Assembly: GCA_021814695.1 (NCBI GenBank)
Contig: JAKAHY010000001.1
Span: 45,278 to 109,277 of the forward strand
Reading direction: 5' to 3'
From: a bacterium
GTDB lineage: Bacteria > Patescibacteriota > Minisyncoccia > UBA6257 > JAGOQP01
Length of the DNA stretch: 64,000 nt
Shown here: piece after piece, positions 1-64,000 of the stretch
Layout of the letters: each line of letters starts with the position of its first letter
Numbering within the stretch: position 1 is the stretch's first letter
Notes under the pieces: model-generated
What the model was told of the DNA's origin: nothing
What the model saw: only the letters and a program-made list of their open reading frames with translations
Databases searched by the model: none
Translations under genes and position numbers: made by a program

Positions 1-546
1 AAGTATGCTTTTGGATACCTAAAAAAAGAAAACGGAGTCCATCGGCTGGTCAGAATATCGCCATTTTCTCCACAATCCCTGAGGCACACCTCATTTGCTT
101 TAGTTGAAGTTCTTCCCAAAATTGAAGAACATACTCTTAAATTTGACGAAAAAGATTTGAAAGTTGAATTCTTTCGTTCATCCGGCCCTGGAGGACAGAA
201 CGTTAACAAAGTTGAAACAGCCGTGAGAATAGTACATGTGCCTACGGGGTTGGTGGCTTCATCACAAGTCGAACGTTCTCAATCTCAAAACCGGGAATTG
301 GCGATGAAAATTCTTGAGGCAAAGCTGATTCAATTAATGGAAAAGGAGCGGGTGGATGAGATAAATAAACTGAGAATCAAAGTTAAGCCCGAATGGGGGA
401 GTCAAATACGCTCTTATGTGCTTAATCCTTATCAGCTGATAAAAGACCACAGAACGGAATACGAAACCTCTAAAATTCATGAGATTCTTGAAGGTGGATA
501 TTTGGACGACTTTATAGAGGCTGAACTTACAAGTAAGGATATATAA
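1..546 (+). CDS. prfB: Peptide chain release factor 2 (3' portion; gene starts upstream of window)
   Basis: Frame 1 is open from nt 1. It carries GVHRLVRISPF (the SPF motif), the SSGPGGQNVNKVETAVRI GGQ motif, and the RF2-like C-terminus YVLNPYQLIKDHRTEYE. Confidence 0.85.
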   Translation, partial: KYAFGYLKKENGVHRLVRISPFSPQSLRHTSFALVEVLPKIEEHTLKFDEKDLKVEFFRSSGPGGQNVNKVETAVRIVHVPTGLVASSQVERSQSQNRELAMKILEAKLIQLMEKERVDEINKLRIKVKPEWGSQIRSYVLNPYQLIKDHRTEYETSKIHEILEGGYLDDFIEAELTSKDI

Positions 547-603
547 AAATTTAAATATATAAAGTCGTTTATATGTTTGCATATTTATATCTTTAAACTA
601 TAA

Positions 604-1305
604 TTGATTGGTATGATAATTTTCCAAGGAGTTTCCAAGGGCTATAAGAGTAATGGCCATGAGTTGTTAGCGCTTGATAACGTCAGCTTTAAAATCAACC
701 CCAAGGAGTTTGTTTCGCTTGTCGGAAAATCCGGAGCCGGCAAATCGACCATAATAAAACTTTTAACCGGAGAAGAAGAGCCTACAAAAGGCCGTATTAT
801 TTTTGGCTCTTACGATGTAACCAAGCTTAAAACCAGTGAAATGTATCAGATGCGCCGGCACATCGGCACTATCTTTCAGGACTTTAAATTGCTTCCGGAA
901 AAGACCGCTTTTGAGAATGTGGCCTTTGCTTTGGAGGCGGCAGGAAGGCCGGAAAGCGAAATCAACGAACTGGTGCCAAAAGCTTTGGATATGGTCGGGT
1001 TGTCTTCAAAAGAGAAAAATTTCCCCAGAGAAATGTCGGGAGGAGAAAAACAAAGGGTGGCAATAGCAAGAGCGATGATTAACAATCCCGATGTTATTAT
1101 TGCCGACGAGCCCACAGGAAATCTGGATCCGATAAACAGCAACGATATTATAAAGTTACTTTTGAAAATCAACGAATTGGGGACAACAATAATTTTAGCA
1201 ACTCACAATAAGGATGTTATAAATAATCTTAGTAAGCGGGTTATCAGCCTTGAATCCGGCCAGATTATCCGCGATGAAGAAGAGGGTAAATATATCTTAT
1301 TTTAG
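604..1305 (+). CDS. ftsE: Cell division ABC transporter ATP-binding protein FtsE
   Basis: Walker A GKSGAGKST, the ABC signature LSGGEKQR and Walker B IIIADEPTGNLD. It lies immediately upstream of ftsX. Confidence 0.9.
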   Translation: MIGMIIFQGVSKGYKSNGHELLALDNVSFKINPKEFVSLVGKSGAGKSTIIKLLTGEEEPTKGRIIFGSYDVTKLKTSEMYQMRRHIGTIFQDFKLLPEKTAFENVAFALEAAGRPESEINELVPKALDMVGLSSKEKNFPREMSGGEKQRVAIARAMINNPDVIIADEPTGNLDPINSNDIIKLLLKINELGTTIILATHNKDVINNLSKRVISLESGQIIRDEEEGKYILF

Positions 1306-1327
1306 TAATTAATAATCAGTTACCAAA

Positions 1328-2236
1328 ATGATAACTACATTGGCAAGAATAATTAAATACGGGCGACAAAATTTTACCAGAAACGCATGGCTGTCGACGG
1401 CTACAATTGCGATTATGGCATTGGCTCTGACTGTTTTTGGCGGACTGCTTATATTTAACGTCATAACCAAAACAATAATTTCCAGTATAGAAAATAAAAT
1501 TGATATCAGTGTTTATTTTAAAAACACTACCGGAGAAGACGATATACTCAGGATAAAATCTACGCTTTCGAGTTTACCGGAAGTTCAGAACGTTGACTAC
1601 GTTTCAAAAGATCAGGCGTTGGAAATTTTCAAACAAAAACATCAAAGTGATCAGACTATATCTCAGGCAATCAGCCAGTTGAGCGATAACCCTCTTTTAG
1701 CTTCACTCAATATTAAAGCCAGAGACCCGAAAGAGTACCCGGTTATTTCCGCTTATTTAAATAACGATTCAATCCAGCCATTCATAGAAAATGTGTCATA
1801 TTCCCAGAATGCGGACGTTATAGACAGGCTTAATCGGATTTTAAGCACGGCTCAAAAAGGAGGTTGGGGACTAACCATTTTTATGTCCCTTATTGCCATC
1901 CTTATAACGTTTAATACAATTCGTTTGGCTATTTACTCTAACCGAGAGAGCATCAATATCATGCGTCTAGTCGGGGGCTCTAATTTCTTTATTCGCGGAC
2001 CGTTTCTGATTGAAGGAGTCTTGTACGGAGTAATATCGGCGATAATCAGCTTGCTTTTGATGGCCCCAATAATATATTTTGTTTCTCCTTATGCCAACGC
2101 GGTAATTCCCGAGCTTTATTTGTGGAGTTATTTTGCTTCAAGTTTTGTTCTGCTGCTGTTTTACCAGATTCTTTTTGGAATCGGATTGGGATTAGTTTCA
2201 AGCTTTATAGCGATAGGGAAGTATCTTAAGGACTAA
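1328..2236 (+). CDS. ftsX: Cell division permease-like protein FtsX
   Basis: N-terminal TM helix, a periplasmic domain and three C-terminal TM helices. It follows ftsE, and the MRLVGGSNFFIRGPF motif is typical of FtsX. Confidence 0.85.
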   Translation: MITTLARIIKYGRQNFTRNAWLSTATIAIMALALTVFGGLLIFNVITKTIISSIENKIDISVYFKNTTGEDDILRIKSTLSSLPEVQNVDYVSKDQALEIFKQKHQSDQTISQAISQLSDNPLLASLNIKARDPKEYPVISAYLNNDSIQPFIENVSYSQNADVIDRLNRILSTAQKGGWGLTIFMSLIAILITFNTIRLAIYSNRESINIMRLVGGSNFFIRGPFLIEGVLYGVISAIISLLLMAPIIYFVSPYANAVIPELYLWSYFASSFVLLLFYQILFGIGLGLVSSFIAIGKYLKD

Positions 2237-2267
2237 TAACTACACACGACCAATAATTTATAAATAA

Positions 2268-2295
2268 AAATAAATCCATCCGAAAGGCTGGATTT
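2268..2295 (+). terminator. Rho-independent terminator after ftsX (hairpin + T-run)
   Basis: aaataaatccatccgaaaggctggattttt gives a stem-loop followed by TTTTTG. Confidence 0.6.
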
Positions 2296-2300
2296 TTGTT

Positions 2301-2338
2301 TGTCCAGGTTATTTCACGATCGTGAAATAACCTGGACA
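2301..2338. repeat. 38-bp perfect palindrome (tgtccaggttatttcacgatcgtgaaataacctggaca)
   Basis: I read it directly. It is a perfect inverted repeat centred on GATC, flanked by two near-identical ~28-bp hairpin repeats at 2268-2295 and 2361-2389. Confidence 0.8.
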
Positions 2339-2387
2339 AATGGTTTTATAAATAATTTTAAAATAAATCCAGCCGAAAAGCTGGGTT

Positions 2388-2654
2388 TTATTCTCCGTAG
2401 AGATAGTACGAAAGCGGGCGTGAAAATCTGACAAGAGTTTTGAATTTTTCGAAATCGAACTCCGTCAGTCCAATAGCGATCATGGTCGCTTTACATCCGG
2501 TACTCGAGTGCCGCGCCAAAAGTTTTCGGCGAGCTTCAATGAAGTTGATTTTTATAGGGTCGCGGTCAAGATATAACTTCTGCGTTCCTCTAAAATTACA
2601 ACAGGCACAGATACCCAACATCGTAAAACTTACGTATTGAAATCTATTAGGCAT
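2388..2654 (-). CDS. Hypothetical small protein (Cys-rich N-terminus)
   Basis: 88-aa ORF preceded by an AGGAGA SD (rc of 2659-2664). A hairpin with a T-run lies just 3' of its stop (2361-2389 on the - strand). Confidence 0.5.
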   Translation of the reverse strand: MPNRFQYVSFTMLGICACCNFRGTQKLYLDRDPIKINFIEARRKLLARHSSTGCKATMIAIGLTEFDFEKFKTLVRFSRPLSYYLYGE

Positions 2655-2757
2655 GGCCGTTTCTCCTGGTTCTGTATTAATTATATTTTATTAAGTAAGC
2701 TTCTGCAAGAAGTTCAAATGTTGAAAAGAAGCGTTTTTTATTGTATATTTCAGAAAT

Positions 2758-2828
2758 TGCCGGATCGTCTAATGGTAGGACACGTGCCTCTGGAGCACGG
2801 TATCTTGGTTCGAATCCAGGTCCGGCAG
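2758..2828 (+). tRNA. tRNA-Gln (anticodon CUG), CCA not encoded
   Basis: Cloverleaf: acceptor TGCCGGA/TCCGGCA (U1:A72), 3-bp D-stem GTC/GAC, anticodon stem CGTGC/GCACG with loop CTCTGGA, T-arm CTTGG-TTCGAAT-CCAGG, discriminator G73 followed by GCA. Confidence 0.8.
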
Positions 2829-2900
2829 CACTACAAAAAATATACCCGCGATGGTATATTTTTTTAGTGCGGGGATTGATTTGAACCGCAATATAAAAAC

Positions 2901-3470
2901 GTGAAAAACGATAATTACACTCAAATATTTTTGGAAACTGTTAAAGACGAAGTCGATTTTTATGAAGTCCAAAAAATATTGAAAGAATATACTCAAGGCA
3001 ATATTTGGCTGATCGGAGGATTTGTTTACAGGAGTATTGTCAAAGGCCTATATGGAACCTCACGCCCGGATATAGATTTAGATTTTATAATAGAAAAACC
3101 AGAAAAAGATATTATATTCCCAGAAAATTGGAAAGAAATTAAGAATAACTACGGCAATACAAAATTCATAAGAAATGATGGGCTGATTGTTGATTTTATC
3201 CCACTAGACAACGTAAATTCTATTATTCGTAGAAATTTAAATTCAACTGTTGAAAACTTTCTGACTGGAACTCCTATGACTATACAATCGATTGCTTACG
3301 ATATTAGTAGGAATATTGTTATAGGGCCAATAGGCCTCAAAGCAATAAAAGATAAAACAGTAGCGATTAATAACATTGAAGAAGCCGAGATTTATGCAAG
3401 AAAGAAGAAGAAATCCATAAAGGAAATTATGCAACAAAAAGCCAAAGAGCTTGGGTTTAGAGTTTTGTAA
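2901..3470 (+). CDS. Pol-beta superfamily minimal nucleotidyltransferase-domain protein
   Basis: The motif GGFVYRSIVKG...SRPDIDLDFI is a GS-x9-13-DhDh NTase signature. The protein is 189 aa. Confidence 0.65.
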   Translation: MKNDNYTQIFLETVKDEVDFYEVQKILKEYTQGNIWLIGGFVYRSIVKGLYGTSRPDIDLDFIIEKPEKDIIFPENWKEIKNNYGNTKFIRNDGLIVDFIPLDNVNSIIRRNLNSTVENFLTGTPMTIQSIAYDISRNIVIGPIGLKAIKDKTVAINNIEEAEIYARKKKKSIKEIMQQKAKELGFRVL

Positions 3471-3616
3471 TAATCACCAAAAAAGTTATATTGTGGCACT
3501 GGTTTAAATTTTTGGAGTCGGTTTTAAATATATCGCGCAGGAGATCATTTAAAAACCGGTTACTTGTATTAATCCGGTGTTTGCTGATAAACTGAATAAA
3601 CAATTAAAAAATATAT

Positions 3617-3739
3617 ATGGGAAAAAGAAACACCAGCACTGGCAGGCGAAGACCGTCCAATTCGCATAAAACCAAGAAAAGACTGGAAGCAAAAAGGCTT
3701 ATGCTGGAAGCTAAGAAAAAGAAGCGTCACGTAAAATAA
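3617..3739 (+). CDS. Possible small basic protein (40 aa, MGKRNTSTGRRRPSNSHKTKKRLEAKRLMLEAKKKKRHVK)
   Basis: Unannotated ATG ORF, highly basic. A hairpin with a T-run (3754-3776) follows it directly. It may be a small ribosomal protein (L34-like?). Confidence 0.3.
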   Translation: MGKRNTSTGRRRPSNSHKTKKRLEAKRLMLEAKKKKRHVK

Positions 3740-3753
3740 AATCCAGACAACTA

Positions 3754-3776
3754 AAATCGCCAACAAGGCGATTTTT
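3754..3776 (+). terminator. Rho-independent terminator
   Basis: aaatcgcc-aaca-aggcgattt followed by TTTGG. Confidence 0.55.
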
Positions 3777-3998
3777 GGTATGATAGAAATAGATTTATAT
3801 AAGTCTTTCTGACTTCAGCCGGAATTGATAAATATGCCAGAAATTTACCGCTAATAATGAGAAATAATCTACTATAATAACTGTCTATTTGATGAATGGT
3901 TAAGCCGTGCTATGATGATCGAGTAACACGTTTATTTTTTGGAAGAATAGTCGAACCTCTCAATTATAGATTTATAAAATTAACAATCAATAAAAAAT

Positions 3999-4208
3999 AT
4001 GACTGGCAGTATCAAAAAGATAGTCGAAGGCAAAGATTTTGGATTTATCACTTCCGATGACCAGAAACCTGGTGATAAGGACGTATTCTTTCATAAGGAG
4101 TCTCTTGTTGGAGTGACATTGGATGAACTTAAAGAAGGAGACAAAGTGTCTTACGATGTTGAATCGTCAGATAAGGGACCAAAAGCTGTTAATGTAAAAA
4201 AGGCCTAG
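3999..4208 (+). CDS. cspA: Cold-shock protein (CspA family)
   Basis: KDFGFITSDD...DVFFH are the RNP1/RNP2-like motifs. The protein is 69 aa. A long AT-rich 5' UTR precedes it. Confidence 0.9.
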   Translation: MTGSIKKIVEGKDFGFITSDDQKPGDKDVFFHKESLVGVTLDELKEGDKVSYDVESSDKGPKAVNVKKA

Positions 4209-4224
4209 TTTGCCTCAAATATAA

Positions 4225-4247
4225 AAAGACCCATCCGGGTCTTTTTA
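4225..4247 (+). terminator. Rho-independent terminator after csp
   Basis: aaagaccc-atcc-gggtcttttt. Confidence 0.7.
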
Positions 4248-4304
4248 TAAAGCTGTAAAAACGTGTCCGGCATGGTATATTTTTGTTACGGTAATACATA
4301 ACCT

Positions 4305-5267
4305 ATGTTAATTGATGATGTTATTATAAAAGTATCGGCGGGCCATGGGGGTAAAGGATCCGCAGTTTTCAATAAAAACATGATGACCTTAGGACCGGCC
4401 GGCGGAAGTGGCGGGAGAGGGGGTAATGTTTATGTCGAAGGCGTTTCGGATTTAAGCGCATTAAATCAGTTTCGGTACAAAAAAGAGATTTCAGCCGAGA
4501 ACGGCCGAGATGGAAGAGGGCAATTCAAAGACGGCAATGACGGGAAAGATTTATTGATGAATGTTCCTATTGGTACGGTTATCCATAATTTGAGTAATGG
4601 AACAGAGATAGAAATAACGAAACTTGGAGAAAGGCTGCTTTTGGCTAAGGGTGGTAATGGCGGAAAAGGAAACTTTCATTTCCGTTCATCCCGAAATACC
4701 TCTCCGACAGAATACCAGTCAGGATTGCCTGGAGAAAAATTCGAGTTTCGTTTGGAACTCAAGCTTATTGCGGATATCGGGCTTGTCGGGCTTCCCAATG
4801 CCGGGAAATCAAGTCTTTTAAATAAAATAACAAGCACTAAGGCTAAAGTGGCCAACTATCCATTTACAACTCTTGAACCGAATCTTGGGGTGTATTACGA
4901 ATTGATTCTGGCAGATATTCCGGGGCTGATAGAAGGGTCTTCAACCGGTAGAGGATTGGGGGTCAAATTTTTGCGCCACATAGAACGAACCAGAATACTT
5001 TTTCATCTGATTTCTTCCGAGTCCGATTCTCCCAAAAGGGATTATAAAATAGTCCGCGATGAATTCGGGGCTTACAATAAGGAACTTTTAAAAAAACCCG
5101 AATATATATTCCTTAGTAAAAGTGATCTGTCGGACGAAAAATCAGTTGAAACAAAACTTAAAGAATTGAAAAAAATAAATCCAAATTCAATCGCCATTTC
5201 CATAAACGACGAGAAAAGCATGGAAAAGGTTAAAAAAATCCTCAATTCCATAAAAGCGGAAAAATAA
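4305..5267 (+). CDS. obg: GTPase Obg/CgtA
   Basis: Glycine-rich Obg fold (GGKGSAVF, GGSGGRGGNVY, GGNGGKGN), G1 GLVGLPNAGKSSLL and G3 DIPGLIEG. Confidence 0.9.
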   Translation: MLIDDVIIKVSAGHGGKGSAVFNKNMMTLGPAGGSGGRGGNVYVEGVSDLSALNQFRYKKEISAENGRDGRGQFKDGNDGKDLLMNVPIGTVIHNLSNGTEIEITKLGERLLLAKGGNGGKGNFHFRSSRNTSPTEYQSGLPGEKFEFRLELKLIADIGLVGLPNAGKSSLLNKITSTKAKVANYPFTTLEPNLGVYYELILADIPGLIEGSSTGRGLGVKFLRHIERTRILFHLISSESDSPKRDYKIVRDEFGAYNKELLKKPEYIFLSKSDLSDEKSVETKLKELKKINPNSIAISINDEKSMEKVKKILNSIKAEK

Positions 5268-5269
5268 TT

Positions 5270-6256
5270 ATGACGGTGAAAAATATTTATATAGCGACAG
5301 CTTCCGTTTGCGCAGTGATTATTGCGGTATTTGTTTTATACTTTATGTTTTTGAGTTCTCCCGGGGGTGGGGCCGAAACGCGTCAATTTATTGTCGGCAG
5401 AAATCAGACAAGCACTCCTGCAATTATCGGAATGCTTAAAATCCAAGGATTTATCAGAAGCGAATGGGTATTTGACTTACTACTCAATTTTTACGGTTCG
5501 GGGTCAATTTTACCCGGAGGTTATGCCATCTCGAAATCTATGAATGCCTTGGATGTTGCCAAATTACTGTCCAAAAATCCTTCACAATTATGGGTAGTAA
5601 TACCGGAAGGATTAAGAAAAGAAGAAATAGCAAATATTCTTTCTCAAAAACTGGGATGGACCGATTCTCAGAAATCGGAATGGATTACCAAAGATACGAC
5701 GGCCGACTCAAATTATTCAGAAGGAGTATATTTTCCCGATACTTATCTTATACCCGTTGGAGAAACTCCTATCCAAACGGCAAACCGTCTGAGAGCGCAT
5801 TTTGAAGAAAAATTTTCTCCATATTCAAAAACAGCGTCTGAAAAAAATATAAAGTGGACGACAGTACTGACATTGGCATCAATAATTCAGCGGGAGGCAG
5901 CCGGTACGGGCGATATGGCTTTAATTTCTGGAATCCTTTGGAATCGACTCTTGGCTTCGCCGCCGATGAAGCTTCAAATTGATGCTACGGTTCAATATGC
6001 TCGCGGAGATACCGGTGGCGGATGGTGGGCTCCGATTACGGTTGCGGATGAAAATATTAATTCTCCTTACAATACTTATCTTCATTCGGGCCTGCCACCG
6101 CACCCGATCTGTAATCCCGGAATTGAAGCAATCAAGGCTGCCTTGTCGCCGGAGACTACCGATTGCTTATATTACATCCATGATTCATCCGGAATAATAC
6201 ATTGTTCTGCAACTTATAAGGAACATCAGCAAAATATTCAGAAATATTTGAAGTAA
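5270..6256 (+). CDS. mltG: Endolytic murein transglycosylase MltG (YceG family)
   Basis: N-terminal TM helix and a YceG-like C-terminus (SPYNTYLHSGLPPHPICNPG, ...LYYIHDSSG). Confidence 0.85.
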   Translation: MTVKNIYIATASVCAVIIAVFVLYFMFLSSPGGGAETRQFIVGRNQTSTPAIIGMLKIQGFIRSEWVFDLLLNFYGSGSILPGGYAISKSMNALDVAKLLSKNPSQLWVVIPEGLRKEEIANILSQKLGWTDSQKSEWITKDTTADSNYSEGVYFPDTYLIPVGETPIQTANRLRAHFEEKFSPYSKTASEKNIKWTTVLTLASIIQREAAGTGDMALISGILWNRLLASPPMKLQIDATVQYARGDTGGGWWAPITVADENINSPYNTYLHSGLPPHPICNPGIEAIKAALSPETTDCLYYIHDSSGIIHCSATYKEHQQNIQKYLK

Positions 6257-6370
6257 AATTGATTTAAAATACAATTTTACCCCCATTTTAACTACTTGAT
6301 TTAAGCTTCGGCTCAAAGTAAACTGATACTCAGAAATTTGCTTTGACAACTGAAAAAGGAGGAGGAGAGT

Positions 6371-7165
6371 ATGGAAAAAGCCAAAGGGTTTCTCTTTGAT
6401 ATTACCAAATGTAAGCTCTGCGGAGCCTGCTGGATTGCCGATAAAGAACGCAACAAACTGCCGATTCCCGAAGGTGATTTCACGAAAGATAAGCTTTCGG
6501 AAAATGCTTTTTTGGAGATGGACAGAAGGCATGACAGAGGAGTCAGATTTTCCTGTATGCATTGCCTGATTCCTACCTGCGCTTCTGTTTGCCCCGTGGC
6601 TGCTTTCGAAAAGACTTCCATCGGCGCGGTAATTTATCACAAAGACCGTTGCATCGGATGCAGATACTGTGTTTTCGGGTGCCCGTTTAATGTTCCAAAA
6701 TATGAGTGGGATAAACCGCTTCCTTATGTAAGAAAGTGCGATTTCTGTTATTCCAGAATTATTGACGGCAAACAACCGGCATGCGCCCAAGCGTGTCCGA
6801 CAGGAGCCCTGATTTTTGGAAACAGAGATGATTTGATCCTCGAGGCTCATAGGCGCATAAGAGAAAACTCCAATTATGTTGATCATATATATGGTGAGCA
6901 TGAAGTTGGAGGAACGTCTCTTTTGCTGATTTCCGATATTTCCATGTATAAGCTTGGCTATCCGGGAAATTTGTCCGATGGGGCCGTACCGTCTTTGACT
7001 TGGGAAGTTTTGGAAAAGATTCCTAACGTAGTGCTTATAGGCGGAACATTTTTGGCCGGATTGTGGTGGCTTACCAACAGACGAAATGAAGTAATGCAAG
7101 CCGAATCAGGAAAGAAAGATAATTCTTCTGATACCGAGTCCGGAAGCGAGGGAGGTGGAAAGTGA
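6371..7165 (+). CDS. 4x[4Fe-4S] ferredoxin-type iron-sulfur subunit (HybA/PsrB/NrfC/DsrO-like) with C-terminal TM anchor
   Basis: Four Cys clusters: CKLCGAC, CMHCLIPTCASVCP, CIGCRYCVFGCP and CDFCYS...CAQACP. Strong SD AAGGAGGAGGAG. No obvious signal peptide. C-terminal hydrophobic helix. Confidence 0.85.
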   Translation: MEKAKGFLFDITKCKLCGACWIADKERNKLPIPEGDFTKDKLSENAFLEMDRRHDRGVRFSCMHCLIPTCASVCPVAAFEKTSIGAVIYHKDRCIGCRYCVFGCPFNVPKYEWDKPLPYVRKCDFCYSRIIDGKQPACAQACPTGALIFGNRDDLILEAHRRIRENSNYVDHIYGEHEVGGTSLLLISDISMYKLGYPGNLSDGAVPSLTWEVLEKIPNVVLIGGTFLAGLWWLTNRRNEVMQAESGKKDNSSDTESGSEGGGK

Positions 7166-8724
7166 AAAAACTTCTGAAGTCGGTAAGGCTTTGGTGGCTA
7201 TTACCGATGGCGGTTTTTGGAGCCGGCGGATACAGCATCTTCGTAAGATTCGTTAAAGGACTAGGAGCAAGCACTCATCTTAGCGACTCATTCCCTTGGG
7301 GTCTTTGGGTAGGATTTGATGTTTTGTGCGGAGTAGCGTTAGCTGCGGGAGCTTTTACTTTGAGCGCGGCAGTGTACGTTCTTCATCTTGAAAAATACAA
7401 ACCATTGGTGCGTTCCGCTATCCTGACCGGTACTATCGGATATCTTCTGGTTATTTTCGGTCTGATTATGGATTTAGGACATCCATACCGGATTTGGCAT
7501 CCGCTAATCATGTGGAATCCACATTCGGTGATGTTTGAAATCTCATGGTGTGTAACGCTGTACACGACCGTGCTATTTATGGAGTTCAGTCCGTTTCTGT
7601 TTGAAAAGCTGAAATGGAAAAAAGCTCTTAGGGCAGTGCACGCTGTAATCATTCCGCTTGTAATTTTAGGAGTCGTTCTATCAACGTTGCACCAGTCGTC
7701 ACTGGGGTCACTGTTTCTCATCGTACCTTATAAGCTGAATCCTCTATGGTATACGCCTTGGCTGCCGGTATTTTTCTTTATGTCGGCAATTGCTCTCGGT
7801 TGTGCCATGGTGATTGTTGAATCCTTCATCAGCTCGGTTCTGTTCAGAAGGGGATTGGAAATCGACCTTTTGTCAAATTTGGGCAAGGTTCTTGTTGTTA
7901 TTCTGTCCATTTATGGACTGGCGCGATACCTGGACTTGTCCAGTCGGGGCGCTCTCGGGTTAATTTTCCAACCAGGATTCGAACATGCGATGTTTTTGGC
8001 AGAGATTCTTCTGGCTATCATCGCTCCCATTGGCCTGCTCATATTTCCGAGAGTACGTCGGAATAAACTCGGATTGTTTATGAGTGCCACAATGGTTGTT
8101 GTCGGATTTATTCTCAACCGATTCAATACCAGCATGACCGGAATGGTCCGTTTCTCGGGAGTTAAATATTTACCGAGTTGGATGGAGATATCGGTATCTT
8201 TCATGTTGCTGACGATAGGGTTGATTCTTTTTGCTATAGCAGCCAAGCATTTGAAGATTTTTGACGAAGATTCTCCATGTCTATTACCATGGCAGACATG
8301 CAGGGATAATGTAGTTTGTTGTTTGCCGACTCCGGCCAAGGTTGCAATATTCTCAGCGTGGGCATTTGCATTGGTGCTGATTTGGACAGGAGTCAATGAC
8401 TTTGCAAGATTTAAGCCCTTGAATCATCCTACTCATACCGAATCGGCGGCCAAAAGCGAGCCTAATGATTTATCTCAATACCCTAATCTTCCTAAGGATT
8501 TTACCTTCTCTAAAACTGACCCGGACATTGGTTTGGTGACATTCAGCCATTCTGACCACTTTCTTGTTGGTGCCGAATGCAAGGATTGCCACGAGCATGC
8601 ATTCAGTATTATCAGTACCGATAAGAAAGGCGCAATAACTGATTATCATTCTCAAAAATATTGCGGCAGCTGCCATGACGGTAAATCGGCGAGTAACGAT
8701 TGTATCAGTTGCCACAAGAAATAA
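7162..8724 (+). CDS. NrfD/PsrC/HybB-like polytopic membrane subunit fused to a C-terminal triple-CxxCH (tri-heme cytochrome c-like) domain
   Basis: About 10 TM helices with the NrfD-like pattern (GLWVGFDVLCG...). The C-terminal ~70 aa carry CKDCHEH, CGSCHDG and CISCHKK. The start overlaps the FeS gene by 4 nt. Confidence 0.8.
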   Translation: MKKLLKSVRLWWLLPMAVFGAGGYSIFVRFVKGLGASTHLSDSFPWGLWVGFDVLCGVALAAGAFTLSAAVYVLHLEKYKPLVRSAILTGTIGYLLVIFGLIMDLGHPYRIWHPLIMWNPHSVMFEISWCVTLYTTVLFMEFSPFLFEKLKWKKALRAVHAVIIPLVILGVVLSTLHQSSLGSLFLIVPYKLNPLWYTPWLPVFFFMSAIALGCAMVIVESFISSVLFRRGLEIDLLSNLGKVLVVILSIYGLARYLDLSSRGALGLIFQPGFEHAMFLAEILLAIIAPIGLLIFPRVRRNKLGLFMSATMVVVGFILNRFNTSMTGMVRFSGVKYLPSWMEISVSFMLLTIGLILFAIAAKHLKIFDEDSPCLLPWQTCRDNVVCCLPTPAKVAIFSAWAFALVLIWTGVNDFARFKPLNHPTHTESAAKSEPNDLSQYPNLPKDFTFSKTDPDIGLVTFSHSDHFLVGAECKDCHEHAFSIISTDKKGAITDYHSQKYCGSCHDGKSASNDCISCHKK

Positions 8725-8817
8725 GAGATAAAAATTAATAATCAACGCAGTTGACTGTTCGGCTAAAAGTATTAAGATGAAGCCAGAAACTCACAACCAA
8801 CCCAAAAAGGAGGAGGC

Positions 8818-9267
8818 ATGGGACCGCTGGTAGTTGTGGTGCTCACCATGGCCGTTTGCATCTTTCTGTTATTCCTGTTTCTCTTTTTCCTGATGTGGAG
8901 CTCGTGTCGGTTTGAAAAATGGTTCAGTAAGTTTGAGGAAGAGGTGAAGGAACCAAATACCTTGTGGCAGAAATTTTGCGCTTGGATTGGTAATATCACA
9001 ATGTCCACTCTCACCATATTTATGTGTGAGAAATGTAAGCAAGCATGTGAGGAAAAGAAGGAGATGCTCATGAGGGCCCTATTGTTTTCTTTCTGGACCG
9101 GCCTTGTTGGCGTTATCGGCTACTATCTCGGTGTTTACGGAATGTCACCGAAATTCCTTTACGCTCTTGCGGTCGGAGGTTTCTCCGTCTTGGTTTTTGT
9201 CGCGATCCGTTATCGCGCCCACAAAACTCTCAAGTCCGAAAATTCGGACGTCGAGAAACAAAATTAA
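8818..9267 (+). CDS. Hypothetical membrane protein (2-3 TM, Cys-containing loop)
   Basis: Strong SD AAAGGAGGAGG. Hydrophobic segments. It sits directly downstream of the FeS/NrfD pair, and a terminator-like hairpin with a T-run follows it (~9282-9308). Confidence 0.5.
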   Translation: MGPLVVVVLTMAVCIFLLFLFLFFLMWSSCRFEKWFSKFEEEVKEPNTLWQKFCAWIGNITMSTLTIFMCEKCKQACEEKKEMLMRALLFSFWTGLVGVIGYYLGVYGMSPKFLYALAVGGFSVLVFVAIRYRAHKTLKSENSDVEKQN

Positions 9268-9334
9268 GTACTTTAAACACAGCCATCCATTTTGGGTGGT
9301 TTTTTTGTATGTTAAAGTGGTACTATTTTTAAAT

Positions 9335-9907
9335 ATGAAAACCGCAATCATTGTTCACGGAATGCCGTCAAAAAAAGAATATTTCAGCCCCAAAAAACCG
9401 TCCCCGTCAAACAACCACTGGATTGCTTGGGTACAAAGACGGCTTATTCTTAAAGGGATTCTTGCCCAAACCATAGAACTTCCCGAACCCTATAAGCCGG
9501 TTTATGAGAAATGGAAATCGGTTTTTGAGCAATTTAAAGTAGATAAGGACACGGCGCTTATAGGCCACAGTTGTGGAGGTGGATTTCTTGTCAGATGGTT
9601 GAGCGAAAACAAAAAGAGAGTCGGTAGAGTTGTTTTAGTGGCTCCCTGGATTGACCCTAATCATGTTTTAGAAACGGGTTTTTTTGATTTTAAGATAGAT
9701 CCGAATCTGTTGAAAAGAATAAAAAACCTGACAATATTCATATCCAAAGATGACGATAGCGATATTATAAAAAGCGTTCAACTGTTGAAGGAAGTTCTAA
9801 AAGGAAAAAACATAAAAATTATTGAGTTTGAAAATATGGGCCATTTTACTTTAGGCGACATGAAAACAGAAAAGTTTCCGGAACTGTTGAGTGCTATTTT
9901 AAAATAA
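9335..9907 (+). CDS. Alpha/beta hydrolase, RBBP9/YdeN-like serine hydrolase
   Basis: IIVHGMPS, the GHSCGG (GxSxG) nucleophile elbow, and a ~190-aa size. I used the internal ATG at 9335 because the longer ORF from 9104 overlaps the upstream gene. Confidence 0.65.
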   Translation: MKTAIIVHGMPSKKEYFSPKKPSPSNNHWIAWVQRRLILKGILAQTIELPEPYKPVYEKWKSVFEQFKVDKDTALIGHSCGGGFLVRWLSENKKRVGRVVLVAPWIDPNHVLETGFFDFKIDPNLLKRIKNLTIFISKDDDSDIIKSVQLLKEVLKGKNIKIIEFENMGHFTLGDMKTEKFPELLSAILK

Positions 9908-9987
9908 AGATATTTTTGACATTGACGCCAAGAGGTGTTTTTATATAATCAGCAACCAACATATATCAGCTAGGGAAAGGAGAGTTC

Positions 9988-10764
9988 ATGAAGTGGCCAA
10001 CTCAAGTAGTTCTTGTACGGCACGGGCAGTCGGAATTTAACGTTCTTCGGGTTATAAAAGAGCGTGATCCTTTGTATCGGAAATTTAAGCAAGCTTATGA
10101 AGAAGATTTTACTTCGGATAAAGCCAGAAATCTTGCGGAAATGGTTCTTGAAAAATACAGATTGGATCTCGGTGATTACCAAACACGCCTGACATCAATA
10201 GGAATTGATCAGGCAAAAATTACGGGAGCCGGATTGAGCTTGGACATTGAGCCTCCCGACGTAATCTACGTTTCTCCGTATTTTAGAACGCGCCAGACAC
10301 TCGATGCTATGACAAATGCCTGGCCGGAACTATCATCTGCAAAAACAACAACGGATGACAGAATCCGGGAACAGGAACACGGGATACAGATACTTTATAA
10401 CGATTGGCGGGTATTTCATGTTTTTCATCCCGAACAAAAGAGGATGAGGGATCTTTTCGGGGCCTACTGGTATCAATATCCTCAAGGAGAATCAATGGCT
10501 CAGGTTCGTGACAGAATCAGATCGTTCCTGACGACTCTCGTACGTGAACATGCCGGACAAAAAGTCCTGCTTGTAACTCACCACGTAACCATTCTTTGCT
10601 TTCTTGCCTCTATGGAGCGCTTAACTCCCGAAAAGGTAACAGATATGGATAAGGATTTGAAACCGGTTAACTGCGGAGTTACCTTCTACATCGGCAACCC
10701 CGATAAAGGTCAGGATGGACGTCTCGAATTGACGGAGTACAACCGCAAGTATTATTCGGATTAG
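9988..10764 (+). CDS. Histidine phosphatase family protein (phosphoglycerate mutase-like)
   Basis: LVRHGQSEFN is the RHG catalytic motif. SD GGAAAGGAGAG. Upstream promoter-like TTGACG-17-TATAAT. Confidence 0.75.
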   Translation: MKWPTQVVLVRHGQSEFNVLRVIKERDPLYRKFKQAYEEDFTSDKARNLAEMVLEKYRLDLGDYQTRLTSIGIDQAKITGAGLSLDIEPPDVIYVSPYFRTRQTLDAMTNAWPELSSAKTTTDDRIREQEHGIQILYNDWRVFHVFHPEQKRMRDLFGAYWYQYPQGESMAQVRDRIRSFLTTLVREHAGQKVLLVTHHVTILCFLASMERLTPEKVTDMDKDLKPVNCGVTFYIGNPDKGQDGRLELTEYNRKYYSD

Positions 10765-10905
10765 TATCAGCAGCAGATAAACGCTGCTTTTTAATATAAA
10801 ATTTGTCGATTCCTGCCATGCTAATAATCCACTTTACAATCCGGATAATGTTCTATACTTATACAAAGCGATAAAAGGTTATTTTAATAAGCACTCATAA
10901 TAAAT

Positions 10906-11379
10906 ATGAAAAAAACTTGGATTATTATTCTGGTGATAGTGGTAGTTATTATAGTCGGCTACTTACTTTGGATGAATCCGACTCAACCGGCATATCAGCA
11001 ACCGGCCGCAACAACAGGGGGCGGCGCCAATCAACCGGCACCGGCATTAATTCTTAATACAGCCATAGACCCGACTCTTGGCGCATATCTTGTGGCATCA
11101 AATGGAATGGCTCTTTATGTTTTTGCAAATGATAAACCCGGAATAAGTAATTGCGCCGGCGTTTGCGCAACCAACTGGCCGCCTTATGAAGTGACGGCAA
11201 CTACGCCACTGGCGGCAGCATCCGGCATTGATGGAAATCTTAATACAATTATAAGAAGTGACGGCTCTATGCAACTCACTTATAATTCCATGCCTCTTTA
11301 TTTTTGGCATCTAGATTCAAAACCGGGAGACGTTACGGGTAATGGTTTTGGAGGGGTTTGGTTTTTGGCAAAACCATAA
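10906..11379 (+). CDS. Secreted/lipoprotein-like protein with COG4315/Lipoprotein_15-type repeats
   Basis: N-terminal TM/signal segment. Repeats of the G.YLV..NGM.LYVF..D......C.G.CA..WPP type occur twice. Confidence 0.55.
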   Translation: MKKTWIIILVIVVVIIVGYLLWMNPTQPAYQQPAATTGGGANQPAPALILNTAIDPTLGAYLVASNGMALYVFANDKPGISNCAGVCATNWPPYEVTATTPLAAASGIDGNLNTIIRSDGSMQLTYNSMPLYFWHLDSKPGDVTGNGFGGVWFLAKP

Positions 11380-11461
11380 TCCGATAAGAATAATTAAAGT
11401 GTTCTGATCTTGTGCGTGACGTCGGCGTGCATTGTTTTAGTTTATAGTAATCAAATCTACG

Positions 11462-11854
11462 ATGAATAAATTACCGTTTCACATTCTTAGAATAGGGATT
11501 GCCATAACATTTATCTGGATTGGATTAATGATATTTAAGGACCCGCAAGGATGGAGTTCGTTTATCCAGCCTTGGGCAGCCAATCTTATTCCAATTCCTA
11601 TTCAGCAGGCAATGATTATTGCGGCAATTGCCGATGTTTTAATAGGACTGCTTCTTCTGGCTAACCTTTGGGTTTGGATTGTAGCGGCTGTGGGAGTTTT
11701 AAATATTGCTGCAGTTCTTATCGTTTCCGGAATTACCGGAGTTACTGTCAGGGATATAGGCCTTCTTGCCGCCGCTGTGGCATTGGCGATTGATTCAATG
11801 CCTTCTGTAATAATGTCAAAACTATTTAAAAAACAGATTCGAAAAAATTATTAA
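11462..11854 (+). CDS. Hypothetical membrane protein (4 TM)
   Basis: Hydrophobic profile only. Confidence 0.45.
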   Translation: MNKLPFHILRIGIAITFIWIGLMIFKDPQGWSSFIQPWAANLIPIPIQQAMIIAAIADVLIGLLLLANLWVWIVAAVGVLNIAAVLIVSGITGVTVRDIGLLAAAVALAIDSMPSVIMSKLFKKQIRKNY

Positions 11855-11896
11855 ACAAAATAAAAGGTCGTATGATTATAAATAATTACATATCCT

Positions 11897-12097
11897 ATGT
11901 TTACGCTCGCTTGTAAGGATTTGGGTACTCCGGAATGTGGCTATATAGCCAAAGAAGATGACAGCGAGAAAGCGGTGCACACCATGCTTAGACACGCACA
12001 AGAAACGCATGCCGATAAATTAGAGGAATTATCCAGAAAAATGAATGAGAAAGAAATTTTTGAGTTGATGCTTTCTAAAGTGAGAAAAGAACCATAG
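11897..12097 (+). CDS. DUF1059-like small protein
   Basis: The MFTLACKDLG..ECGYIA...E...H...HA N-terminus is typical of DUF1059. A terminator hairpin follows (~12112-12140). Confidence 0.5.
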   Translation: MFTLACKDLGTPECGYIAKEDDSEKAVHTMLRHAQETHADKLEELSRKMNEKEIFELMLSKVRKEP

Positions 12098-12261
12098 AAC
12101 CTTATATTAAAAATGGCTCCATTTTGTGGGGCCTTTTTTATTATAACACAAGTAGGCTTTTTGGCTATAAATCTATTGTTTACACGGAATAATTTGTGCT
12201 ACTATTTTGGCAGAACACTTTCGCTCGTTGACAATAAGGCGGGCCGAAAGGGAGGAAACTG

Positions 12262-15036
12262 ATGTCTAGGAAGCAGGTAGTGGCACCTCCGAAGACCAAA
12301 ACGGAATTGCTGATCGATACGGTCTTTAATTTCATGACGGATAATCCGTCGTATATTTTCAAGGGATTTGGGGATGCGGATAAGTTTGAGATTACGAAAA
12401 AGAAATTCGCCAAGGTTTTGGAATCGCTAGTGGAATCCAGGCACCTTGTCCGAATTTCAGTCGACGATTCGGGTGAGCCTTGGTATTTTTCCAACGGCTA
12501 CAACCATTATTCGCCGAACTTTCTTTTTGAGGTAATCCCAGCCGGCGTCAGGGACGATATCCTCAGGCCTCTTGAAAGAGGGGACGAGAAATCGATTTCC
12601 GATTTGGCTCGAAACTATTTCGGTTCCGAGACCGTAGGTCTCAATTTCATCGAAACGACTCTTGAATATTTCGTTTCCAGAAAGCTCATCGGTTCCAGTG
12701 GCAGAAAGGCATTGCGTCTTTACAAAAAGACTCAACTTGGGCTGGAGCTTGGTATCGATAAGCAAAGCATGGATACGATGGCTAATCGAGAATTGGAAAG
12801 CACGCTGCTTTTGCAACGCAAGGGCGAAGTGCTATCCAAAATAAATTCTCTGGAAGATATCGATAAACTTTTGGACGAGGAGTTGGAGTCTATCATCGTG
12901 GGTAATATTGACGTCACATCAAGCACCGACGGCGATTTCTTCAATGTTGTATTTCTTAACGAAATTCTTTTCGGCAACAAGTTTACCGATACCGACATTT
13001 TGAATTGGGCACTTGAGAGGGTAAATCCCAACCTTACGGTTGCAAGCGGCTTGATTCAGGGAAATTTCCTTGGCGTTAAGATGGATAAGGCGAGAATCCT
13101 TGCCGAAAATTCCGGTCTTAACGAGATCGATGCCCAATTCAGGGCTGCTAAACTTCTCAACGAGAAGCTTGAGCAGGTCACCAAAGGACAGGTTTTTAAT
13201 GTCCTTGGCGACGACGATTGGGATCTTGCCGACAGCTACGCTCAGCTGATGCACAGGGCCGAAGGCGGCATCATCAGCTATGGATTCAATTCCAAGTCTT
13301 TGAGCGATGAGCTCAAGCGGCGGTTGGATATGCTTGCTTACAGGCGTAAGCGGCGCATCCAGTATGAGATCATTACTCCCTATCAACTTCGCGTCGGTCG
13401 TTCTCTCTTGAACCGAGATGAGGTTTGGGAAGCTACGGCTAACGGCGACGATAGCAAGGATAGGGTGTATAAGGGCGAATATCGTCTGATTATCGAAATT
13501 CTTGTAGCTAAGAAAGTCGGAATTGATTATCCCAAGTCGTACGATAAGGTTGTGGACATCGGATCATTGTTTGACGGAGATATGAGCAAGAAGAGGATTA
13601 TCACGCCCAACAGTCTTTTCTTAAAGGCAGGGGACAGGACTATTCGCTTCACTCATAACCCTTCGTTTTCGAACATCACTCAGTATTGGAATACTATCGA
13701 TGTTTTGAATCGTATCATGCGCAGTCTCGGTGCTCGAAAGACGGAAGAGATTCCGTTTGTCGTAGCCGAAGGCCATCAGGAGCGATTTTTTGCCACCTTC
13801 ATTCCTTCGGGTTTGAACGACAAGACCGACGACGGTCATTGGTTTATGAACCTTCCGGGTTTGCAGAATCCGATTTTGCAGGCCAAAGGAAGAATTCCCG
13901 AGTTCGACTCAAGGATTTTGAGTTCCAAGTCTCATCGGCAGATTACCTTCCGTAAGGAACCGGTAACTCCGGGAGTTCTGGATTTCGGAGTCCATATGGA
14001 CGGTCGGGTGCAATTCAGGATTTTGAACCACATGGTCAAGAACGTCATTGAACGTTCTGCCGGAATGCCGGAAGAGGTGCATAGGGTTGCTTTCCTTACG
14101 GACTTGCAATTCGCTTCGCTTACGATGCATCCCGAACTTGTAATGAAGTTCCTGGATTATGCGCTATTCACTCTGGGCTGCGATGCGGTTATGATCGGCG
14201 GCGACGTCATTCAGGGCATCAACTATCCGCAGACGTTTTCCGAAAACAGGCCATTCAGGCTTGTGAGTATCGATTCCCAACAGCGATTCGTTCTGGCAAC
14301 ACTTTTCCCGTTCCTGGCTACAGGACCGAAGCTTAAGAAGGTCCTTGGAGTTATCGGTAACCATGAGTGGAACACGTTTGGCGCCAATCTTACCGGTCCC
14401 AATTTCCTGGCATTTTTGGAACAGGTGCTTCAGGGTTATGTTCTTGGGATGAAGACGGCGGGCGGTACTCCAACTTTGGAAGATATTGCTATTGTCAGTC
14501 GTATTCGCATGCTTAGCGTTGAAGCCAAACAGGGCGGAGCGATTGTAAACTGGCCGTTTATTTCTCAAGAATTTTCGGGATTCAAGGTTGCGATGTCCCA
14601 TCAGTTCCAGCGCTTCGGCGGCGGAACTCCTGTGGGCCAGCAAATGAAGTGGATTGAGAATATGTCAACTGCCGCAAGCGATTACGATGTTCTTGTCGGC
14701 GGCGACAAGCACTCCATTTGGATGGCTCAGGTTGCCGATAAGCTTTTGTTGCAGCTGGCAGCGGCGGCTCACCAGAGCGGTTACGAGCTGCACACCGGTC
14801 TTCGCAGCACGATTATGTTCACCGACATCACATTCTCCAACAAGGACGGCATCACGGTTGAGATGGTTCCTCGGGGATTTCTCGAAAATTATTACACCTG
14901 CGTTTCGCCGATTCTTGCCGGTAAGGACGAGCTTTTGAAGCTTCCTGCCCCCGGAACTCCGGGATACGATCAGGGCAAGCTTTCTCCTTATGTAGAGTCA
15001 ATTATCGACAATATCACTCAGTATCGTCACGTATAA
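12262..15036 (+). CDS. Large (924 aa) uncharacterised protein with C-terminal calcineurin-like phosphoesterase-like motifs; locally GC-rich
   Basis: SD GGGAGGAAACTG. C-terminal motifs IGGDVIQG (GDxx) and VIGNHEW (GNHE), while motif I is degenerate (FLTDLQF). The N-terminal ~600 aa show nothing I recognise. GC is visibly higher than in the flanks. Confidence 0.75.
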   Translation: MSRKQVVAPPKTKTELLIDTVFNFMTDNPSYIFKGFGDADKFEITKKKFAKVLESLVESRHLVRISVDDSGEPWYFSNGYNHYSPNFLFEVIPAGVRDDILRPLERGDEKSISDLARNYFGSETVGLNFIETTLEYFVSRKLIGSSGRKALRLYKKTQLGLELGIDKQSMDTMANRELESTLLLQRKGEVLSKINSLEDIDKLLDEELESIIVGNIDVTSSTDGDFFNVVFLNEILFGNKFTDTDILNWALERVNPNLTVASGLIQGNFLGVKMDKARILAENSGLNEIDAQFRAAKLLNEKLEQVTKGQVFNVLGDDDWDLADSYAQLMHRAEGGIISYGFNSKSLSDELKRRLDMLAYRRKRRIQYEIITPYQLRVGRSLLNRDEVWEATANGDDSKDRVYKGEYRLIIEILVAKKVGIDYPKSYDKVVDIGSLFDGDMSKKRIITPNSLFLKAGDRTIRFTHNPSFSNITQYWNTIDVLNRIMRSLGARKTEEIPFVVAEGHQERFFATFIPSGLNDKTDDGHWFMNLPGLQNPILQAKGRIPEFDSRILSSKSHRQITFRKEPVTPGVLDFGVHMDGRVQFRILNHMVKNVIERSAGMPEEVHRVAFLTDLQFASLTMHPELVMKFLDYALFTLGCDAVMIGGDVIQGINYPQTFSENRPFRLVSIDSQQRFVLATLFPFLATGPKLKKVLGVIGNHEWNTFGANLTGPNFLAFLEQVLQGYVLGMKTAGGTPTLEDIAIVSRIRMLSVEAKQGGAIVNWPFISQEFSGFKVAMSHQFQRFGGGTPVGQQMKWIENMSTAASDYDVLVGGDKHSIWMAQVADKLLLQLAAAAHQSGYELHTGLRSTIMFTDITFSNKDGITVEMVPRGFLENYYTCVSPILAGKDELLKLPAPGTPGYDQGKLSPYVESIIDNITQYRHV

Positions 15037-15049
15037 ATAGAACATTTTT

Positions 15050-15077
15050 CAGCTCCGCTTGGGAGCTGATTTTTTTA
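15050..15077 (+). terminator. Rho-independent terminator
   Basis: cagctcc-gctt-gggagctg followed by ATTTTTTT. Confidence 0.7.
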
Positions 15078-15116
15078 TATATGCTATAATAAGTTTAATA
15101 AGTAACAAACAGTAAT

Positions 15117-15353
15117 ATGAAACAAAACGAACATATTTTGGACAGAATTATTAGAGTATTGATTGCGTTGGGGTTATTTTATGTGGGCATCACCTGGTCC
15201 ATGTCCAGTTTTCTGAGAATTGTTTTGGCAATTGTCGGAGGGATATTAATTGTTACTGCCGTCACCGGATATTGCGCCCTGTATTCACTGTTTGGAATAA
15301 ATACAAAAAAATCTTCTTCAGATACTAAGGAACCCGATAAAAAAGGTCAATAA
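15117..15353 (+). CDS. DUF2892/YgaP-like small membrane protein
   Basis: D..IR...G..L...G......GG.L..TA.TGYC.LY.L.GI.T pattern. Confidence 0.5.
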   Translation: MKQNEHILDRIIRVLIALGLFYVGITWSMSSFLRIVLAIVGGILIVTAVTGYCALYSLFGINTKKSSSDTKEPDKKGQ

Positions 15354-15447
15354 TTAATAGCGATGCTAATTTACAAATTACACACGAATGTACAAATATT
15401 ATTTATGTCATTCGAGTGTATTCGCGTATTTGTGTCGCGTGTAAAGT

Positions 15448-16038
15448 ATGAAATACGAAGCAAAAAACTTCGAGCATCTCTTGGGTTTAAAGGGATTTAG
15501 CGACAATGCCTTAAAAACTCATTTTGCTCTCTATCAGGGTTATGTAAACAATACAAATAAATTAAGAGATGAGTTGCACGAATTGGCTAATGGGGGAAAA
15601 CTCGATTCGGTTCAACACGCCGAACTGAAAAGAAGGCTCGGATGGGAGTTTGACGGAATGAGGCTGCATGAATATTATTTCGGCGCTCTTTCTAAAGAAT
15701 CCCAGCCATTATCGGAATCTAGCGCTTTGTACAAGAAGATAGAAAAAGATTTCGGAAGTTTTGGCGATTGGGAAAAAATGTTTCGTGCCGTTGCATCACA
15801 ACGGGGGATAGGGTGGGCGATTTTGTACTATGACGTTCACGGTGATCAATTGTTGGACGTCTGGGTCAATGAGCATGATGCGGGACATTTGGCGGGATGT
15901 GTGCCTCTTGTGAATATGGATGTATTTGAACATGCATTTATGCTGGATTACGGAACAAAAAAAGCCGATTACATTTCAGCCTTTATGGATGCCGTGGATT
16001 GGAAAGAGGTTTCCAAACGTTTCGATTCCGCCAAATAA
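15448..16038 (+). CDS. sodA: Fe/Mn superoxide dismutase family protein (divergent)
   Basis: The C-terminal DVFEHAFMLDYGTKKADYISAFMDAVDWKEVSKRF matches the SOD motif DVWEHAYYL..N.R.DYI.AFW.VVNW. Candidate metal ligands H, H, D and H are present. Confidence 0.7.
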   Translation: MKYEAKNFEHLLGLKGFSDNALKTHFALYQGYVNNTNKLRDELHELANGGKLDSVQHAELKRRLGWEFDGMRLHEYYFGALSKESQPLSESSALYKKIEKDFGSFGDWEKMFRAVASQRGIGWAILYYDVHGDQLLDVWVNEHDAGHLAGCVPLVNMDVFEHAFMLDYGTKKADYISAFMDAVDWKEVSKRFDSAK

Positions 16039-16890
16039 TTATTTTAGCGGAAGTTTTAATGCGGCCGGTTGAGGAGTTTTTCCTTCCGGCTGTATTTTTG
16101 TTATCACAAATGAACCGTCTGGTTGTTTTGAAACATCCAGTAACTTAACTCTTTTGGTTTTGATTAGCGTATACGTTCCTGGATCCGGGTTAAGGGCCAA
16201 TATTTTCCTGGCGATTATTTCCGGGTCTTCATTTGCCAGGTCTACGAATCCATCTTCGGTAGTGAATTTTTTTGTATATGTAGCCTTAGATTCGTCCTGC
16301 ATTTCCGGGACTATTTTATCTTCCGAAAAAAGAGGAATAGTTCTGATAAGCGCATTAGCGCAAGCATCTGCCAAAGCTTCCTGCAGCCGGGAATAATTCC
16401 AAAACTTGTCGGAGATATCCATCGATTCTTGGGCTAAAATAGGCCCGTGATCCATTTCTCTATCCAGAAGATACAGAGTTGCTCCGGTTATTTTATCGCC
16501 TCCAAGTATGGCCGCTTGTATAGGTGATGCGCCTCTATATTTGGGCAAAAGAGACGGGTGTGTTCCGATTATTCCCTGAGGAAATGAGTCTATCAGAGAT
16601 TGGGGTATTATTTTCGAGTAAGCCGCAACAACTCCAAATTTAAGTTTTTTGATTTCAGAGATCTCTGAAATTTTTACCAAATCGTCTTTTGTTTCCGGTT
16701 GAAGTATTTTTATTGGAAGCTTATTTTCAAGGATATATTTTTTTGTTTCCGGAGGAGTTAAAATCCGTTTTCTCCCAAACGGTTTGTCGGGGTTACAAAT
16801 TAAAACTTCTGGCGCCAAGTCATTGGCTATCAATTTTTCCAATATAATTCTGGCAAAAACCGGACTGCCGAAGAAAGCGTAAGATGACAT
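16039..16890 (-). CDS. fmt: Methionyl-tRNA formyltransferase
   Basis: HPSLLPKYRGASPIQAAILGGD, together with the N-terminal formyltransferase fold. It is adjacent to def. Confidence 0.9.
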   Translation of the reverse strand: MSSYAFFGSPVFARIILEKLIANDLAPEVLICNPDKPFGRKRILTPPETKKYILENKLPIKILQPETKDDLVKISEISEIKKLKFGVVAAYSKIIPQSLIDSFPQGIIGTHPSLLPKYRGASPIQAAILGGDKITGATLYLLDREMDHGPILAQESMDISDKFWNYSRLQEALADACANALIRTIPLFSEDKIVPEMQDESKATYTKKFTTEDGFVDLANEDPEIIARKILALNPDPGTYTLIKTKRVKLLDVSKQPDGSFVITKIQPEGKTPQPAALKLPLK

Positions 16891-16908
16891 GAATTTATGA
16901 TTATTATT

Positions 16909-17424
16909 TTATTCGAATTTCTTCACGTCTTTCGATTTATCTATAAACAATACTCCACCAAGATGATCTATCTCGTGTTGAAAAATTCTTGCCAAGAAAC
17001 CCTCGGCTTTGACCTTAACAGGTCTATTATTCTTATCATATCCGCTGACCGTAATTTTATCGGCCCTATCGACTGTCCCATAATATCCGGGAACACTAAG
17101 GCAACCCTCCTGGTCTGAAACTATTTTTTTGGAAATAGATTCTATTTTAGGGTTAAATATGGCATAAAACTTTCCCTGATAACCCCTACCATCATCGGAG
17201 GGAAGTTGAGCGACAAATATTTGCGCATTGACTCCAATTTGGGGAGCGGCCAATCCGATGCCATGGTTTAATACCATCATTTGCCTCATAAAAAGAACAA
17301 GATTGTTAATCTCCGATTTGGAATAATCCGAAAATTTAAAAGCTTTGGGCTTTTCCCTTAGGAAAGATTCCTCACTTTTAATTTTAACTGTCCAGATTTT
17401 TTTGTCGGTTTCTTTTTCGGCCAT
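16909..17424 (-). CDS. def: Peptide deformylase
   Basis: Motifs GIGLAAPQIG, EGCLSVPG and QHEIDHLGG. Confidence 0.9.
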   Translation of the reverse strand: MAEKETDKKIWTVKIKSEESFLREKPKAFKFSDYSKSEINNLVLFMRQMMVLNHGIGLAAPQIGVNAQIFVAQLPSDDGRGYQGKFYAIFNPKIESISKKIVSDQEGCLSVPGYYGTVDRADKITVSGYDKNNRPVKVKAEGFLARIFQHEIDHLGGVLFIDKSKDVKKFE

Positions 17425-17741
17425 GGTTCTTTTTTTAATTTTAATTTATTTAATAAACCTTTTTGTTTGATTAATTCCATGAAATAAGCGCCTCCATTGA
17501 GTACCTTTGGGCGTTGGAGGATATCTTTAGCAATCCCCATTAGAGTTTGCTTATCTATGTATTTAGCCAATTTTATATACAGAGCTTTATGCTTCTCGTC
17601 CTCAAGCATTTGGGCTATAACCAGTCCGGTGTGCTGAAAGTCTCTGTATACGTGGCTTTTTTCTTTTCGGCCGGCAAGTGTCTTCAGGTAATCTTTTTCA
17701 AGCATCATTCCAATGATATAATAGAAAGCTGATAAAACCAA
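17358..17741 (-). CDS. Hypothetical protein (lysine-rich C-terminus), 3' end overlaps def start by 67 nt
   Basis: The ORF is 127 aa. Its true stop and start are uncertain. Confidence 0.35.
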   Translation of the reverse strand: MVLSAFYYIIGMMLEKDYLKTLAGRKEKSHVYRDFQHTGLVIAQMLEDEKHKALYIKLAKYIDKQTLMGIAKDILQRPKVLNGGAYFMELIKQKGLLNKLKLKKEPWPKKKPTKKSGQLKLKVRNLS

Positions 17742-17746
17742 GATTT

Positions 17747-18346
17747 ATGCGACTTTTTATAGCGGTAAAAATACCGGATGAAATCAAAGAAAAAATCCAC
17801 AATTCCTTTTTGTATTCCAGAGACTCCCTTGAATTCGCTCGATTTACCGAAACTGACAATCTGCACATAACATTGGTATTTTTGGGAGAAGTCGAAGATG
17901 CGTTACTGGAAAGAATAAAAAGAATAGTGGAATCGGTCACAAATAAATATTCCCAAAAACGGATAGAATTAAGCGGTATTGTGATCGGACCGGATATAAA
18001 TACTGCAAGAATGATATGGCTTAAGCTTGGTGATGATTCTCAAAAATATCTTGAATCGATATCTCAGTCACTAAAAAAAGAACTAAAAGATAAAAATATC
18101 CTTTTTGACGGCAGAAATTTTTTTAATGGACATGTTACTCTGGCCAAGTTTGGCCAAAATTGGCAATCAAAATATGATAGTAAAAACGAAAAAGGAAAAA
18201 CCGAGGATATTAATTTTATAAAAGAAACGCTTCCCGAAACATTTGAGGCGCATTTCGATTCAAAATCCATAACTCTTTTTTCCTCCAAAAAAATAGACGG
18301 GAAGAGAATATATGAGCCGTTGTTTGAGTCGGATTTTAAAGGATGA
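17747..18346 (+). CDS. thpR: RNA 2',3'-cyclic phosphodiesterase (2H phosphoesterase, LigT/ThpR)
   Basis: Two HxT/Sx motifs (HITLVFLG, GHVTLAKFG). Confidence 0.8.
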   Translation: MRLFIAVKIPDEIKEKIHNSFLYSRDSLEFARFTETDNLHITLVFLGEVEDALLERIKRIVESVTNKYSQKRIELSGIVIGPDINTARMIWLKLGDDSQKYLESISQSLKKELKDKNILFDGRNFFNGHVTLAKFGQNWQSKYDSKNEKGKTEDINFIKETLPETFEAHFDSKSITLFSSKKIDGKRIYEPLFESDFKG

Positions 18347-18360
18347 TATAATTTTAACCT

Positions 18361-19656
18361 ATGGAATTTTTAAAAATAATCAAGAATCTTAAGCGGGCAG
18401 GCTCTGTTGCGATAATTGCTATTGTAGTTGCCGCCATTGTCGGGAGTTCTTATTATCTCGGATTTGTTAAGGGGCAACAGCAGTCCCAAAAAATTGTAGT
18501 TGAAGACGTTAAAAACATAAACAACCCTAACACGGGAGATTTTAGCCTCTTTTGGGAAGTCTGGAACGATATTAAATCACAATTTGTGACCGCTTCCAGC
18601 ACGGATAATAATCAAAATCTTGTTTACGGAGCTATTTCTGGCCTGGTCTCATCGCTTGGAGACCAATATTCGGTTTTTTTCCCGCCAAAAGAAGCAGCCA
18701 GCTTCAATCAGGAAATCAGCGGGAAATTCGATGGAATTGGAGCTGAAATCGGACTCAATGAACAGAATCAGATTGTGGTAATCGCCCCACTTAAAGACAC
18801 GCCGGCTTATAATGCCGGAATTAAATCGGGGGATATCATCATAAAAATTAATGGGGAATTAACAACCGGAATGTCCGTTGATGCGGCGGTTAAGCAAATT
18901 CGTGGGCAAAAAGGAACGACTGTTACATTAAATATCTACCGCCAAGGATGGAAAGATGCCAAAGACATACAAATTGTGCGGGATACTATTCAGGTTCCAA
19001 CCCTGGATTATAAGCAAATTGACGCATCCGGAAATGAGAATCCTTCCGGATCGATAGCTTACATAAGAATTTATAATTTCTATGAAAATGCGGATCTTCT
19101 TTTCTATCAATCCGCGCTCAGAGTTGCTACCTCCAAAACCAAAGGGATAATAATAGACTTAAGAGATAATCCCGGAGGGTATCTTGATTCCGCAGTCAAT
19201 ATAGCCGGATGGTTTGTAGATAAAGGAAAGAATGTAGTAACCGAAGAATCCAGGGATAATAAAAACAACGAAGTTTTTGTTTCCAAGGGGCCGTCTATTT
19301 TCAAAAACATGCCCTTGGTTGTCATAGTCAATAAAGGTTCGGCATCGGCATCCGAAATTCTTGCAGGAGCCCTTAAAGAAAGTGATGGGGGAACAATTGT
19401 TGGAGAAAAAAGCTTCGGAAAGGGGACTGTTCAGGAGCTGGTTCCGCTTAGCGGAGGCTCAATGCTTAAACTTACAATAGCTCACTGGGTCACTCCTCTT
19501 GGCCATTTGATAGACAAAAACGGGATTTTACCCGATATTATCGTGACAGCTCCGACATCAACCGCAACAACGACACAGAGCGGGTATGATAACGATTTAT
19601 CCAAAGATGTAGTATTCAAGAAAGCGTTGGAAGTATTGGATAGCAAGATAAAATAA
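18361..19656 (+). CDS. ctpA: Carboxyl-terminal processing protease (S41, PDZ-containing)
   Basis: N-terminal TM helix, a PDZ domain (GIKSGDIIIKING), and an S41 core (IIDLRDNPGGYL, VVIVNKGSASASE). Confidence 0.85.
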   Translation: MEFLKIIKNLKRAGSVAIIAIVVAAIVGSSYYLGFVKGQQQSQKIVVEDVKNINNPNTGDFSLFWEVWNDIKSQFVTASSTDNNQNLVYGAISGLVSSLGDQYSVFFPPKEAASFNQEISGKFDGIGAEIGLNEQNQIVVIAPLKDTPAYNAGIKSGDIIIKINGELTTGMSVDAAVKQIRGQKGTTVTLNIYRQGWKDAKDIQIVRDTIQVPTLDYKQIDASGNENPSGSIAYIRIYNFYENADLLFYQSALRVATSKTKGIIIDLRDNPGGYLDSAVNIAGWFVDKGKNVVTEESRDNKNNEVFVSKGPSIFKNMPLVVIVNKGSASASEILAGALKESDGGTIVGEKSFGKGTVQELVPLSGGSMLKLTIAHWVTPLGHLIDKNGILPDIIVTAPTSTATTTQSGYDNDLSKDVVFKKALEVLDSKIK

Positions 19657-19661
19657 AAGAG

Positions 19662-19779
19662 AAATAGATATAAGTTGATATATGCTACGCGAAATAAATA
19701 GATATAAGTTGTACTAGTGCAATTTATATCCACTTCTATCAATTTATCTCTACCTATATCCATCTATATCAATATATTT
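19662..19779. repeat. AT-rich direct repeats upstream of rplI (2x aaatagatataagttg; tatatcca/ctatatcaa iterations)
   Basis: 16-bp exact direct repeats at 19662-19677 and 19696-19711, with TATATCCA-like repeats after them. This is probably a promoter or regulatory region. Confidence 0.5.
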
Positions 19780-20253
19780 ATGAAAGTATTATTGCTTCAG
19801 GAAATTCCCAAAGTCGGACACAAGGATGAGGTTGTAGAAGTTTCAGAGGGATTTGCCAAAAATTTTCTTATTCGTACAAAAAAAGCGGTCATTGCCACTC
19901 CTCAAATTATTACCGAATTCAAACAAAAGAAAGAAAAAGAATCCCGATTGGGAGAAGAAAAAACCAAAGAAATCGGCGTGTTGGCAAAAAAGCTTTCGGA
20001 ACAGACCTTTCGATTTCAGGTTAAAACCGGAAAAAATGGAGAGGTTTTTTCATCCGTTCACGATTCAGATATCAGGGAAAAGATTCTTGATTTTGTAAAA
20101 AATAACGGCGGAGCCGCACTAACGATTGATGATATCCAATTTTCCTCAAAACCGGTAAAAGAATTGGGAATGAAAAACATTAAAGTCAGAATCGGAAAGG
20201 GGGAAAACTCCAAACAAATAAGTATCAATATAATAATTGAAGAAAAAAAATAG
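19780..20253 (+). CDS. rplI: 50S ribosomal protein L9
   Basis: MKVLLLQEIPKVGHKDEVVEVSEGFAKNFLI matches the L9 N-domain. I chose the internal start at 19780 over the ORF start at 19717. Confidence 0.85.
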   Translation: MKVLLLQEIPKVGHKDEVVEVSEGFAKNFLIRTKKAVIATPQIITEFKQKKEKESRLGEEKTKEIGVLAKKLSEQTFRFQVKTGKNGEVFSSVHDSDIREKILDFVKNNGGAALTIDDIQFSSKPVKELGMKNIKVRIGKGENSKQISINIIIEEKK

Positions 20254-20276
20254 AGCCTTAATCGGTTCTATTTGTT

Positions 20277-20564
20277 TTACAACTCAAAAAAACATTCTTC
20301 TTCGGTAATCTGCAGTGCAATTTCTTTGCAATATTCCTCTTCAGCATATCTATCGGGGTACCCACAATTTGGGCACTCCTTATTTTTGTTCAACTTGAAT
20401 TTACACAAAGGACACGAAGATCCAAGCTTTGTTAAATACTCACCCAAAATTCTGAAGGATTCTTCGGGGTCATAGCCACAGGTTTCACAGACTTTTGGAT
20501 TCCTGTCACTGCTGTGGCAAATTGGGCACTTTTGCACCGGACTATCCTTAGGGTTCTGCCGCAA
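20277..20564 (-). CDS. Zinc-ribbon protein (two CxxC...CxxC pairs), TTG start
   Basis: CPICH...CETCG and CPLCK...CPNCG. Confidence 0.45.
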   Translation of the reverse strand: MRQNPKDSPVQKCPICHSSDRNPKVCETCGYDPEESFRILGEYLTKLGSSCPLCKFKLNKNKECPNCGYPDRYAEEEYCKEIALQITEEECFFEL

Positions 20565-20597
20565 GCTTAACCCAGACCGGCAACAGATGTCAATTTA

Positions 20598-20625
20598 TCA
20601 TCCAAAAAAGGCCCTACAGGGCCTT
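20598..20625 (-). terminator. Rho-independent terminator after rpmA
   Basis: The - strand reads aaggccc-tgta-gggcctttttttgg. The stop codon sits in the stem. Confidence 0.7.
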
Positions 20626-20892
20626 TACGCTGACTTTAGTGGCATATCTCTGTCTGCCGTCAAATTTAGTTTTTTTAACCCGTTTATACTGTACTTTACC
20701 GCTTACTGATGCATAGAGAGTATCGTCTCCGGCTCTTTTGACATTGTTTCCCGGAAGATATTGGGTTCCTCTTTGACGAAGCAAAATTTCACCGGCGTTG
20801 ACCCTCTGGTCTTGCTGGCGTTTTATTCCTAATCTTTTAGACTCCGATTCCCGGCCCAATTTAGTTGAGCCGAGCTGTTTAGTATGTGCCAT
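20614..20892 (-). CDS. rpmA: 50S ribosomal protein L27
   Basis: [25 protein letters not shown]...ILLRQRGTQ is canonical L27. Confidence 0.9.
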
Positions 20893-20951
20893 AGGTTAAA
20901 GGTAATATAGTTGTTTGTTACAGATGGCATTATATCGTATAATTTGGCCAT

Positions 20952-21647
20952 ATGTCAACGGCAAAACTCGTATTTGATATTGAAACTATAGGCAATGATT
21001 TTGACTCACTGGATGAGATATCAAAAACTCACCTGCTTAAATATGCAGAGGACAAAGAAGCCCAAGAGGAGGTAAAAGAGGGAACGGCTTTCTACCCGTT
21101 AACCGGAGAAGTGGTGGTTATTGGAATGCTGAATCCGGACACTAATCAGGGAAAGATTTTGGCGCGTAACGAAAAAGTTTCCAATCTTCCCGGTGAACTT
21201 GAAGCCGGAATTTCGGTGGAGCAGGGGAGTGAAAAAGAAATTTTGGAAATATTTTGGGAAACTGCCAGACAATACGACAATTTTATTTCTTTTTATGGAA
21301 GAGGATTTGACGTTCCTTTTATGATGATTCGTTCGGCAATTCTGGGAATAAAACCTTCAAAAAATCTTCTGGCTAACCGGTACCTTAATTTACAACCTTC
21401 CAATGCAAAGCACATAGACCTTTATGACCAGTTGAGTTTTTACGGAGCAGCCAGAAAAAATTTTCCTTTGCATATGTGGAGCAAGGTTTTCGGTATAGAA
21501 AGCCCCAAAGAAGGCGGGGTTACCGGAGATAATGTAACGGCGCTTTACAAAGAAGGTAAGGTTTTGGATATAGCCAAATATAATTTACGCGACTTACGCT
21601 CGACGGCAGAGCTATATCGGAAGTGGGCCGAATATCTTAATTTCTAA
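20952..21647 (+). CDS. RNase H-like 3'-5' exonuclease (PolB-exo-like / YprB family)
   Basis: FDIETIG (Exo I DxE), then FYGRGFDVPFM (Exo II) and a YNLRDL C-terminal motif. Confidence 0.7.
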   Translation: MSTAKLVFDIETIGNDFDSLDEISKTHLLKYAEDKEAQEEVKEGTAFYPLTGEVVVIGMLNPDTNQGKILARNEKVSNLPGELEAGISVEQGSEKEILEIFWETARQYDNFISFYGRGFDVPFMMIRSAILGIKPSKNLLANRYLNLQPSNAKHIDLYDQLSFYGAARKNFPLHMWSKVFGIESPKEGGVTGDNVTALYKEGKVLDIAKYNLRDLRSTAELYRKWAEYLNF

Positions 21648-21648
21648 A

Positions 21649-21825
21649 GATGAATTATAAAGGGAGAATTTTAACTCTGTTTTATTGGATAAAAAGCAAA
21701 AAAAGCGCGATACTTTTTATCGTCATTATTTTTTTATTAATGTCTTTGAGCTTTGCCTTGGGATATATTACGGCCCGTGATTTAACTAAAGTGCCTATAA
21801 TTATCCAGAAAAATTCAAAATAAAA
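21649..21825 (+). CDS. Possible 58-aa membrane peptide translationally coupled to upstream exonuclease
   Basis: The ATG lies 1 nt after the upstream stop. The peptide has a single TM helix. A terminator (aacgcgt-N9-acgcgtttttt, 21829-21858) follows it. Confidence 0.3.
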
Positions 21826-21830
21826 ACGCG

Positions 21831-22106
21831 TTATAAATTGACGCGTTTTTTGTATAATCTCATCTGATAAAGAACAACCAGAGAAAAAATCACTCCCGGA
21901 ATATTGGCAAAGACAATAAACCAGTCGTTTTTCAGGAATCCATATATAGCCCAGATAAGATAGGCGCATGTAACTATACTAAACATCAGTTTATCCAGGC
22001 CATCGCAGCTTTTTCTTCTGTAATTTACCCTGATTTGTGAGGGAAGGCCGATACAGGTGAGTATCAGCGATGTCGCCAGCGCCAGATAGCCGACAAACTG
22101 GATCAA
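21831..22106 (-). CDS. PQ-loop/SemiSWEET-like 3-TM protein
   Basis: 91 aa with 3 TM helices. The LPSQIRVNYRRKS motif in TM1 resembles the SemiSWEET PQ-loop. Confidence 0.55.
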   Translation of the reverse strand: MIQFVGYLALATSLILTCIGLPSQIRVNYRRKSCDGLDKLMFSIVTCAYLIWAIYGFLKNDWFIVFANIPGVIFSLVVLYQMRLYKKRVNL

Positions 22107-22219
22107 AGACCACCCCCTGATTGCTGGAAGAAGGATAACTTACATCGGCATTTTTATCAATTTTAAATTGAATTCTTACGTGACGTGGGTAATAATAGAT
22201 TCAGTTCCAGGAGGATTCT

Positions 22220-22438
22220 GTGGCCGGAAAAACGGGTACGATCGTCCTCATTGTAAACAAAAACAAGGAGATGAGTGAGGCAACCGAAGAATTGATAGAA
22301 AAATTACGACAAATGAGCCGGGATGTTATCGTCGTTAAAGCCGATGAAACTGTATTTCCCAACGTGGCCTTTTCGGCAGAACAGGCAGCCGCAATTCTTA
22401 AAGATGTTTCTGATTCTATAAAAAAACGACTTAATTGA
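22220..22438 (+). CDS. Hypothetical small protein (GTG start)
   Basis: SD CCAGGAGGAT 6 nt upstream. Confidence 0.45.
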   Translation: MAGKTGTIVLIVNKNKEMSEATEELIEKLRQMSRDVIVVKADETVFPNVAFSAEQAAAILKDVSDSIKKRLN

Positions 22439-22472
22439 GTCGTTTTTATATTATTGATTTTTTATTAAACTC

Positions 22473-22763
22473 ATGAAATACTCGTATCAGCTTTTTGGGA
22501 GTGAGACCGTGTTTAATCCAGAACCAAAGCTTGCAACCGTATGGGTTTATATCAGGAATGAAAAGAACGTCAGTAAAACATTGATGGGACTTGTAGAAAC
22601 AATCAACAAGCTGGGTCGTCGAAGCGCAATCGTCAACGAAGTACCGGAAAGTTCCTATGATCTTCCCGCTGTCGAGTATCTTGGGCATGTCCGATATGGA
22701 GAATCGGCAGAAAGACTTCTGGCGAGCATCGCTGCACATGATGAGATGAAAATGTCACATTAA
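22473..22763 (+). CDS. Hypothetical protein
   Basis: ORF followed by the hairpin cggcc-atc-ggccg with a T-run (22769-22787). An antisense ORF overlaps it. Confidence 0.4.
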   Translation: MKYSYQLFGSETVFNPEPKLATVWVYIRNEKNVSKTLMGLVETINKLGRRSAIVNEVPESSYDLPAVEYLGHVRYGESAERLLASIAAHDEMKMSH

Positions 22764-22815
22764 AAAAACGGCCATCGGCCGATTTTTAATTCAGATAACC
22801 TGCCCTTCGACTGAC

Positions 22816-23601
22816 TCAGGACAGATAGCCCGCCTGCTTGAGCCAGTATTCGTTTTCCCATTCCCAGAGTTTTTTGGCTCCAAGAAAAGCTTTATAATCC
22901 TCCTTCCAATAGGGAAATTCTTGAAGTTCAATTTCGCCCCGCAAATCGGACCATTCGTGTTCACAAATTGCCGCTTTGGCTCTTAGGCTTTTATTTTTCG
23001 GATCCCAAGGCAAACGAACTTTATCCCGTCCTCCTTTGGAGCGGAATATGGCTCCGCATTTATTACAGATTTTGTTCTGGTCGATTCGCAGTATCCATCG
23101 CGTCTGCAGGGTAGGGAAGTCCTTTTCCAGTGCCGCCATATAGGCCGATGTCTGGAGATTGTAATCACGATAAATCGATTGGGAAGTTTTGATATCCAGC
23201 ACACCGAATTTTCCGTCAATAAGCGCCATCGAGTCGATTGTTCCGGCATATCTTTCGTCATGATTAGCGACCCGTTTTTCCACAAATTCCGGGTCAACTT
23301 GGATTTTTTTAGTTTCCACAAATTTTGCAAAAGCATCGACTGCCGGTTTAACACTCGGGTCAATTTCCGGATTTTTATTCATCATTATTCCCTCAATAGT
23401 TTCATGGATCAAAGTTCCTTCAGCTGCCGATATTTTTTTAACCGATTCACCTTCGGCAAAGTTGGATAATTCGGCATAAAATTTATAAAGGGCCGGCTTG
23501 GCTTTTATCTCGACTATTTTTGTAACTCTGGGATACCAAGAGCCGTCTATGTCGTATCCGGCCAGTTCTTTAAATTGTTTAAGATTAAAATACTGATTCA
23601 T
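22816..23601 (-). CDS. PD-(D/E)xK nuclease, RecB-family/Cas4-like
   Basis: GTIDSMAL..GVLDIKTSQSIY...QTSAY gives the D, E/DxK and QxxxY motifs. A C-terminal Cys triad (CNKCG...C) is present. Confidence 0.65.
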   Translation of the reverse strand: MNQYFNLKQFKELAGYDIDGSWYPRVTKIVEIKAKPALYKFYAELSNFAEGESVKKISAAEGTLIHETIEGIMMNKNPEIDPSVKPAVDAFAKFVETKKIQVDPEFVEKRVANHDERYAGTIDSMALIDGKFGVLDIKTSQSIYRDYNLQTSAYMAALEKDFPTLQTRWILRIDQNKICNKCGAIFRSKGGRDKVRLPWDPKNKSLRAKAAICEHEWSDLRGEIELQEFPYWKEDYKAFLGAKKLWEWENEYWLKQAGYLS

Positions 23602-23734
23602 CGGTGGAATTGTAGCATTACAATGCCTATTGGCACAATATTATTTATTGTTGTTTGCAATAGATGATATATAGACATGCATAAAATTTACTACTATGAT
23701 GATGTCAGTATTTTGATTCAGAAAGGAGGTCGAA

Positions 23735-24352
23735 ATGGACAGGGGACTGATGGAAAAAATGGCAAGAAAGCGGGTACTTCTTATTAGTGGAGAGATTACT
23801 TCCCAAGATCTTGGGGATATCAGACTAAAATTGATTAACCTTTGTGAAGATTCCAGCGAACCGGTGCTGATCATAATTGACAGTATTGGAGGAGATCTGG
23901 AGGAGGTTTGGGGTTTTTGTGACACGATCCCGATGTTATCCAATACAGTTATCGGCCTGGTGATCGGCAAATGCTATTCATCGGCATTTGTGATTCTTCA
24001 GGCTTGCGATATTAGGCTGGCAACTCCCAATTCGATATTTAGACCTCATCATCTCATCGCATTTATGTCGTATTCTATGTATAAACCGGACGGGAACGTT
24101 ATTGATAATATGTCGAGAGCACTGATTGAGGCTCGTCGTAGTCAAAAACGTATCGAAGATATAATTATGAACCGGTCCGGCCAAAGACGTTCGGTAATCA
24201 AGAAATTCTTTATATTATCGGATGCATTAGAAGCAAGGTTGGATGTTGACGAGGTTTTAGGGGCGGGATTTATCGACGGTCGCATTAGATCAATGTCGGA
24301 ATTGAAATCCAAGATTAAATCGGCTAAAAAGTTCTCAAAACATAGGAAGTGA
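23735..24352 (+). CDS. ClpP/S14-family serine protease-like protein
   Basis: ClpP-like fold pattern (LLISGEITSQ...IIIDSIGGDL...GKCYSSAFVILQACD...RPHHL). SD AGGAGG. Terminator at 24376-24408. Confidence 0.55.
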   Translation: MDRGLMEKMARKRVLLISGEITSQDLGDIRLKLINLCEDSSEPVLIIIDSIGGDLEEVWGFCDTIPMLSNTVIGLVIGKCYSSAFVILQACDIRLATPNSIFRPHHLIAFMSYSMYKPDGNVIDNMSRALIEARRSQKRIEDIIMNRSGQRRSVIKKFFILSDALEARLDVDEVLGAGFIDGRIRSMSELKSKIKSAKKFSKHRK

Positions 24353-24724
24353 TTCTGTTTTATGAGTACTCTAAATCGGCAACAAGATAATTGCCGGTTT
24401 TATTTTTTAATTTGTGGTAAAACAACTAGCTTTATATCCAAAAGGACCGGACTAAGGACTATATGAACAAGGGGAGTGGTTTTTTATCGCAAGCGAGGCG
24501 CTTGGTTTGAATCTCATCGATAATATCGTGAGAAACAAGCGTAAAATAAATGTTGCGATTAAGAAGTGTAAGAAGCTCTCTTAAAATACCGGCAAATAAT
24601 TTATGCCGGCTTTTTTATTGGGGGAGTATTCTTTTTGGGCCTATTTATCAATATACTATCTGTCGCACAATATACATTTTGCGACATAATATAATGGATA
24701 TGTCGGGCTGATTATGTGCCTGTC

Positions 24725-25000
24725 TCATTTAAACAGGTGCAATGCCCACGTTGCTATCTTCGTTAGAACGTCCAGCAATGTTAAGAAAATATTTATTACA
24801 AATTTAACAAAAGGAACAATATATCCGACTCCCTGTGAAACTTGGGATGTGTTGGCATTTCCATTAAGCCAATTCATAACGGCATTAATTACACTAGAAA
24901 GCCCGTCGTACACGGATACAGTCATACTCCAGAGATTGTTCTGCTTTAAAAAGTCTATTACCGGGCTTAATGCGGCCAAGATAACTTTAGTGAAGTCCAT
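24725..25000 (-). CDS. Hypothetical small membrane protein, last gene of tRNA-Cys-gltX-M23 operon
   Basis: 91 aa, hydrophobic. A terminator hairpin ccggca-N9-tgccgg with a T-run at ~24588-24618 follows it on the - strand. Confidence 0.45.
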   Translation of the reverse strand: MDFTKVILAALSPVIDFLKQNNLWSMTVSVYDGLSSVINAVMNWLNGNANTSQVSQGVGYIVPFVKFVINIFLTLLDVLTKIATWALHLFK

Positions 25001-25018
25001 ATGATTAATTATAACATT

Positions 25019-26311
25019 TTAGGGTAAAACGACAACATATCTTGTGGGATTAAGGTCACCACCGTATGGCATTTTGGGGCCGCAAGTTTTACTTCCGCCG
25101 ATATAGAACGTTTCCGAATCATAAACTCCAAAATGAACGTGAGGGCCGGTAGCATATCCGGTCTGGCCGACATAACCTATAACTTCACCACGCTGAACCT
25201 GTTGACCATCCTTTACAGCTATCAACGACATATGTCCGTATATGGTCGTCAGCCCATCATAATGCCGAATAGCTACATATTTTCCGTATGCTCCCTTATA
25301 ACAATATCTGTCTTGATTGTCGGTGCTTTGCACAACTCCGTCTGCGGCGGCAACAATGGGAGTTCCTATGGGGGCGGATATGTCGATTCCGTTGTGCCAC
25401 TTGCCTCTGTAGGCCGATCTTGCAAAGTTTGTAGCTCCATATCCTTGGGTCAGTATCCCCTTCACCGGAAGAGTTAAAAGACCGGGAACGCTTGCGGGAA
25501 GATTTTTATAATTGATTTGCTGACGAAGAGTAGATTCTATTTTTTCTATTTCCACGGCTATATCGGACTGGCGCTGCTCCAATTGTTTAATTGAATCCTG
25601 ATAGGTTTTTTCCTGGGACTTGGTCTGATTTAAAAGTTGTTTTTTCTGTTCAAGCAGATCGGAAGCGATTATTTTCTTACTTTGAAGGTTTGAGACCTCT
25701 GTTTGTTTTTGATCTTTAGTGTCGGCGCTGTCGGCAATAGCTCTGTTGAGATTTTTTTTGGAATCATTTAACTGTTTTATGCTTATGAGCAGATTACTGT
25801 TTAAATCCTGCAAAGCCTGAACTTCAAATATGCCTTCGGATAAAGTTTTGTTTTTTAAAAAAGCGACAAGCGGATTGTCATTTTCCTGTTGCTGAATCTG
25901 ACGCAAAACTTCGTTCATGGCGGCAGTTTTTAAATCAACATCGGATTCGGCATCTTTTATATTTTGCTGCATAATCTCGATTTGAAGCGTTAGCTTATCA
26001 ATGGCAATCTTACTGGCCTCAATTCCGAGATTAATCTGACTGACGTTGGAATCGATTTGATTAACGTCGCTTGTAAGTGATTTCTTCTGATTTTGGGTTT
26101 CTGCGAGCTTTTGCTGCTGATCCTGGAGTTGTTGGTTTATGAGCTTTAACTCCTCGTTTTTCGCGTCAATTTGGCCCTGTAGAGCGTTTTTATCGATAAC
26201 TTGAGCTTCTACCCCACTTCTTATATAAGGCAAAAATACCAGTATTACGATACTAAATATTAATGATGTCAATATACGAAAAAACACTTTTTTAATGTCA
26301 AAAGAGGTCAT
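25019..26311 (-). CDS. M23 family metallopeptidase with N-terminal coiled-coil (EnvC-like)
   Basis: Signal/TM segment, a long coiled coil, and a C-terminal LytM motif GKWHNGIDISAPIGTPIVAAADGVV...GPHVHF. Confidence 0.85.
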   Translation of the reverse strand: MTSFDIKKVFFRILTSLIFSIVILVFLPYIRSGVEAQVIDKNALQGQIDAKNEELKLINQQLQDQQQKLAETQNQKKSLTSDVNQIDSNVSQINLGIEASKIAIDKLTLQIEIMQQNIKDAESDVDLKTAAMNEVLRQIQQQENDNPLVAFLKNKTLSEGIFEVQALQDLNSNLLISIKQLNDSKKNLNRAIADSADTKDQKQTEVSNLQSKKIIASDLLEQKKQLLNQTKSQEKTYQDSIKQLEQRQSDIAVEIEKIESTLRQQINYKNLPASVPGLLTLPVKGILTQGYGATNFARSAYRGKWHNGIDISAPIGTPIVAAADGVVQSTDNQDRYCYKGAYGKYVAIRHYDGLTTIYGHMSLIAVKDGQQVQRGEVIGYVGQTGYATGPHVHFGVYDSETFYIGGSKTCGPKMPYGGDLNPTRYVVVLP

Positions 26312-26313
26312 AA

Positions 26314-27756
26314 TTATTTTGCCAGAGCGGCATCTATGCGCTTTAGAGATTCTTTTTTTCCAAGTACTTCCAATATTTCAAACGGACCGGGAGAATTCTT
26401 TAATCCCGAAAGGGCCACCCTCAAAGGCCACAGAGACTCTCCCCTGCCAATTGACGCCGCAACGGGCATTAACTTCTCTTCAAGTACTGTTTTTGAAAAA
26501 TCTTTCGGTTCAAGTTCGTTAATTGCATCGCGCATTCTTGTAAGGCTTTTTTTTGTAGATTCCGGAGAATCATTTTTCCATTTTAACAGTTCCACATCGT
26601 ATTCCGGAATTTCAAACAAAAACCCCGCCCTGTCTTTAAATTCCGAAAGCACTTTCATTCTCTCCTGTTCAATTGCCAACGCTTTGATAAACTTCTTATC
26701 GTCAGAAAGCCACGCTTCGGGAACATATTTTTTCATCTTTTCGGAAAGCTCTTCTAGAGGCATTTTTTTTATGTATTGGGAATTAAACCAATCCAGTTTT
26801 TCCACATTGAATATTGCTCCGGCTTTCTGGACTCTTTTTAAACTGAATTTTGAAACCATTTCTTCTATGGTCAGGATTTCTTTTTCGTCATCGGGATGCC
26901 AACCGAGAAAGGCCAAAAAATTTACCAATGCTTCCGGGATATATCCGGACTTAAGATATTCATCAAATGACGTCTCCATTTTTCTCTTGGACATCTTGCT
27001 CCTGTCGGCATTTAACACGAGTGGAAAATGGGCGTATTTGGGAGGTTCTATTCCCAGCGCTCGTTGAATAAGTATCTGCTTAGGCGTATTGGTTATATGA
27101 TCCTCGCCTCTGATGACGTGGGAAATTTTCATCAAATAATCGTCGATAACGACAGCCAGATTATACAGCGGAGACTGCTCGTTTCTTGCTATTACAATAT
27201 CTCCTATAGTATCGGAATTTACGACAATTTTTCCGCGAATAATGTCGTTAAATTCAATATCCACATTGGACGGGGCAATTAATCTGATAACGCCTTCTTT
27301 GCCGTCTTTTTTATTTTTAGCGATTTGCTCCGGTGAAAGCGATTTACATTTACCGCTGTATTTCGGAAAAAGACCGGATGATAACATTGCCTGGCGTTCC
27401 TGCTCAAGCTCTTCTTTGGTGCAAAAACAAAAATAAGCTCTTTTTTCATCAAGAATTTTTTTTATAAAATCTCTATAAATTTCCGTTCTCTCACTCTGTC
27501 TATAAGGACCATACTGGCCGCCGATGTCCGGACCCTCATCCCAAAGAAGCTTTAGAGCCTTAAAACCTTCAAGAATGTCGTTTTCATAAATAGGAAGAGA
27601 TCTTTCGGTATCGGTATCTTCGACTCTCACTATAAACTTACCCCCTTCTTTTTTGGCAAAAAGATAGTTAAAAAGAGCCGCTCTTATAGTGCCTAAATGA
27701 AGATAGCCCGTAGGTGAGGGCGCAATTCTGACGCGAATTGGCGTTAAATCAGCCAT
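26314..27756 (-). CDS. gltX: Glutamate--tRNA ligase
   Basis: PSPTGYLHLGT (HIGH-type) and KMSKR. It overlaps the M23 start (ATGA). Confidence 0.9.
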   Translation of the reverse strand: MADLTPIRVRIAPSPTGYLHLGTIRAALFNYLFAKKEGGKFIVRVEDTDTERSLPIYENDILEGFKALKLLWDEGPDIGGQYGPYRQSERTEIYRDFIKKILDEKRAYFCFCTKEELEQERQAMLSSGLFPKYSGKCKSLSPEQIAKNKKDGKEGVIRLIAPSNVDIEFNDIIRGKIVVNSDTIGDIVIARNEQSPLYNLAVVIDDYLMKISHVIRGEDHITNTPKQILIQRALGIEPPKYAHFPLVLNADRSKMSKRKMETSFDEYLKSGYIPEALVNFLAFLGWHPDDEKEILTIEEMVSKFSLKRVQKAGAIFNVEKLDWFNSQYIKKMPLEELSEKMKKYVPEAWLSDDKKFIKALAIEQERMKVLSEFKDRAGFLFEIPEYDVELLKWKNDSPESTKKSLTRMRDAINELEPKDFSKTVLEEKLMPVAASIGRGESLWPLRVALSGLKNSPGPFEILEVLGKKESLKRIDAALAK

Positions 27757-27989
27757 GAAGATATTTTAACACGAAAATAGGCCAGATAAAAGGCCTGTTC
27801 TTGGACAAATCCCGCACCTTTTCTCAACCATCTATTGATAAGAACAATAAATTTCACGTCACTAAAATAATTATTTTTTTTCATATGAGTAAGTTGATTA
27901 CAATGACCGACTCCCTGGCAAAACCCGAGTTGATAAAAGGTGCGGGATAAAAAAATGAGCTCTTTATGCCGAGCCCAAGGCCAAGGTTC

Positions 27990-28064
27990 TGGAGTGAGGG
28001 GCCGGATTTGAACCGGCGATGATGGTCTTGCGGACCATTGCCTTCCCCGCTTGGCGACCCTCAC
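27990..28064 (-). tRNA. tRNA-Cys (anticodon GCA), CCA encoded
   Basis: The rc gives acceptor GTGAGGG/CCCTCAC, D-stem GCC/GGC, anticodon stem ATGGT/ACCAT with loop CCGCAAG (C33, unusual), T-arm GCCGG-TTCAAAT-CCGGC, discriminator T, and CCA. Confidence 0.7.
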
Positions 28065-28129
28065 ACACAAAGTATAAATCCCAAATAACAAATTAGTAAA
28101 GAAGTCTTGGCTTTTTATTTGATATATGT

Positions 28130-29281
28130 TTATTGTCCCGTCGCCAGATTTATCAGTTCTTGAGCAATAATTTCGGCAGCTTGAGGCTTAGCAAATGTGC
28201 CTGCGGCCTGAGACATAGATTGATATTTTGCTTTATCACTTAATATCAGATTAACCTGGTCGAAGAAAAGGGACGATTTCAAATTAGATTCTTCAATAAC
28301 TACGCAGGCGCCATTTCCCGCATATTCATACGCATTAAATTTCTGATGGTCTCCGGCGGCACTATCAAGTGGAATCAGTATGGAAGGCTTTTTAAAAACA
28401 GCTATTTCAAATATTGCTCCGCTTCCGGCTCTTGAAACTATAATATCCGCAGCGACATAAGCTTCTCTGATTTCTTTTTGGAGGAAATCCACTATTTTAT
28501 AGCGGTCACGTTCAACCGGTATAAAATGTTCGGTTGAAACGGCTAGTTCGTTTTTAAACTGAGCGAAATTCTGAGGACCCACCTGATGGAGTACCTGATA
28601 TTTACCGACGAATTCTTTGACGTTCTCGATCATAAATTCATTTATCTTTGCAGACCCTTGGGAACCGCCGATGACAAGAATCAACGGCAAGGTCGGGTCA
28701 AAGCCGAATATCTTTTTTGCTTTTTCAGGAGTCAGATCCGGAGCGGGTTCAAGCAGGTCGGCTCTTATCGGATTGCCCGTGAGCGCTACTTTTTCTCCGG
28801 AAATTGATTCAAGTGTTTTTTCAAACGACACGGCAATTCTTTTTGAGAAAGGAACGGAAAATTTAGTGGAGAGTCCGGGAATCGAATCGGATTCATGGAT
28901 AAATACCGGTATGCGATAAAACCATGCAGCTACGACAACGGCTATTGAGCCCGTTCCTCCTTTGGAAAATACCGCGTCCGGCATTACAAAAAGTAATTTA
29001 ATAAATGATTGCAGAAATGCTAACGGAAGTTTGACGGCATCTATTATATTCAGAGGCGAAAGATAACGCCTTATCTTAAATGAAATAATGGATACAATTT
29101 TTATCTTAAGTCCGACAAAATCCGAAGCATATTGCCCGGCATTTCCGAAATAATACAGCTGAAAATCCGATTCCGGATTTTGTGAAAGTTTTATTTTTAC
29201 CTGTTCGGCAACCGCCAGTAACGGATAAATATGCCCTCCGGTTCCGCCTCCGGTAAATGCAATGCGAATTTGATTTCTCAT
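28130..29281 (-). CDS. murG: UDP-GlcNAc:undecaprenyl-PP-MurNAc-pentapeptide GlcNAc transferase
   Basis: GGGTGGHIYPLLAVAE glycine loop and a GT28 C-terminus. Confidence 0.9.
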   Translation of the reverse strand: MRNQIRIAFTGGGTGGHIYPLLAVAEQVKIKLSQNPESDFQLYYFGNAGQYASDFVGLKIKIVSIISFKIRRYLSPLNIIDAVKLPLAFLQSFIKLLFVMPDAVFSKGGTGSIAVVVAAWFYRIPVFIHESDSIPGLSTKFSVPFSKRIAVSFEKTLESISGEKVALTGNPIRADLLEPAPDLTPEKAKKIFGFDPTLPLILVIGGSQGSAKINEFMIENVKEFVGKYQVLHQVGPQNFAQFKNELAVSTEHFIPVERDRYKIVDFLQKEIREAYVAADIIVSRAGSGAIFEIAVFKKPSILIPLDSAAGDHQKFNAYEYAGNGACVVIEESNLKSSLFFDQVNLILSDKAKYQSMSQAAGTFAKPQAAEIIAQELINLATGQ

Positions 29282-29316
29282 TAGTTCAATTATAACAAAG
29301 AATACTTCTTTTGGCT

Positions 29317-30486
29317 CTATTCGTTTGAGGAATGGCGCGAAACATTGGCAATAATTCCTATCATCGTTAAAGTAACGGCCATTGACGTGCCTCCATAACT
29401 GATAAACGGAAGCGGTACTCCCGTGAAAGGAAGAATTCCCGCATTAGCCGATATATGAATTATGGCTTGGATTGCAATAATCGACGAAAATCCGGCCACA
29501 CTAAGCCTGGCAAAATCATCATGACTATGAAGAGCGAGACCAATTCCTCTCCATAGCAATATCAGAAACAACAGAATAATAACCATAGACCCGGCAAAAC
29601 CGAATTCTTCGGCAATAACGGCAAATATCGAATCCCCCATCGGTTCGGGTAATAAGCTGTATTTACTCGTCGATTTTCCGAAACCCACACCCGTAAGCCC
29701 TCCCGTTCCGATTGCCATCAAGGATTGAGAGACGTGAAAATTATCACTGGGAGCATTTTTTATCAGAAGAGCGGGAAAATATTTTTGCGCTATAGGATTC
29801 CATATCGGAGCAACTCTCGCCAGACGATATGGAGTAACCGCCGCCAATCCGGCAACAATAACCGCTCCCACGGCAAGTGTCAGAAGAAAATGAACGAGAA
29901 CCTGTCTAAAAGAATTTCCGCTTAAAAAATACATTACAAGGCCGGCTCCGATTATAATCATAGCCATAGTTGTCGCCGGCTGTGCAAAAATCAAAACGCC
30001 CGTAATAATCGAAACAAACACAAAAATTCCGTAAGCCTTCCATCCCTCGCGTATTTTTTTCATACGGGTACCCGAAAATAGCGAAGCGACATATAAAATA
30101 TAGGTTAGTTTCAAAAGTTCCGACGGTTGAAAAGAAAATATTCCGAGATTAATCCATCTGTGAGATCCTTTCACCTCCCTTCCCAACGGAGTAAAAACTA
30201 AAAGAAGAAGAATAAGGTTTATAACAAAAAGAATCAGAGCCGCTTTTTTCCAGCGTCTGTAGTATATGAAAAATCCCGCAGCAAATCCGATGAGCCCCGG
30301 AATCAATCCTTTAAACAATTGTTGCTTGAGGTAATACCCGGTGTCATTAAAATTTACTTTACCGATATCCGATGAAGCCGATGCCAAAGCCAAAAAACCA
30401 ACCAGGAGCAAAAAAAGTACAATGCCTAAAATAACATAATCGGGTTTGTGGCCAGATTGAATTGAAAATGCCTTGCCGAGCCTCAT
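29317..30486 (-). CDS. ftsW: SEDS family peptidoglycan polymerase FtsW/RodA
   Basis: 10-TM SEDS pattern. It lies in the dcw cluster between murG and mraY. Confidence 0.85.
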   Translation of the reverse strand: MRLGKAFSIQSGHKPDYVILGIVLFLLLVGFLALASASSDIGKVNFNDTGYYLKQQLFKGLIPGLIGFAAGFFIYYRRWKKAALILFVINLILLLLVFTPLGREVKGSHRWINLGIFSFQPSELLKLTYILYVASLFSGTRMKKIREGWKAYGIFVFVSIITGVLIFAQPATTMAMIIIGAGLVMYFLSGNSFRQVLVHFLLTLAVGAVIVAGLAAVTPYRLARVAPIWNPIAQKYFPALLIKNAPSDNFHVSQSLMAIGTGGLTGVGFGKSTSKYSLLPEPMGDSIFAVIAEEFGFAGSMVIILLFLILLWRGIGLALHSHDDFARLSVAGFSSIIAIQAIIHISANAGILPFTGVPLPFISYGGTSMAVTLTMIGIIANVSRHSSNE

Positions 30487-32021
30487 TTTTTGGATTTCTT
30501 TAATAGTCGGCCACTCCCCTGTCTACCGGCGGATGCGCCTTTTTGAGCGGTAACTAATTTACCGTCAGATACCTCCACTGTTCCGTTTACAATCACGGTT
30601 GTTATATCAAAATCTTTTGTAGCCAATACCAGGTCAGCATAGTATCCGTCACTGATAAATCCCCTTCCGTCCAGATTAAATATGGTGGCTGGCAGTCCCG
30701 TAATTTTTGCGACACTTTTTTCAACACTGATATTTTTTTGGGATGCAATTTTCAGATAAGTCGGAAATGTTTTATATGCGCGCTCCGGTTTGAAAGTCTT
30801 GAATATATCGTCAAAGTTGGGGCTATTTGTGGATATTAGAGAACGGGAAATCAACAAAGCTTTCAAAACCTCTTCCTGATTCAGATTTTCATATAATACA
30901 ACTCCTCTAAGCTTGGTTGCTTCCATTAACGCAAGCATCGCCTGAGATTCGCTTAATTCCCTATTTTTTGCAAAATCATAAAGTGTTTTTCCGTTTAAGA
31001 ATTCAACGCCCGGAGCATTCAAAATAATCACTTTTTTGGGATCTACTTTGGGAAGTCCGGATGCTATCTTTTTCCGTATTTCCTTATCCTTAATTTTTTC
31101 TATAAATAATGAAGGATCATCGTTTTTAAGATAATCGGGAACAAATGTATCCAAAGAAACCGCGCTTGCGCTGAACGGATTAATGTCAAAATAAACATTG
31201 GCTTTAGCCGCTTTTTCTTCTATCAACGCCAGAGATTTTTCATACTCAGTCTCAAATCCTATGAGAGGCCGAAAGTGGCTGATTATGGAAGTAACCGACG
31301 TTTCCTGGCTGACACGGATAGTTTCTTCTACCGATTCAAATAATTTTTCCCGTTCATTTCTTAAATGAGTGGCGTATACGCCCTTATATTGATGTAAAAC
31401 ATCCAGCAATGCCCTAATTTCATGATAAGTCGTATTTTGATAAGGATAATATCCCAATCCGTCCGACATTCCGAAGGCGCCTTCTTCGATTGCCGAGGAT
31501 AACACTCCGCGGAAAACTCTCAGTTCGTTGGCTGTAAGATTTCTGAATTCGTTCGGGTTTTTTATTATATCTTCACGGATGACTTTATGTCCCACAAGAG
31601 TGCCGATGTTGACTCCCATTCCATAACTTTCAACAACCTTAAGAAACTCGGCGACTCCTCTCCAATTTACATTTATACGATTGGTTCTTGTCCAGCTATC
31701 CAAATGCGCAAGATTTGTCCCGTAAAATGATGGCGCCAATGAAAATCCGCACTGGCCAAGCATTATACTGGTTACGCCTTGGAGTAAAAAATCCTTATGT
31801 AAAGGAGACTGAAACATTGTCAGATATCTGTCTGAACTGGCGTTGGGGTCTATAAAACCGGGGCACAAATACCCTTCGTTTCCAAAGATGACATTATCAG
31901 CTTTGTATTGAGGAAAGCTTCCTACCGCCAGAATTTTTTCATCACGCATTAAAACGTCTCCCTTTATAGGAGGTTTTCCGCTTCCGTCAATTACGATGAC
32001 ATTTTTAATAAGCGTTACCAT
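30483..32021 (-). CDS. Amidohydrolase-fold protein (D-aminoacylase-like) with HxH metal motif replaced (PGFIDPNASSD)
   Basis: N-terminal IDGSG...DV.I.DE.I.AVG...PGFID matches the amidohydrolase-3 pattern, but the HxH is PNA. Downstream His residues (THLRNE, SHF) are retained. The gene occupies the murD position in the dcw cluster. Confidence 0.7.
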   Translation of the reverse strand: MVTLIKNVIVIDGSGKPPIKGDVLMRDEKILAVGSFPQYKADNVIFGNEGYLCPGFIDPNASSDRYLTMFQSPLHKDFLLQGVTSIMLGQCGFSLAPSFYGTNLAHLDSWTRTNRINVNWRGVAEFLKVVESYGMGVNIGTLVGHKVIREDIIKNPNEFRNLTANELRVFRGVLSSAIEEGAFGMSDGLGYYPYQNTTYHEIRALLDVLHQYKGVYATHLRNEREKLFESVEETIRVSQETSVTSIISHFRPLIGFETEYEKSLALIEEKAAKANVYFDINPFSASAVSLDTFVPDYLKNDDPSLFIEKIKDKEIRKKIASGLPKVDPKKVIILNAPGVEFLNGKTLYDFAKNRELSESQAMLALMEATKLRGVVLYENLNQEEVLKALLISRSLISTNSPNFDDIFKTFKPERAYKTFPTYLKIASQKNISVEKSVAKITGLPATIFNLDGRGFISDGYYADLVLATKDFDITTVIVNGTVEVSDGKLVTAQKGASAGRQGSGRLLKKSKK

Positions 32022-32055
32022 AATTGTTTTTAAAATTCGAAAATATTTCCGGAAA

Positions 32056-33105
32056 TTAACGCAATATCACACGGGAAAGGAAAAAAAGCACCAAACCCAA
32101 ACCGTTTGAGATAGCGGAGATTATCCAGAACCTCATAGTCACTCTGGACTCGGGCCATCCCAAGGCTTCAAAATGATGGTGAATGGGAGTGGATATAAAA
32201 ACTTTCTTTTTGAAAAATTTCTTTGATATCGTCTGGATAATCACCGAAATCGATTCAATGACGAGAATCGGAGCAAAAAACGGCAGGAACAAAACGGTAT
32301 TGGTCAGCATAGCGACAACTCCCAATGTTATTCCCAGCGCCATTGAGCCGGTATCTCCCATAAAAAATCTTGCCGGATAAATATTAAACCAAAGAAAAGC
32401 GAGCAGTGCTCCTACAATCATAGAAGAAAATGCGGCCAAATCATAGCGTCCCAAAACGAAAGATACCACCGCCAAAGACCCGAAAGAAAAAAGAGAAACC
32501 CCTCCCAAAAGTCCGTCCAAGCCATCGGTGATATCGGCCGAAAAAGCCGTAGCCACGATGATAAAAAGGAACAGTGGAATATACCAGCCGTCTATTTCAG
32601 TAAGTCCCAAAAAAGGAACATATAGCGTTGACCAGCCAAGTTTAACCGCAAACCAGTAAGCTCCGGCGAGAGCGATTATAAAATACATCAGCAGCTTGTG
32701 TTTTATGGATATTCCGCCTCCATGAGGTCCAATCCTTTTGACTCCTAAAATGTCGTCGGTTAATCCCAAAATTGCGGCAATGAGCATAATTGCTATCGGC
32801 AAATAAGTTTGACCCCTGTCTATAAAATTCAATCGAGACCAAAATCCTCCGAAAAAATAATTCAATAAAAAAAAGACCGCCGATAATCCCAATACCGTGA
32901 CCCATATTATTACACCCCCCATTGTCGGCGTCCCCTCTTTTTTTTGATGCAATGAATAAAAAACCGGAGCACTTTCACTGCTACGGATTTGTTTACCGGC
33001 TTTGTATTTATACAGAATGCGGGTTACTACCGGCGTAAGCGAAAGCGCCACAAAAAAAGATATTCCGGTTAAAATCAAAACTCTTATAACTTGGGAGCTT
33101 GTCAT
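32056..33105 (-). CDS. mraY: Phospho-N-acetylmuramoyl-pentapeptide transferase
   Basis: 10-TM MraY. It carries the GLTDDILG, DGLDGL and HHHFE motifs. Confidence 0.9.
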   Translation of the reverse strand: MTSSQVIRVLILTGISFFVALSLTPVVTRILYKYKAGKQIRSSESAPVFYSLHQKKEGTPTMGGVIIWVTVLGLSAVFFLLNYFFGGFWSRLNFIDRGQTYLPIAIMLIAAILGLTDDILGVKRIGPHGGGISIKHKLLMYFIIALAGAYWFAVKLGWSTLYVPFLGLTEIDGWYIPLFLFIIVATAFSADITDGLDGLLGGVSLFSFGSLAVVSFVLGRYDLAAFSSMIVGALLAFLWFNIYPARFFMGDTGSMALGITLGVVAMLTNTVLFLPFFAPILVIESISVIIQTISKKFFKKKVFISTPIHHHFEALGWPESRVTMRFWIISAISNGLGLVLFFLSRVILR

Positions 33106-33116
33106 GGATAAAAATT

Positions 33117-34166
33117 CTATTGGATACAGGATACTATTTTGGCGGTATCTCCGAATCTGTCCGGACTGCCAAGTACCGCTATAAATACCATTTTACCATC
33201 TTTACTGAATAATGACACGAGATTTCCTTCCGATTGGTCTATGTAACCGGTCTTTCCTCCGAAAAAATCTTTTCTTCCGGCAAATTCGTTTATATTTGTC
33301 AGCGTTGTTCTTTTACCGGTATTTTTGTCGCGGATAGTATTTGTTTTTTGACGGGTAATATCAAAGATGATCGGATATTGCTGTTTAATATAAGACACCA
33401 AAAGAAACAAATCGTGCGCCGTTGATTGATTCAGATAAGAAAGTCCCGAGGGTTCATAATAAGTTGTCTGACTCATAGATAAATCTTTTGCTTTCTGATT
33501 CATTTTTTGCACGAAAGCATCTCTTCCGAAACTATCAGCCAGAGCAAACGCGGCGTCGTTACTCGAAATTGTAAGCATCGCTTTAAGCAAGTCGTTGGCG
33601 CTGTATGAAGATCCGGTCGGAAGAGTTGAATTTCCGTCAGTCTCCTTGCTGATTTCCGGAGTAACGGTAATTACACTGGACTGATTGATATTTTCCAAAG
33701 CAACAACGGCAGTCATTAATTTGGATATGGAAGCTATAGGCCACCGGTTCTGTGAATTTTTTTCGTATAAAATACTTGCCCCCGAAATAGTCTGAACCAA
33801 AAAGTTTTTGGCTTGAATGGGAACACACAACTCGTTTGTTGTGGACGTCGCTTCCGTTATTATGGATTTTTCGACGATCGATGTATCGGTCTGATTTTTT
33901 TCTATTGAATTTACGGTCGGATTCAAATTTGAGTCAGAAGTGGAAGACAGGGGTTCCTGAGAAGTAGCAATGGAGCCTTGAATGTCGGCTATCAGGGATT
34001 CGTTATTTTTGACTGCTGCCGGTGACGATTCTAAATGAACCGAGTCTATAATAACCGCCTGTTGGCCGATTCCATTATGGTCAACTTGAGAAAATACGTT
34101 CGTATCCCTAAAAGCATAGGAAAATACGAGAATTATAATTAATAGGATTAATGCTTGATATCTCAT
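33117..34166 (-). CDS. dacA: Serine-type D-Ala-D-Ala carboxypeptidase (S11, PBP5-like)
   Basis: SxxK (ASISKLMT), SxN (SSND) and KTG (KTGY). Confidence 0.8.
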   Translation of the reverse strand: MRYQALILLIIILVFSYAFRDTNVFSQVDHNGIGQQAVIIDSVHLESSPAAVKNNESLIADIQGSIATSQEPLSSTSDSNLNPTVNSIEKNQTDTSIVEKSIITEATSTTNELCVPIQAKNFLVQTISGASILYEKNSQNRWPIASISKLMTAVVALENINQSSVITVTPEISKETDGNSTLPTGSSYSANDLLKAMLTISSNDAAFALADSFGRDAFVQKMNQKAKDLSMSQTTYYEPSGLSYLNQSTAHDLFLLVSYIKQQYPIIFDITRQKTNTIRDKNTGKRTTLTNINEFAGRKDFFGGKTGYIDQSEGNLVSLFSKDGKMVFIAVLGSPDRFGDTAKIVSCIQ

Positions 34167-34177
34167 AAAAATATAAA

Positions 34178-34789
34178 TTAGGGAGTTGAAGCGGTTTCAG
34201 CCAAAGGAGATTCCTGAGGTTCGGCCGATTTTGTTTCCTCGGTTCTTTCGGAAAAATACTGATCCTTAAGCTTTTGATATTCATCATATTTAGGCATTTT
34301 GCTTACGTGGTCAATGCCCATAAATTTTAGAAATTCAAAGCTTACCTCATATTCAAATGCCAGTCCTTTTGCTGTTTTTCTTTCAATAAGGCCGCGGATA
34401 AGAAGACTTCTTAAAATAAAACTCGAATTGACTCCACGCAAAAAATCTATCTGAGCTCTGGTCACCGGACCGAAATATGAAATTATTGAAAGCGTTTCCA
34501 ATGCAGCGGGTGTCAATTCTTCCTTCAAATCTTCGGTGATGAATTTTTCGACAAGAATAGAGTGTTCCGGCTTTGTCGCCAATATATATTTACCGGAATT
34601 TTCCATCAGGATTATCCCCCTTTTGGAATCGGAATATTGTTCCCTTAACATGGCGGCGGCATTTTCTACTTCTTCTTCGCTCACTTTCAAAGTTGAGGAA
34701 ATTTTTTTCTTATCCAACGATTCTCCAAAAATAAAAAGAAGGGCTTCCATCTGGCTGGCTATTTTTTCGATATTTGAAGAGTCATTCAT
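34178..34789 (-). CDS. scpB: Segregation and condensation protein B
   Basis: EALLFIFGESL and the ScpB wHTH pattern. It is downstream of scpA. Confidence 0.85.
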   Translation of the reverse strand: MNDSSNIEKIASQMEALLFIFGESLDKKKISSTLKVSEEEVENAAAMLREQYSDSKRGIILMENSGKYILATKPEHSILVEKFITEDLKEELTPAALETLSIISYFGPVTRAQIDFLRGVNSSFILRSLLIRGLIERKTAKGLAFEYEVSFEFLKFMGIDHVSKMPKYDEYQKLKDQYFSERTEETKSAEPQESPLAETASTP

Positions 34790-34793
34790 AAAA

Positions 34794-35543
34794 TTATGCG
34801 GATTGGTTTAATTTCTCTATTTTAATTTCATCAAATAATTTATCCTGGCTGACAGCAAAAGTATTTTCTCTCAACAAATGAAGCAATGCAAGAAATATCA
34901 CGATGACTTCATTTTTTGTTTTGCGGCCGATAATTTCGGAAAATTTAGAAATGCCTTGGGCAATTTTTTTGGTGACTTCTGATATTTTATCTTCAAGCGT
35001 AAAGAGTTGGCGCTTGATTGTTTCCTTATCCAGAAAAAATGAACCTAGGGTGTTGAGCAACCGATCAAGTGATTCGCTCATATTTTTGAGGGTAAGTTTT
35101 TTAGGAGGATAGAAAACAACCGGTTGGGAAAGAAGCATGGTTCTTGAATAAAGCCTCGAAGATTTTAACCACTCGTTCTTTACCGAAGCAAACATAGGTT
35201 TGAGCTGGCTGTAGATTTTCAGACGCGCTTCCAAATCGTGCATTTCATTTTCTTCCTCTTCGGTAAGGGAGAGCTCCGGCAGAAGCGCTTTTGATTTTAT
35301 CAAAATAAGCTGGGATGCGACAACTAAAAAATCCGCAAGTATCCTCAACGCCTGCGCCTTTGTCTCTTCATCGGAATCGTTCTCCGTCTTTTGAGTTTCT
35401 TCCTTTATGGAGTTTACATATAACAAAAAATCAGCCGTAACCTCAGCAAGGCTGATTTGAGTTATATCCATCTTTTTGGCTTCTATTAACTCCAGCAGTT
35501 TTTCAAGCGGTCCCGAGTAAGCAAGAGTCTTCACCTCGTACAT
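34794..35543 (-). CDS. scpA: Segregation and condensation protein A
   Basis: LEKLLELIEAKKMDITQISLAEVTADFL N-terminus, at kleisin size. Confidence 0.8.
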   Translation of the reverse strand: MYEVKTLAYSGPLEKLLELIEAKKMDITQISLAEVTADFLLYVNSIKEETQKTENDSDEETKAQALRILADFLVVASQLILIKSKALLPELSLTEEEENEMHDLEARLKIYSQLKPMFASVKNEWLKSSRLYSRTMLLSQPVVFYPPKKLTLKNMSESLDRLLNTLGSFFLDKETIKRQLFTLEDKISEVTKKIAQGISKFSEIIGRKTKNEVIVIFLALLHLLRENTFAVSQDKLFDEIKIEKLNQSA

Positions 35544-35733
35544 AATGACAGACTACCATAAATTATGTAATAATCCAATGAATAAACAGTAAAAAAACAG
35601 CGTCGATCCCGCACCTTTTGTTGGCTCAAGCTTCGTTCATTATGCCTTAGGCAGTCAATAAAAGATGCAGGATTGACACCGGCTCGGATATTGCCGATAA
35701 TCGAGCCAGTTCGTTGACGCAAAGGAGTAAACT

Positions 35734-37515
35734 ATGGACAAACCAAAAACAAACCAATCCCTTCCGAAATGGTCTCTGGCCGAACTTTTGGATGACAGCG
35801 CGGCCGATGCGGTCAGCCTGGCTCTCGCCGATTTTGAGTCAAAGGTTAAGATTGTTGAATCCTGGAGATCCAAACTCAAGGCCGATATGACAGTTGATGA
35901 ATTTAAGCTGTTCTTGTCGGATATTGAATCGGAAAATATTGCCGGAGAAAAACTCAGTTCATATGCGGGTCTGAAATTCGAAGAAGATACCCAGAATCAG
36001 GCGGCACTTGCGCTTATGGAAAAGCTCAACGATATTTTCACCGATGCGGGGAACAGAACGCTTTTCTTTTCCCTCTGGTGGAAGGATCTGGACAATGAAA
36101 GCGCCGAAAGGCTGATGCAAGCGGCCGGAACCGAAAGTTACTGGCTTAAGCACATGAGATTGTTCAAGCCATATACTCTCTCCGAACCGGTCGAGCAGGC
36201 TATCAATCTTAAGGATACTACCGGCTCCAATGCTTTGAATAATCTCTATTCGCTTCTGACCGATAAGCTTGAATTTACGCTTGAAATCGACGGAGAAAAG
36301 AAAACCATGACCCGGGGAGAATTGGAAACGTATCGCCACAATCAGGACCCGAAACTTCGCGAGGCCGGATTCAAAGAATTTTTCAGGGTGTTTAGTGAAA
36401 CCGGACCGGTTTTGGCTTATATCTATTCTGCTATTGTGCGGGATTACTACAACGAGACCGTTAAGCTTCGCGGATTTTCATCTCCGATTTCGGTAAGGAA
36501 TCTGGGAAACAACATCCCCGACTCGGTTATTGAAATGCTTCTCGCTCTGGTAAAAAAGAATGCCGGAGTATTTCAAAAATATTTCAAGCTTAAGGCAAAA
36601 TGGCTCGGAGTTTCCAAGCTTCGCCGTTATGATTTGTATGCTCCCCTGCCAATGCCCCAGAAAGAATATGGTTTTGAAGAAGCATCAAATTTGGTTTTTG
36701 AAGTATTCGGAAAATTCTCTCCTAAAATGGAAGAGTATGCCCGTAAAGTTTTCACAGACAATCACATTGATGCTCAAGTCCGTAAAGGAAAACACGATGG
36801 AGCATTCTGTTCAACTCCGCTTCCTCAATTTGCCCCCTGGGTCCTTTTGAATTATCAGGGGAATGTCGAGGATGTGGAGACAATGGCTCATGAACTTGGA
36901 CATGCAGTTCACAGCCAGATGGCAAAAGAACATTCCATTCATACCCATCATTCCGCTTTGCCGTTAGCCGAGACCGCCTCAACTTTCGGGGAAATGCTTC
37001 TGATGAATGCGCTTTTGGAAAAAGAAAGCGATATTCAGGTTAAGCGTTACTTGCTGGCAAGAATGATTGATGGAACTTATGCCACGGTCGGACGCCAAGG
37101 ATTTTTTGCCCTTTGGGAGATTGCAGCCCACAAGATGGCAGTACAGGGCGCGACGGCTGATGAAATAAGCGAAATTTATCTTTCCAATCTTCGCGATCAA
37201 TTCGGCGACTCGCTTGAATTGAGTGAGGACTTCAGATGGGAATGGGTAACAATTCCCCATTTCTACAGCACGCCGTTTTATGTTTACGCTTACGCTTTTG
37301 GGGAGCTTCTTGTCTACTCGCTTTATAAGATGTATCAGACCGAAGGCGAAAGCTTCAAGCCGAAGTATCTGGAGATTCTTTCCGCCGGCGGTTCGGATTC
37401 TCCGGGAAATATTCTGGCCAAAGCCGGAATTGATATCGCTTCCGAAAAGTTCTGGCAGGGCGGGTTTGACGCCATTGCCGAACTTGTCCGAGAGTTGGAA
37501 AACCTAAGCCAATAA
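35734..37515 (+). CDS. pepF: Oligoendopeptidase F (M3B)
   Basis: HELGHAVH zinc motif and overall M3 length. SD AAAGGAG. Confidence 0.85.
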   Translation: MDKPKTNQSLPKWSLAELLDDSAADAVSLALADFESKVKIVESWRSKLKADMTVDEFKLFLSDIESENIAGEKLSSYAGLKFEEDTQNQAALALMEKLNDIFTDAGNRTLFFSLWWKDLDNESAERLMQAAGTESYWLKHMRLFKPYTLSEPVEQAINLKDTTGSNALNNLYSLLTDKLEFTLEIDGEKKTMTRGELETYRHNQDPKLREAGFKEFFRVFSETGPVLAYIYSAIVRDYYNETVKLRGFSSPISVRNLGNNIPDSVIEMLLALVKKNAGVFQKYFKLKAKWLGVSKLRRYDLYAPLPMPQKEYGFEEASNLVFEVFGKFSPKMEEYARKVFTDNHIDAQVRKGKHDGAFCSTPLPQFAPWVLLNYQGNVEDVETMAHELGHAVHSQMAKEHSIHTHHSALPLAETASTFGEMLLMNALLEKESDIQVKRYLLARMIDGTYATVGRQGFFALWEIAAHKMAVQGATADEISEIYLSNLRDQFGDSLELSEDFRWEWVTIPHFYSTPFYVYAYAFGELLVYSLYKMYQTEGESFKPKYLEILSAGGSDSPGNILAKAGIDIASEKFWQGGFDAIAELVRELENLSQ

Positions 37516-37619
37516 TTGGTATCCGCTCATAATTTGGGCGGTTTTTTTATTAAACCGCCATCTCTTTTACAAACACCTATTTTTGATATAGATTAAGTTC
37601 AGCTATCCGGGGAGCGGTA

Positions 37620-37934
37620 ATGGAAAACGTGCTCGTCCGAAAGAAGAAAGCATCACTTGTTCGTCTTACAAAAGAAGATTCGGACTATCTTTTGATGAGA
37701 TCGGATATTATGGACAGCCTTTTTCCCGAGGATGGATCTTACGTTCTAGTCTCCGCAATCCCCCATAAATTCAGAACTCTGGCCGCAAGAAAAGTTATCA
37801 ATAAATTGATTGTTTCGGGAGAATTGTGCATAAGATATCTACTGGACGAAAAATCACCCGCTAACAATAAACTCATCATTAAAAGGGTTGACTGTTTCCT
37901 GTTAAAAAGGGTTGCCGTCGAGTATGCGGAGTAA
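37620..37934 (+). CDS. Hypothetical protein
   Basis: SD GGGGAGCGG. Nothing recognisable. Confidence 0.4.
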   Translation: MENVLVRKKKASLVRLTKEDSDYLLMRSDIMDSLFPEDGSYVLVSAIPHKFRTLAARKVINKLIVSGELCIRYLLDEKSPANNKLIIKRVDCFLLKRVAVEYAE

Positions 37935-38005
37935 TCCGGAATGTTGTTTTCCGGATTTTTTTATTCTTGTTTTAATTCCGGCTTTTTTCTATACTATCCC
38001 TATCT

Positions 38006-39115
38006 ATGGCTCTCGCAATATACAGAAAATATCGCCCCAAAAAACTCGCCGATGTTATTGGCCAGGAAAACATAACGACGATAATAAAAAACTCGGCCGC
38101 GGAAGGTAAGCTGGCTCACGCTTATCTTTTTTATGGCCCCCGAGGCACCGGAAAGACAACTATAGCCAGAATTCTTTCTAAAATCGCCGAATGTGAAACC
38201 CGCCAGAAAGACCCGGAATTTGCCAAAAAAGGAGAGCCTTGCAATAAATGCCAGGCCTGTCTGACTATTGATTCGGGACAGATGCTGGATGTAGTTGAGA
38301 TAGATGCCGCTTCCAACAGAGGCATTGACGAAATCAGGGATTTAAAAGAAAACATCAAAACTCTCCCCTCTTTATACAAATACAAAGTATTTATTATAGA
38401 TGAGGTGCATATGCTTACCATTCAGGCATTTAATGCACTGTTAAAAACCCTGGAGGAACCTCCTCAGCATGTGATTTTTATCCTTGCCACAACCGAATAT
38501 GAAAAAGTTCCCGCAACCATAATTTCCCGCACGCAAAGATTTCATTTCAGAAAACTTACCCTGCAGGAAATTGTTACCAAACTCGAATCGATTTTAAAAT
38601 CGGAAAAAATATCCCATCACAAAGAAGCCCTGGAGATGATCGCCTATCTTGCCGACGGCAGTCTGCGCGACGCCGAGTCTCTTTTGGACCAGATTATTTC
38701 TTTGCGCGGAGCCAACATTACCGTTCAAAATGTGGAGGATATATTAGGCAAGGTGGATTTTTCAAAAACAATCGGAATGTGTGACCTGCTGATTAAAGGA
38801 GATCTGCAAAAATCTCTGGAATATCTGTATGACATTTCCAATCAGGGATACAATATGTTTCAGTTCAATAAAGATATCACCGAATATCTGCGCCGGGTGC
38901 TTTCATTGCACCTCAATCCTTCCCTGGAAACAATGTTTATACGCGAATTAGCCGAATCGGAAATCAAAGAAATAAAACAACACGCGGCCATCGCCGATAC
39001 CGACAAAACCATAAACTTATTAAAATCACTTATAACCGCCTATTCCCAGATGAAATATAATCCATTTCCCATAGTTCCCTTTGAAGTGGCTATTATAGAA
39101 AACTTAAAGAAATAA
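38006..39115 (+). CDS. dnaX: DNA polymerase III subunit gamma/tau (short form)
   Basis: YLFYGPRGTGKTT Walker A, CNKCQAC zinc module, and an SRC sensor (IISRTQRF). Confidence 0.85.
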   Translation: MALAIYRKYRPKKLADVIGQENITTIIKNSAAEGKLAHAYLFYGPRGTGKTTIARILSKIAECETRQKDPEFAKKGEPCNKCQACLTIDSGQMLDVVEIDAASNRGIDEIRDLKENIKTLPSLYKYKVFIIDEVHMLTIQAFNALLKTLEEPPQHVIFILATTEYEKVPATIISRTQRFHFRKLTLQEIVTKLESILKSEKISHHKEALEMIAYLADGSLRDAESLLDQIISLRGANITVQNVEDILGKVDFSKTIGMCDLLIKGDLQKSLEYLYDISNQGYNMFQFNKDITEYLRRVLSLHLNPSLETMFIRELAESEIKEIKQHAAIADTDKTINLLKSLITAYSQMKYNPFPIVPFEVAIIENLKK

Positions 39116-39117
39116 AA

Positions 39118-39447
39118 ATGCTTCCGATACACCACATAAATCTCAGAAAAAGAGCCTCCAAAACACTTGACCCGTATCCGCATCCGGAAAGATTAAAAAA
39201 TTTAATTGATAAAGCGGTTTATGCCGCCGCTTTATTGACTCCGGTAGTGACTATCCCTCAGGCATATCAGATATTTGCCGTAAAAAGCTCGGCCGGAGTT
39301 TCTGTTGTTTCCTGGATATGTTTTGCCTCAGCCAATATCGTATGGACAATTTATGGAGTAGTACACAAAGAAAAACCGATAATCATATCGAACATTGCAA
39401 ACTTCTTCATTAACATAGTTGTCATCGTTGCGGCTCTTATGTATTAG
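39118..39447 (+). CDS. PQ-loop/SemiSWEET-like 3-TM protein (paralog A)
   Basis: TVVTIPQAYQIF..KSSAGVS PQ-loop in TM1, with 3 TM helices. It is a paralog of 49447..49833. Confidence 0.55.
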   Translation: MLPIHHINLRKRASKTLDPYPHPERLKNLIDKAVYAAALLTPVVTIPQAYQIFAVKSSAGVSVVSWICFASANIVWTIYGVVHKEKPIIISNIANFFINIVVIVAALMY

Positions 39448-39471
39448 AACTCGTCAGGATTGCCTGCTAAC

Positions 39472-39500
39472 AAAAACCCCGGTTTAAGCCGGGGTTTTTG
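39472..39500. terminator. Bidirectional rho-independent terminator
   Basis: aaaaaccccgg-tttaag-ccggggttttt. Confidence 0.75.
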
Positions 39501-39501
39501 T

Positions 39502-40629
39502 TTAACTTCTTTTTCTTGAAAGCAGAACTCCTAAGAGAACGAATATCGCTATCAGCAGTATTGCCCCAAACGAGGCCAGAGACGATGAGGTTACCGAAAC
39601 CACGGATGCCTGCAAAGGAGAGTAAGAGCCGGCTGTCGGGGTGTAATAATACGTTCCTTGGTTGGGATAATTTCCCAAATTCTGGGCATAAGGATTTGAG
39701 TAATATGTATATGAAATAGTCGGCTGAGTGTAATATGGTTGGCTGTCATAATAAACGGGCTGTGTCTGAGGGTTTGTGGCGTAAATATATTGAGGCACAT
39801 ATGTAACCGTCGGAGTGGTCTGAACCGGTTGGGTATAGACATAGTTTGTCGGCGGAGTGTAGGTGTAATTTATCGGCTGAGTATAATTGTTGTAGTTGTA
39901 ATACGATGAGCCGGTTGTGGTAAACGAAAGTGTCTGTCCATAAGACGTAAGTCCGTTATTTTGGAGAACCGCCTTAAAGTAATAAGTCGTTCCGGAATTT
40001 AAATTTGTCGCCGAATATCTGAAAAACGAATTGGACGAATTAGTCCGGTAATAATCAGATGTGCTTATAACCGTAGTCAGGCTTTTTTGATTTAAGTTTG
40101 AATAATCGGTTCCGTATTCAAACCATCCCAAGCTTTGCGAGTTGGTGGTTGCGGCAAAACCTATAAGCGTAGCCGAATTATTTGTTATATCCGTAGCCGC
40201 ATTAGTAGATACCGAAACATTGCCGGAGTTTGTCGTCCCATAACTGGTGGTTGAAAACGAAAGAATATTTCCCTGGCTGGTACCGTATTGGTTCTGCGCG
40301 CTTAACCGAAAGTAATAAGTCGTTCCCGACATAAGTCCCGAGACAGCCATTGAAACATTGTTCTGCGAATATGATCCGTTCATCGTCTGAGACGACGTGA
40401 AATTGCCAAGTGATTGAGTAGTCCCGTATTCAAAATAATAAGACGTCTGATAGCCGTTAGGATTCAATTGTCCGTATAAAGTTGCGCTATTATCGGAAAC
40501 GATAGTGGCCTGATTTGTCTGCGCAAAAGGCGCTCCCGCCTGTTGGGAATGAGTCACTCCGGCAGTAATAAAGCCCCCTAAAACGACCACTGCCACAATT
40601 GCCAATATGGCTGATTTCTTTATATTCAT
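39502..40629 (-). CDS. Cell-surface protein with three ~95-aa Fn3/Ig-like repeats, Y/T/P/Q-rich linker and C-terminal TM anchor
   Basis: Signal peptide. Repeats end in TTYYF(R/K)..QN..GTSQG..LSF(S/T)TT. The C-terminus is LASFGAILLIAIFVLLGVLLSRKRS. Confidence 0.65.
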   Translation of the reverse strand: MNIKKSAILAIVAVVVLGGFITAGVTHSQQAGAPFAQTNQATIVSDNSATLYGQLNPNGYQTSYYFEYGTTQSLGNFTSSQTMNGSYSQNNVSMAVSGLMSGTTYYFRLSAQNQYGTSQGNILSFSTTSYGTTNSGNVSVSTNAATDITNNSATLIGFAATTNSQSLGWFEYGTDYSNLNQKSLTTVISTSDYYRTNSSNSFFRYSATNLNSGTTYYFKAVLQNNGLTSYGQTLSFTTTGSSYYNYNNYTQPINYTYTPPTNYVYTQPVQTTPTVTYVPQYIYATNPQTQPVYYDSQPYYTQPTISYTYYSNPYAQNLGNYPNQGTYYYTPTAGSYSPLQASVVSVTSSSLASFGAILLIAIFVLLGVLLSRKRS

Positions 40630-40775
40630 ATGTTAGTGCTATTATCCAACTTTTTAAGGATAAATCAAGCTCGTGGCTCTATGTCTATGAAAATATCGCG
40701 ATTTTATATTTTGAGTCCGTATACAACAAAACCTCCCGAAAGACAGCTAATTTCTACCGGGAGGTCTGTTTTGGA

Positions 40776-41021
40776 TTATTTTTGAAGCTTGTTGTAAAGC
40801 CAGGCAAAAATATAACAGCCGATAAAGCCGTCAAAGAATCCGTAGACGAGCCCTAAAATGCTACCCATATAGGTAACGTCATACCCCGGATATATCTGGA
40901 CAAATAAATGCATAAAATCGAAAGCATATCCGGTTCCGGCCGAAATTATCGTAAAAATGAACATAAATGCGCTCCAAAAAATTCCGGCTGCAAGGGCGAA
41001 CTTCTTCGTGTTTAACATCAT
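40776..41021 (-). CDS. Hypothetical small membrane protein
   Basis: 81 aa, two hydrophobic helices. Confidence 0.4.
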   Translation of the reverse strand: MMLNTKKFALAAGIFWSAFMFIFTIISAGTGYAFDFMHLFVQIYPGYDVTYMGSILGLVYGFFDGFIGCYIFAWLYNKLQK

Positions 41022-41112
41022 AGTGATATTTTTCAGTTTCAGTTACGACCTTTGTATATATTATACCAAATAAAAAAACCGCCGAAGTTAATTACTTGCA
41101 GCAGTTTATTAA

Positions 41113-42162
41113 TTAAAGAGCTTCCCAGGGCAAACGCGCCGATTCGTACTGTTGATCCTCCAACTTGAGGAAAGTATGAAATCTGTCCACGATATACGGC
41201 CGCCATCCGTCATGAATAATAACCACGATGCGGATCTTGCCGTCTTTCGGATTCCTCAGAGAATCGAGAGTGTCGTCATTATCATGCGTGTTGAGCAGAT
41301 GATAAACGCCGGCAAAAGTTGCTCCACCGCTTGCACCCGATGTTACACCCATTATCCAATTGAGCCACAAAGCCGAAAGATATGCCGAAGATGTCTTGAC
41401 CCTAACGCATTCATCCACCGCTTCGCGCCAAGGCTGAGTAATTTCTTTCATCCCTTCAATATCACGCATACCCGGAATCTCATTTCCCGAAGCGCACATA
41501 ACGCCCACGCTTCTGAAATTTTCCAGCCTGGCCCTGAATCCCTCGTTTAATCCGATAATGGTTCCTCCGGTTCCTATAGGAGCGACAAGAATGTTAAGGT
41601 CCGGAACCTTTTCCAGAATCTTAGGAACGCACCAATCGCGATAAAGAATCTTATTGGCCGGATTGGCGTATTGGTCCAGATTCAAAAATCCATCGTCGGA
41701 CTTTTTCCATCCGCTGGGTTTCCATCCGCCTCCACCCAATTTTCTTGCAGTCGCAATCGGGCTTAGCCCTTTTTGCGGCGGCCAGACTTCCGCACCGGCA
41801 AAAAACGGCGGCTTGCTTTTCCCAAGCGGCGCATCTTCTTTCATAATCGCGACAACCCGACTGGCACAAAAAGGATCGGCCAGAGCGAGCTTGGCAAGTA
41901 CCAAACCCGTAGCGCCCGAAGTTGCTTCCACAAGAGAGTCCCCTTCCTGAAAAATCCCCGACTCTCTCGCGTCCTGAAGCATTCCCAAAACTGCCAGAAA
42001 CTTAAGCGATTCAAAAGGAAGGTGGTATCCCAAAGCAACAAACATTTCGACTCCTCCATAGTCCGCAAATGGGTTGAGAAAATCGTCAACTCTAACTACC
42101 GGCAGGTCCCAATTAGCGCCTGTATTTTTCCAGACGTCCATTTGGTAATTTTTCCTTAGCAT
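41113..42162 (-). CDS. PLP-dependent enzyme, tryptophan-synthase-beta/cysteine-synthase fold (PALP)
   Basis: LVEATSGATGLVLAKLA (SGNxG-like) and the glycine loop IGTGGTIIG. Confidence 0.7.
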   Translation of the reverse strand: MLRKNYQMDVWKNTGANWDLPVVRVDDFLNPFADYGGVEMFVALGYHLPFESLKFLAVLGMLQDARESGIFQEGDSLVEATSGATGLVLAKLALADPFCASRVVAIMKEDAPLGKSKPPFFAGAEVWPPQKGLSPIATARKLGGGGWKPSGWKKSDDGFLNLDQYANPANKILYRDWCVPKILEKVPDLNILVAPIGTGGTIIGLNEGFRARLENFRSVGVMCASGNEIPGMRDIEGMKEITQPWREAVDECVRVKTSSAYLSALWLNWIMGVTSGASGGATFAGVYHLLNTHDNDDTLDSLRNPKDGKIRIVVIIHDGWRPYIVDRFHTFLKLEDQQYESARLPWEAL

Positions 42163-42224
42163 TAAGCCCTCCTCTGTTGAGTTCTACCGATAATCCTGCT
42201 CTTAAACAGAATATGCGTCAAGTA

Positions 42225-42965
42225 CTATTTTTTTCTTATTATGAAAAAAGGCGTCATCTCATCAGACTGGCCGGCGGGATTGTCACGGACAACTTCCCGG
42301 ATGAATTTTTCCTTTATTTTCTTGTTTGATTTTCCCAAAGAAAAAGCTCCTAGATAATTGGCATCAATAATAACCGCATCGTTTCCGAACCGCTCTTTAA
42401 TCTCTTTGGCTACCCCCATGGGGTTTATCGGAGGAAGTTTTGCATAATGGGTATAAGGTTGAATAACAAAAGACATCGGGCAATCTATGGATTTAGCTTT
42501 TTTGCCGCAAATAACATAAAAAAGGCCTTTGATTCCCAGAGGTCTGGTAATAGCGGCAATAGCGGCGGCAAAAAGAACTCGCAGGATTCCGGCTTGTTCT
42601 ATAAAAAGCTGCATCGCCATTCCGGTGCCATGACCGAATCCACGGAAATCTTTTGTGCCGTAGCGGTTGTTTACTTTGCTTGCCAAAAAATAAGCCAGCT
42701 TTGAAGGCTTGATATCATTCATATTTATAATTCTGCCTTGAGTTGCGGCAACTACTTTTTCACTGACAAAAATTAAGTCGTCTTTTAAAAGATGGGGTTT
42801 GATATATTTATCCAAAAGTCTCATCAGGTCGTCCCTGTCGGTGATAATATCTGTTTTTATCGGTAGACGAAGATAGGTTTGGCCGTTAACATCTATCTCC
42901 AGATTCTTCCCCTTGTTCGGACGAAAGGTATGATTTTGTGAAAGTTGGTTATTTTTTTCTTCCAT
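42225..42965 (-). CDS. CofE/FbiB-like (F420-0:gamma-glutamyl ligase family) protein, tentative
   Basis: LIFVSEKVVAATQGRII resembles the CofE KivSkaEGR motif. The other motifs are weak. Confidence 0.4.
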   Translation of the reverse strand: MEEKNNQLSQNHTFRPNKGKNLEIDVNGQTYLRLPIKTDIITDRDDLMRLLDKYIKPHLLKDDLIFVSEKVVAATQGRIINMNDIKPSKLAYFLASKVNNRYGTKDFRGFGHGTGMAMQLFIEQAGILRVLFAAAIAAITRPLGIKGLFYVICGKKAKSIDCPMSFVIQPYTHYAKLPPINPMGVAKEIKERFGNDAVIIDANYLGAFSLGKSNKKIKEKFIREVVRDNPAGQSDEMTPFFIIRKK

Positions 42966-43049
42966 ATGAATATAATAGCACAGCCTTTATATTTGCCTAA
43001 ATAATTTATGCGGTTTGCTTTCCGAACAATCGCTTTGTAGAATAATAAT

Positions 43050-43436
43050 ATGTTTATACGAGTATGCATGGCAAAGCTTCATAGGCTGACGGTAACTCAG
43101 GCCGACTTAAACTATGTCGGTTCTATTACCATAGACCAGGAGCTGCTTGAAAAAAGCGGCATCAAGCCGTTTCAATACGTGAATATCACAAATCTTTCCA
43201 ACGGTATGTTCTGGCAGACGTATGTAATGGCCGGAAAAAAAGGTAACGGTGATGTTTGCCTCAATGGCCCGCCGGCACGGCATTTCCAACCGGGAGATAA
43301 AATTATTGTCCTTGCCGAAGCCTGGCTGGAACCATCGGAGATGGAGGAACTAAATCCGGTTGTCGTATTTGTTGACGAAAAGAACAAGATAACGGACATC
43401 AAAAAACATAAGGCCATTCCCCTACCGGAAAAATAA
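43050..43436 (+). CDS. panD: Aspartate 1-decarboxylase
   Basis: MFIRVCMAKLHRLTVTQADLNYVGSITID aligns with E. coli PanD, including the Gly-Ser self-cleavage site. Confidence 0.85.
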   Translation: MFIRVCMAKLHRLTVTQADLNYVGSITIDQELLEKSGIKPFQYVNITNLSNGMFWQTYVMAGKKGNGDVCLNGPPARHFQPGDKIIVLAEAWLEPSEMEELNPVVVFVDEKNKITDIKKHKAIPLPEK

Positions 43437-43504
43437 TATTTGCCATAAAAACATATCTTTAGGATATGTTTTTTTATTTATTAATAAGAATTTAAATTAT
43501 TCGC

Positions 43505-44014
43505 TCAACCAAAAAAGATCGAGTATATAAATTTGGTAAAGGGATCCAAGTTGGGCCCATAAACTATTATTCCTCCCAAAACACTTGTCACCAGCATCGC
43601 CGCCAATCCGATTATCGCCATGGGAATGGCAATCCGGCGTTTAAGTATAAAGTCGGCAATCTTTCTGAAAAAAGAGAACACTCCGGAAAATCCGGGCAAT
43701 AATTCCAAATACTGCAGGGTAAACCATCTGACCGCATATGCGCCGGCGAGAATCCCAAAAATTACCGTCGTAGCGCCGGCAAATGTTTTGTGTACACTAA
43801 GCACGCTCCTTAGAGTCCATTGCGAAGAATGTTCGGCTAATGAGCCGGTACCGAGAGCTGCCAGAGCCCCTATTGTCCCAAAAAAGACAAGGAAAAATTT
43901 TATCGGGTCCCAGGGAAAACGCGGATACCATTTGGTTAAAGGCAATATTTCAATAATCGCATAGGTAATCAGAAGCGCTATCGGAAAATGCACAATAATC
44001 GGGTGAATGTTCAT
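43505..44014 (-). CDS. DUF2231-like membrane protein
   Basis: HPIIVHFPIAL N-terminus and 4-5 TM helices. Confidence 0.55.
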   Translation of the reverse strand: MNIHPIIVHFPIALLITYAIIEILPLTKWYPRFPWDPIKFFLVFFGTIGALAALGTGSLAEHSSQWTLRSVLSVHKTFAGATTVIFGILAGAYAVRWFTLQYLELLPGFSGVFSFFRKIADFILKRRIAIPMAIIGLAAMLVTSVLGGIIVYGPNLDPFTKFIYSIFFG

Positions 44015-44096
44015 ATGGAAATTATACCAAATTTATTCGGGTTATATAAAAACCTTCTTGAATTAAGAGGCTTTTTGGTTTAATTTTATAAAGTCT

Positions 44097-44167
44097 TGGG
44101 GGGTCGTCTAACGGTAGGACATGGGCCTTTGAAGCCCAGTATATAGGTTCGATTCCTATCCCCCCAG
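44097..44167 (+). tRNA. tRNA-Gln (anticodon UUG), CCA not encoded
   Basis: Acceptor TGGGGGG/CCCCCCA (U1:A72), D-stem GTC/GAC, anticodon stem TGGGC/GCCCA with loop CTTTGAA, T-arm ATAGG-TTCGATT-CCTAT, G73. A terminator hairpin follows at ~44171-44200. Confidence 0.8.
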
Positions 44168-44593
44168 CAAAATAAATACACTTTTGCGGTGTATTTTATT
44201 TTGCGGGGAAAAAAGCAAACTGCTTTGCTTTTGTCAGGGATTCGAACGACGGAGCATGTTCCGCTCAGCAGAGCGTAACGCGAGTCGGTGTCTAGACCAA
44301 TTCTACTCGACGGAGTAGAATTGAGTTGAAGGAGAATTCTTGTCCCCCAGCCAACTTGAGCGGAGTTATTCCGATCGAGACATATCATAACAAAAGACAC
44401 GCGCCGAGAGGCGTGCGTCTTTTTTTGTTATTTATCCTACCAGATTAGATCTTTTATACCAGGTTTATTTTTTACTACTCTGAACCCCTACTCTCCCCAA
44501 GAATTTTTATCAGAATTTAAAGCCTCATACCAAAGTTCTGAAGATTCTCATCATTTTGGCTGTCAAGTATGTAAAACTATTTTACATATATAT

Positions 44594-44622
44594 TTGCATT
44601 TGACTTAAAAATATGCTATAAT
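44594..44622 (+). promoter_or_regulatory. Sigma70-like promoter of lexA-like operon (TTGCAT-17-TATAAT), near-leaderless
   Basis: -35 at 44594-44599 and -10 at 44617-44622, only 6 nt before the ATG at 44629. The palindrome ATGTAAAA-CTA-TTTTACAT at 44569-44587 lies just upstream. Confidence 0.45.
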
Positions 44623-44628
44623 GGAATT

Positions 44629-45276
44629 ATGAATAAAATTCAAATAGAGCTTTTGAACCTCTCTAAGCACCAGGATTTAGGCTCAATGAGCCTACGCCAA
44701 ATAGCAAAGATTATTGGGGTTGAAAATAAGCCCCAGATTGTAAAACACCACCTTTTACAGCTAGAAAAGGCCGGATTACTGCAAATAAACCTCAAAAAGG
44801 GCTTCATAAGGCCTGTTAGCAGGGGTTTTGGGCAGGATTCTGGCAAGAATCAAGTATATTCACTTCCTATCGTAGGAGCCGCAAATTGTGGTCCAGCAAC
44901 CATATTTGCAGACGAGAGGATTGAAGGATATTTGAAAGTATCGTCAAAACTGCTCCCGAGAAAAAAACATGACCTTTTTGTCCTTATTGCCGAGGGGCCG
45001 TCAATGAATAAGGCTGAAATTCGTGAAGGTGTTGTAATTGAAGACGGTGATTTTGTTGTTGTAGATAAATCATACAAAAATCCAAAAAACGGAGATATTA
45101 TTGTAGCAGTAATAGACGGAATGGGAACAATCAAAAAATATAGAGAGGATAAGAAAGAAAAACTCATTATTCTTGAATCAGAATCCACTGAAAACTATTT
45201 GCCCATATTTATTCATGAAGGTGATGACTTCATGATAAGCGGAAAGGTCATTGATGTAATTAAGAAACCTAGATAA
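44629..45276 (+). CDS. lexA: LexA-like repressor (wHTH + S24 autopeptidase domain)
   Basis: N-terminal LexA-type wHTH. C-terminal S24 with Ser in GPSMN and Lys in TIKKY. The candidate Cys-Gly cleavage site (AANCGP) is UmuD-like. Confidence 0.8.
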   Translation: MNKIQIELLNLSKHQDLGSMSLRQIAKIIGVENKPQIVKHHLLQLEKAGLLQINLKKGFIRPVSRGFGQDSGKNQVYSLPIVGAANCGPATIFADERIEGYLKVSSKLLPRKKHDLFVLIAEGPSMNKAEIREGVVIEDGDFVVVDKSYKNPKNGDIIVAVIDGMGTIKKYREDKKEKLIILESESTENYLPIFIHEGDDFMISGKVIDVIKKPR

Positions 45277-45281
45277 ATACT

Positions 45282-48080
45282 ATGGCGGGTAAAATTAAAT
45301 TCCGGGTTCTGGAAGATAAACCTCTAGAGAATATAGACGGCGATTATTTTGGCCATCAGGAAATAGCAAACAGCATTATTGAGGTTATCAAAGAAGCACC
45401 CAAACCTTTTAATATAGGATTGTATGGACAATGGGGTGTAGGGAAAACTACCATATGCAAAATTATAAAGGATAAATTTTCAAACGAGAATGAGTATGAA
45501 GTAGTTTACTTCGATACGTGGAAATATCAAAGAGATTCTTTCCGTAGGCAATTTTTGATAAATTTGGACCAAGAGTTAAGGTTAAATCTTAACTATAAGG
45601 AAAAACTAAATCAATCACTGTCCATTCCGTACAATTTAAAATGGATGGATAGTATAAAATTATTTCTGGGAAATTTTTTATTCAGAACATTAACGATTTT
45701 AATATTTGCTTTTATTGCAGTTTTAATTTTTAGACAATTTATTACACCAATTCTTTCTGCAAATTATATAGATCTAGCAAAAAGACTCTCAGATCTTGGA
45801 ATTATTGGTATATTAATAACGTTTATACTTGAATCAATAAAACAATTTCAGGGTGAAAAAACTTTTAACAGAACAGATTCGGCTGAGGGATTTGAAGAAT
45901 ATTTTATAGAAGTTCTTTCTAAAATCCAGAAGAAAAACTTGATATTAATAATAGACAACCTAGATCGTCTTTCAAGCGTCGAAGCAGTGCGTTTGCTGGG
46001 AGATATTAAAACTTTTTTATCTGACGACAAATATCATGATGAAAAGGTAGAAAATAAAACTGTATTCATAATGCCTTGTGACAACAAGGCTCTAAATGAC
46101 CAGTTGTCTAAAGAATATGGTCCCGGTTTTGATACAGAGGAGTACTTGAGAAAATTGTTTAACTATTCATTCAAAATACCGAAATTTCTTAACATTGAAT
46201 TAGATAAACTTATCATTGATAAGTTAAATCAAACGTTAATTGACGAATTTCATGATAACTATGATTTAGTATTTATTCTGAGTTACGCATTCAGGGATAA
46301 CCCTCGAGAAATAATTCAATTCATTAATTCGCTGATCTCTCTTTACTTGTTAGCAAAAGAACGAGGCATTTCAAGAATAATAGAAAGGGATCATATAGCT
46401 TTTTTAGCTAAGGTACTTGTCTTACGAATGAAGTGGCCTACTCTGTACACGAATATAGAAAATCATATTCTTCGAACTGGCGATAAATTATCAGAGATTG
46501 TTGATAGCTTAGAAAATAGTTCAAATAAGGATCAAATAGTTGAATTTTTAGAGAGGACTTCTCCAGTTAATGATGAAGAGTACCAGGATATTTATTTTTC
46601 TATTAGACAAAGTGATGAGCAAAAAATGATTCCTGAATGGGATAGTTTCGTTTCTTCTTTATTGGACGGACGAATACCAGATGCCAACAAAATATATGAA
46701 TCAATAAAATCTAATAACAAAATAGAACAACTCGGAAAATTAATAATTGATTATTGTAGACGAAACCAAAAAAACGAGAATCTTCTATTCAATATATTTC
46801 TCTCATCCCAATCAATAATTCCACCTGACGATCTTAAACATTTTCAGGAAATGTTTCTTTTAGTATTTAAGAATATACATGATGATGTATTCGTGAAATA
46901 TTTAGATAAATTAAATTTTAACAGATTTTTTAGTAAAGGTCTGCAAGGATTGTCTGCTGCTAATAAAAAGGAACTTAGTAGTAAACTGGTTTCTATAATG
47001 AATTACGCCTCATCAATAGAAAGTATAGAAAAAGACAGAATTAAATTCCTTAAGACATTATTCGAAGTTTTAAACTCTGAAGAAAACAAAGGTAATTTTA
47101 ATTTAAATGATAAAAAAATAGTTAGTGCAAAAAACAACTTCATTGAACATATTAAATATCAAACAGTTTTTCCAGAGTCTGAGAAAGGGGCTAACCTTGA
47201 TATCAATACTCTAAAAAATATCTTGGATGTGATATCTGCGCTGAAACCTTTTAGCTCAGAATTTTATCGTTCCGGAATTTATCTCTTAAATAATTTATTG
47301 GGATGGCCACCATTGGTTGAAAATGATGATGCGAGAATCCTTGTCCTGGAGAAGAGTTTAGATTTTCTAGATAAACAAGCGATACCCTCTCGTGATGACG
47401 GTAGCGTTATTGGTCCAATTCTTAATACATTCACTACGCGGATTTTTAGTTGGTACAGTGCTCAAAAAACTATTGAAGAAAGATCTTTGTGTATAAAAAT
47501 ATTCCAGAAAATAAATGTTGATTTGAATCCTAGTAGGGACGCAGTAAATACATATATTAAAGATTATGTAGCGGATACTAGTAATAACTCTGACATAATA
47601 CTAAAAACACTTGGTAAAGAATTCTTGGTTACAGATAGTTTTGCTCGGTCTGGTTTAATAGAAAGGACAAAGACAAAAACAGATCTTTTAATCAGATTAT
47701 CTATAAAAAATAAACTAACTGATGATGAAAAGGCTCTTGTGTTTAATAGTTTACTTAATTCTGCTAACGAGGCCTTAATATTTTTGGAATATATAAATTA
47801 TAAACTTCCTCACGAACACGGTGGTGATTCCAACTTTCTTAAGAATATCATTTCGAGAATGATAAATTCTAGCATCTTTACCGATGCCGAACTCCTTAAT
47901 AAATGGTTGGAGGCAATTAATAAACTCGTCATACCTTCTGACTTACTCGATCTATTTACTAAGAAAATGAGACAAGCTAAGACGATGTCAGATCAGCACG
48001 CGGAGGTTATCTCTGACTTTATTTCAAAGAATTCAAAAATTTTCGGCGACCTTATAGTTAATGAATTCAAAACTAAATAA
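45282..48080 (+). CDS. KAP-family P-loop NTPase (932 aa) with intramembrane insert
   Basis: Walker A GLYGQWGVGKTT. Two TM helices are inserted after Walker A (LFRTLTILIFAFIAVLIF..., GIIGILITFILE), the KAP hallmark. Walker B LILIIDNLDR. Long alpha-helical C-terminal region. Very AT-rich. Confidence 0.8.
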   Translation: MAGKIKFRVLEDKPLENIDGDYFGHQEIANSIIEVIKEAPKPFNIGLYGQWGVGKTTICKIIKDKFSNENEYEVVYFDTWKYQRDSFRRQFLINLDQELRLNLNYKEKLNQSLSIPYNLKWMDSIKLFLGNFLFRTLTILIFAFIAVLIFRQFITPILSANYIDLAKRLSDLGIIGILITFILESIKQFQGEKTFNRTDSAEGFEEYFIEVLSKIQKKNLILIIDNLDRLSSVEAVRLLGDIKTFLSDDKYHDEKVENKTVFIMPCDNKALNDQLSKEYGPGFDTEEYLRKLFNYSFKIPKFLNIELDKLIIDKLNQTLIDEFHDNYDLVFILSYAFRDNPREIIQFINSLISLYLLAKERGISRIIERDHIAFLAKVLVLRMKWPTLYTNIENHILRTGDKLSEIVDSLENSSNKDQIVEFLERTSPVNDEEYQDIYFSIRQSDEQKMIPEWDSFVSSLLDGRIPDANKIYESIKSNNKIEQLGKLIIDYCRRNQKNENLLFNIFLSSQSIIPPDDLKHFQEMFLLVFKNIHDDVFVKYLDKLNFNRFFSKGLQGLSAANKKELSSKLVSIMNYASSIESIEKDRIKFLKTLFEVLNSEENKGNFNLNDKKIVSAKNNFIEHIKYQTVFPESEKGANLDINTLKNILDVISALKPFSSEFYRSGIYLLNNLLGWPPLVENDDARILVLEKSLDFLDKQAIPSRDDGSVIGPILNTFTTRIFSWYSAQKTIEERSLCIKIFQKINVDLNPSRDAVNTYIKDYVADTSNNSDIILKTLGKEFLVTDSFARSGLIERTKTKTDLLIRLSIKNKLTDDEKALVFNSLLNSANEALIFLEYINYKLPHEHGGDSNFLKNIISRMINSSIFTDAELLNKWLEAINKLVIPSDLLDLFTKKMRQAKTMSDQHAEVISDFISKNSKIFGDLIVNEFKTK

Positions 48081-48595
48081 TGATTCTTTTTAATAATCAA
48101 TTTAATAAAAAGACCTATCAAATTATAGCTTCTGTGACGATTGCTGTAATTTTGATCTTGGGATTCTTGGTGTTAGGTAATTACTTTTCTGAAGTAATGC
48201 TAATAGTTAGTTTTATTGTTTTTGGTATTTTACTTTTATTTTTTACGATCGCTGCCGGTCTGGCTGTTTTGAAAGCTCTGTTTTATGTGGCAGCAGAAAT
48301 TTCTCTGTTAATATATTTGTCTAAATCATATTGTGAAGTACCCGCTTCCAAACTGACGCTCGCTAGCAATAATGCACTAAAGAGTCTGCTAGTTGTTGGT
48401 GGGTTGTATATTGTGATTAGTTTTGGAAAATCTCTGATAGATAAGGTAAAAAGCGACTATAAAAATATTGAAAGTGAAAAGTGGTCCTGGGAAAAAGTAA
48501 CTACGGTAGCTTTCTATTTGTTATTTGCATTTCTGATTGTTTGGCAAATTTATAGAGTAATTGGACCGATAATTGTCAATTTGTGTATATATTAA
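48080..48595 (+). CDS. 4-TM membrane protein translationally coupled (TAATG) to KAP NTPase
   Basis: Its ATG overlaps the KAP stop by 1 nt. Four hydrophobic helices. Confidence 0.6.
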   Translation: MILFNNQFNKKTYQIIASVTIAVILILGFLVLGNYFSEVMLIVSFIVFGILLLFFTIAAGLAVLKALFYVAAEISLLIYLSKSYCEVPASKLTLASNNALKSLLVVGGLYIVISFGKSLIDKVKSDYKNIESEKWSWEKVTTVAFYLLFAFLIVWQIYRVIGPIIVNLCIY

Positions 48596-48639
48596 AAATT
48601 ATTCAGTAAAGGTCATAATTAATAATAAAACAAGACACC

Positions 48640-48936
48640 ATGACTAAATTTCATCCATCTCAAAAATTTACTAAGGTTAACATTGCCAAAGTTCCAAAAA
48701 ACAAAGCCATTATATATAAAATTAAGAGTCAGTCCGGCGACAATATATATACTGGAATTGCTGGACGCAGTCGTCCCCAAGAAAGATTATTAGAACATAA
48801 GAAATTCAAGAAAGATGCAATACCTGGAGGAGTAAAATTCCAGTATGCTCAAGCCAAAACAAAAGCTTTAGCACATAAGATTGAGAAATCAATCATTCGG
48901 AAAGAAAAACCAAGGTTTAATATCCAACACAAATAA
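48640..48936 (+). CDS. GIY-YIG domain small protein (UPF0213/YhbQ-like)
   Basis: AIIYKIKSQSGDNIYTGIAGRS...ERLLEHK carries the GIY...YxG, R and E/H motifs. Confidence 0.55.
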   Translation: MTKFHPSQKFTKVNIAKVPKNKAIIYKIKSQSGDNIYTGIAGRSRPQERLLEHKKFKKDAIPGGVKFQYAQAKTKALAHKIEKSIIRKEKPRFNIQHK

Positions 48937-48975
48937 AAAGGTCGATATTGATTATTTAATAAATTAAAAACATCA

Positions 48976-49290
48976 ATGGAAATACAAATTAAAAATCTTA
49001 GTGGTACAAGTGACAAAACTTGTACATGTGGCACTTGGTTAGATCATTGGGTAAAGATTAGCGGGAAACCTCTTCCTAATTACTGTTCTATATCCATGTG
49101 TTATCAAAAACCAGAGGTAGGAGCTCACGTTAAGAAAGCCGATCTTCTTAATTTTAGTACCTATATAGTTCCTATGTGCAAAGCATGTAACGCAAAGACT
49201 GAAGTTTTGACTCTTAAAGATTCAGACTTGCTTGTTTCTGCTAATGTGGCAGAAACTTGTGGAAAGCAAAAACCTTTACTTAGGCGGTAA
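48976..49290 (+). CDS. Cys/His-rich hypothetical protein (putative zinc-binding)
   Basis: CTCGTWLDHW...C...C...CKAC. A hairpin with a T-run follows at ~49326-49372. Confidence 0.4.
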   Translation: MEIQIKNLSGTSDKTCTCGTWLDHWVKISGKPLPNYCSISMCYQKPEVGAHVKKADLLNFSTYIVPMCKACNAKTEVLTLKDSDLLVSANVAETCGKQKPLLRR

Positions 49291-49446
49291 TTCAAAAACA
49301 TAAATACATAATATTTGCATCGAAAGCGACACGAGAATATCTCATTTTCGTGTCACTTTTGTCACTTTTTGACGCGCTCGAGATACGTTGTTAAATACTC
49401 CAAGATCGCTTAAAATTGGCATTATTGGGTCTAACGGTTAGAAGTT

Positions 49447-49833
49447 ATGTTCACAATTAAATCGCCACCTGAGCGGTTTTTTGATAGAATAAATAATAAA
49501 AATATGCTCAATATCCACCATCTTTCGTTAAGAAAAAGAATCTATCAAAACTTAGAACAATATCCCCATCCCGATAAGTTTAAAAACTTTATTGATCGTT
49601 TTATATATTTTGTCGGGATGATAAACCCGTTAATGACGTTGCCTCAAATCTGGCAAATTTGGCATTACAAAATAGGAGCCGGGGTATCGCCAATTTCCTG
49701 GTTCGCATATGCATTCACAGGAATAGTCTGGATTGTTTATGGCATTATTCATAAAGAAAAACCGCTTATTGTTCTAAACGGAATAATGACAGTTTTTGAT
49801 ATTGTTATAGCAATTGGGGCAATTATTTACTAA
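49447..49833 (+). CDS. PQ-loop/SemiSWEET-like 3-TM protein (paralog B; true start possibly M20 at 49504)
   Basis: HHLSLRKR...YPHPDKFKNFIDR and LPQIWQIW...KEKP align with paralog A (39118..39447). Confidence 0.55.
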   Translation: MFTIKSPPERFFDRINNKNMLNIHHLSLRKRIYQNLEQYPHPDKFKNFIDRFIYFVGMINPLMTLPQIWQIWHYKIGAGVSPISWFAYAFTGIVWIVYGIIHKEKPLIVLNGIMTVFDIVIAIGAIIY

Positions 49834-49884
49834 ACCCTTGCAAAAAGTTTCAACATTATATTAAACAACCCAGTTCCGTAAAAA

Positions 49885-50991
49885 ATGGATAATAAAGAAA
49901 AAATAAAAATTGAAGATTTGGGGTATGGCCCGTTTTTTGAAGAAAATAAAAATAAGCTTGAACTAAGTGATTTTTCCGTTGCTCGGGTTATTTCCGAACA
50001 CAAAGGAGCGTACAAAGTTAAAAATACAGATGGAAAATATTTTGCCAAAGTAACCGGCAAACAGATATTTAATGCCTTATCCAGAGAAGATTATCCTGCG
50101 GTTGGCGACTGGGTTGCTATAAAAGAAATTGACGATAACCAGGCGGTAATTGCCGGAATATTGCCGAGAAGAACGCTAATCAAAAGAAAATACGGAGATA
50201 GGAATAGAATCGGCGAGAAAAACGAGATTCAAATTATTGCCGCCAATATTGACGTTGCTTTTGTAGTTGAATCGGTTGATAGGGATTATAATCTGAATCG
50301 TTTTGAGAGGTATTTTGCCATCGCAGAAAATGGCGGAGTAAGGCCGGCAATAATACTGAACAAAATTGACCTTCTCTCCGGAGAAGAATTAAATGAAAAA
50401 TTAACTCAGTTAAAAAACAGATTTCCGAGCATTGATATAATTTCAACCAGTATTATAAACAACAAAGGATTGGATGATCTTAAAAGATACATAACCAAGG
50501 GCAAGACATATTGTTTTCTCGGTTCCTCAGGAGTCGGAAAATCATCCTTGATTAATAAATTAATCGGCGAAAATGCCATAAAAACGGGAGATATTAGTTC
50601 CTTTTCGGGCAGAGGAAAACACGTCACCACGGCAAGGCAAATGTATTTTTTAGAAAATGGAGGCATTGTGATTGATAATCCGGGAATGCGTGAGGTTGGT
50701 ATGGCCGATGTGGGCCAAGGAATAGATACATTTTTTGATGATATCACCTCTTTATCTAAAAAATGCAGATACAAGAATTGCACTCATATTCACGAATCCG
50801 GTTGTGAGGTTATTAACGCCGTAAAATCAGGAAAATTGGATAAGGAAAAATATTCCAACTATATAAATCTCAAAAAGGAATCCGAATATTATGAGATGAG
50901 CGACTTGGAAAGAAGAGAAAAAGATCGCCAGTTTGGAAAGTTTATGAAAATAGCTAAAAAGGATTTAAAAAAAATTAGAAATAAAAATTAA
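49885..50991 (+). CDS. rsgA: Ribosome small-subunit-dependent GTPase A
   Basis: Circularly permuted GTPase (NKIDLL G4 before the GSSGVGKSSLIN G1) and a C-terminal zinc finger CRYKNCTHIHESGC. Confidence 0.85.
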   Translation: MDNKEKIKIEDLGYGPFFEENKNKLELSDFSVARVISEHKGAYKVKNTDGKYFAKVTGKQIFNALSREDYPAVGDWVAIKEIDDNQAVIAGILPRRTLIKRKYGDRNRIGEKNEIQIIAANIDVAFVVESVDRDYNLNRFERYFAIAENGGVRPAIILNKIDLLSGEELNEKLTQLKNRFPSIDIISTSIINNKGLDDLKRYITKGKTYCFLGSSGVGKSSLINKLIGENAIKTGDISSFSGRGKHVTTARQMYFLENGGIVIDNPGMREVGMADVGQGIDTFFDDITSLSKKCRYKNCTHIHESGCEVINAVKSGKLDKEKYSNYINLKKESEYYEMSDLERREKDRQFGKFMKIAKKDLKKIRNKN

Positions 50992-51003
50992 TAGATAAAA
51001 TAT

Positions 51004-51567
51004 ATGAACAAAATAAATAAATTATCTCAGGAACAGCGTCAAAAACTAATTAAAACATTGAAAGCGCGTTTCGATAAAAATATGAACCGACATAAAGGCC
51101 TTCAATGGGATAAAGTACAAGCAAGAATCGAGGCCAGTACAGGAAAGTTGTGGTCACTTAATGAAATGGAAAAAACCGGCGGTGAACCGGATGTGATCGG
51201 TTATGACAAAAAAGCGGGCGGATATATTTTCTACGACTGCTGCGAAGAAACCCCTAAAGGACGTAGAAATATCTGCTATGACCGAAAAGCACTGGAATCA
51301 AGAAAAGAGTTCAAGCCAAAAAATACCGCTATGGATATGGCGGCTGTTATGGGTATAGAAATTTTAACAGAAGAACAGTATCGGGAGTTGCAGAAACTTG
51401 GAAATTTCGATACAAAAACTTCAAGTTGGTTAAAAACACCTCCAGAAATCAGAAAACTCGGTGGAGCTATCTTTGCTGATCGCCGCTACGACCATGTTTT
51501 TGTGTATCACAACGGCGCGTCTTCTTATTATGGCGGCAGAGGATTTCGCGGCTCTATAGAAATTTAG
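51004..51567 (+). CDS. DUF4256-like hypothetical protein
   Basis: The WSLNEMEKTGGEPDVIGYD motif is reminiscent of DUF4256. Low certainty. Confidence 0.45.
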   Translation: MNKINKLSQEQRQKLIKTLKARFDKNMNRHKGLQWDKVQARIEASTGKLWSLNEMEKTGGEPDVIGYDKKAGGYIFYDCCEETPKGRRNICYDRKALESRKEFKPKNTAMDMAAVMGIEILTEEQYRELQKLGNFDTKTSSWLKTPPEIRKLGGAIFADRRYDHVFVYHNGASSYYGGRGFRGSIEI

Positions 51568-51659
51568 ATTTCACATAGAAGCAAACGGCGCTATTATGTA
51601 AAAAGTGTCGCTTTTTTTATTTTAAAAATAATTAGCACACAAAATGCTATATTATAAAT

Positions 51660-51917
51660 ATGTCTTTCTTTGTTTATGTTCTTAGATGTTCCGACAAATC
51701 TCTTTACACGGGAAGCACCAACAATCTTGAGCAAAGGATAAAACAACACAACAATTCAAAATCAGGCGCTCATTATACAAAAATACGCCGGCCGGTAACG
51801 CTTGTTTATTCAGAAAAGCTAAAGACGTTGGCGGATGTGCGACGGCGCGAAAGCGAAATTAAAAGCTGGCCCAGGCAAAAGAAATTGGATTTGATAAAAA
51901 ATAAATCCGGACAATAA
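51660..51917 (+). CDS. GIY-YIG domain small protein (UPF0213/YhbQ-like)
   Basis: FFVYVLRCSDKSLYTGSTNNLEQRIKQHN fits the GIY-YIG pattern. Confidence 0.65.
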   Translation: MSFFVYVLRCSDKSLYTGSTNNLEQRIKQHNNSKSGAHYTKIRRPVTLVYSEKLKTLADVRRRESEIKSWPRQKKLDLIKNKSGQ

Positions 51918-51954
51918 AAAAACCACCCGTAGATCAGGTGGCTTTTTAAAATTT

Positions 51955-52500
51955 TTACCTGGGGTTGGGGTCGATAAGTTTGGACCAATGCGTCATTGTG
52001 GGGCTGAGATATTTATCCACTAATACTTCGCAATCGGAATAAAGTTTTTTGTCTATACTCCACCCTTTTGCTTTGTTTAAGGGCACGGTTTTAAAATTGC
52101 CCTTGGAATCAAAGTATGGAGGAAGCATAACCTGAAAGTAGGGTTTTTCGTTACACCTGATAAGTACCACCGGAGCGTTCCAGAACCTAGCCAGCTTTTC
52201 GAATCTTGCCTTATCATCTTTGGTCGGTTTTCCGTTCCAACGAAACTTAACTTCCACAAATTCCGGAATTCCATATTCATTTACTACTATAAAATCGGGT
52301 ATGGCTCTGATTTTTTCACCGACTTCGGTGTTGGAATCAAAAGCTTCCCCGTATTGGGTAAGATTTTGGACAATTGATTCGTATCCGAACCGATAGACTT
52401 TATTTCCCGAACCTTTGAGCAATTCCTCAACCAAGGATTCGGCCATCCGCCCTTTGAGCATGCTTTCGGTATGATCTTTGTTTGATGTATTTTTTGCCAT
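51955..52500 (-). CDS. PD-(D/E)xK fold protein, Hjc/Mrr-like, hypothetical
   Basis: GRMAESLVEELL...IPDFIVVNEYGIPEFVEVKFR follows the G..E...PD-x(n)-E.K pattern. I chose the start at internal M (MAKNTS...) at 52500. Confidence 0.5.
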   Translation of the reverse strand: MAKNTSNKDHTESMLKGRMAESLVEELLKGSGNKVYRFGYESIVQNLTQYGEAFDSNTEVGEKIRAIPDFIVVNEYGIPEFVEVKFRWNGKPTKDDKARFEKLARFWNAPVVLIRCNEKPYFQVMLPPYFDSKGNFKTVPLNKAKGWSIDKKLYSDCEVLVDKYLSPTMTHWSKLIDPNPR

Positions 52501-52567
52501 GGGAAAATTATACCATATAAAATCCGGACGAAATAAAATGCCCCAAAGACAGGGCAAGGAAAGGCGT

Positions 52568-52753
52568 CTAAATCTTGAGCAGATAGCAAATCAGGGTTGC
52601 CAGCCAAAGAATAATCGGCGGGACAAAGACAATAGGCTTTATGGTCACGGGAAGGCCCGGATCTTTGGTTGAGACAAAAGGATATGCGATAACATGCAGA
52701 AACATATACGCCGTAAAAAGAATGGCCAGAATGCGGAAAATTGTCATTAGCAT
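52568..52753 (-). CDS. Small 2-TM membrane protein
   Basis: AGGAGG SD 7 nt upstream (rc of 52762-52767). The overlapping 169-aa ORF in the other frame was judged spurious. Confidence 0.5.
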   Translation of the reverse strand: MLMTIFRILAILFTAYMFLHVIAYPFVSTKDPGLPVTIKPIVFVPPIILWLATLICYLLKI

Positions 52754-52950
52754 TTCTGCCTCCTGGAGCTATTTTGAGTTTATATGAAATACGCACGAAA
52801 TCAACCGAGTACGGATAAATTCATTTCAACTATGGGACTAACTTTGGTATATTAAAAATATGAGTTTTAAAAATACGCTTATCATCGTCGGAGTTTTATT
52901 GTTCATTCTGGCACTGGCAATGTTGGCTCTTTATTTGAATAACGCCTTGA

Positions 52951-53451
52951 ATGCTTAAATTCTATTCCAAAAAAGAACGTGAGATCCGAACATTTTTTGA
53001 TGTCGGGGTAATACTTAAAGGAATTGACGGCATTTTGGAAACAATCGGAGGTGTTTTGCTCTATTTTGTCAGCCGTGATTTTATCGGTAAAATAGTCCTT
53101 ATTCTGACTCAGCACGAATTAATCGAAGACCCCAAAGATTTTTTTGCAAACCTTATCACTCATTCTTTTTCGAATTTCGACCAATATTCCAAAATATTCG
53201 GCTCAATCTATTTATTTTCCCACGGAATTATAAAAATAATTCTGGTTGCGGGACTTTTAAAAAATAAGCTTTGGGCGTACCCTTCGGCAATTATTGTTTT
53301 TTCACTTTTTGTCTTTTACCAGATGTACAGACTGAGTTATTCTTTTTCGATTGCGCTGTTGGCGCTGACAATTTTTGACATTATCATCATAGGCCTTACC
53401 TGGCATGAATACGGATATATTCTAAAAAACAAAAACCGCTCAACCGACTGA
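52951..53451 (+). CDS. DUF2127-like membrane protein
   Basis: 4 TM helices. N-terminal ILKGIDGILETIGGVLL pattern. A terminator follows. Confidence 0.5.
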   Translation: MLKFYSKKEREIRTFFDVGVILKGIDGILETIGGVLLYFVSRDFIGKIVLILTQHELIEDPKDFFANLITHSFSNFDQYSKIFGSIYLFSHGIIKIILVAGLLKNKLWAYPSAIIVFSLFVFYQMYRLSYSFSIALLALTIFDIIIIGLTWHEYGYILKNKNRSTD

Positions 53452-53463
53452 ACCTGAAAAAAT

Positions 53464-53486
53464 CCCCGGACGACCGGGGGTTTTTA
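53464..53486. terminator. Bidirectional rho-independent terminator
   Basis: ccccgg-acgac-cggggg followed by TTTTT. Confidence 0.75.
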
Positions 53487-53517
53487 TAACTTTGCTTACA
53501 AATTCAAGTGTGTGAAA

Positions 53518-55677
53518 TTATTTATTCAGCTCAGCTCTCGTTCCGGGGCCAACATATCCGAAAGAATCAATACCGTGTTGAGTCTGATATTTTTTTACTG
53601 CCGCCTCGGTAAGAGGGCCGTAGTATCCGGTTACCGAACCGGAAAAGAATCCCTCGTCCTTAAGTATCTTCTGAAGCTCGGTAACGTCTTTTCCCGAAGA
53701 ACCTACTCCAAGAAAATTGGAAAACTTATACGAACCGGAGGTGCTGCCAGTTGAACCCGATGATGATGAAGTTCCGGCGATGTTAACGACAACAACATTA
53801 ACGGTCGCGCAAATGCCGTTGGCAGAACATATGTTTATTGAAGACATTCCGGCACTAACCCCCGTAAGAGTCAGTACGCTTCCGGTAAGGCTTGATTTGA
53901 AAATAGAGCCGGAATTTGAAGACAGACCGTATGGAGTGGTTCCCCCTGCTATCATAAGATTAATCCCCTGGCCTACCGAAAGCACCTGAGTAAGCGTCAG
54001 CGCCGATGAAGAGGTGTTTGTGGTGGTAGTGCCCGATCCCGTGGTTGATGTTCCTCCGGTTACCGTTACCGGCAATATGGCGCACTGGCCAAAACTCTGG
54101 CAAACCGTAATATTTGTCGTTCCGGCACTAACTCCGGTTACGGCTACAAAACCCCCGTTTATCAGAGCTGTGGCTATTGAAGGAGAGGTGTTACTGGAAA
54201 TATAGTAGCTGCCCGAACCGGGAAGAGATGAATTTGCAGTCTGACCGACCGGAATTGTAAGAGATGGCGGGTTGGGAGCAAAAGTAGTTCCCGACGACGA
54301 GCCCGTGACGGTAACATAAAGTATTGAACACTGCCCTCCTGTCTGACAGACGGTTATATTTGTCGTTCCAACCGAAGTTCCGCCAACATTGATAGTACTG
54401 CCGGTAACCGACGCAGTAGCAACATTGGAATTACTGTTGTTTTGGATGTAATAACTGCCGGCTCCCGAAGCAATAACGCTTATAGTCTGGCCCACGGTCA
54501 GGCTTGCGGTTGTTTGGCTCAAAGATATGGAAGTTCCGGCGGTTGCAACGGTTACGTTAATCAATCCGCAACCTCCGGTCGAGGTGCATACGGTAACAAC
54601 CGAAGAGCCGACTGCATTTCCGGTAAGAGTCAAAGTGTTGCCGACAACATTCGTCTGAACCACATTTGTATTTGTATTTGACGAAACATAATACGAACCG
54701 GAACTGCCGCTGAGAGTTACGGACGAAACTTGTCCGGGTATCAAAGACGGATTGCTCTGGCTGAAAGTAACAGAAGATGTGCTGGCAGAAGAAGCTGTTG
54801 CGTTAATAACTCCGCAAGAGCTCATATTCGAAGAACAAACGGTTATAACCGCCGAACCGCTATTACTGCTTCCGTACAAATTAACCGCGCTTCCGTTGAT
54901 TGATGCTTGTATAACAGTCGGACTGGAGTTGGTTACAACGGAATATGAACCCGTTCCGCCCCCTATCGTGACCGAAACGTTCTGTCCGTAAGGAACGGTT
55001 ACGTTACTCTGGCTGAAAGTTATCGGCTGCACGCTTGAACTCTGAACCGTTATCGTGAAGCTCGCGCAGTTTGTCGTATTAGCAAGCGAACACACATTTA
55101 CGGTAGTTGAGCCGGCTAAATTGGCCGTTATGGAAATTGTGTTGCCGCTGATGGTTATGTTTGCCACCGAAGGGCTTGAATTGCTGGATAAGAACAAAGA
55201 GCTTGCAGAATTATTATTTGCCGTAATCGATGCCGACTGTCCGACGTTCATAGTCAGACTCGTCTGGCTGAGAGACAATGCCGATGATCCGGTTGTCGTA
55301 GTAGATGTATACGGCCACGTCTGTGATCCGGAGCGTTGGTTATTGACCGTTACCGCAAACAAACTTCCCGGATAAATTCCGTATGCCGAAGTGCTTATTG
55401 TTGCCGAGAAATTTCCGCTGGAATCGGTATTTCCCAAAACACTGCTTTGGACAACGCTGGCGGTGTTCATATAATTCAAAACCACCACCGAACTGGCATC
55501 ACCGTTGATACTTATAAGAACATTATCACCCGTGCCCGTGACCGATGCCGTAAAAGACGGGGTCATAGCATAAACGCTTTGGGCAAAAACCAAGACCGAC
55601 CCGGCGCCGATAACTAAAGCGCCGAAAAATAATATTTTTTTGTAAAAAGTGTTTCTCATACAATAATTATAGACCAA
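53518..55677 (-). CDS. Large secreted protein with tandem S/T-rich Ig-like repeats (paired Cys) and C-terminal peptidoglycan-binding (PG_binding_1) domain
   Basis: Signal peptide. At least six ~80-aa repeats each containing V(C)...C. The C-terminus DVTELQKILKDEGFFSGSVTGYYGPLTEAAVKKYQ matches the PG-binding domain. Confidence 0.75.
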   Translation of the reverse strand: MVYNYCMRNTFYKKILFFGALVIGAGSVLVFAQSVYAMTPSFTASVTGTGDNVLISINGDASSVVVLNYMNTASVVQSSVLGNTDSSGNFSATISTSAYGIYPGSLFAVTVNNQRSGSQTWPYTSTTTTGSSALSLSQTSLTMNVGQSASITANNNSASSLFLSSNSSPSVANITISGNTISITANLAGSTTVNVCSLANTTNCASFTITVQSSSVQPITFSQSNVTVPYGQNVSVTIGGGTGSYSVVTNSSPTVIQASINGSAVNLYGSSNSGSAVITVCSSNMSSCGVINATASSASTSSVTFSQSNPSLIPGQVSSVTLSGSSGSYYVSSNTNTNVVQTNVVGNTLTLTGNAVGSSVVTVCTSTGGCGLINVTVATAGTSISLSQTTASLTVGQTISVIASGAGSYYIQNNSNSNVATASVTGSTINVGGTSVGTTNITVCQTGGQCSILYVTVTGSSSGTTFAPNPPSLTIPVGQTANSSLPGSGSYYISSNTSPSIATALINGGFVAVTGVSAGTTNITVCQSFGQCAILPVTVTGGTSTTGSGTTTTNTSSSALTLTQVLSVGQGINLMIAGGTTPYGLSSNSGSIFKSSLTGSVLTLTGVSAGMSSINICSANGICATVNVVVVNIAGTSSSSGSTGSTSGSYKFSNFLGVGSSGKDVTELQKILKDEGFFSGSVTGYYGPLTEAAVKKYQTQHGIDSFGYVGPGTRAELNK

Positions 55678-55744
55678 TATAAATAAAAAGAAACCTTAAT
55701 TATGTGAATCTAATTATATATACGATAACAAAGCCAAAATGGCT

Positions 55745-56038
55745 TTAATTTATATGCCCAATTGTTCTTTTATCGGAGATCTTTGAAAACTTTACGGCAA
55801 GATATGCACCCACCGCATTACCCAGGGCATACGTGGCTATGAGCAAAATACCGGAATCCGGAGTGAGATTTGATAGAATTCCGTAAAGAATTGTCAGATT
55901 AATAAGTGTGATAAAAAAAGAAAAAAATGCCGTTAATCCAGCCCTTTTTTTGGAAATAAGCTGATAATAGAGAGTTATCACAATGTCCTGAAGGACTCCT
56001 GCCCCGAAATATATTAAATAAATCCAGTAATTTTCCAT
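55745..56038 (-). CDS. Hypothetical 3-TM membrane protein
   Basis: Hydrophobic profile only. Confidence 0.45.
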   Translation of the reverse strand: MENYWIYLIYFGAGVLQDIVITLYYQLISKKRAGLTAFFSFFITLINLTILYGILSNLTPDSGILLIATYALGNAVGAYLAVKFSKISDKRTIGHIN

Positions 56039-56129
56039 ATTTTATCTATTATACCAATAAATGCCGGTGTCTTACAATAAATATCAACAAAAAACCTCCC
56101 ACATTGTAGGAGGTTTTTTGGATAATAAC

Positions 56130-56933
56130 TTACTGCTGGGAACTTGTAGCAGTAGACGTAGCGCTTGTAGGATTTACACTACTCATTTGTTTCAGATCTT
56201 TAACCATTTGTCCGGCATCTTTTCTTGCAGCAACAAAATCCTGCTGAGCTTTCTGAATCATACCCCTGGCATCTTTCATGGCCTGGGTATTTGAATCCAT
56301 AATAGTCTTATCCCCATTATCAGGCTGAAGTCCTGATACTTTGTCTATTGCCCCTTGGGCCTGAATTTTTGCGTCGGCAACTTTGGAATTAAAGTCCGAG
56401 ATAAGAGTCTGAAGCGTTGAAACATCTTTCCCCGCCGAAATCTCGGCCGTGATTCTTTCCTGAAGTTTCTGAGCCAAAGAATTCATCGTATCGACTATTG
56501 CAAGCGCTCTGTCGGCCGCAGCCATCAATGCACTCTGTGGAATTACCAGTGCATATATGCGATACGACTTTGTAATTGACTGGACATCCTCGCGAAGAGT
56601 TGTGGTGTCGGTATCGCCGTCAATTTTCAACTTTAACTGGTTAAGAACCTGTATTTGGTTTTGAACCGTGTTCTGCAATGTATTTCTTTCCGGATCCGAT
56701 AATTTCTTAACCTCCTGAAGCCTGAGGTTAAGAGCATCAAGTCTTTGGACCCTTCTGTCTATTTCCTGATTTGCTCTGTTGATTGTCCGGCTTTCGTTAA
56801 CTTTCAGTGCTTTGGCGCCAGGAGATGATCCTGCTGCCGTAGGACCTTGAGCCATAACCGGAAGCGCAACAATCGCGGAGATGGCCATGACCCCAACCAA
56901 AAGCATTGCCGCCCGTTTTCCTTTCTGAATCAT
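56130..56933 (-). CDS. Secreted coiled-coil protein, hypothetical
   Basis: Signal peptide (MAISAIVALPVMAQG) and Q/L-rich heptad regions. Confidence 0.5.
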   Translation of the reverse strand: MIQKGKRAAMLLVGVMAISAIVALPVMAQGPTAAGSSPGAKALKVNESRTINRANQEIDRRVQRLDALNLRLQEVKKLSDPERNTLQNTVQNQIQVLNQLKLKIDGDTDTTTLREDVQSITKSYRIYALVIPQSALMAAADRALAIVDTMNSLAQKLQERITAEISAGKDVSTLQTLISDFNSKVADAKIQAQGAIDKVSGLQPDNGDKTIMDSNTQAMKDARGMIQKAQQDFVAARKDAGQMVKDLKQMSSVNPTSATSTATSSQQ

Positions 56934-56956
56934 ATGTTAATTTAAAAATAATTTAA

Positions 56957-57247
56957 TTATTGACCTTGAACTATGGGCTGATCGTTTAACCCCTGATCGA
57001 TGCTGGCCGAATCGGAGCTTAAGCCGCTCAGTTGGCTATCGATTGTCTGTAAACTTTGGTCTAAAGCCGTGTTTGAATTCCCCTGCGGTAATACAGACGA
57101 GCTTGTTCCGGAAGTTGACGTAGCGGAATAAGGCGACTGCTCAGGAGCGGCCGGAGAGCCCGCTTGCCACTGGCTATACCACCAGATTAATCCGACAACA
57201 ACTATTATTGCGATAATCCAAAAAATAACTTTTGATTTTGATGTCAT
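56957..57247 (-). CDS. Membrane-anchored S/Q-rich low-complexity protein
   Basis: N-terminal TM helix and a low-complexity tail. Confidence 0.4.
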   Translation of the reverse strand: MTSKSKVIFWIIAIIVVVGLIWWYSQWQAGSPAAPEQSPYSATSTSGTSSSVLPQGNSNTALDQSLQTIDSQLSGLSSDSASIDQGLNDQPIVQGQ

Positions 57248-57322
57248 TGATTTGTTTTTGCAATATGTTTTAGACGACCTTTTCGGTTCTAAATAATTTC
57301 AGCGTTTCTTAAAATAAGAGAT

Positions 57323-58066
57323 CTATCCCAGCCTGATATCTTTCTGAATTGATTTTCTGTAGGGCTTTCCGGTAAATGTGACCCAGAGATAATCCGCGCT
57401 TGCATTAAAAGCAGTCATCAAAATACCTTCGGCCTTAAGCCGTCTGGCGGAGGTATGTATCGGAAGTTTTGAAGTAAATTTCACCCTGCCCACCTTACCG
57501 ATTCGTTTTGCAACATCAATATCTTCCCCGAAAAAATTAAGGTCCATATTATATCCCCCTATTTTTTCCAAAGCCTCCCTGCGTAAAACAAAATTTCCTC
57601 CCTGAAGCATTGTTCCTTTTTTCATAACCTTCTGATTGAAAGCGTTGCCCATCGTTCCCACAAGAAAAAAAGTTTTTACCATAATATTAGTCAGCTTGGG
57701 AAGATCATAATAAATAAACGGGCCGCTTAAGGCGACCAAATCATCATTATTTGAAAACTCGTTTATAACGCGGTCAATCCATCCGTCCAGAAGTATCGTG
57801 TCCGCATCAAGGTTTGCAATCAACTCCCCTTTTGAAGCTTTAAATCCGGCCTGTCTGGCAGGAACAAGTCCTTTTTTGGTTTCGTTGACTACTTTGACTC
57901 CCTTAAACGATTCAGCAATCTCTTTGGTTTTGTCCGTGCTGGCATTATTAACAACGATAATTTCGGTATCGTAATCCCCTCTTTCTATTTGAGACAAAAC
58001 AGAATCGAGGCATTTACCAATATAAGCCTCTTCATTATAGGCCGGGATGACAAAGCTTAATTTCAT
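57323..58066 (-). CDS. Family 2 glycosyltransferase
   Basis: SFVIPAYNEE, the DxD region (NLDAD) and the GT2 fold. Confidence 0.8.
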   Translation of the reverse strand: MKLSFVIPAYNEEAYIGKCLDSVLSQIERGDYDTEIIVVNNASTDKTKEIAESFKGVKVVNETKKGLVPARQAGFKASKGELIANLDADTILLDGWIDRVINEFSNNDDLVALSGPFIYYDLPKLTNIMVKTFFLVGTMGNAFNQKVMKKGTMLQGGNFVLRREALEKIGGYNMDLNFFGEDIDVAKRIGKVGRVKFTSKLPIHTSARRLKAEGILMTAFNASADYLWVTFTGKPYRKSIQKDIRLG

Positions 58067-58077
58067 AATTTGGGTTT

Positions 58078-58758
58078 TTAATCTACCCTAAGCGAACGCA
58101 TTTTAACTATCATCCTGATTATCCCAAAAATCGGCTCAATTCTCAATATTTCCATATCCATCTTAATTTCACCCCAAAAACCCCTCAATTTACCCACTTT
58201 CCACGATTTCCACGGGCTCAGTACGTTATCCCAGGGAACAATTTTTATTCTGTAATTATTCTTTATGATTAATTTATTCATAAAAGTTTCCAGGCCATAA
58301 CCGGATATTTTTTCTATTTCACCCAGATGTTCGGCAATTAATTCCTTAGGAAACACCCTTTCTCCCGAAACAAAGTCAATTCCGATTTTTCTGTAAAGCC
58401 CGGGAGCATTTTTCCTCAAACTGATGCTTATATCGGCCTTACCTGATATTACCGGACGGATTAGATCGGTTATATTTTCCGGAGTCAGCCCTATTAAATC
58501 CGCATCCAAGAAAAATAGATACTTACCTTTTGACGCTCTTACCCCGGAAACTATTGCCCGGCTTTTTCCCTGATTTTTTTCATGCCTGACGAGTAATACG
58601 TTTTTATATTTTTTAACCAACTCTGCCGTTCCGTCTTTTGAGGCATCATCAACGACAATAATCTCATTTATAAGCGGATGCCCTTCGACGGTCTTAAGTA
58701 TCTTTTCTATTTGGCCGGATTCATTATATGCCGGAATTATGCATGAAATTTTTTCCAT
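58078..58758 (-). CDS. Family 2 glycosyltransferase (polyprenyl-phosphate sugar transferase-like)
   Basis: SCIIPAYNES...IIVVDDASKDGT...FLDADL. Confidence 0.8.
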   Translation of the reverse strand: MEKISCIIPAYNESGQIEKILKTVEGHPLINEIIVVDDASKDGTAELVKKYKNVLLVRHEKNQGKSRAIVSGVRASKGKYLFFLDADLIGLTPENITDLIRPVISGKADISISLRKNAPGLYRKIGIDFVSGERVFPKELIAEHLGEIEKISGYGLETFMNKLIIKNNYRIKIVPWDNVLSPWKSWKVGKLRGFWGEIKMDMEILRIEPIFGIIRMIVKMRSLRVD

Positions 58759-58759
58759 A

Positions 58760-59353
58760 TTATTCCATATGTTCCTTTCTCCTTAATTTTTTTACAAACA
58801 GATAAGCCACTACAACCAGCGCAATGGCCATTAAAATACCCATGGATGCAAACTCAAAATATTTGTTTATCAGCTGATAAGCCGAACCGAAATAATATCC
58901 CAAAATCAAAAAAACAAGCACTTTAGGAAAAGAGCCGATGCTGTTAAATACGATAAATTTTTTCAGAGACATTTTGGACATTCCGGCGGCAAGCAAAATC
59001 GCCCCTCCGACCGAATGAGTCCACTTTCCGAAAAGAAGAGTTTTCCCGGCATGCTTTTCAAAATGCCCCTCAAGTTTTTTTGCATGTTCGATTTTTATCC
59101 ATAAGAATTTTCCATGTGAAATAATCCTTTTTGTCCCCCATCTGCCGATGGCATAATAAATAAGATCTCCGATAATATCCCCCAAAAAAGAAATAATGTA
59201 GACAATAACAAGATTAAAATACCCCAGAGACGCCAAAAAACCTCCTATAAGAGTCGCAACCGGCCCCTCAATAATAGTTATCGGAACCAAAATAATATAC
59301 CCGTAAGTAATCAGGAGAGGAGAAATGCTGGCGGTTGATAGTATGCTAAGCAT
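58760..59353 (-). CDS. DedA/VTT-domain membrane protein
   Basis: VIVYIISFLGDIIGDLIYYAIGRWG is a DedA motif. Confidence 0.7.
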   Translation of the reverse strand: MLSILSTASISPLLITYGYIILVPITIIEGPVATLIGGFLASLGYFNLVIVYIISFLGDIIGDLIYYAIGRWGTKRIISHGKFLWIKIEHAKKLEGHFEKHAGKTLLFGKWTHSVGGAILLAAGMSKMSLKKFIVFNSIGSFPKVLVFLILGYYFGSAYQLINKYFEFASMGILMAIALVVVAYLFVKKLRRKEHME

Positions 59354-60026
59354 TGCCGTTTTGATGGTCTAACCCCATCATAAATACATGCCGGTCGTAT
59401 TTGAATATTTTTTCGGAAATTTTAAAAATCGTATAGGTTATGAAGAAAGCCGCAAAAACATCTATCGAGTAATGGACGTGTGCCATAAGCACGATTATCC
59501 CGAAAAATACCGACGACGCCAGACAAAAAACCCTCAAAACTTTATTGTGCCAAAAAACAAGCGCCATCAAAAACGGAAGTCCTGTATGGCTTGAGAAAAA
59601 CAAATCGCTTCCGGTCGTAAAAACTCCGATTAAACTGTTAAGGTCGATTTTGATTCCGGTAGGAAAAGGACCGATATGAGTCAGCGTGATGGATAGCGCC
59701 CGAACCAGAGTAAAGAGAGCAATGCTTTTAAGAGTGAAGGGAATTTTTCTCGGTTCGTGGAAAACAAGATAAATTCCTATTATTACCCAAAATACAACCG
59801 GGCCATATAAAAATATGCCATCCACATCAAAGACCGGTATATTACTTAAAATTATATCGCTTACGGGATTACTCGCTCTGTCGGTGGCATAGATGATCGC
59901 GTAAAAAGTAGCGACTATGCCTATGAGCAAAAAAACAAGGGATAAGATGAAATTATAGATAAAGCGTTTGTTTTTTAAACAAAGTTTGTATTTCTCTCCA
60001 ATAGCGTATGCCATATTTGTTATCAA
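59346..60026 (-). CDS. PAP2 superfamily phosphatase (membrane)
   Basis: PAP2 motifs: K...R.P region, SSHTG and AHVHYSIDV. Confidence 0.7.
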   Translation of the reverse strand: MITNMAYAIGEKYKLCLKNKRFIYNFILSLVFLLIGIVATFYAIIYATDRASNPVSDIILSNIPVFDVDGIFLYGPVVFWVIIGIYLVFHEPRKIPFTLKSIALFTLVRALSITLTHIGPFPTGIKIDLNSLIGVFTTGSDLFFSSHTGLPFLMALVFWHNKVLRVFCLASSVFFGIIVLMAHVHYSIDVFAAFFITYTIFKISEKIFKYDRHVFMMGLDHQNGNA

Positions 60027-60096
60027 TTATATACTCTCCTGCGCCAATTTATCAAACCAAAAAGGCGCTCGCAATATATGCAGCGCCTCAGGCAGA

Positions 60097-60465
60097 TTAT
60101 TGAACCGAAGAAGTCGGCGGTTGAAAGTTTTTTCCGTAAAGATTAGACGCCGCCGGGCCCCAGCCATTTTCAAGACCGGACTGTCCCCCGTGCCACATCA
60201 TGACATATCCTCCGGGAAGCGAACGTGCGCCGTCGGCACCGTAAAACATCAGACTTTTAAGTTCTCCGAGCTTGAATCCGGCCCAAAAAACAAAAACCAA
60301 TATAAGAAACCCGATTATCAATCGGACAAATCTAAAGCCGTGATGGCAATGATGACACCACATATGCCCATGCATATGTCCATGGCCGTGGCCGCATTCC
60401 GGACAACCCCCAAACTTGCATTCCGAACATTCATCCTTAAATTCCTTGTTTTCTTTGTCTTCCAT
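60097..60465 (-). CDS. His/Cys-rich metal-binding membrane protein
   Basis: CPECGHGHGHMHGHMWCHHCHHG followed by a TM helix. Confidence 0.5.
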   Translation of the reverse strand: MEDKENKEFKDECSECKFGGCPECGHGHGHMHGHMWCHHCHHGFRFVRLIIGFLILVFVFWAGFKLGELKSLMFYGADGARSLPGGYVMMWHGGQSGLENGWGPAASNLYGKNFQPPTSSVQ

Positions 60466-60581
60466 AATATTTATTGTCCACTTTTAACGACCTTTATTAT
60501 CTACAATTATACACGTTTACCGGAAAAATACTGGGGAAAATTAACCATGCGCACAAAACACATATGTGATAGAATTTTTTT

Positions 60582-61118
60582 ATGAAGACCAAAACCGTTG
60601 TTTTTGGAGGAGGATGCTTCTGGTGCACAGAGGCCATATTTCATGAGATAAACGGCATAATTTCGGTAGAACCAGGATATGCCGGGGGCAATCTTGCCGA
60701 CCCGACATATGACCAGGTGTGTTCCGGAACAACCGGACACATAGAAGTGACAAAAATAGAATACGACCCCGACCTGATTAAGTTTAAGGATTTATTAAAA
60801 GTATTTTTCGGAACTCATGATCCGACCACCCTGGACAAACAAGGCAACGACGTGGGGTCACAATACAATTCCGCGATTTTCTACACCACAGACGAACAGA
60901 AAAAAGAATCCGAGAAGGCAATTAAAGACTTAAAGGATTCCGGAATAGAAGTTGTAACCCAGGTACGGCCTCTTGAAAAATTTTACAAGGCCGAGGATTA
61001 TCATAAAAATTATTACCTTAAACATAAGGACCAGCCGTATTGCCTGGCGGTCATTGACCCCAAGCTCAAAAAGTTAAGAAATGAATTCGGTGAATTTTTA
61101 AAAGAGTCGAAAAAATAA
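60582..61118 (+). CDS. msrA: Peptide methionine sulfoxide reductase A
   Basis: GGGCFWCTEA active site. Confidence 0.9.
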   Translation: MKTKTVVFGGGCFWCTEAIFHEINGIISVEPGYAGGNLADPTYDQVCSGTTGHIEVTKIEYDPDLIKFKDLLKVFFGTHDPTTLDKQGNDVGSQYNSAIFYTTDEQKKESEKAIKDLKDSGIEVVTQVRPLEKFYKAEDYHKNYYLKHKDQPYCLAVIDPKLKKLRNEFGEFLKESKK

Positions 61119-61135
61119 TTAATCCAACAAATAAT

Positions 61136-61516
61136 ATGAACGATGACAAGCTCGATCCGGAACTTTACAGAATTGCGCGTGAAAAAGGTACCGAACCGGC
61201 ATTCAGTGGAAAATATCTCAACGAGCACTCAAAAGGAATGTACCGCTGCGCCGTATGCGGAGCGGAATTGTTCTCCTCGGATACCAAATTCGATTCTGGA
61301 ACAGGCTGGCCGAGTTTTAGCGAGCCGGCCAATACAAAAAATATAATCCTTAAAAAAGACAACAGCGAAGGAATGGAAAGAACGGAAGTCGTCTGTAAAA
61401 ATTGCGGAGCTCATTTGGGGCACGTATTTGATGACGGCCCCAAAGAAAAAGGAGGGAAAAGGTATTGTATTAACTCAACCTGTCTTCAATTAGAAAAAAC
61501 AAATGAAACAACATAA
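61136..61516 (+). CDS. msrB: Peptide methionine sulfoxide reductase B
   Basis: CAVCGAELF...GWPSF...CKNCGAHLGHVFDDGP (zinc CxxC pairs plus the catalytic region). Confidence 0.9.
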   Translation: MNDDKLDPELYRIAREKGTEPAFSGKYLNEHSKGMYRCAVCGAELFSSDTKFDSGTGWPSFSEPANTKNIILKKDNSEGMERTEVVCKNCGAHLGHVFDDGPKEKGGKRYCINSTCLQLEKTNETT

Positions 61517-62063
61517 TTCAATTATTTCGCTTATTGTAGGTACGATTGTTTTAACCGTTATATTCGGGACAATCTATGCGGTAGGCCAGCAAATTTTACG
61601 CCTGAGCGCCAATTATCCCCAAATACAGATAGCTCAGGATTCGGCTTTGCAACTTGAAAACGGAGCAGTTCCGGCTGTAATCGTTTCCGCATCAACGGTA
61701 AATATAGCCGACAGTCTGGCGCCTTTCTCCATCATTTATGACAGCAATTTAAATCCACTGGCCTCCTCCGCTATTCTTAACGGAAAAGTGCCGATGCTTC
61801 CCAAAGGAGTTTTCGAGAATGCAAAGGCTCGTGGAGAAAACAGAATAACCTGGCAACCTCAAGCGGGAGTAAGAATAGCTGCTGTTATAACTTATTACGA
61901 AAAAGGCGGCGTTTCGGGGTATGTAGCCTCCGGACGTTCCTTGCGGGAAGTCGAAAAATTGGAGGATTGGGTATTCGATTTGGCTGCTTGGGGATGGTTT
62001 ATAAGTTTTGCTTTCTTTGCAATAATAATTGTCCTGAAGAAAAAATTGTATCCGACACAATAA
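61503..62063 (+). CDS. Hypothetical bitopic membrane protein
   Basis: N- and C-terminal TM helices. A terminator follows. Confidence 0.45.
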   Translation: MKQHNSIISLIVGTIVLTVIFGTIYAVGQQILRLSANYPQIQIAQDSALQLENGAVPAVIVSASTVNIADSLAPFSIIYDSNLNPLASSAILNGKVPMLPKGVFENAKARGENRITWQPQAGVRIAAVITYYEKGGVSGYVASGRSLREVEKLEDWVFDLAAWGWFISFAFFAIIIVLKKKLYPTQ

Positions 62064-62072
62064 AAACCATCA

Positions 62073-62096
62073 AAAAACCGCCCGAGGCGGTTTTTG
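62073..62096. terminator. Bidirectional rho-independent terminator
   Basis: aaaaccgcc-cgag-gcggttttt. Confidence 0.7.
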
Positions 62097-62102
62097 TTTT
62101 AT

Positions 62103-62600
62103 TTATTTTGGTTGAATCTGAAGTTTAAGGGCATTCCTTCCGTTACAGACAATGTCATAATATCCGGAATCTAACGCGGTAACGATAGCGAAGTTTTTTG
62201 CCGGAATCATAATGTTTTGGGTTTTTATCGTCAGCTCATCTTTTATCTGGCTTGTATTTTCAAGCATAAATTTTGTTCCCTGCCGCATATACAATACTCC
62301 CGGATAACCGACGCAGTCCACAAGTTGGGAATAGAGAGACTGGGAAGAATAATAATTATAAGCCTGATTGCGCGTCAAAGTCGTCCCCGTCTGAGTTGTT
62401 GTTTTCGACGTCGCAGATGGCGTGGTTACATTGCCACTATTCTGAGATGGAGCGGCAGTTTCACTCGATGTTGCCGAAGGCAAAGTCTCCGTTGTTTGAG
62501 AGGGGTAATTCGGCTTGGACAGGAAATAAAGAGCCGTAAAACCACCGACGACCAGAACAATTAATATAATTTTCACGATCATTTTTTTATCCATAAACAC
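62103..62600 (-). CDS. Membrane-anchored secreted protein with S/T-rich linker, hypothetical
   Basis: N-terminal TM helix, a T/S-rich linker and a C-terminal ~90-aa domain with 2 Cys. Confidence 0.45.
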   Translation of the reverse strand: MFMDKKMIVKIILIVLVVGGFTALYFLSKPNYPSQTTETLPSATSSETAAPSQNSGNVTTPSATSKTTTQTGTTLTRNQAYNYYSSQSLYSQLVDCVGYPGVLYMRQGTKFMLENTSQIKDELTIKTQNIMIPAKNFAIVTALDSGYYDIVCNGRNALKLQIQPK

Positions 62601-62654
62601 ATTATAGCAAGTTAAAACCGATTAATCATCAGTCGACCTTTTTAGCTGTTGATT

Positions 62655-64000
62655 TCAGATAGTTTTGGATATCGACTTTCTGTAGAAAAATTTCCTTACT
62701 TCTTCAATAACAACTACCGACAGTGACATAACAATTATCTTTATCCAATCATCCAAAGTAAGCGGTACTGTTTTTAATATTTTTTGCATCGTGGGCGTAT
62801 ACAAGGCAAAAATTTGAAGAGATATGATAATTAAAGTTGCATAAACCAGAAACCTGTTGGAAAAAGGATTCGTTTTAAATAATGATTCTTTATCCGAGCG
62901 GCAATTCCAGGCATTAAGCCATTGAAAAACAGCCAACACAGTCAACGATACAGATAGTGCGTGAGCCATATCTGATTTGAAATATTGATTGAATAAAATC
63001 AACGTCCCGATAACCATAGGAATAGCCATCAATAACATCCTTTTAAACATCAGCGAGTCAACTATATATATTGGAGGACGCTTGAATTTTTCCGTAAGCA
63101 GCCCCTTTTCTTTTGGTTCCATAGCCAAAGCTACATCCAAAAATCCGTCGGTCACAAAATTAAGCCAGATAATTTGGGCCGGAAGAATCGGTAATGGGAA
63201 TCCGGCCAATAATGCCGTGGTTATAGTGAGGGCCTCTCCCAAGCTGGTGGAAAAAAGATACAAAATAACTTTTTTGATGGTTTTATAAATACTTCTCCCC
63301 TCTTCCACAGCGGCAATGATACTGCCGAAATTATCATCCAACAAAACAATGTCGGCCGCTTCTTTGGCAACTTCGGTTCCTATTTTTCCCATAGCCACTC
63401 CCAAATCCGCCGCGACAAGAGAAGGAGCGTCATTTACTCCATCACCCGTCATAGCAATAACGTCTCCTTTTTTCTTGAATGCCTCGATAATTCTAAGTTT
63501 GTGCTCCGGAGTTACACGAGCAAATACCGTTGTTCTGTCCAGTTTTTCAGACAACTCGTCATCGGACAACTGATCCATTTCGTTTCCGGTAAGAATAGTA
63601 TCTCCGTTATGGTATATTCCAGCCTGTTTGGCTATCGCTTCAGCCGTGAGAACGTGGTCTCCGGTAATCATAAGCGTTCTTATTCCGGCAAATTCCGCAG
63701 CCTTAACGGCTGCCAAAGCCTCGGGCCTTAATGCGTCCTGAACGCCGTAAAATCCAAGAAAGGTAAGCTCATTTATATTTTCCGGAACAAGTTTTTTTGG
63801 AGGAGAGTAGCTGATAGCCGTTGCAACCACACGCAATCCTTTTCGGGACATTGCCCAAAAAGCCGAGTCAAGAACCAATCGGCCTTGAGGAGTTAGAGCG
63901 ACATTTTTACCGTTGAGCCACACATTTTTTGAAAGGCTCATAATAATTTCGGGAGCGCCGGTAACAACAATAATATTTTTATTCCCCTCTTTGCGGACAA
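62655..64000 (-). CDS. P-type cation-transporting ATPase (3' portion; continues beyond window end)
   Basis: MTGDGVNDAPSL hinge motif and C-terminal TM helices. The reading frame is open to nt 64000 (…VVTGAPEIIMSL…). Confidence 0.85.
   Translation of the reverse strand, partial: VRKEGNKNIIVVTGAPEIIMSLSKNVWLNGKNVALTPQGRLVLDSAFWAMSRKGLRVVATAISYSPPKKLVPENINELTFLGFYGVQDALRPEALAAVKAAEFAGIRTLMITGDHVLTAEAIAKQAGIYHNGDTILTGNEMDQLSDDELSEKLDRTTVFARVTPEHKLRIIEAFKKKGDVIAMTGDGVNDAPSLVAADLGVAMGKIGTEVAKEAADIVLLDDNFGSIIAAVEEGRSIYKTIKKVILYLFSTSLGEALTITTALLAGFPLPILPAQIIWLNFVTDGFLDVALAMEPKEKGLLTEKFKRPPIYIVDSLMFKRMLLMAIPMVIGTLILFNQYFKSDMAHALSVSLTVLAVFQWLNAWNCRSDKESLFKTNPFSNRFLVYATLIIISLQIFALYTPTMQKILKTVPLTLDDWIKIIVMSLSVVVIEEVRKFFYRKSISKTI

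What the first reader, a model, noticed from the sequence alone, without database searches (positions are those of the whole stretch)
44097..49372. AT-rich island downstream of tRNA-Gln(UUG): LexA-like S24 repressor translationally linked to a KAP-family membrane NTPase and a 4-TM protein, followed by GIY-YIG and Cys-rich small proteins
Seen: immediately after tRNA-Gln(UUG) and its terminator, a near-leaderless promoter drives a LexA-like gene (wHTH + S24 with catalytic Ser/Lys and a Cys-Gly candidate autocleavage site). 6 bp later comes a 932-aa KAP NTPase with Walker A, two TM helices inserted into the P-loop domain, and Walker B. Its stop overlaps (TAATG) the start of a 4-TM protein. A GIY-YIG nuclease-fold protein and a Cys/His-rich protein follow before a terminator. 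The whole block is markedly more AT-rich than the flanks. It lies between two divergent paralogs of the same PQ-loop gene (39118 and 49447). Established: KAP NTPases recur in phage-defence islands, and S24 repressors couple expression to RecA-mediated DNA damage or phage signals. tRNA 3' flanks are classic insertion hotspots. Inference: an SOS- or phage-inducible abortive-infection or defence-type module, NTPase plus membrane effector, of undescribed composition.
Basis: partly seen in the sequence, partly recalled or inferred. Interest (0 to 1): 0.75.

Follow-up and report, generated by a model that had tools for sequence, protein, structure and literature searches.

The report
Repressor-led phage-defence gene cassette
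A self-cleaving LexA-like repressor gene in an ultra-small (Patescibacteria) bacterium heads a horizontally acquired, AT-rich cassette whose main cargo is a membrane-anchored KAP NTPase of a kind recently shown to block phages; in related genomes the same repressor heads quite different defence genes, so the repressor marks a swappable defence slot, not a fixed new system.

Summary
tRNA-Gln(UUG) is followed by a leaderless promoter, an S24 repressor, a 932-aa KAP NTPase, a 4-5-TM protein, a GIY-YIG protein, a Cys-rich protein and a terminator. The cargo is 31% GC against 41% in the flanks (z = -5.2).

KAP relatives sit in restriction-modification operons and phage-like elements, so a defence role is well supported. 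Three points fail:
- The 4-TM protein is not a KAP-specific partner. It also ends S24-led operons carrying CBASS or other cargo.
- The tRNA is not a demonstrable insertion site. There is no integrase and no repeat.
- KAP single-gene defence was published in 2026.

The S24 gene (64-78% identical in hundreds of Patescibacteria contigs) keeps a conserved operator and leaderless promoter. A different, mostly defence-type gene follows it within 1-54 nt in 12 of 13 loci. In 7 of 13 loci the cargo ends at a conserved site (GTGTCAC-TTTT-GTCAC), present here at 49351-49368. In most relatives this arm lies beside a methylase, terminase and serine-integrase block, which the window lacks.

Best reading: an orphan repressor-plus-defence-cargo arm of a phage-like element family. 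It is a new variant of a known kind.

The parts
44097..44168 (+). tRNA-Gln(UUG). It is the left neighbour and is not demonstrably part of the cassette.
   Evidence: ARAGORN and Rfam at 64.9 bits. No copy of its 3' end occurs at the other border.
44570..44586 (.). Candidate operator: the palindrome TGTAAAACTATTTTACA (TGTA-N9-TACA), immediately 5' of the -35 element.
   Evidence: It is conserved as TGTA-N9-TAC(A/G) at the same position in the S24 promoters of L062, L063, L064 and L086, and less exactly in L085, L083 and L084 (alignments A2 and A5). The window has only 3 matches against 0.46 expected, and the other two lie inside genes.
44593..44622 (+). Sigma-70-type promoter: -35 TTTGCA, 18-nt spacer with TG, -10 TATAAT. 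The -10 ends 6 nt before the ATG, so the mRNA would be leaderless.
   Evidence: Promoter scan, 10 of 12 matches. The same TTGCA / TATA(A/C)T / 6-nt spacing is seen in L062, L063 and L064.
44629..45276 (+). LexA-like S24 autocleaving repressor (215 aa): N-terminal winged HTH, Cys87-Gly88 cleavage site, Ser125/Lys169 dyad.
   Evidence: PF00717 at 1.5e-19. TIGR00498 lexA at 81.8 bits, below the 110.95 cutoff. phrog_4 repressor at 5e-22. About 990 homologs, with the top 120 at 64-78% identity. Catalytic and cleavage residues are invariant.
45282..48080 (+). KAP-family P-loop NTPase (932 aa) with a 2-TM hairpin inserted between Walker A and Walker B, and an all-helical C-terminal half (about 430-932).
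48080..48595 (+). Small 4-5-TM membrane protein (171 aa), translationally coupled to KAP through the TAATG overlap. It recurs as a late gene of S24-led cargo operons.
   Evidence: No hit in Pfam, PADLOC, NCBIfam or PHROGs. Homologs: L005/L010 after KAP; L064 after an unrelated 1264-aa cargo; L086/L087 after a CBASS set.
48640..48936 (+). Stand-alone GIY-YIG (URI) domain protein (98 aa). It may have its own promoter.
   Evidence: PF01541 at 23.8 bits (cutoff 22.6) and PF20815 at 23.9 bits. Weak full-length alignment to the UvrC N-terminal domain 1yd6. No homolog in any held locus other than the same-strain contigs L001-L004.
48976..49290 (+). Cys-rich protein (104 aa) of a large uncharacterised family with consensus CxCGSWxxHW..C..C..GAHV..PLCxxHN..ETCG.
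   Evidence: 1164 representative homologs at E <= 1e-3, mostly about 100 aa and stand-alone. Alignment A7. AF2 model at pLDDT 90, with no significant PDB fold match. Only weak Pfam hints.
49323..49387 (+). Conserved right-end site: inverted repeat GACAC..GTGTC (the terminator hairpin 49328-49354), tandem TGTCACTTT x2 (49351-49368), then GCTCGAGA (49376-49383).
   Evidence: Terminator scan. The same architecture closes the S24-led cargo in L062, L064, L067, L085 (hexamer changed to GTAAC in all copies), L086 and L088/L095. In L007 it lies next to the methylase-terminase block. TGTCACTTT occurs nowhere else in the window.

Best explanation
The segment from about 44.52 to 49.39 kb is an orphan 'repressor arm' of a family of phage-like integrative elements of Patescibacteria.

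Proposed mechanism:
1. A LexA-like S24 repressor binds a TGTA-N9-TACA palindrome next to its own promoter.
2. It is transcribed as a leaderless mRNA that continues, without a terminator, into horizontally acquired cargo.
3. The transcript ends at a conserved hairpin-and-repeat site.
4. Because the cargo rides on the repressor's own transcript, it is made at a basal level. It would rise when the repressor cleaves itself at Cys87-Gly88, as LexA, UmuD and lambda cI do on contact with activated RecA. That links cargo expression to DNA damage or phage replication.

The main cargo is a membrane-anchored KAP NTPase. It most likely acts as a nucleotide-dependent antiphage switch, with the C-terminal helical solenoid carrying the sensing or effector activity.

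The small membrane protein is a recurrent accessory of this slot and not a KAP-specific effector. The GIY-YIG and Cys-rich genes are additional cargo peculiar to this strain.

Shown here: the gene order, motifs and composition; conservation of the promoter and operator; variability of the cargo; the conserved right-end site; and the defence contexts of the homologs.

Inferred: repressor binding, co-transcription, RecA-dependent induction and antiphage activity.
For: Anatomy:
-.
- There is no terminator between 44418 and the end of KAP. Junctions are tight: a 5-nt gap, then a 1-nt overlap.

Foreign composition of the cargo: z = -5.2, while S24 is not an outlier.

S24 family:
- About 990 homologs at up to 78% identity.
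- Invariant Cys-Gly, Ser and Lys.
- Conserved operator, -35, -10 and 6-nt leaderless spacing.

Variable slot:
- In 12 of 13 distinct S24 loci the next same-strand ORF starts 1-54 nt downstream, and it differs between loci.
- The cargo scores as CBASS cyclase plus effector (1e-125 and 4e-72), OLD/AriA/GajA-like ATPases, type II methylase, KAP, or candidate defence families.
- The conserved right-end site lies 2.0-7.5 kb downstream in 7 of 13 loci.

Link to phage-like elements:
- The methylase, TerS-like and TerL (phrog_38, 1e-79) block, often with a serine integrase, lies divergent from S24 in L061, L062, L064, L065, L067, L085, L086 and L088/L095. L063 keeps a recombinase fragment.

KAP as a defence gene:
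- At least 10 of about 15 full-length homolog loci with enough flank have R-M genes directly adjacent. These include HsdR-HsdM-KAP-HsdS.
- Two more lie in the other cargo slot of the same element family (L006, L007).
- The fold is closest to Orc1/Cdc6, RdrA and BrxC.
- KAP NTPases with TM helices and unknown C-terminal regions protect against phage, and need both Walker B and the C-terminal region (PMC13552941).
Against: - No expression, binding, cleavage or phage-challenge data exist for this locus or for any member of this KAP clade.
- The window lacks the integrase, terminase and methylase block, and no remnant of it is detectable. The 'orphan arm' reading therefore rests on comparison only.
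- Four S24 loci (the window, L066, L083, L084) lack that block. L084 has an AlkB-like repair gene divergent from S24. This fits S24 being the cell's own LexA.
- No S24 relative above 46% identity was found on IMG/VR viral contigs. Only 4 of 64 TerL-bearing viral loci have S24 nearby.
- The function of the right-end site is unknown. A promoter-side TGTCAAG element does not co-vary with it in L085.
- No recA gene is visible in the window, and the rest of the genome was not available.
- Weak internal promoter-like sites precede the GIY-YIG gene, so the last two genes may be separate units.
Confidence: 0.6

Rival explanations
1. S24 is simply the cell's own LexA, the master SOS repressor of Patescibacteria. 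Defence genes have repeatedly been captured just downstream of lexA, and no mobile element is involved in this locus.
For: - Unusually high conservation for a repressor: 64-78% identity over the top 120 hits, many labelled LexA by JGI.
- Nearly full-length match to TIGR00498.
- Shared operator across genomes.
- L083 and L084 sit among metabolic genes, with an AlkB-like gene divergent from S24 in L084.
- The S24 GC content is host-like.
- A published comparative study treats Patescibacteria LexA as a host regulator (Sanchez-Osuna et al. 2017). This is my recollection; the paper is not held.
Against: - In 8 of 13 distinct loci, S24 at 29-78% identity to the window is adjacent to a homologous methylase-terminase block. 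In most of these a serine integrase is also present, and L063 keeps an integrase fragment. That implies long-term linkage.
- The cargo ends at a site that also occurs on viral contigs.
- The TIGR00498 score is below the equivalog cutoff.
- No second operator occurs in 64 kb.
Confidence: 0.25
2. Lambda cI-rexAB logic. S24 is an element repressor that activates its own promoter, so the cargo is expressed only in the repressed ('lysogenic') state and is switched off, not on, when the repressor is cleaved.
For: - The gene order resembles lambda cI-rexA-rexB: an S24 repressor first, a leaderless transcript, then a large protein, then a small multi-TM protein. The comparison itself is from my own knowledge.
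- The palindrome lies just upstream of the -35 element and not over the -10. That position is compatible with activation.
Against: - No sequence or fold relation to RexA or RexB was tested or seen.
- Only one palindrome is visible. Lambda needs three operators for PRM control.
- LexA-type proteins are repressors of their own genes in all studied cases (established knowledge).
Confidence: 0.15
3. One reading: a dedicated two-component abortive-infection system in which KAP senses infection and the 4-TM protein is its membrane-disrupting effector.
For: - Translational coupling through the TAATG overlap.
- The same KAP-then-4-TM order in L005/L010, with a 20-nt gap.
- KAP is itself membrane-anchored.
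Against: - About 15 other KAP loci of the same clade lack any 4-TM homolog.
- 4-TM homologs follow CBASS (L086) and an unrelated 1264-aa protein (L064).
- Published KAP defence proteins work as single genes, and EF_KAP did not behave as abortive infection.
- The 4-TM protein has no PADLOC effector match.
Confidence: 0.15
4. A classical tRNA-targeted genomic island integrated at the 3' end of tRNA-Gln.
For: tRNA-Gln lies 460 nt upstream of S24, and the AT-rich composition begins shortly after it.
Against: - No integrase in or near the block.
- No direct repeat of the tRNA 3' end.
- 230 nt of GC-rich structured sequence and a terminator separate the tRNA from the cassette.
- Homologous S24 arms elsewhere are not next to tRNAs.
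Confidence: 0.05

Closest known systems
KAP P-loop NTPase antiphage proteins (EF_KAP and three metagenomic KAP proteins; PLoS Biol 2026, PMC13552941)
   Same: A KAP NTPase domain with transmembrane helices, followed by a long C-terminal region without known domains. They occur on mobile or defence islands marked by serine recombinases. In the published cases a single gene is sufficient.
   Different: This clade is about 930 aa with a helical solenoid C-terminal half, comes from Patescibacteria, and is untested. Here it is fused into a repressor-led operon.
QatA of the QatABCD system, PifA of the F plasmid, and PADLOC candidate PDC-S20
   Same: They share the N-terminal KAP NTPase domain: QatA 5e-24, PDC-S20 2e-20, PifA 7e-16.
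   Different: The matches cover only the first 290-430 residues. The NCBIfam QatA score is 103 bits against a cutoff of 600. There are no QatB, QatC or QatD neighbours.
RdrA (RADAR) and BrxC (BREX) defence ATPases; Orc1/Cdc6 AAA+ fold
   Different: There is no RdrB or BREX partner. Those structures have no TM hairpin insert. Sequence identity is only 10-15%.
Lambda immunity region cI-rexA-rexB, and other prophage or satellite defence hotspots such as those of P2 and P4 (my own knowledge)
   Same: An S24 repressor transcribed from a leaderless promoter, with defence genes on the same transcript. A variable cargo lies between conserved flanks, with different defence systems at the same position in related elements.
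   Different: No homology to RexA or RexB was shown. The lineage (Patescibacteria) is different. The conserved right boundary is a short DNA site and not a gene. The window copy has no prophage attached.
LexA / SOS regulon
   Same: Winged HTH plus S24 domain, a Ser/Lys dyad, a cleavage site at the LexA Ala-Gly position (here Cys-Gly, as in UmuD), and a palindrome in its own promoter.
   Different: It scores below the TIGR00498 cutoff. It is usually linked to an integrase-terminase block. No other operator was found in 64 kb.
Accessory genes embedded in type I R-M operons, such as prrC between the hsd genes (my own knowledge)
   Same: Homologs of this KAP at about 35% identity sit between hsdM and hsdS (L040, L041, L045). 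Closer homologs directly follow hsdR, type ISP or ResIII-endonuclease genes.
   Different: The window copy has no R-M gene within the cassette.

Membership tests
KAP family P-loop NTPase (PF07693) | Pfam model match above the gathering score | tested here: met
   101.7 bits against a cutoff of 20, covering residues 27-356.
KAP family P-loop NTPase (PF07693) | Walker A and Walker B motifs, with transmembrane helices inserted between them | tested here: met
   GQWGVGKT at 49-56, ILIIDN at 221-226, hydrophobic helices at about 124-150 and 165-187. Helices H121-153 and H163-188 appear in the AF2 model.
KAP antiphage proteins (PMC13552941) | Protection against phage that depends on Walker B and the C-terminal region | not testable with these tools
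   This needs expression and phage challenge. Only the architecture is shared.
QatABCD | QatA equivalog score | tested here: not met
   NF041923 scores 103.5 bits against a cutoff of 600, over the N-terminal 290 residues only.
QatABCD | Presence of QatB, QatC (QueC-like) and QatD (TatD-like) neighbours | tested here: not met
   The three downstream proteins have no PADLOC hit at all, and S24 has only marginal Csa3/CasR/Cas11f matches (E 0.0011-0.018). Pfam finds no such domains.
PifA | Full-length similarity to PifA | tested here: not met
   The best-scoring PADLOC PifA stretch covers residues 11-100 of 932, against profile positions 7-101 of 720.
PADLOC candidate PDC-S20 | Full-length match to the single-gene candidate model | tested here: inconclusive
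   E 2e-20 over profile positions 10-394 of 464, but only residues 9-428 of 932. The C-terminal 500 residues have no counterpart.
LexA (TIGR00498 equivalog) | Score above the curated cutoff | tested here: not met
   81.8 bits against 110.95, although profile positions 27-201 of 203 are covered.
Peptidase S24 autocleaving repressors (LexA / cI / UmuD) | S24 domain with a Ser/Lys dyad and a small-residue-Gly cleavage site | tested here: met
   PF00717 at 70.3 bits. C87-G88, S125 and K169 are invariant in 20 sequences.
Peptidase S24 autocleaving repressors (LexA / cI / UmuD) | RecA-stimulated self-cleavage and operator binding | not testable with these tools
   Only a conserved palindrome in the promoter supports this. 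No recA gene is visible in the window.
tRNA-integrated genomic island | An integrase, plus a direct repeat of the tRNA 3' end at the distal border | tested here: not met
   No repeat. No recombinase ORF or remnant.
S24-led cargo arm of the Patescibacteria integrase-terminase elements (defined here) | Conserved S24 promoter and operator with a leaderless start | tested here: met
   Alignments A2 and A5.
S24-led cargo arm of the Patescibacteria integrase-terminase elements (defined here) | Cargo on the same strand directly after S24, closed by the GTGTCAC-TTTT-GTCAC site | tested here: met
   The gap is 5 nt and the site is at 49352, 4.7 kb from the S24 start.
S24-led cargo arm of the Patescibacteria integrase-terminase elements (defined here) | A divergent methylase, TerS and TerL block with a serine integrase | tested here: not met
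   tblastn with 33 probes from five elements found nothing in the window except S24.
GIY-YIG nuclease superfamily (48640-48936) | Pfam match above the gathering score | tested here: met
   PF01541 at 23.8 against 22.6, and PF20815 at 23.9 against 22.4. Both are marginal.

The most novel reading that the evidence does not exclude
The compact elements of about 10-15 kb seen in L061, L062, L067, L085, L086 and L095 would be a previously undescribed family of phage-satellite-like integrative elements of Patescibacteria. Each carries a serine integrase, TerS and TerL, a ParB-type or N6/N4 methylase, and an S24 repressor, with no portal or capsid gene in the stretches examined. An SOS-type self-cleaving repressor heads a swappable defence cassette bounded by a conserved DNA site. 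The window would hold a domesticated orphan cassette that wires a KAP NTPase defence to the DNA-damage signal.
Probability: 0.3. Interest if true: 0.7.

Novelty: new variant of a known kind. Interest (0 to 1): 0.5.

Why it matters
Patescibacteria have tiny genomes, mostly lack CRISPR, and are poorly understood with respect to phage defence.

If the reading is right, three things follow:
1. A highly conserved LexA-like gene can serve as a simple genomic marker for finding defence genes in this huge uncultured lineage. Already seen downstream of it are KAP, CBASS, OLD-family ATPases, methylases and several unknown proteins.
2. These genes would be placed under a DNA-damage-responsive switch. That is a regulatory logic known from lambda rexAB but not described for this lineage.
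3. It offers a well-defined KAP clade for mechanism studies: about 930 aa, TM-anchored, with a helical C-terminal half, and most often embedded in R-M operons.

The locus in the window is one ordinary-looking instance. The family-level pattern is the more valuable part.

Tried and rejected
- **Border repeats.** I looked for att-type direct repeats of the tRNA 3' end and for inverted repeats at the borders. There were only chance-level matches.
- **Element remnants.** I looked for integrase, terminase or methylase remnants in the whole window with 33 protein probes. None were found.
- **GC-rich stretch.** Rfam at gathering and at E <= 1 on the 44169-44430 stretch gave nothing beyond the tRNA and two sub-threshold leader matches at the terminator. 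blastn against all held loci found no homolog.
- **S24 regulon.** I tested whether the S24 operator marks a regulon in the window. The two other TGTA-N9-TACA matches are intragenic.
- **Shared binding protein.** I tested whether the promoter-side TGTCAAG element and the right-end GTCAC repeats bind the same protein. There is no covariation in L085.
- **L064 protein.** I tested whether the 1264-aa protein in L064 is a divergent KAP. It is not (BLASTP E 0.24).
- **KAP on viral contigs.** The scan found only one distant hit, L033 at 25% identity.
- **S24 on viral contigs.** Nothing above 46% identity was found.
- **Cys-rich protein.** phmmer against PDB sequences gave E 0.19 at best. Pfam gave only weak TT_ORF2-like and RecA_dep_nuc hits. 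Foldseek of a confident model against the PDB gave nothing. My eye-based guess of an HNH-type nuclease is therefore unsupported.
- **4-TM protein.** The word-indexed search found only two further homologs.
- **Literature.** The Patescibacteria SOS paper is not held. Searches for phage satellites or S24-linked defence slots in this lineage found nothing relevant.
- **recA.** A motif scan of the window found none, which says nothing about the rest of the genome.

Full report
**1. What is in the sequence**

- tRNA-Gln(UUG) is at 44097-44168.
- After a hairpin and a 230-nt GC-rich stretch ending in a terminator (44399-44418) comes a promoter: -35 TTTGCA at 44593 and -10 TATAAT at 44617-44622. The -10 ends 6 nt before the ATG of a 215-aa ORF.
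- That ORF is an S24 peptidase with an N-terminal HTH. It matches PF00717 at E 1.5e-19 and TIGR00498 lexA at 81.8 bits, below the 110.95 cutoff.
- Five nucleotides later starts a 932-aa KAP NTPase (PF07693, E 6e-29). It has Walker A at residues 49-56, two hydrophobic helices at about 124-150 and 165-187, and Walker B at 221-226.
- Its stop overlaps (TAATG) the start of a 171-aa protein with 4-5 hydrophobic segments and no family match.
- A marginal GIY-YIG protein (98 aa) and a Cys-rich protein (104 aa) follow.
- A hairpin with an 11-bp stem at 49328-49354 closes the block.

The cargo (45282-49290) is 31.3% GC. Other 4-kb windows average 41.2 +/- 1.9% (z = -5.2), and the cargo is also a tetranucleotide outlier. 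The S24 gene at 37.7% GC is not an outlier.

The sequence comes from a Patescibacteria MAG, GCA_027423255.1. Identical copies occur in several metagenome assemblies.

**2. The KAP protein is a defence-island resident**

Full-length relatives at 30-60% identity are almost all from Patescibacteria. I collected their loci from genomes and metagenomes and annotated the neighbours.

| Locus | Identity to window KAP | Context |
|---|---|---|
| L008 | 55% | HsdM-HsdS-HsdR, then KAP |
| L009 | 60% | 1049-aa type ISP enzyme, then KAP |
| L011 | 55% | methylase, ClpP-like, ResIII-endonuclease, then KAP |
| L006 | 59% | restriction-endonuclease-domain protein, then KAP |
| L040, L041, L045, L048 | about 35% | KAP inside type I operons, HsdR-HsdM-KAP-HsdS |
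| L037/38, L043, L046 | about 35% | HsdM, then KAP |

In the first four loci the gap before KAP is 4-24 nt. More distant versions sit next to GmrSD, DUF4391-helicase and ResIII-endonuclease genes (L014, L019, L030).

At least 10 of about 15 loci with enough flank have R-M genes directly adjacent.

A 2026 paper shows that KAP NTPases with TM helices and uncharacterised C-terminal regions protect Enterococcus from phages as single genes. They need Walker B and the C-terminal region, and the one tested did not act by abortive infection (PMC13552941).

PADLOC and NCBIfam matches to QatA, PifA and PDC-S20 cover only the NTPase domain. No Qat partners are present.

**3. The S24 gene heads a variable slot**

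The S24 protein has about 990 homologs. The best 120 are 64-78% identical and many are labelled LexA. Cys87-Gly88 (the UmuD-type cleavage dipeptide, at the LexA Ala-Gly position), Ser125 and Lys169 are invariant.

I looked at the contexts of close homologs chosen for contig length and not for context. I added one locus reached through the 4-TM protein and several from viral contigs.

In 12 of 13 distinct loci the next ORF on the same strand begins 1-54 nt after S24, and it differs between loci.

| Locus | Cargo after S24 |
|---|---|
| window, L061 | KAP |
| L062, L086 | CBASS cyclase + 2TM effector (L062: PADLOC 1e-125 and 4e-72) |
| L085 | CBASS cyclase + 4TM effector |
| L067 | AriA/Old/GajA-like ATPases |
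| L083 | type II methylase |
| L063 | PDC-M36A candidate |
| L064 | 1264-aa protein with a weak PD-Lambda-4 hit |

The promoter is conserved in L062, L063, L064 and L086, and more loosely in L085, L083 and L084. It has a TGTA-N9-TAC(A/G) palindrome, TTGCA, TATA(A/C)T and 6 nt to the ATG.

**4. The 4-TM protein and the right boundary**

Homologs of the 4-TM protein are few. They occur in four places:
- after KAP in L005/L010;
- at the end of the L064 operon, whose large protein is unrelated to KAP;
- after the CBASS genes in L086/L087.

The protein therefore tracks the slot and not KAP.

The intergenic DNA after the Cys-rich gene carries a site whose architecture recurs at the end of the cargo in L062, L064, L067, L085, L086 and L088/L095, and beside the methylase gene in L007. 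The consensus is AAAGTGACAC, about 17 nt, GTGTCAC-TTTT-GTCAC-TTT, and often GCTCGAGA. In L085 every hexamer is changed to GTAAC.

In the window the unit TGTCACTTT occurs only there. On three other viral-contig loci (L089-L091) the same repeats form iteron-like or inverted arrays.

Its role is unknown. It could be an element end or att half-site, a terminator plus protein-binding site, or something else.

**5. Link to phage-like elements**

In 8 of 13 S24 loci the gene is divergent from a homologous block of methylase, a small TerS-like protein and a large terminase (phrog_38, E 1e-79). A serine integrase lies beyond it in L061, L062, L067, L085, L086 and L095. L063 keeps only an integrase fragment.

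From integrase to right-end site these units span about 9-15 kb. In the stretches examined they contain no portal or capsid gene. In L095 the terminase is followed by a reverse transcriptase, a helicase/methylase pair and the integrase.

KAP also occupies the other variable position of such units in L006 and L007.

The terminase family is common on viral contigs (64 loci), but only 4 of them carry S24. The window has no trace of the block.

**6. Interpretation**

The best reading is an orphan repressor-plus-cargo arm. S24 autoregulates a leaderless transcript that runs through KAP and the 4-TM gene, and possibly the two small genes, to the terminator site. Self-cleavage of S24 would raise expression on DNA damage or phage replication. 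KAP is the antiphage component.

Shown here: the anatomy, the composition, promoter and site conservation, cargo variability, and the defence contexts of the homologs.

Inferred: binding, co-transcription, induction and protection.

The main rival is that S24 is the cell's own LexA, with defence genes captured downstream (confidence 0.25). L083 and L084 and the high conservation of S24 favour it. The repeated linkage to the integrase-terminase block argues against it.

A lambda PRM-like positive control, a dedicated KAP plus 4-TM abortive-infection pair, and a tRNA-targeted island are less likely, for the reasons given under each rival.

**7. Novelty**

KAP defence proteins, repressor-linked prophage defence genes and variable defence hotspots are all known kinds. 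What is new is the combination and the lineage:
- a conserved LexA-like gene marking a swappable defence slot in Patescibacteria;
- a conserved closing site;
- attachment to compact integrase-terminase elements.

I found no description of this in the held literature. The key Patescibacteria SOS paper could not be read.

The locus in the window is one instance without the mobile part. I rate it a new variant of a known kind, with interest 0.5.

Noticed in passing
window 44169-44430 (+), chiefly 44203-44425: A GC-rich stretch between tRNA-Gln and the S24 promoter folds very stably: -98.3 kcal/mol, z = -6.6 on the + strand and z = -6.2 on the - strand. It forms a multibranched core and ends in an intrinsic terminator. 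It has no Rfam family and no homolog in any held locus. It may be an unknown small RNA co-oriented with the tRNA.
   Followed up: partly
L061, L062, L067, L085, L086, L095 (for example L062:736-9966): Compact units of about 9-15 kb carry a serine integrase, a large terminase (phrog_38), a small TerS-like protein, an N6/N4 or ParB-type methylase, an S24 repressor and defence cargo. No portal or capsid genes are seen in the stretches examined. They may be phage-satellite-like elements of Patescibacteria.
   Followed up: partly
L040, L041, L045, L048 (also L037/38, L043, L046): KAP homologs at about 35% identity are inserted inside type I R-M operons, between hsdM and hsdS. That is the position other operons use for accessory defence genes.
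   Followed up: partly
L089:2758-2776, L090:563-581, L091:4180-4271: The GTGTCACTTTTGTCACTTT site also occurs on other viral contigs, as iteron-like arrays of GTCAC units. In L091 it forms two inverted copies 54 nt apart around an AT-rich spacer, which looks like an origin or a divergent operator region.
   Followed up: no
window 48976-49290: The Cys-rich protein belongs to a large family of stand-alone proteins of about 100 aa: 1164 representative clusters at E <= 1e-3 and 365 at E <= 1e-10. The Cys/His pattern is conserved and the AF2 model is confident (pLDDT 90), but the model has no PDB fold match and the family has no Pfam model.
   Followed up: partly
window 39118-39447, 49447-49833 and 21831-22106 (-): There are two PQ-loop/SemiSWEET-like paralogs at 45% identity. 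A third small ORF of similar look is at 21831-22106; I judged that one by eye only. The copy just right of the cassette (49447-49833) is itself AT-rich at 33% GC, as is RsgA at 35.5%. The low-GC zone therefore extends beyond the conserved right-end site.
   Followed up: no
window 51660-51917: A second small stand-alone GIY-YIG gene (85 aa, PF01541 in the L001 gene table) lies 2.7 kb downstream of the first. A similar 81-aa gene lies in L086. Such mini GIY-YIG genes seem common in these genomes.
   Followed up: no
L011:6654-7262: A ClpP-like protease gene (PF00574, 4.6e-21) sits between the methylase and the ResIII-endonuclease genes of an R-M-like operon that ends with a KAP gene.
   Followed up: no
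L061:1-2878 and 17291-19371: The second S24-KAP locus is flanked by other conflict-system genes. SMEK_N/CTD12, MC8 and DUF2326 lie upstream, and SMODS plus SLATT lie downstream.
   Followed up: no
L095:11375-12490: A reverse transcriptase (PADLOC RT 5e-49, DRT-like; phrog_1423 3e-112) occupies the variable position between the terminase and the integrase of an S24-bearing element.
   Followed up: no
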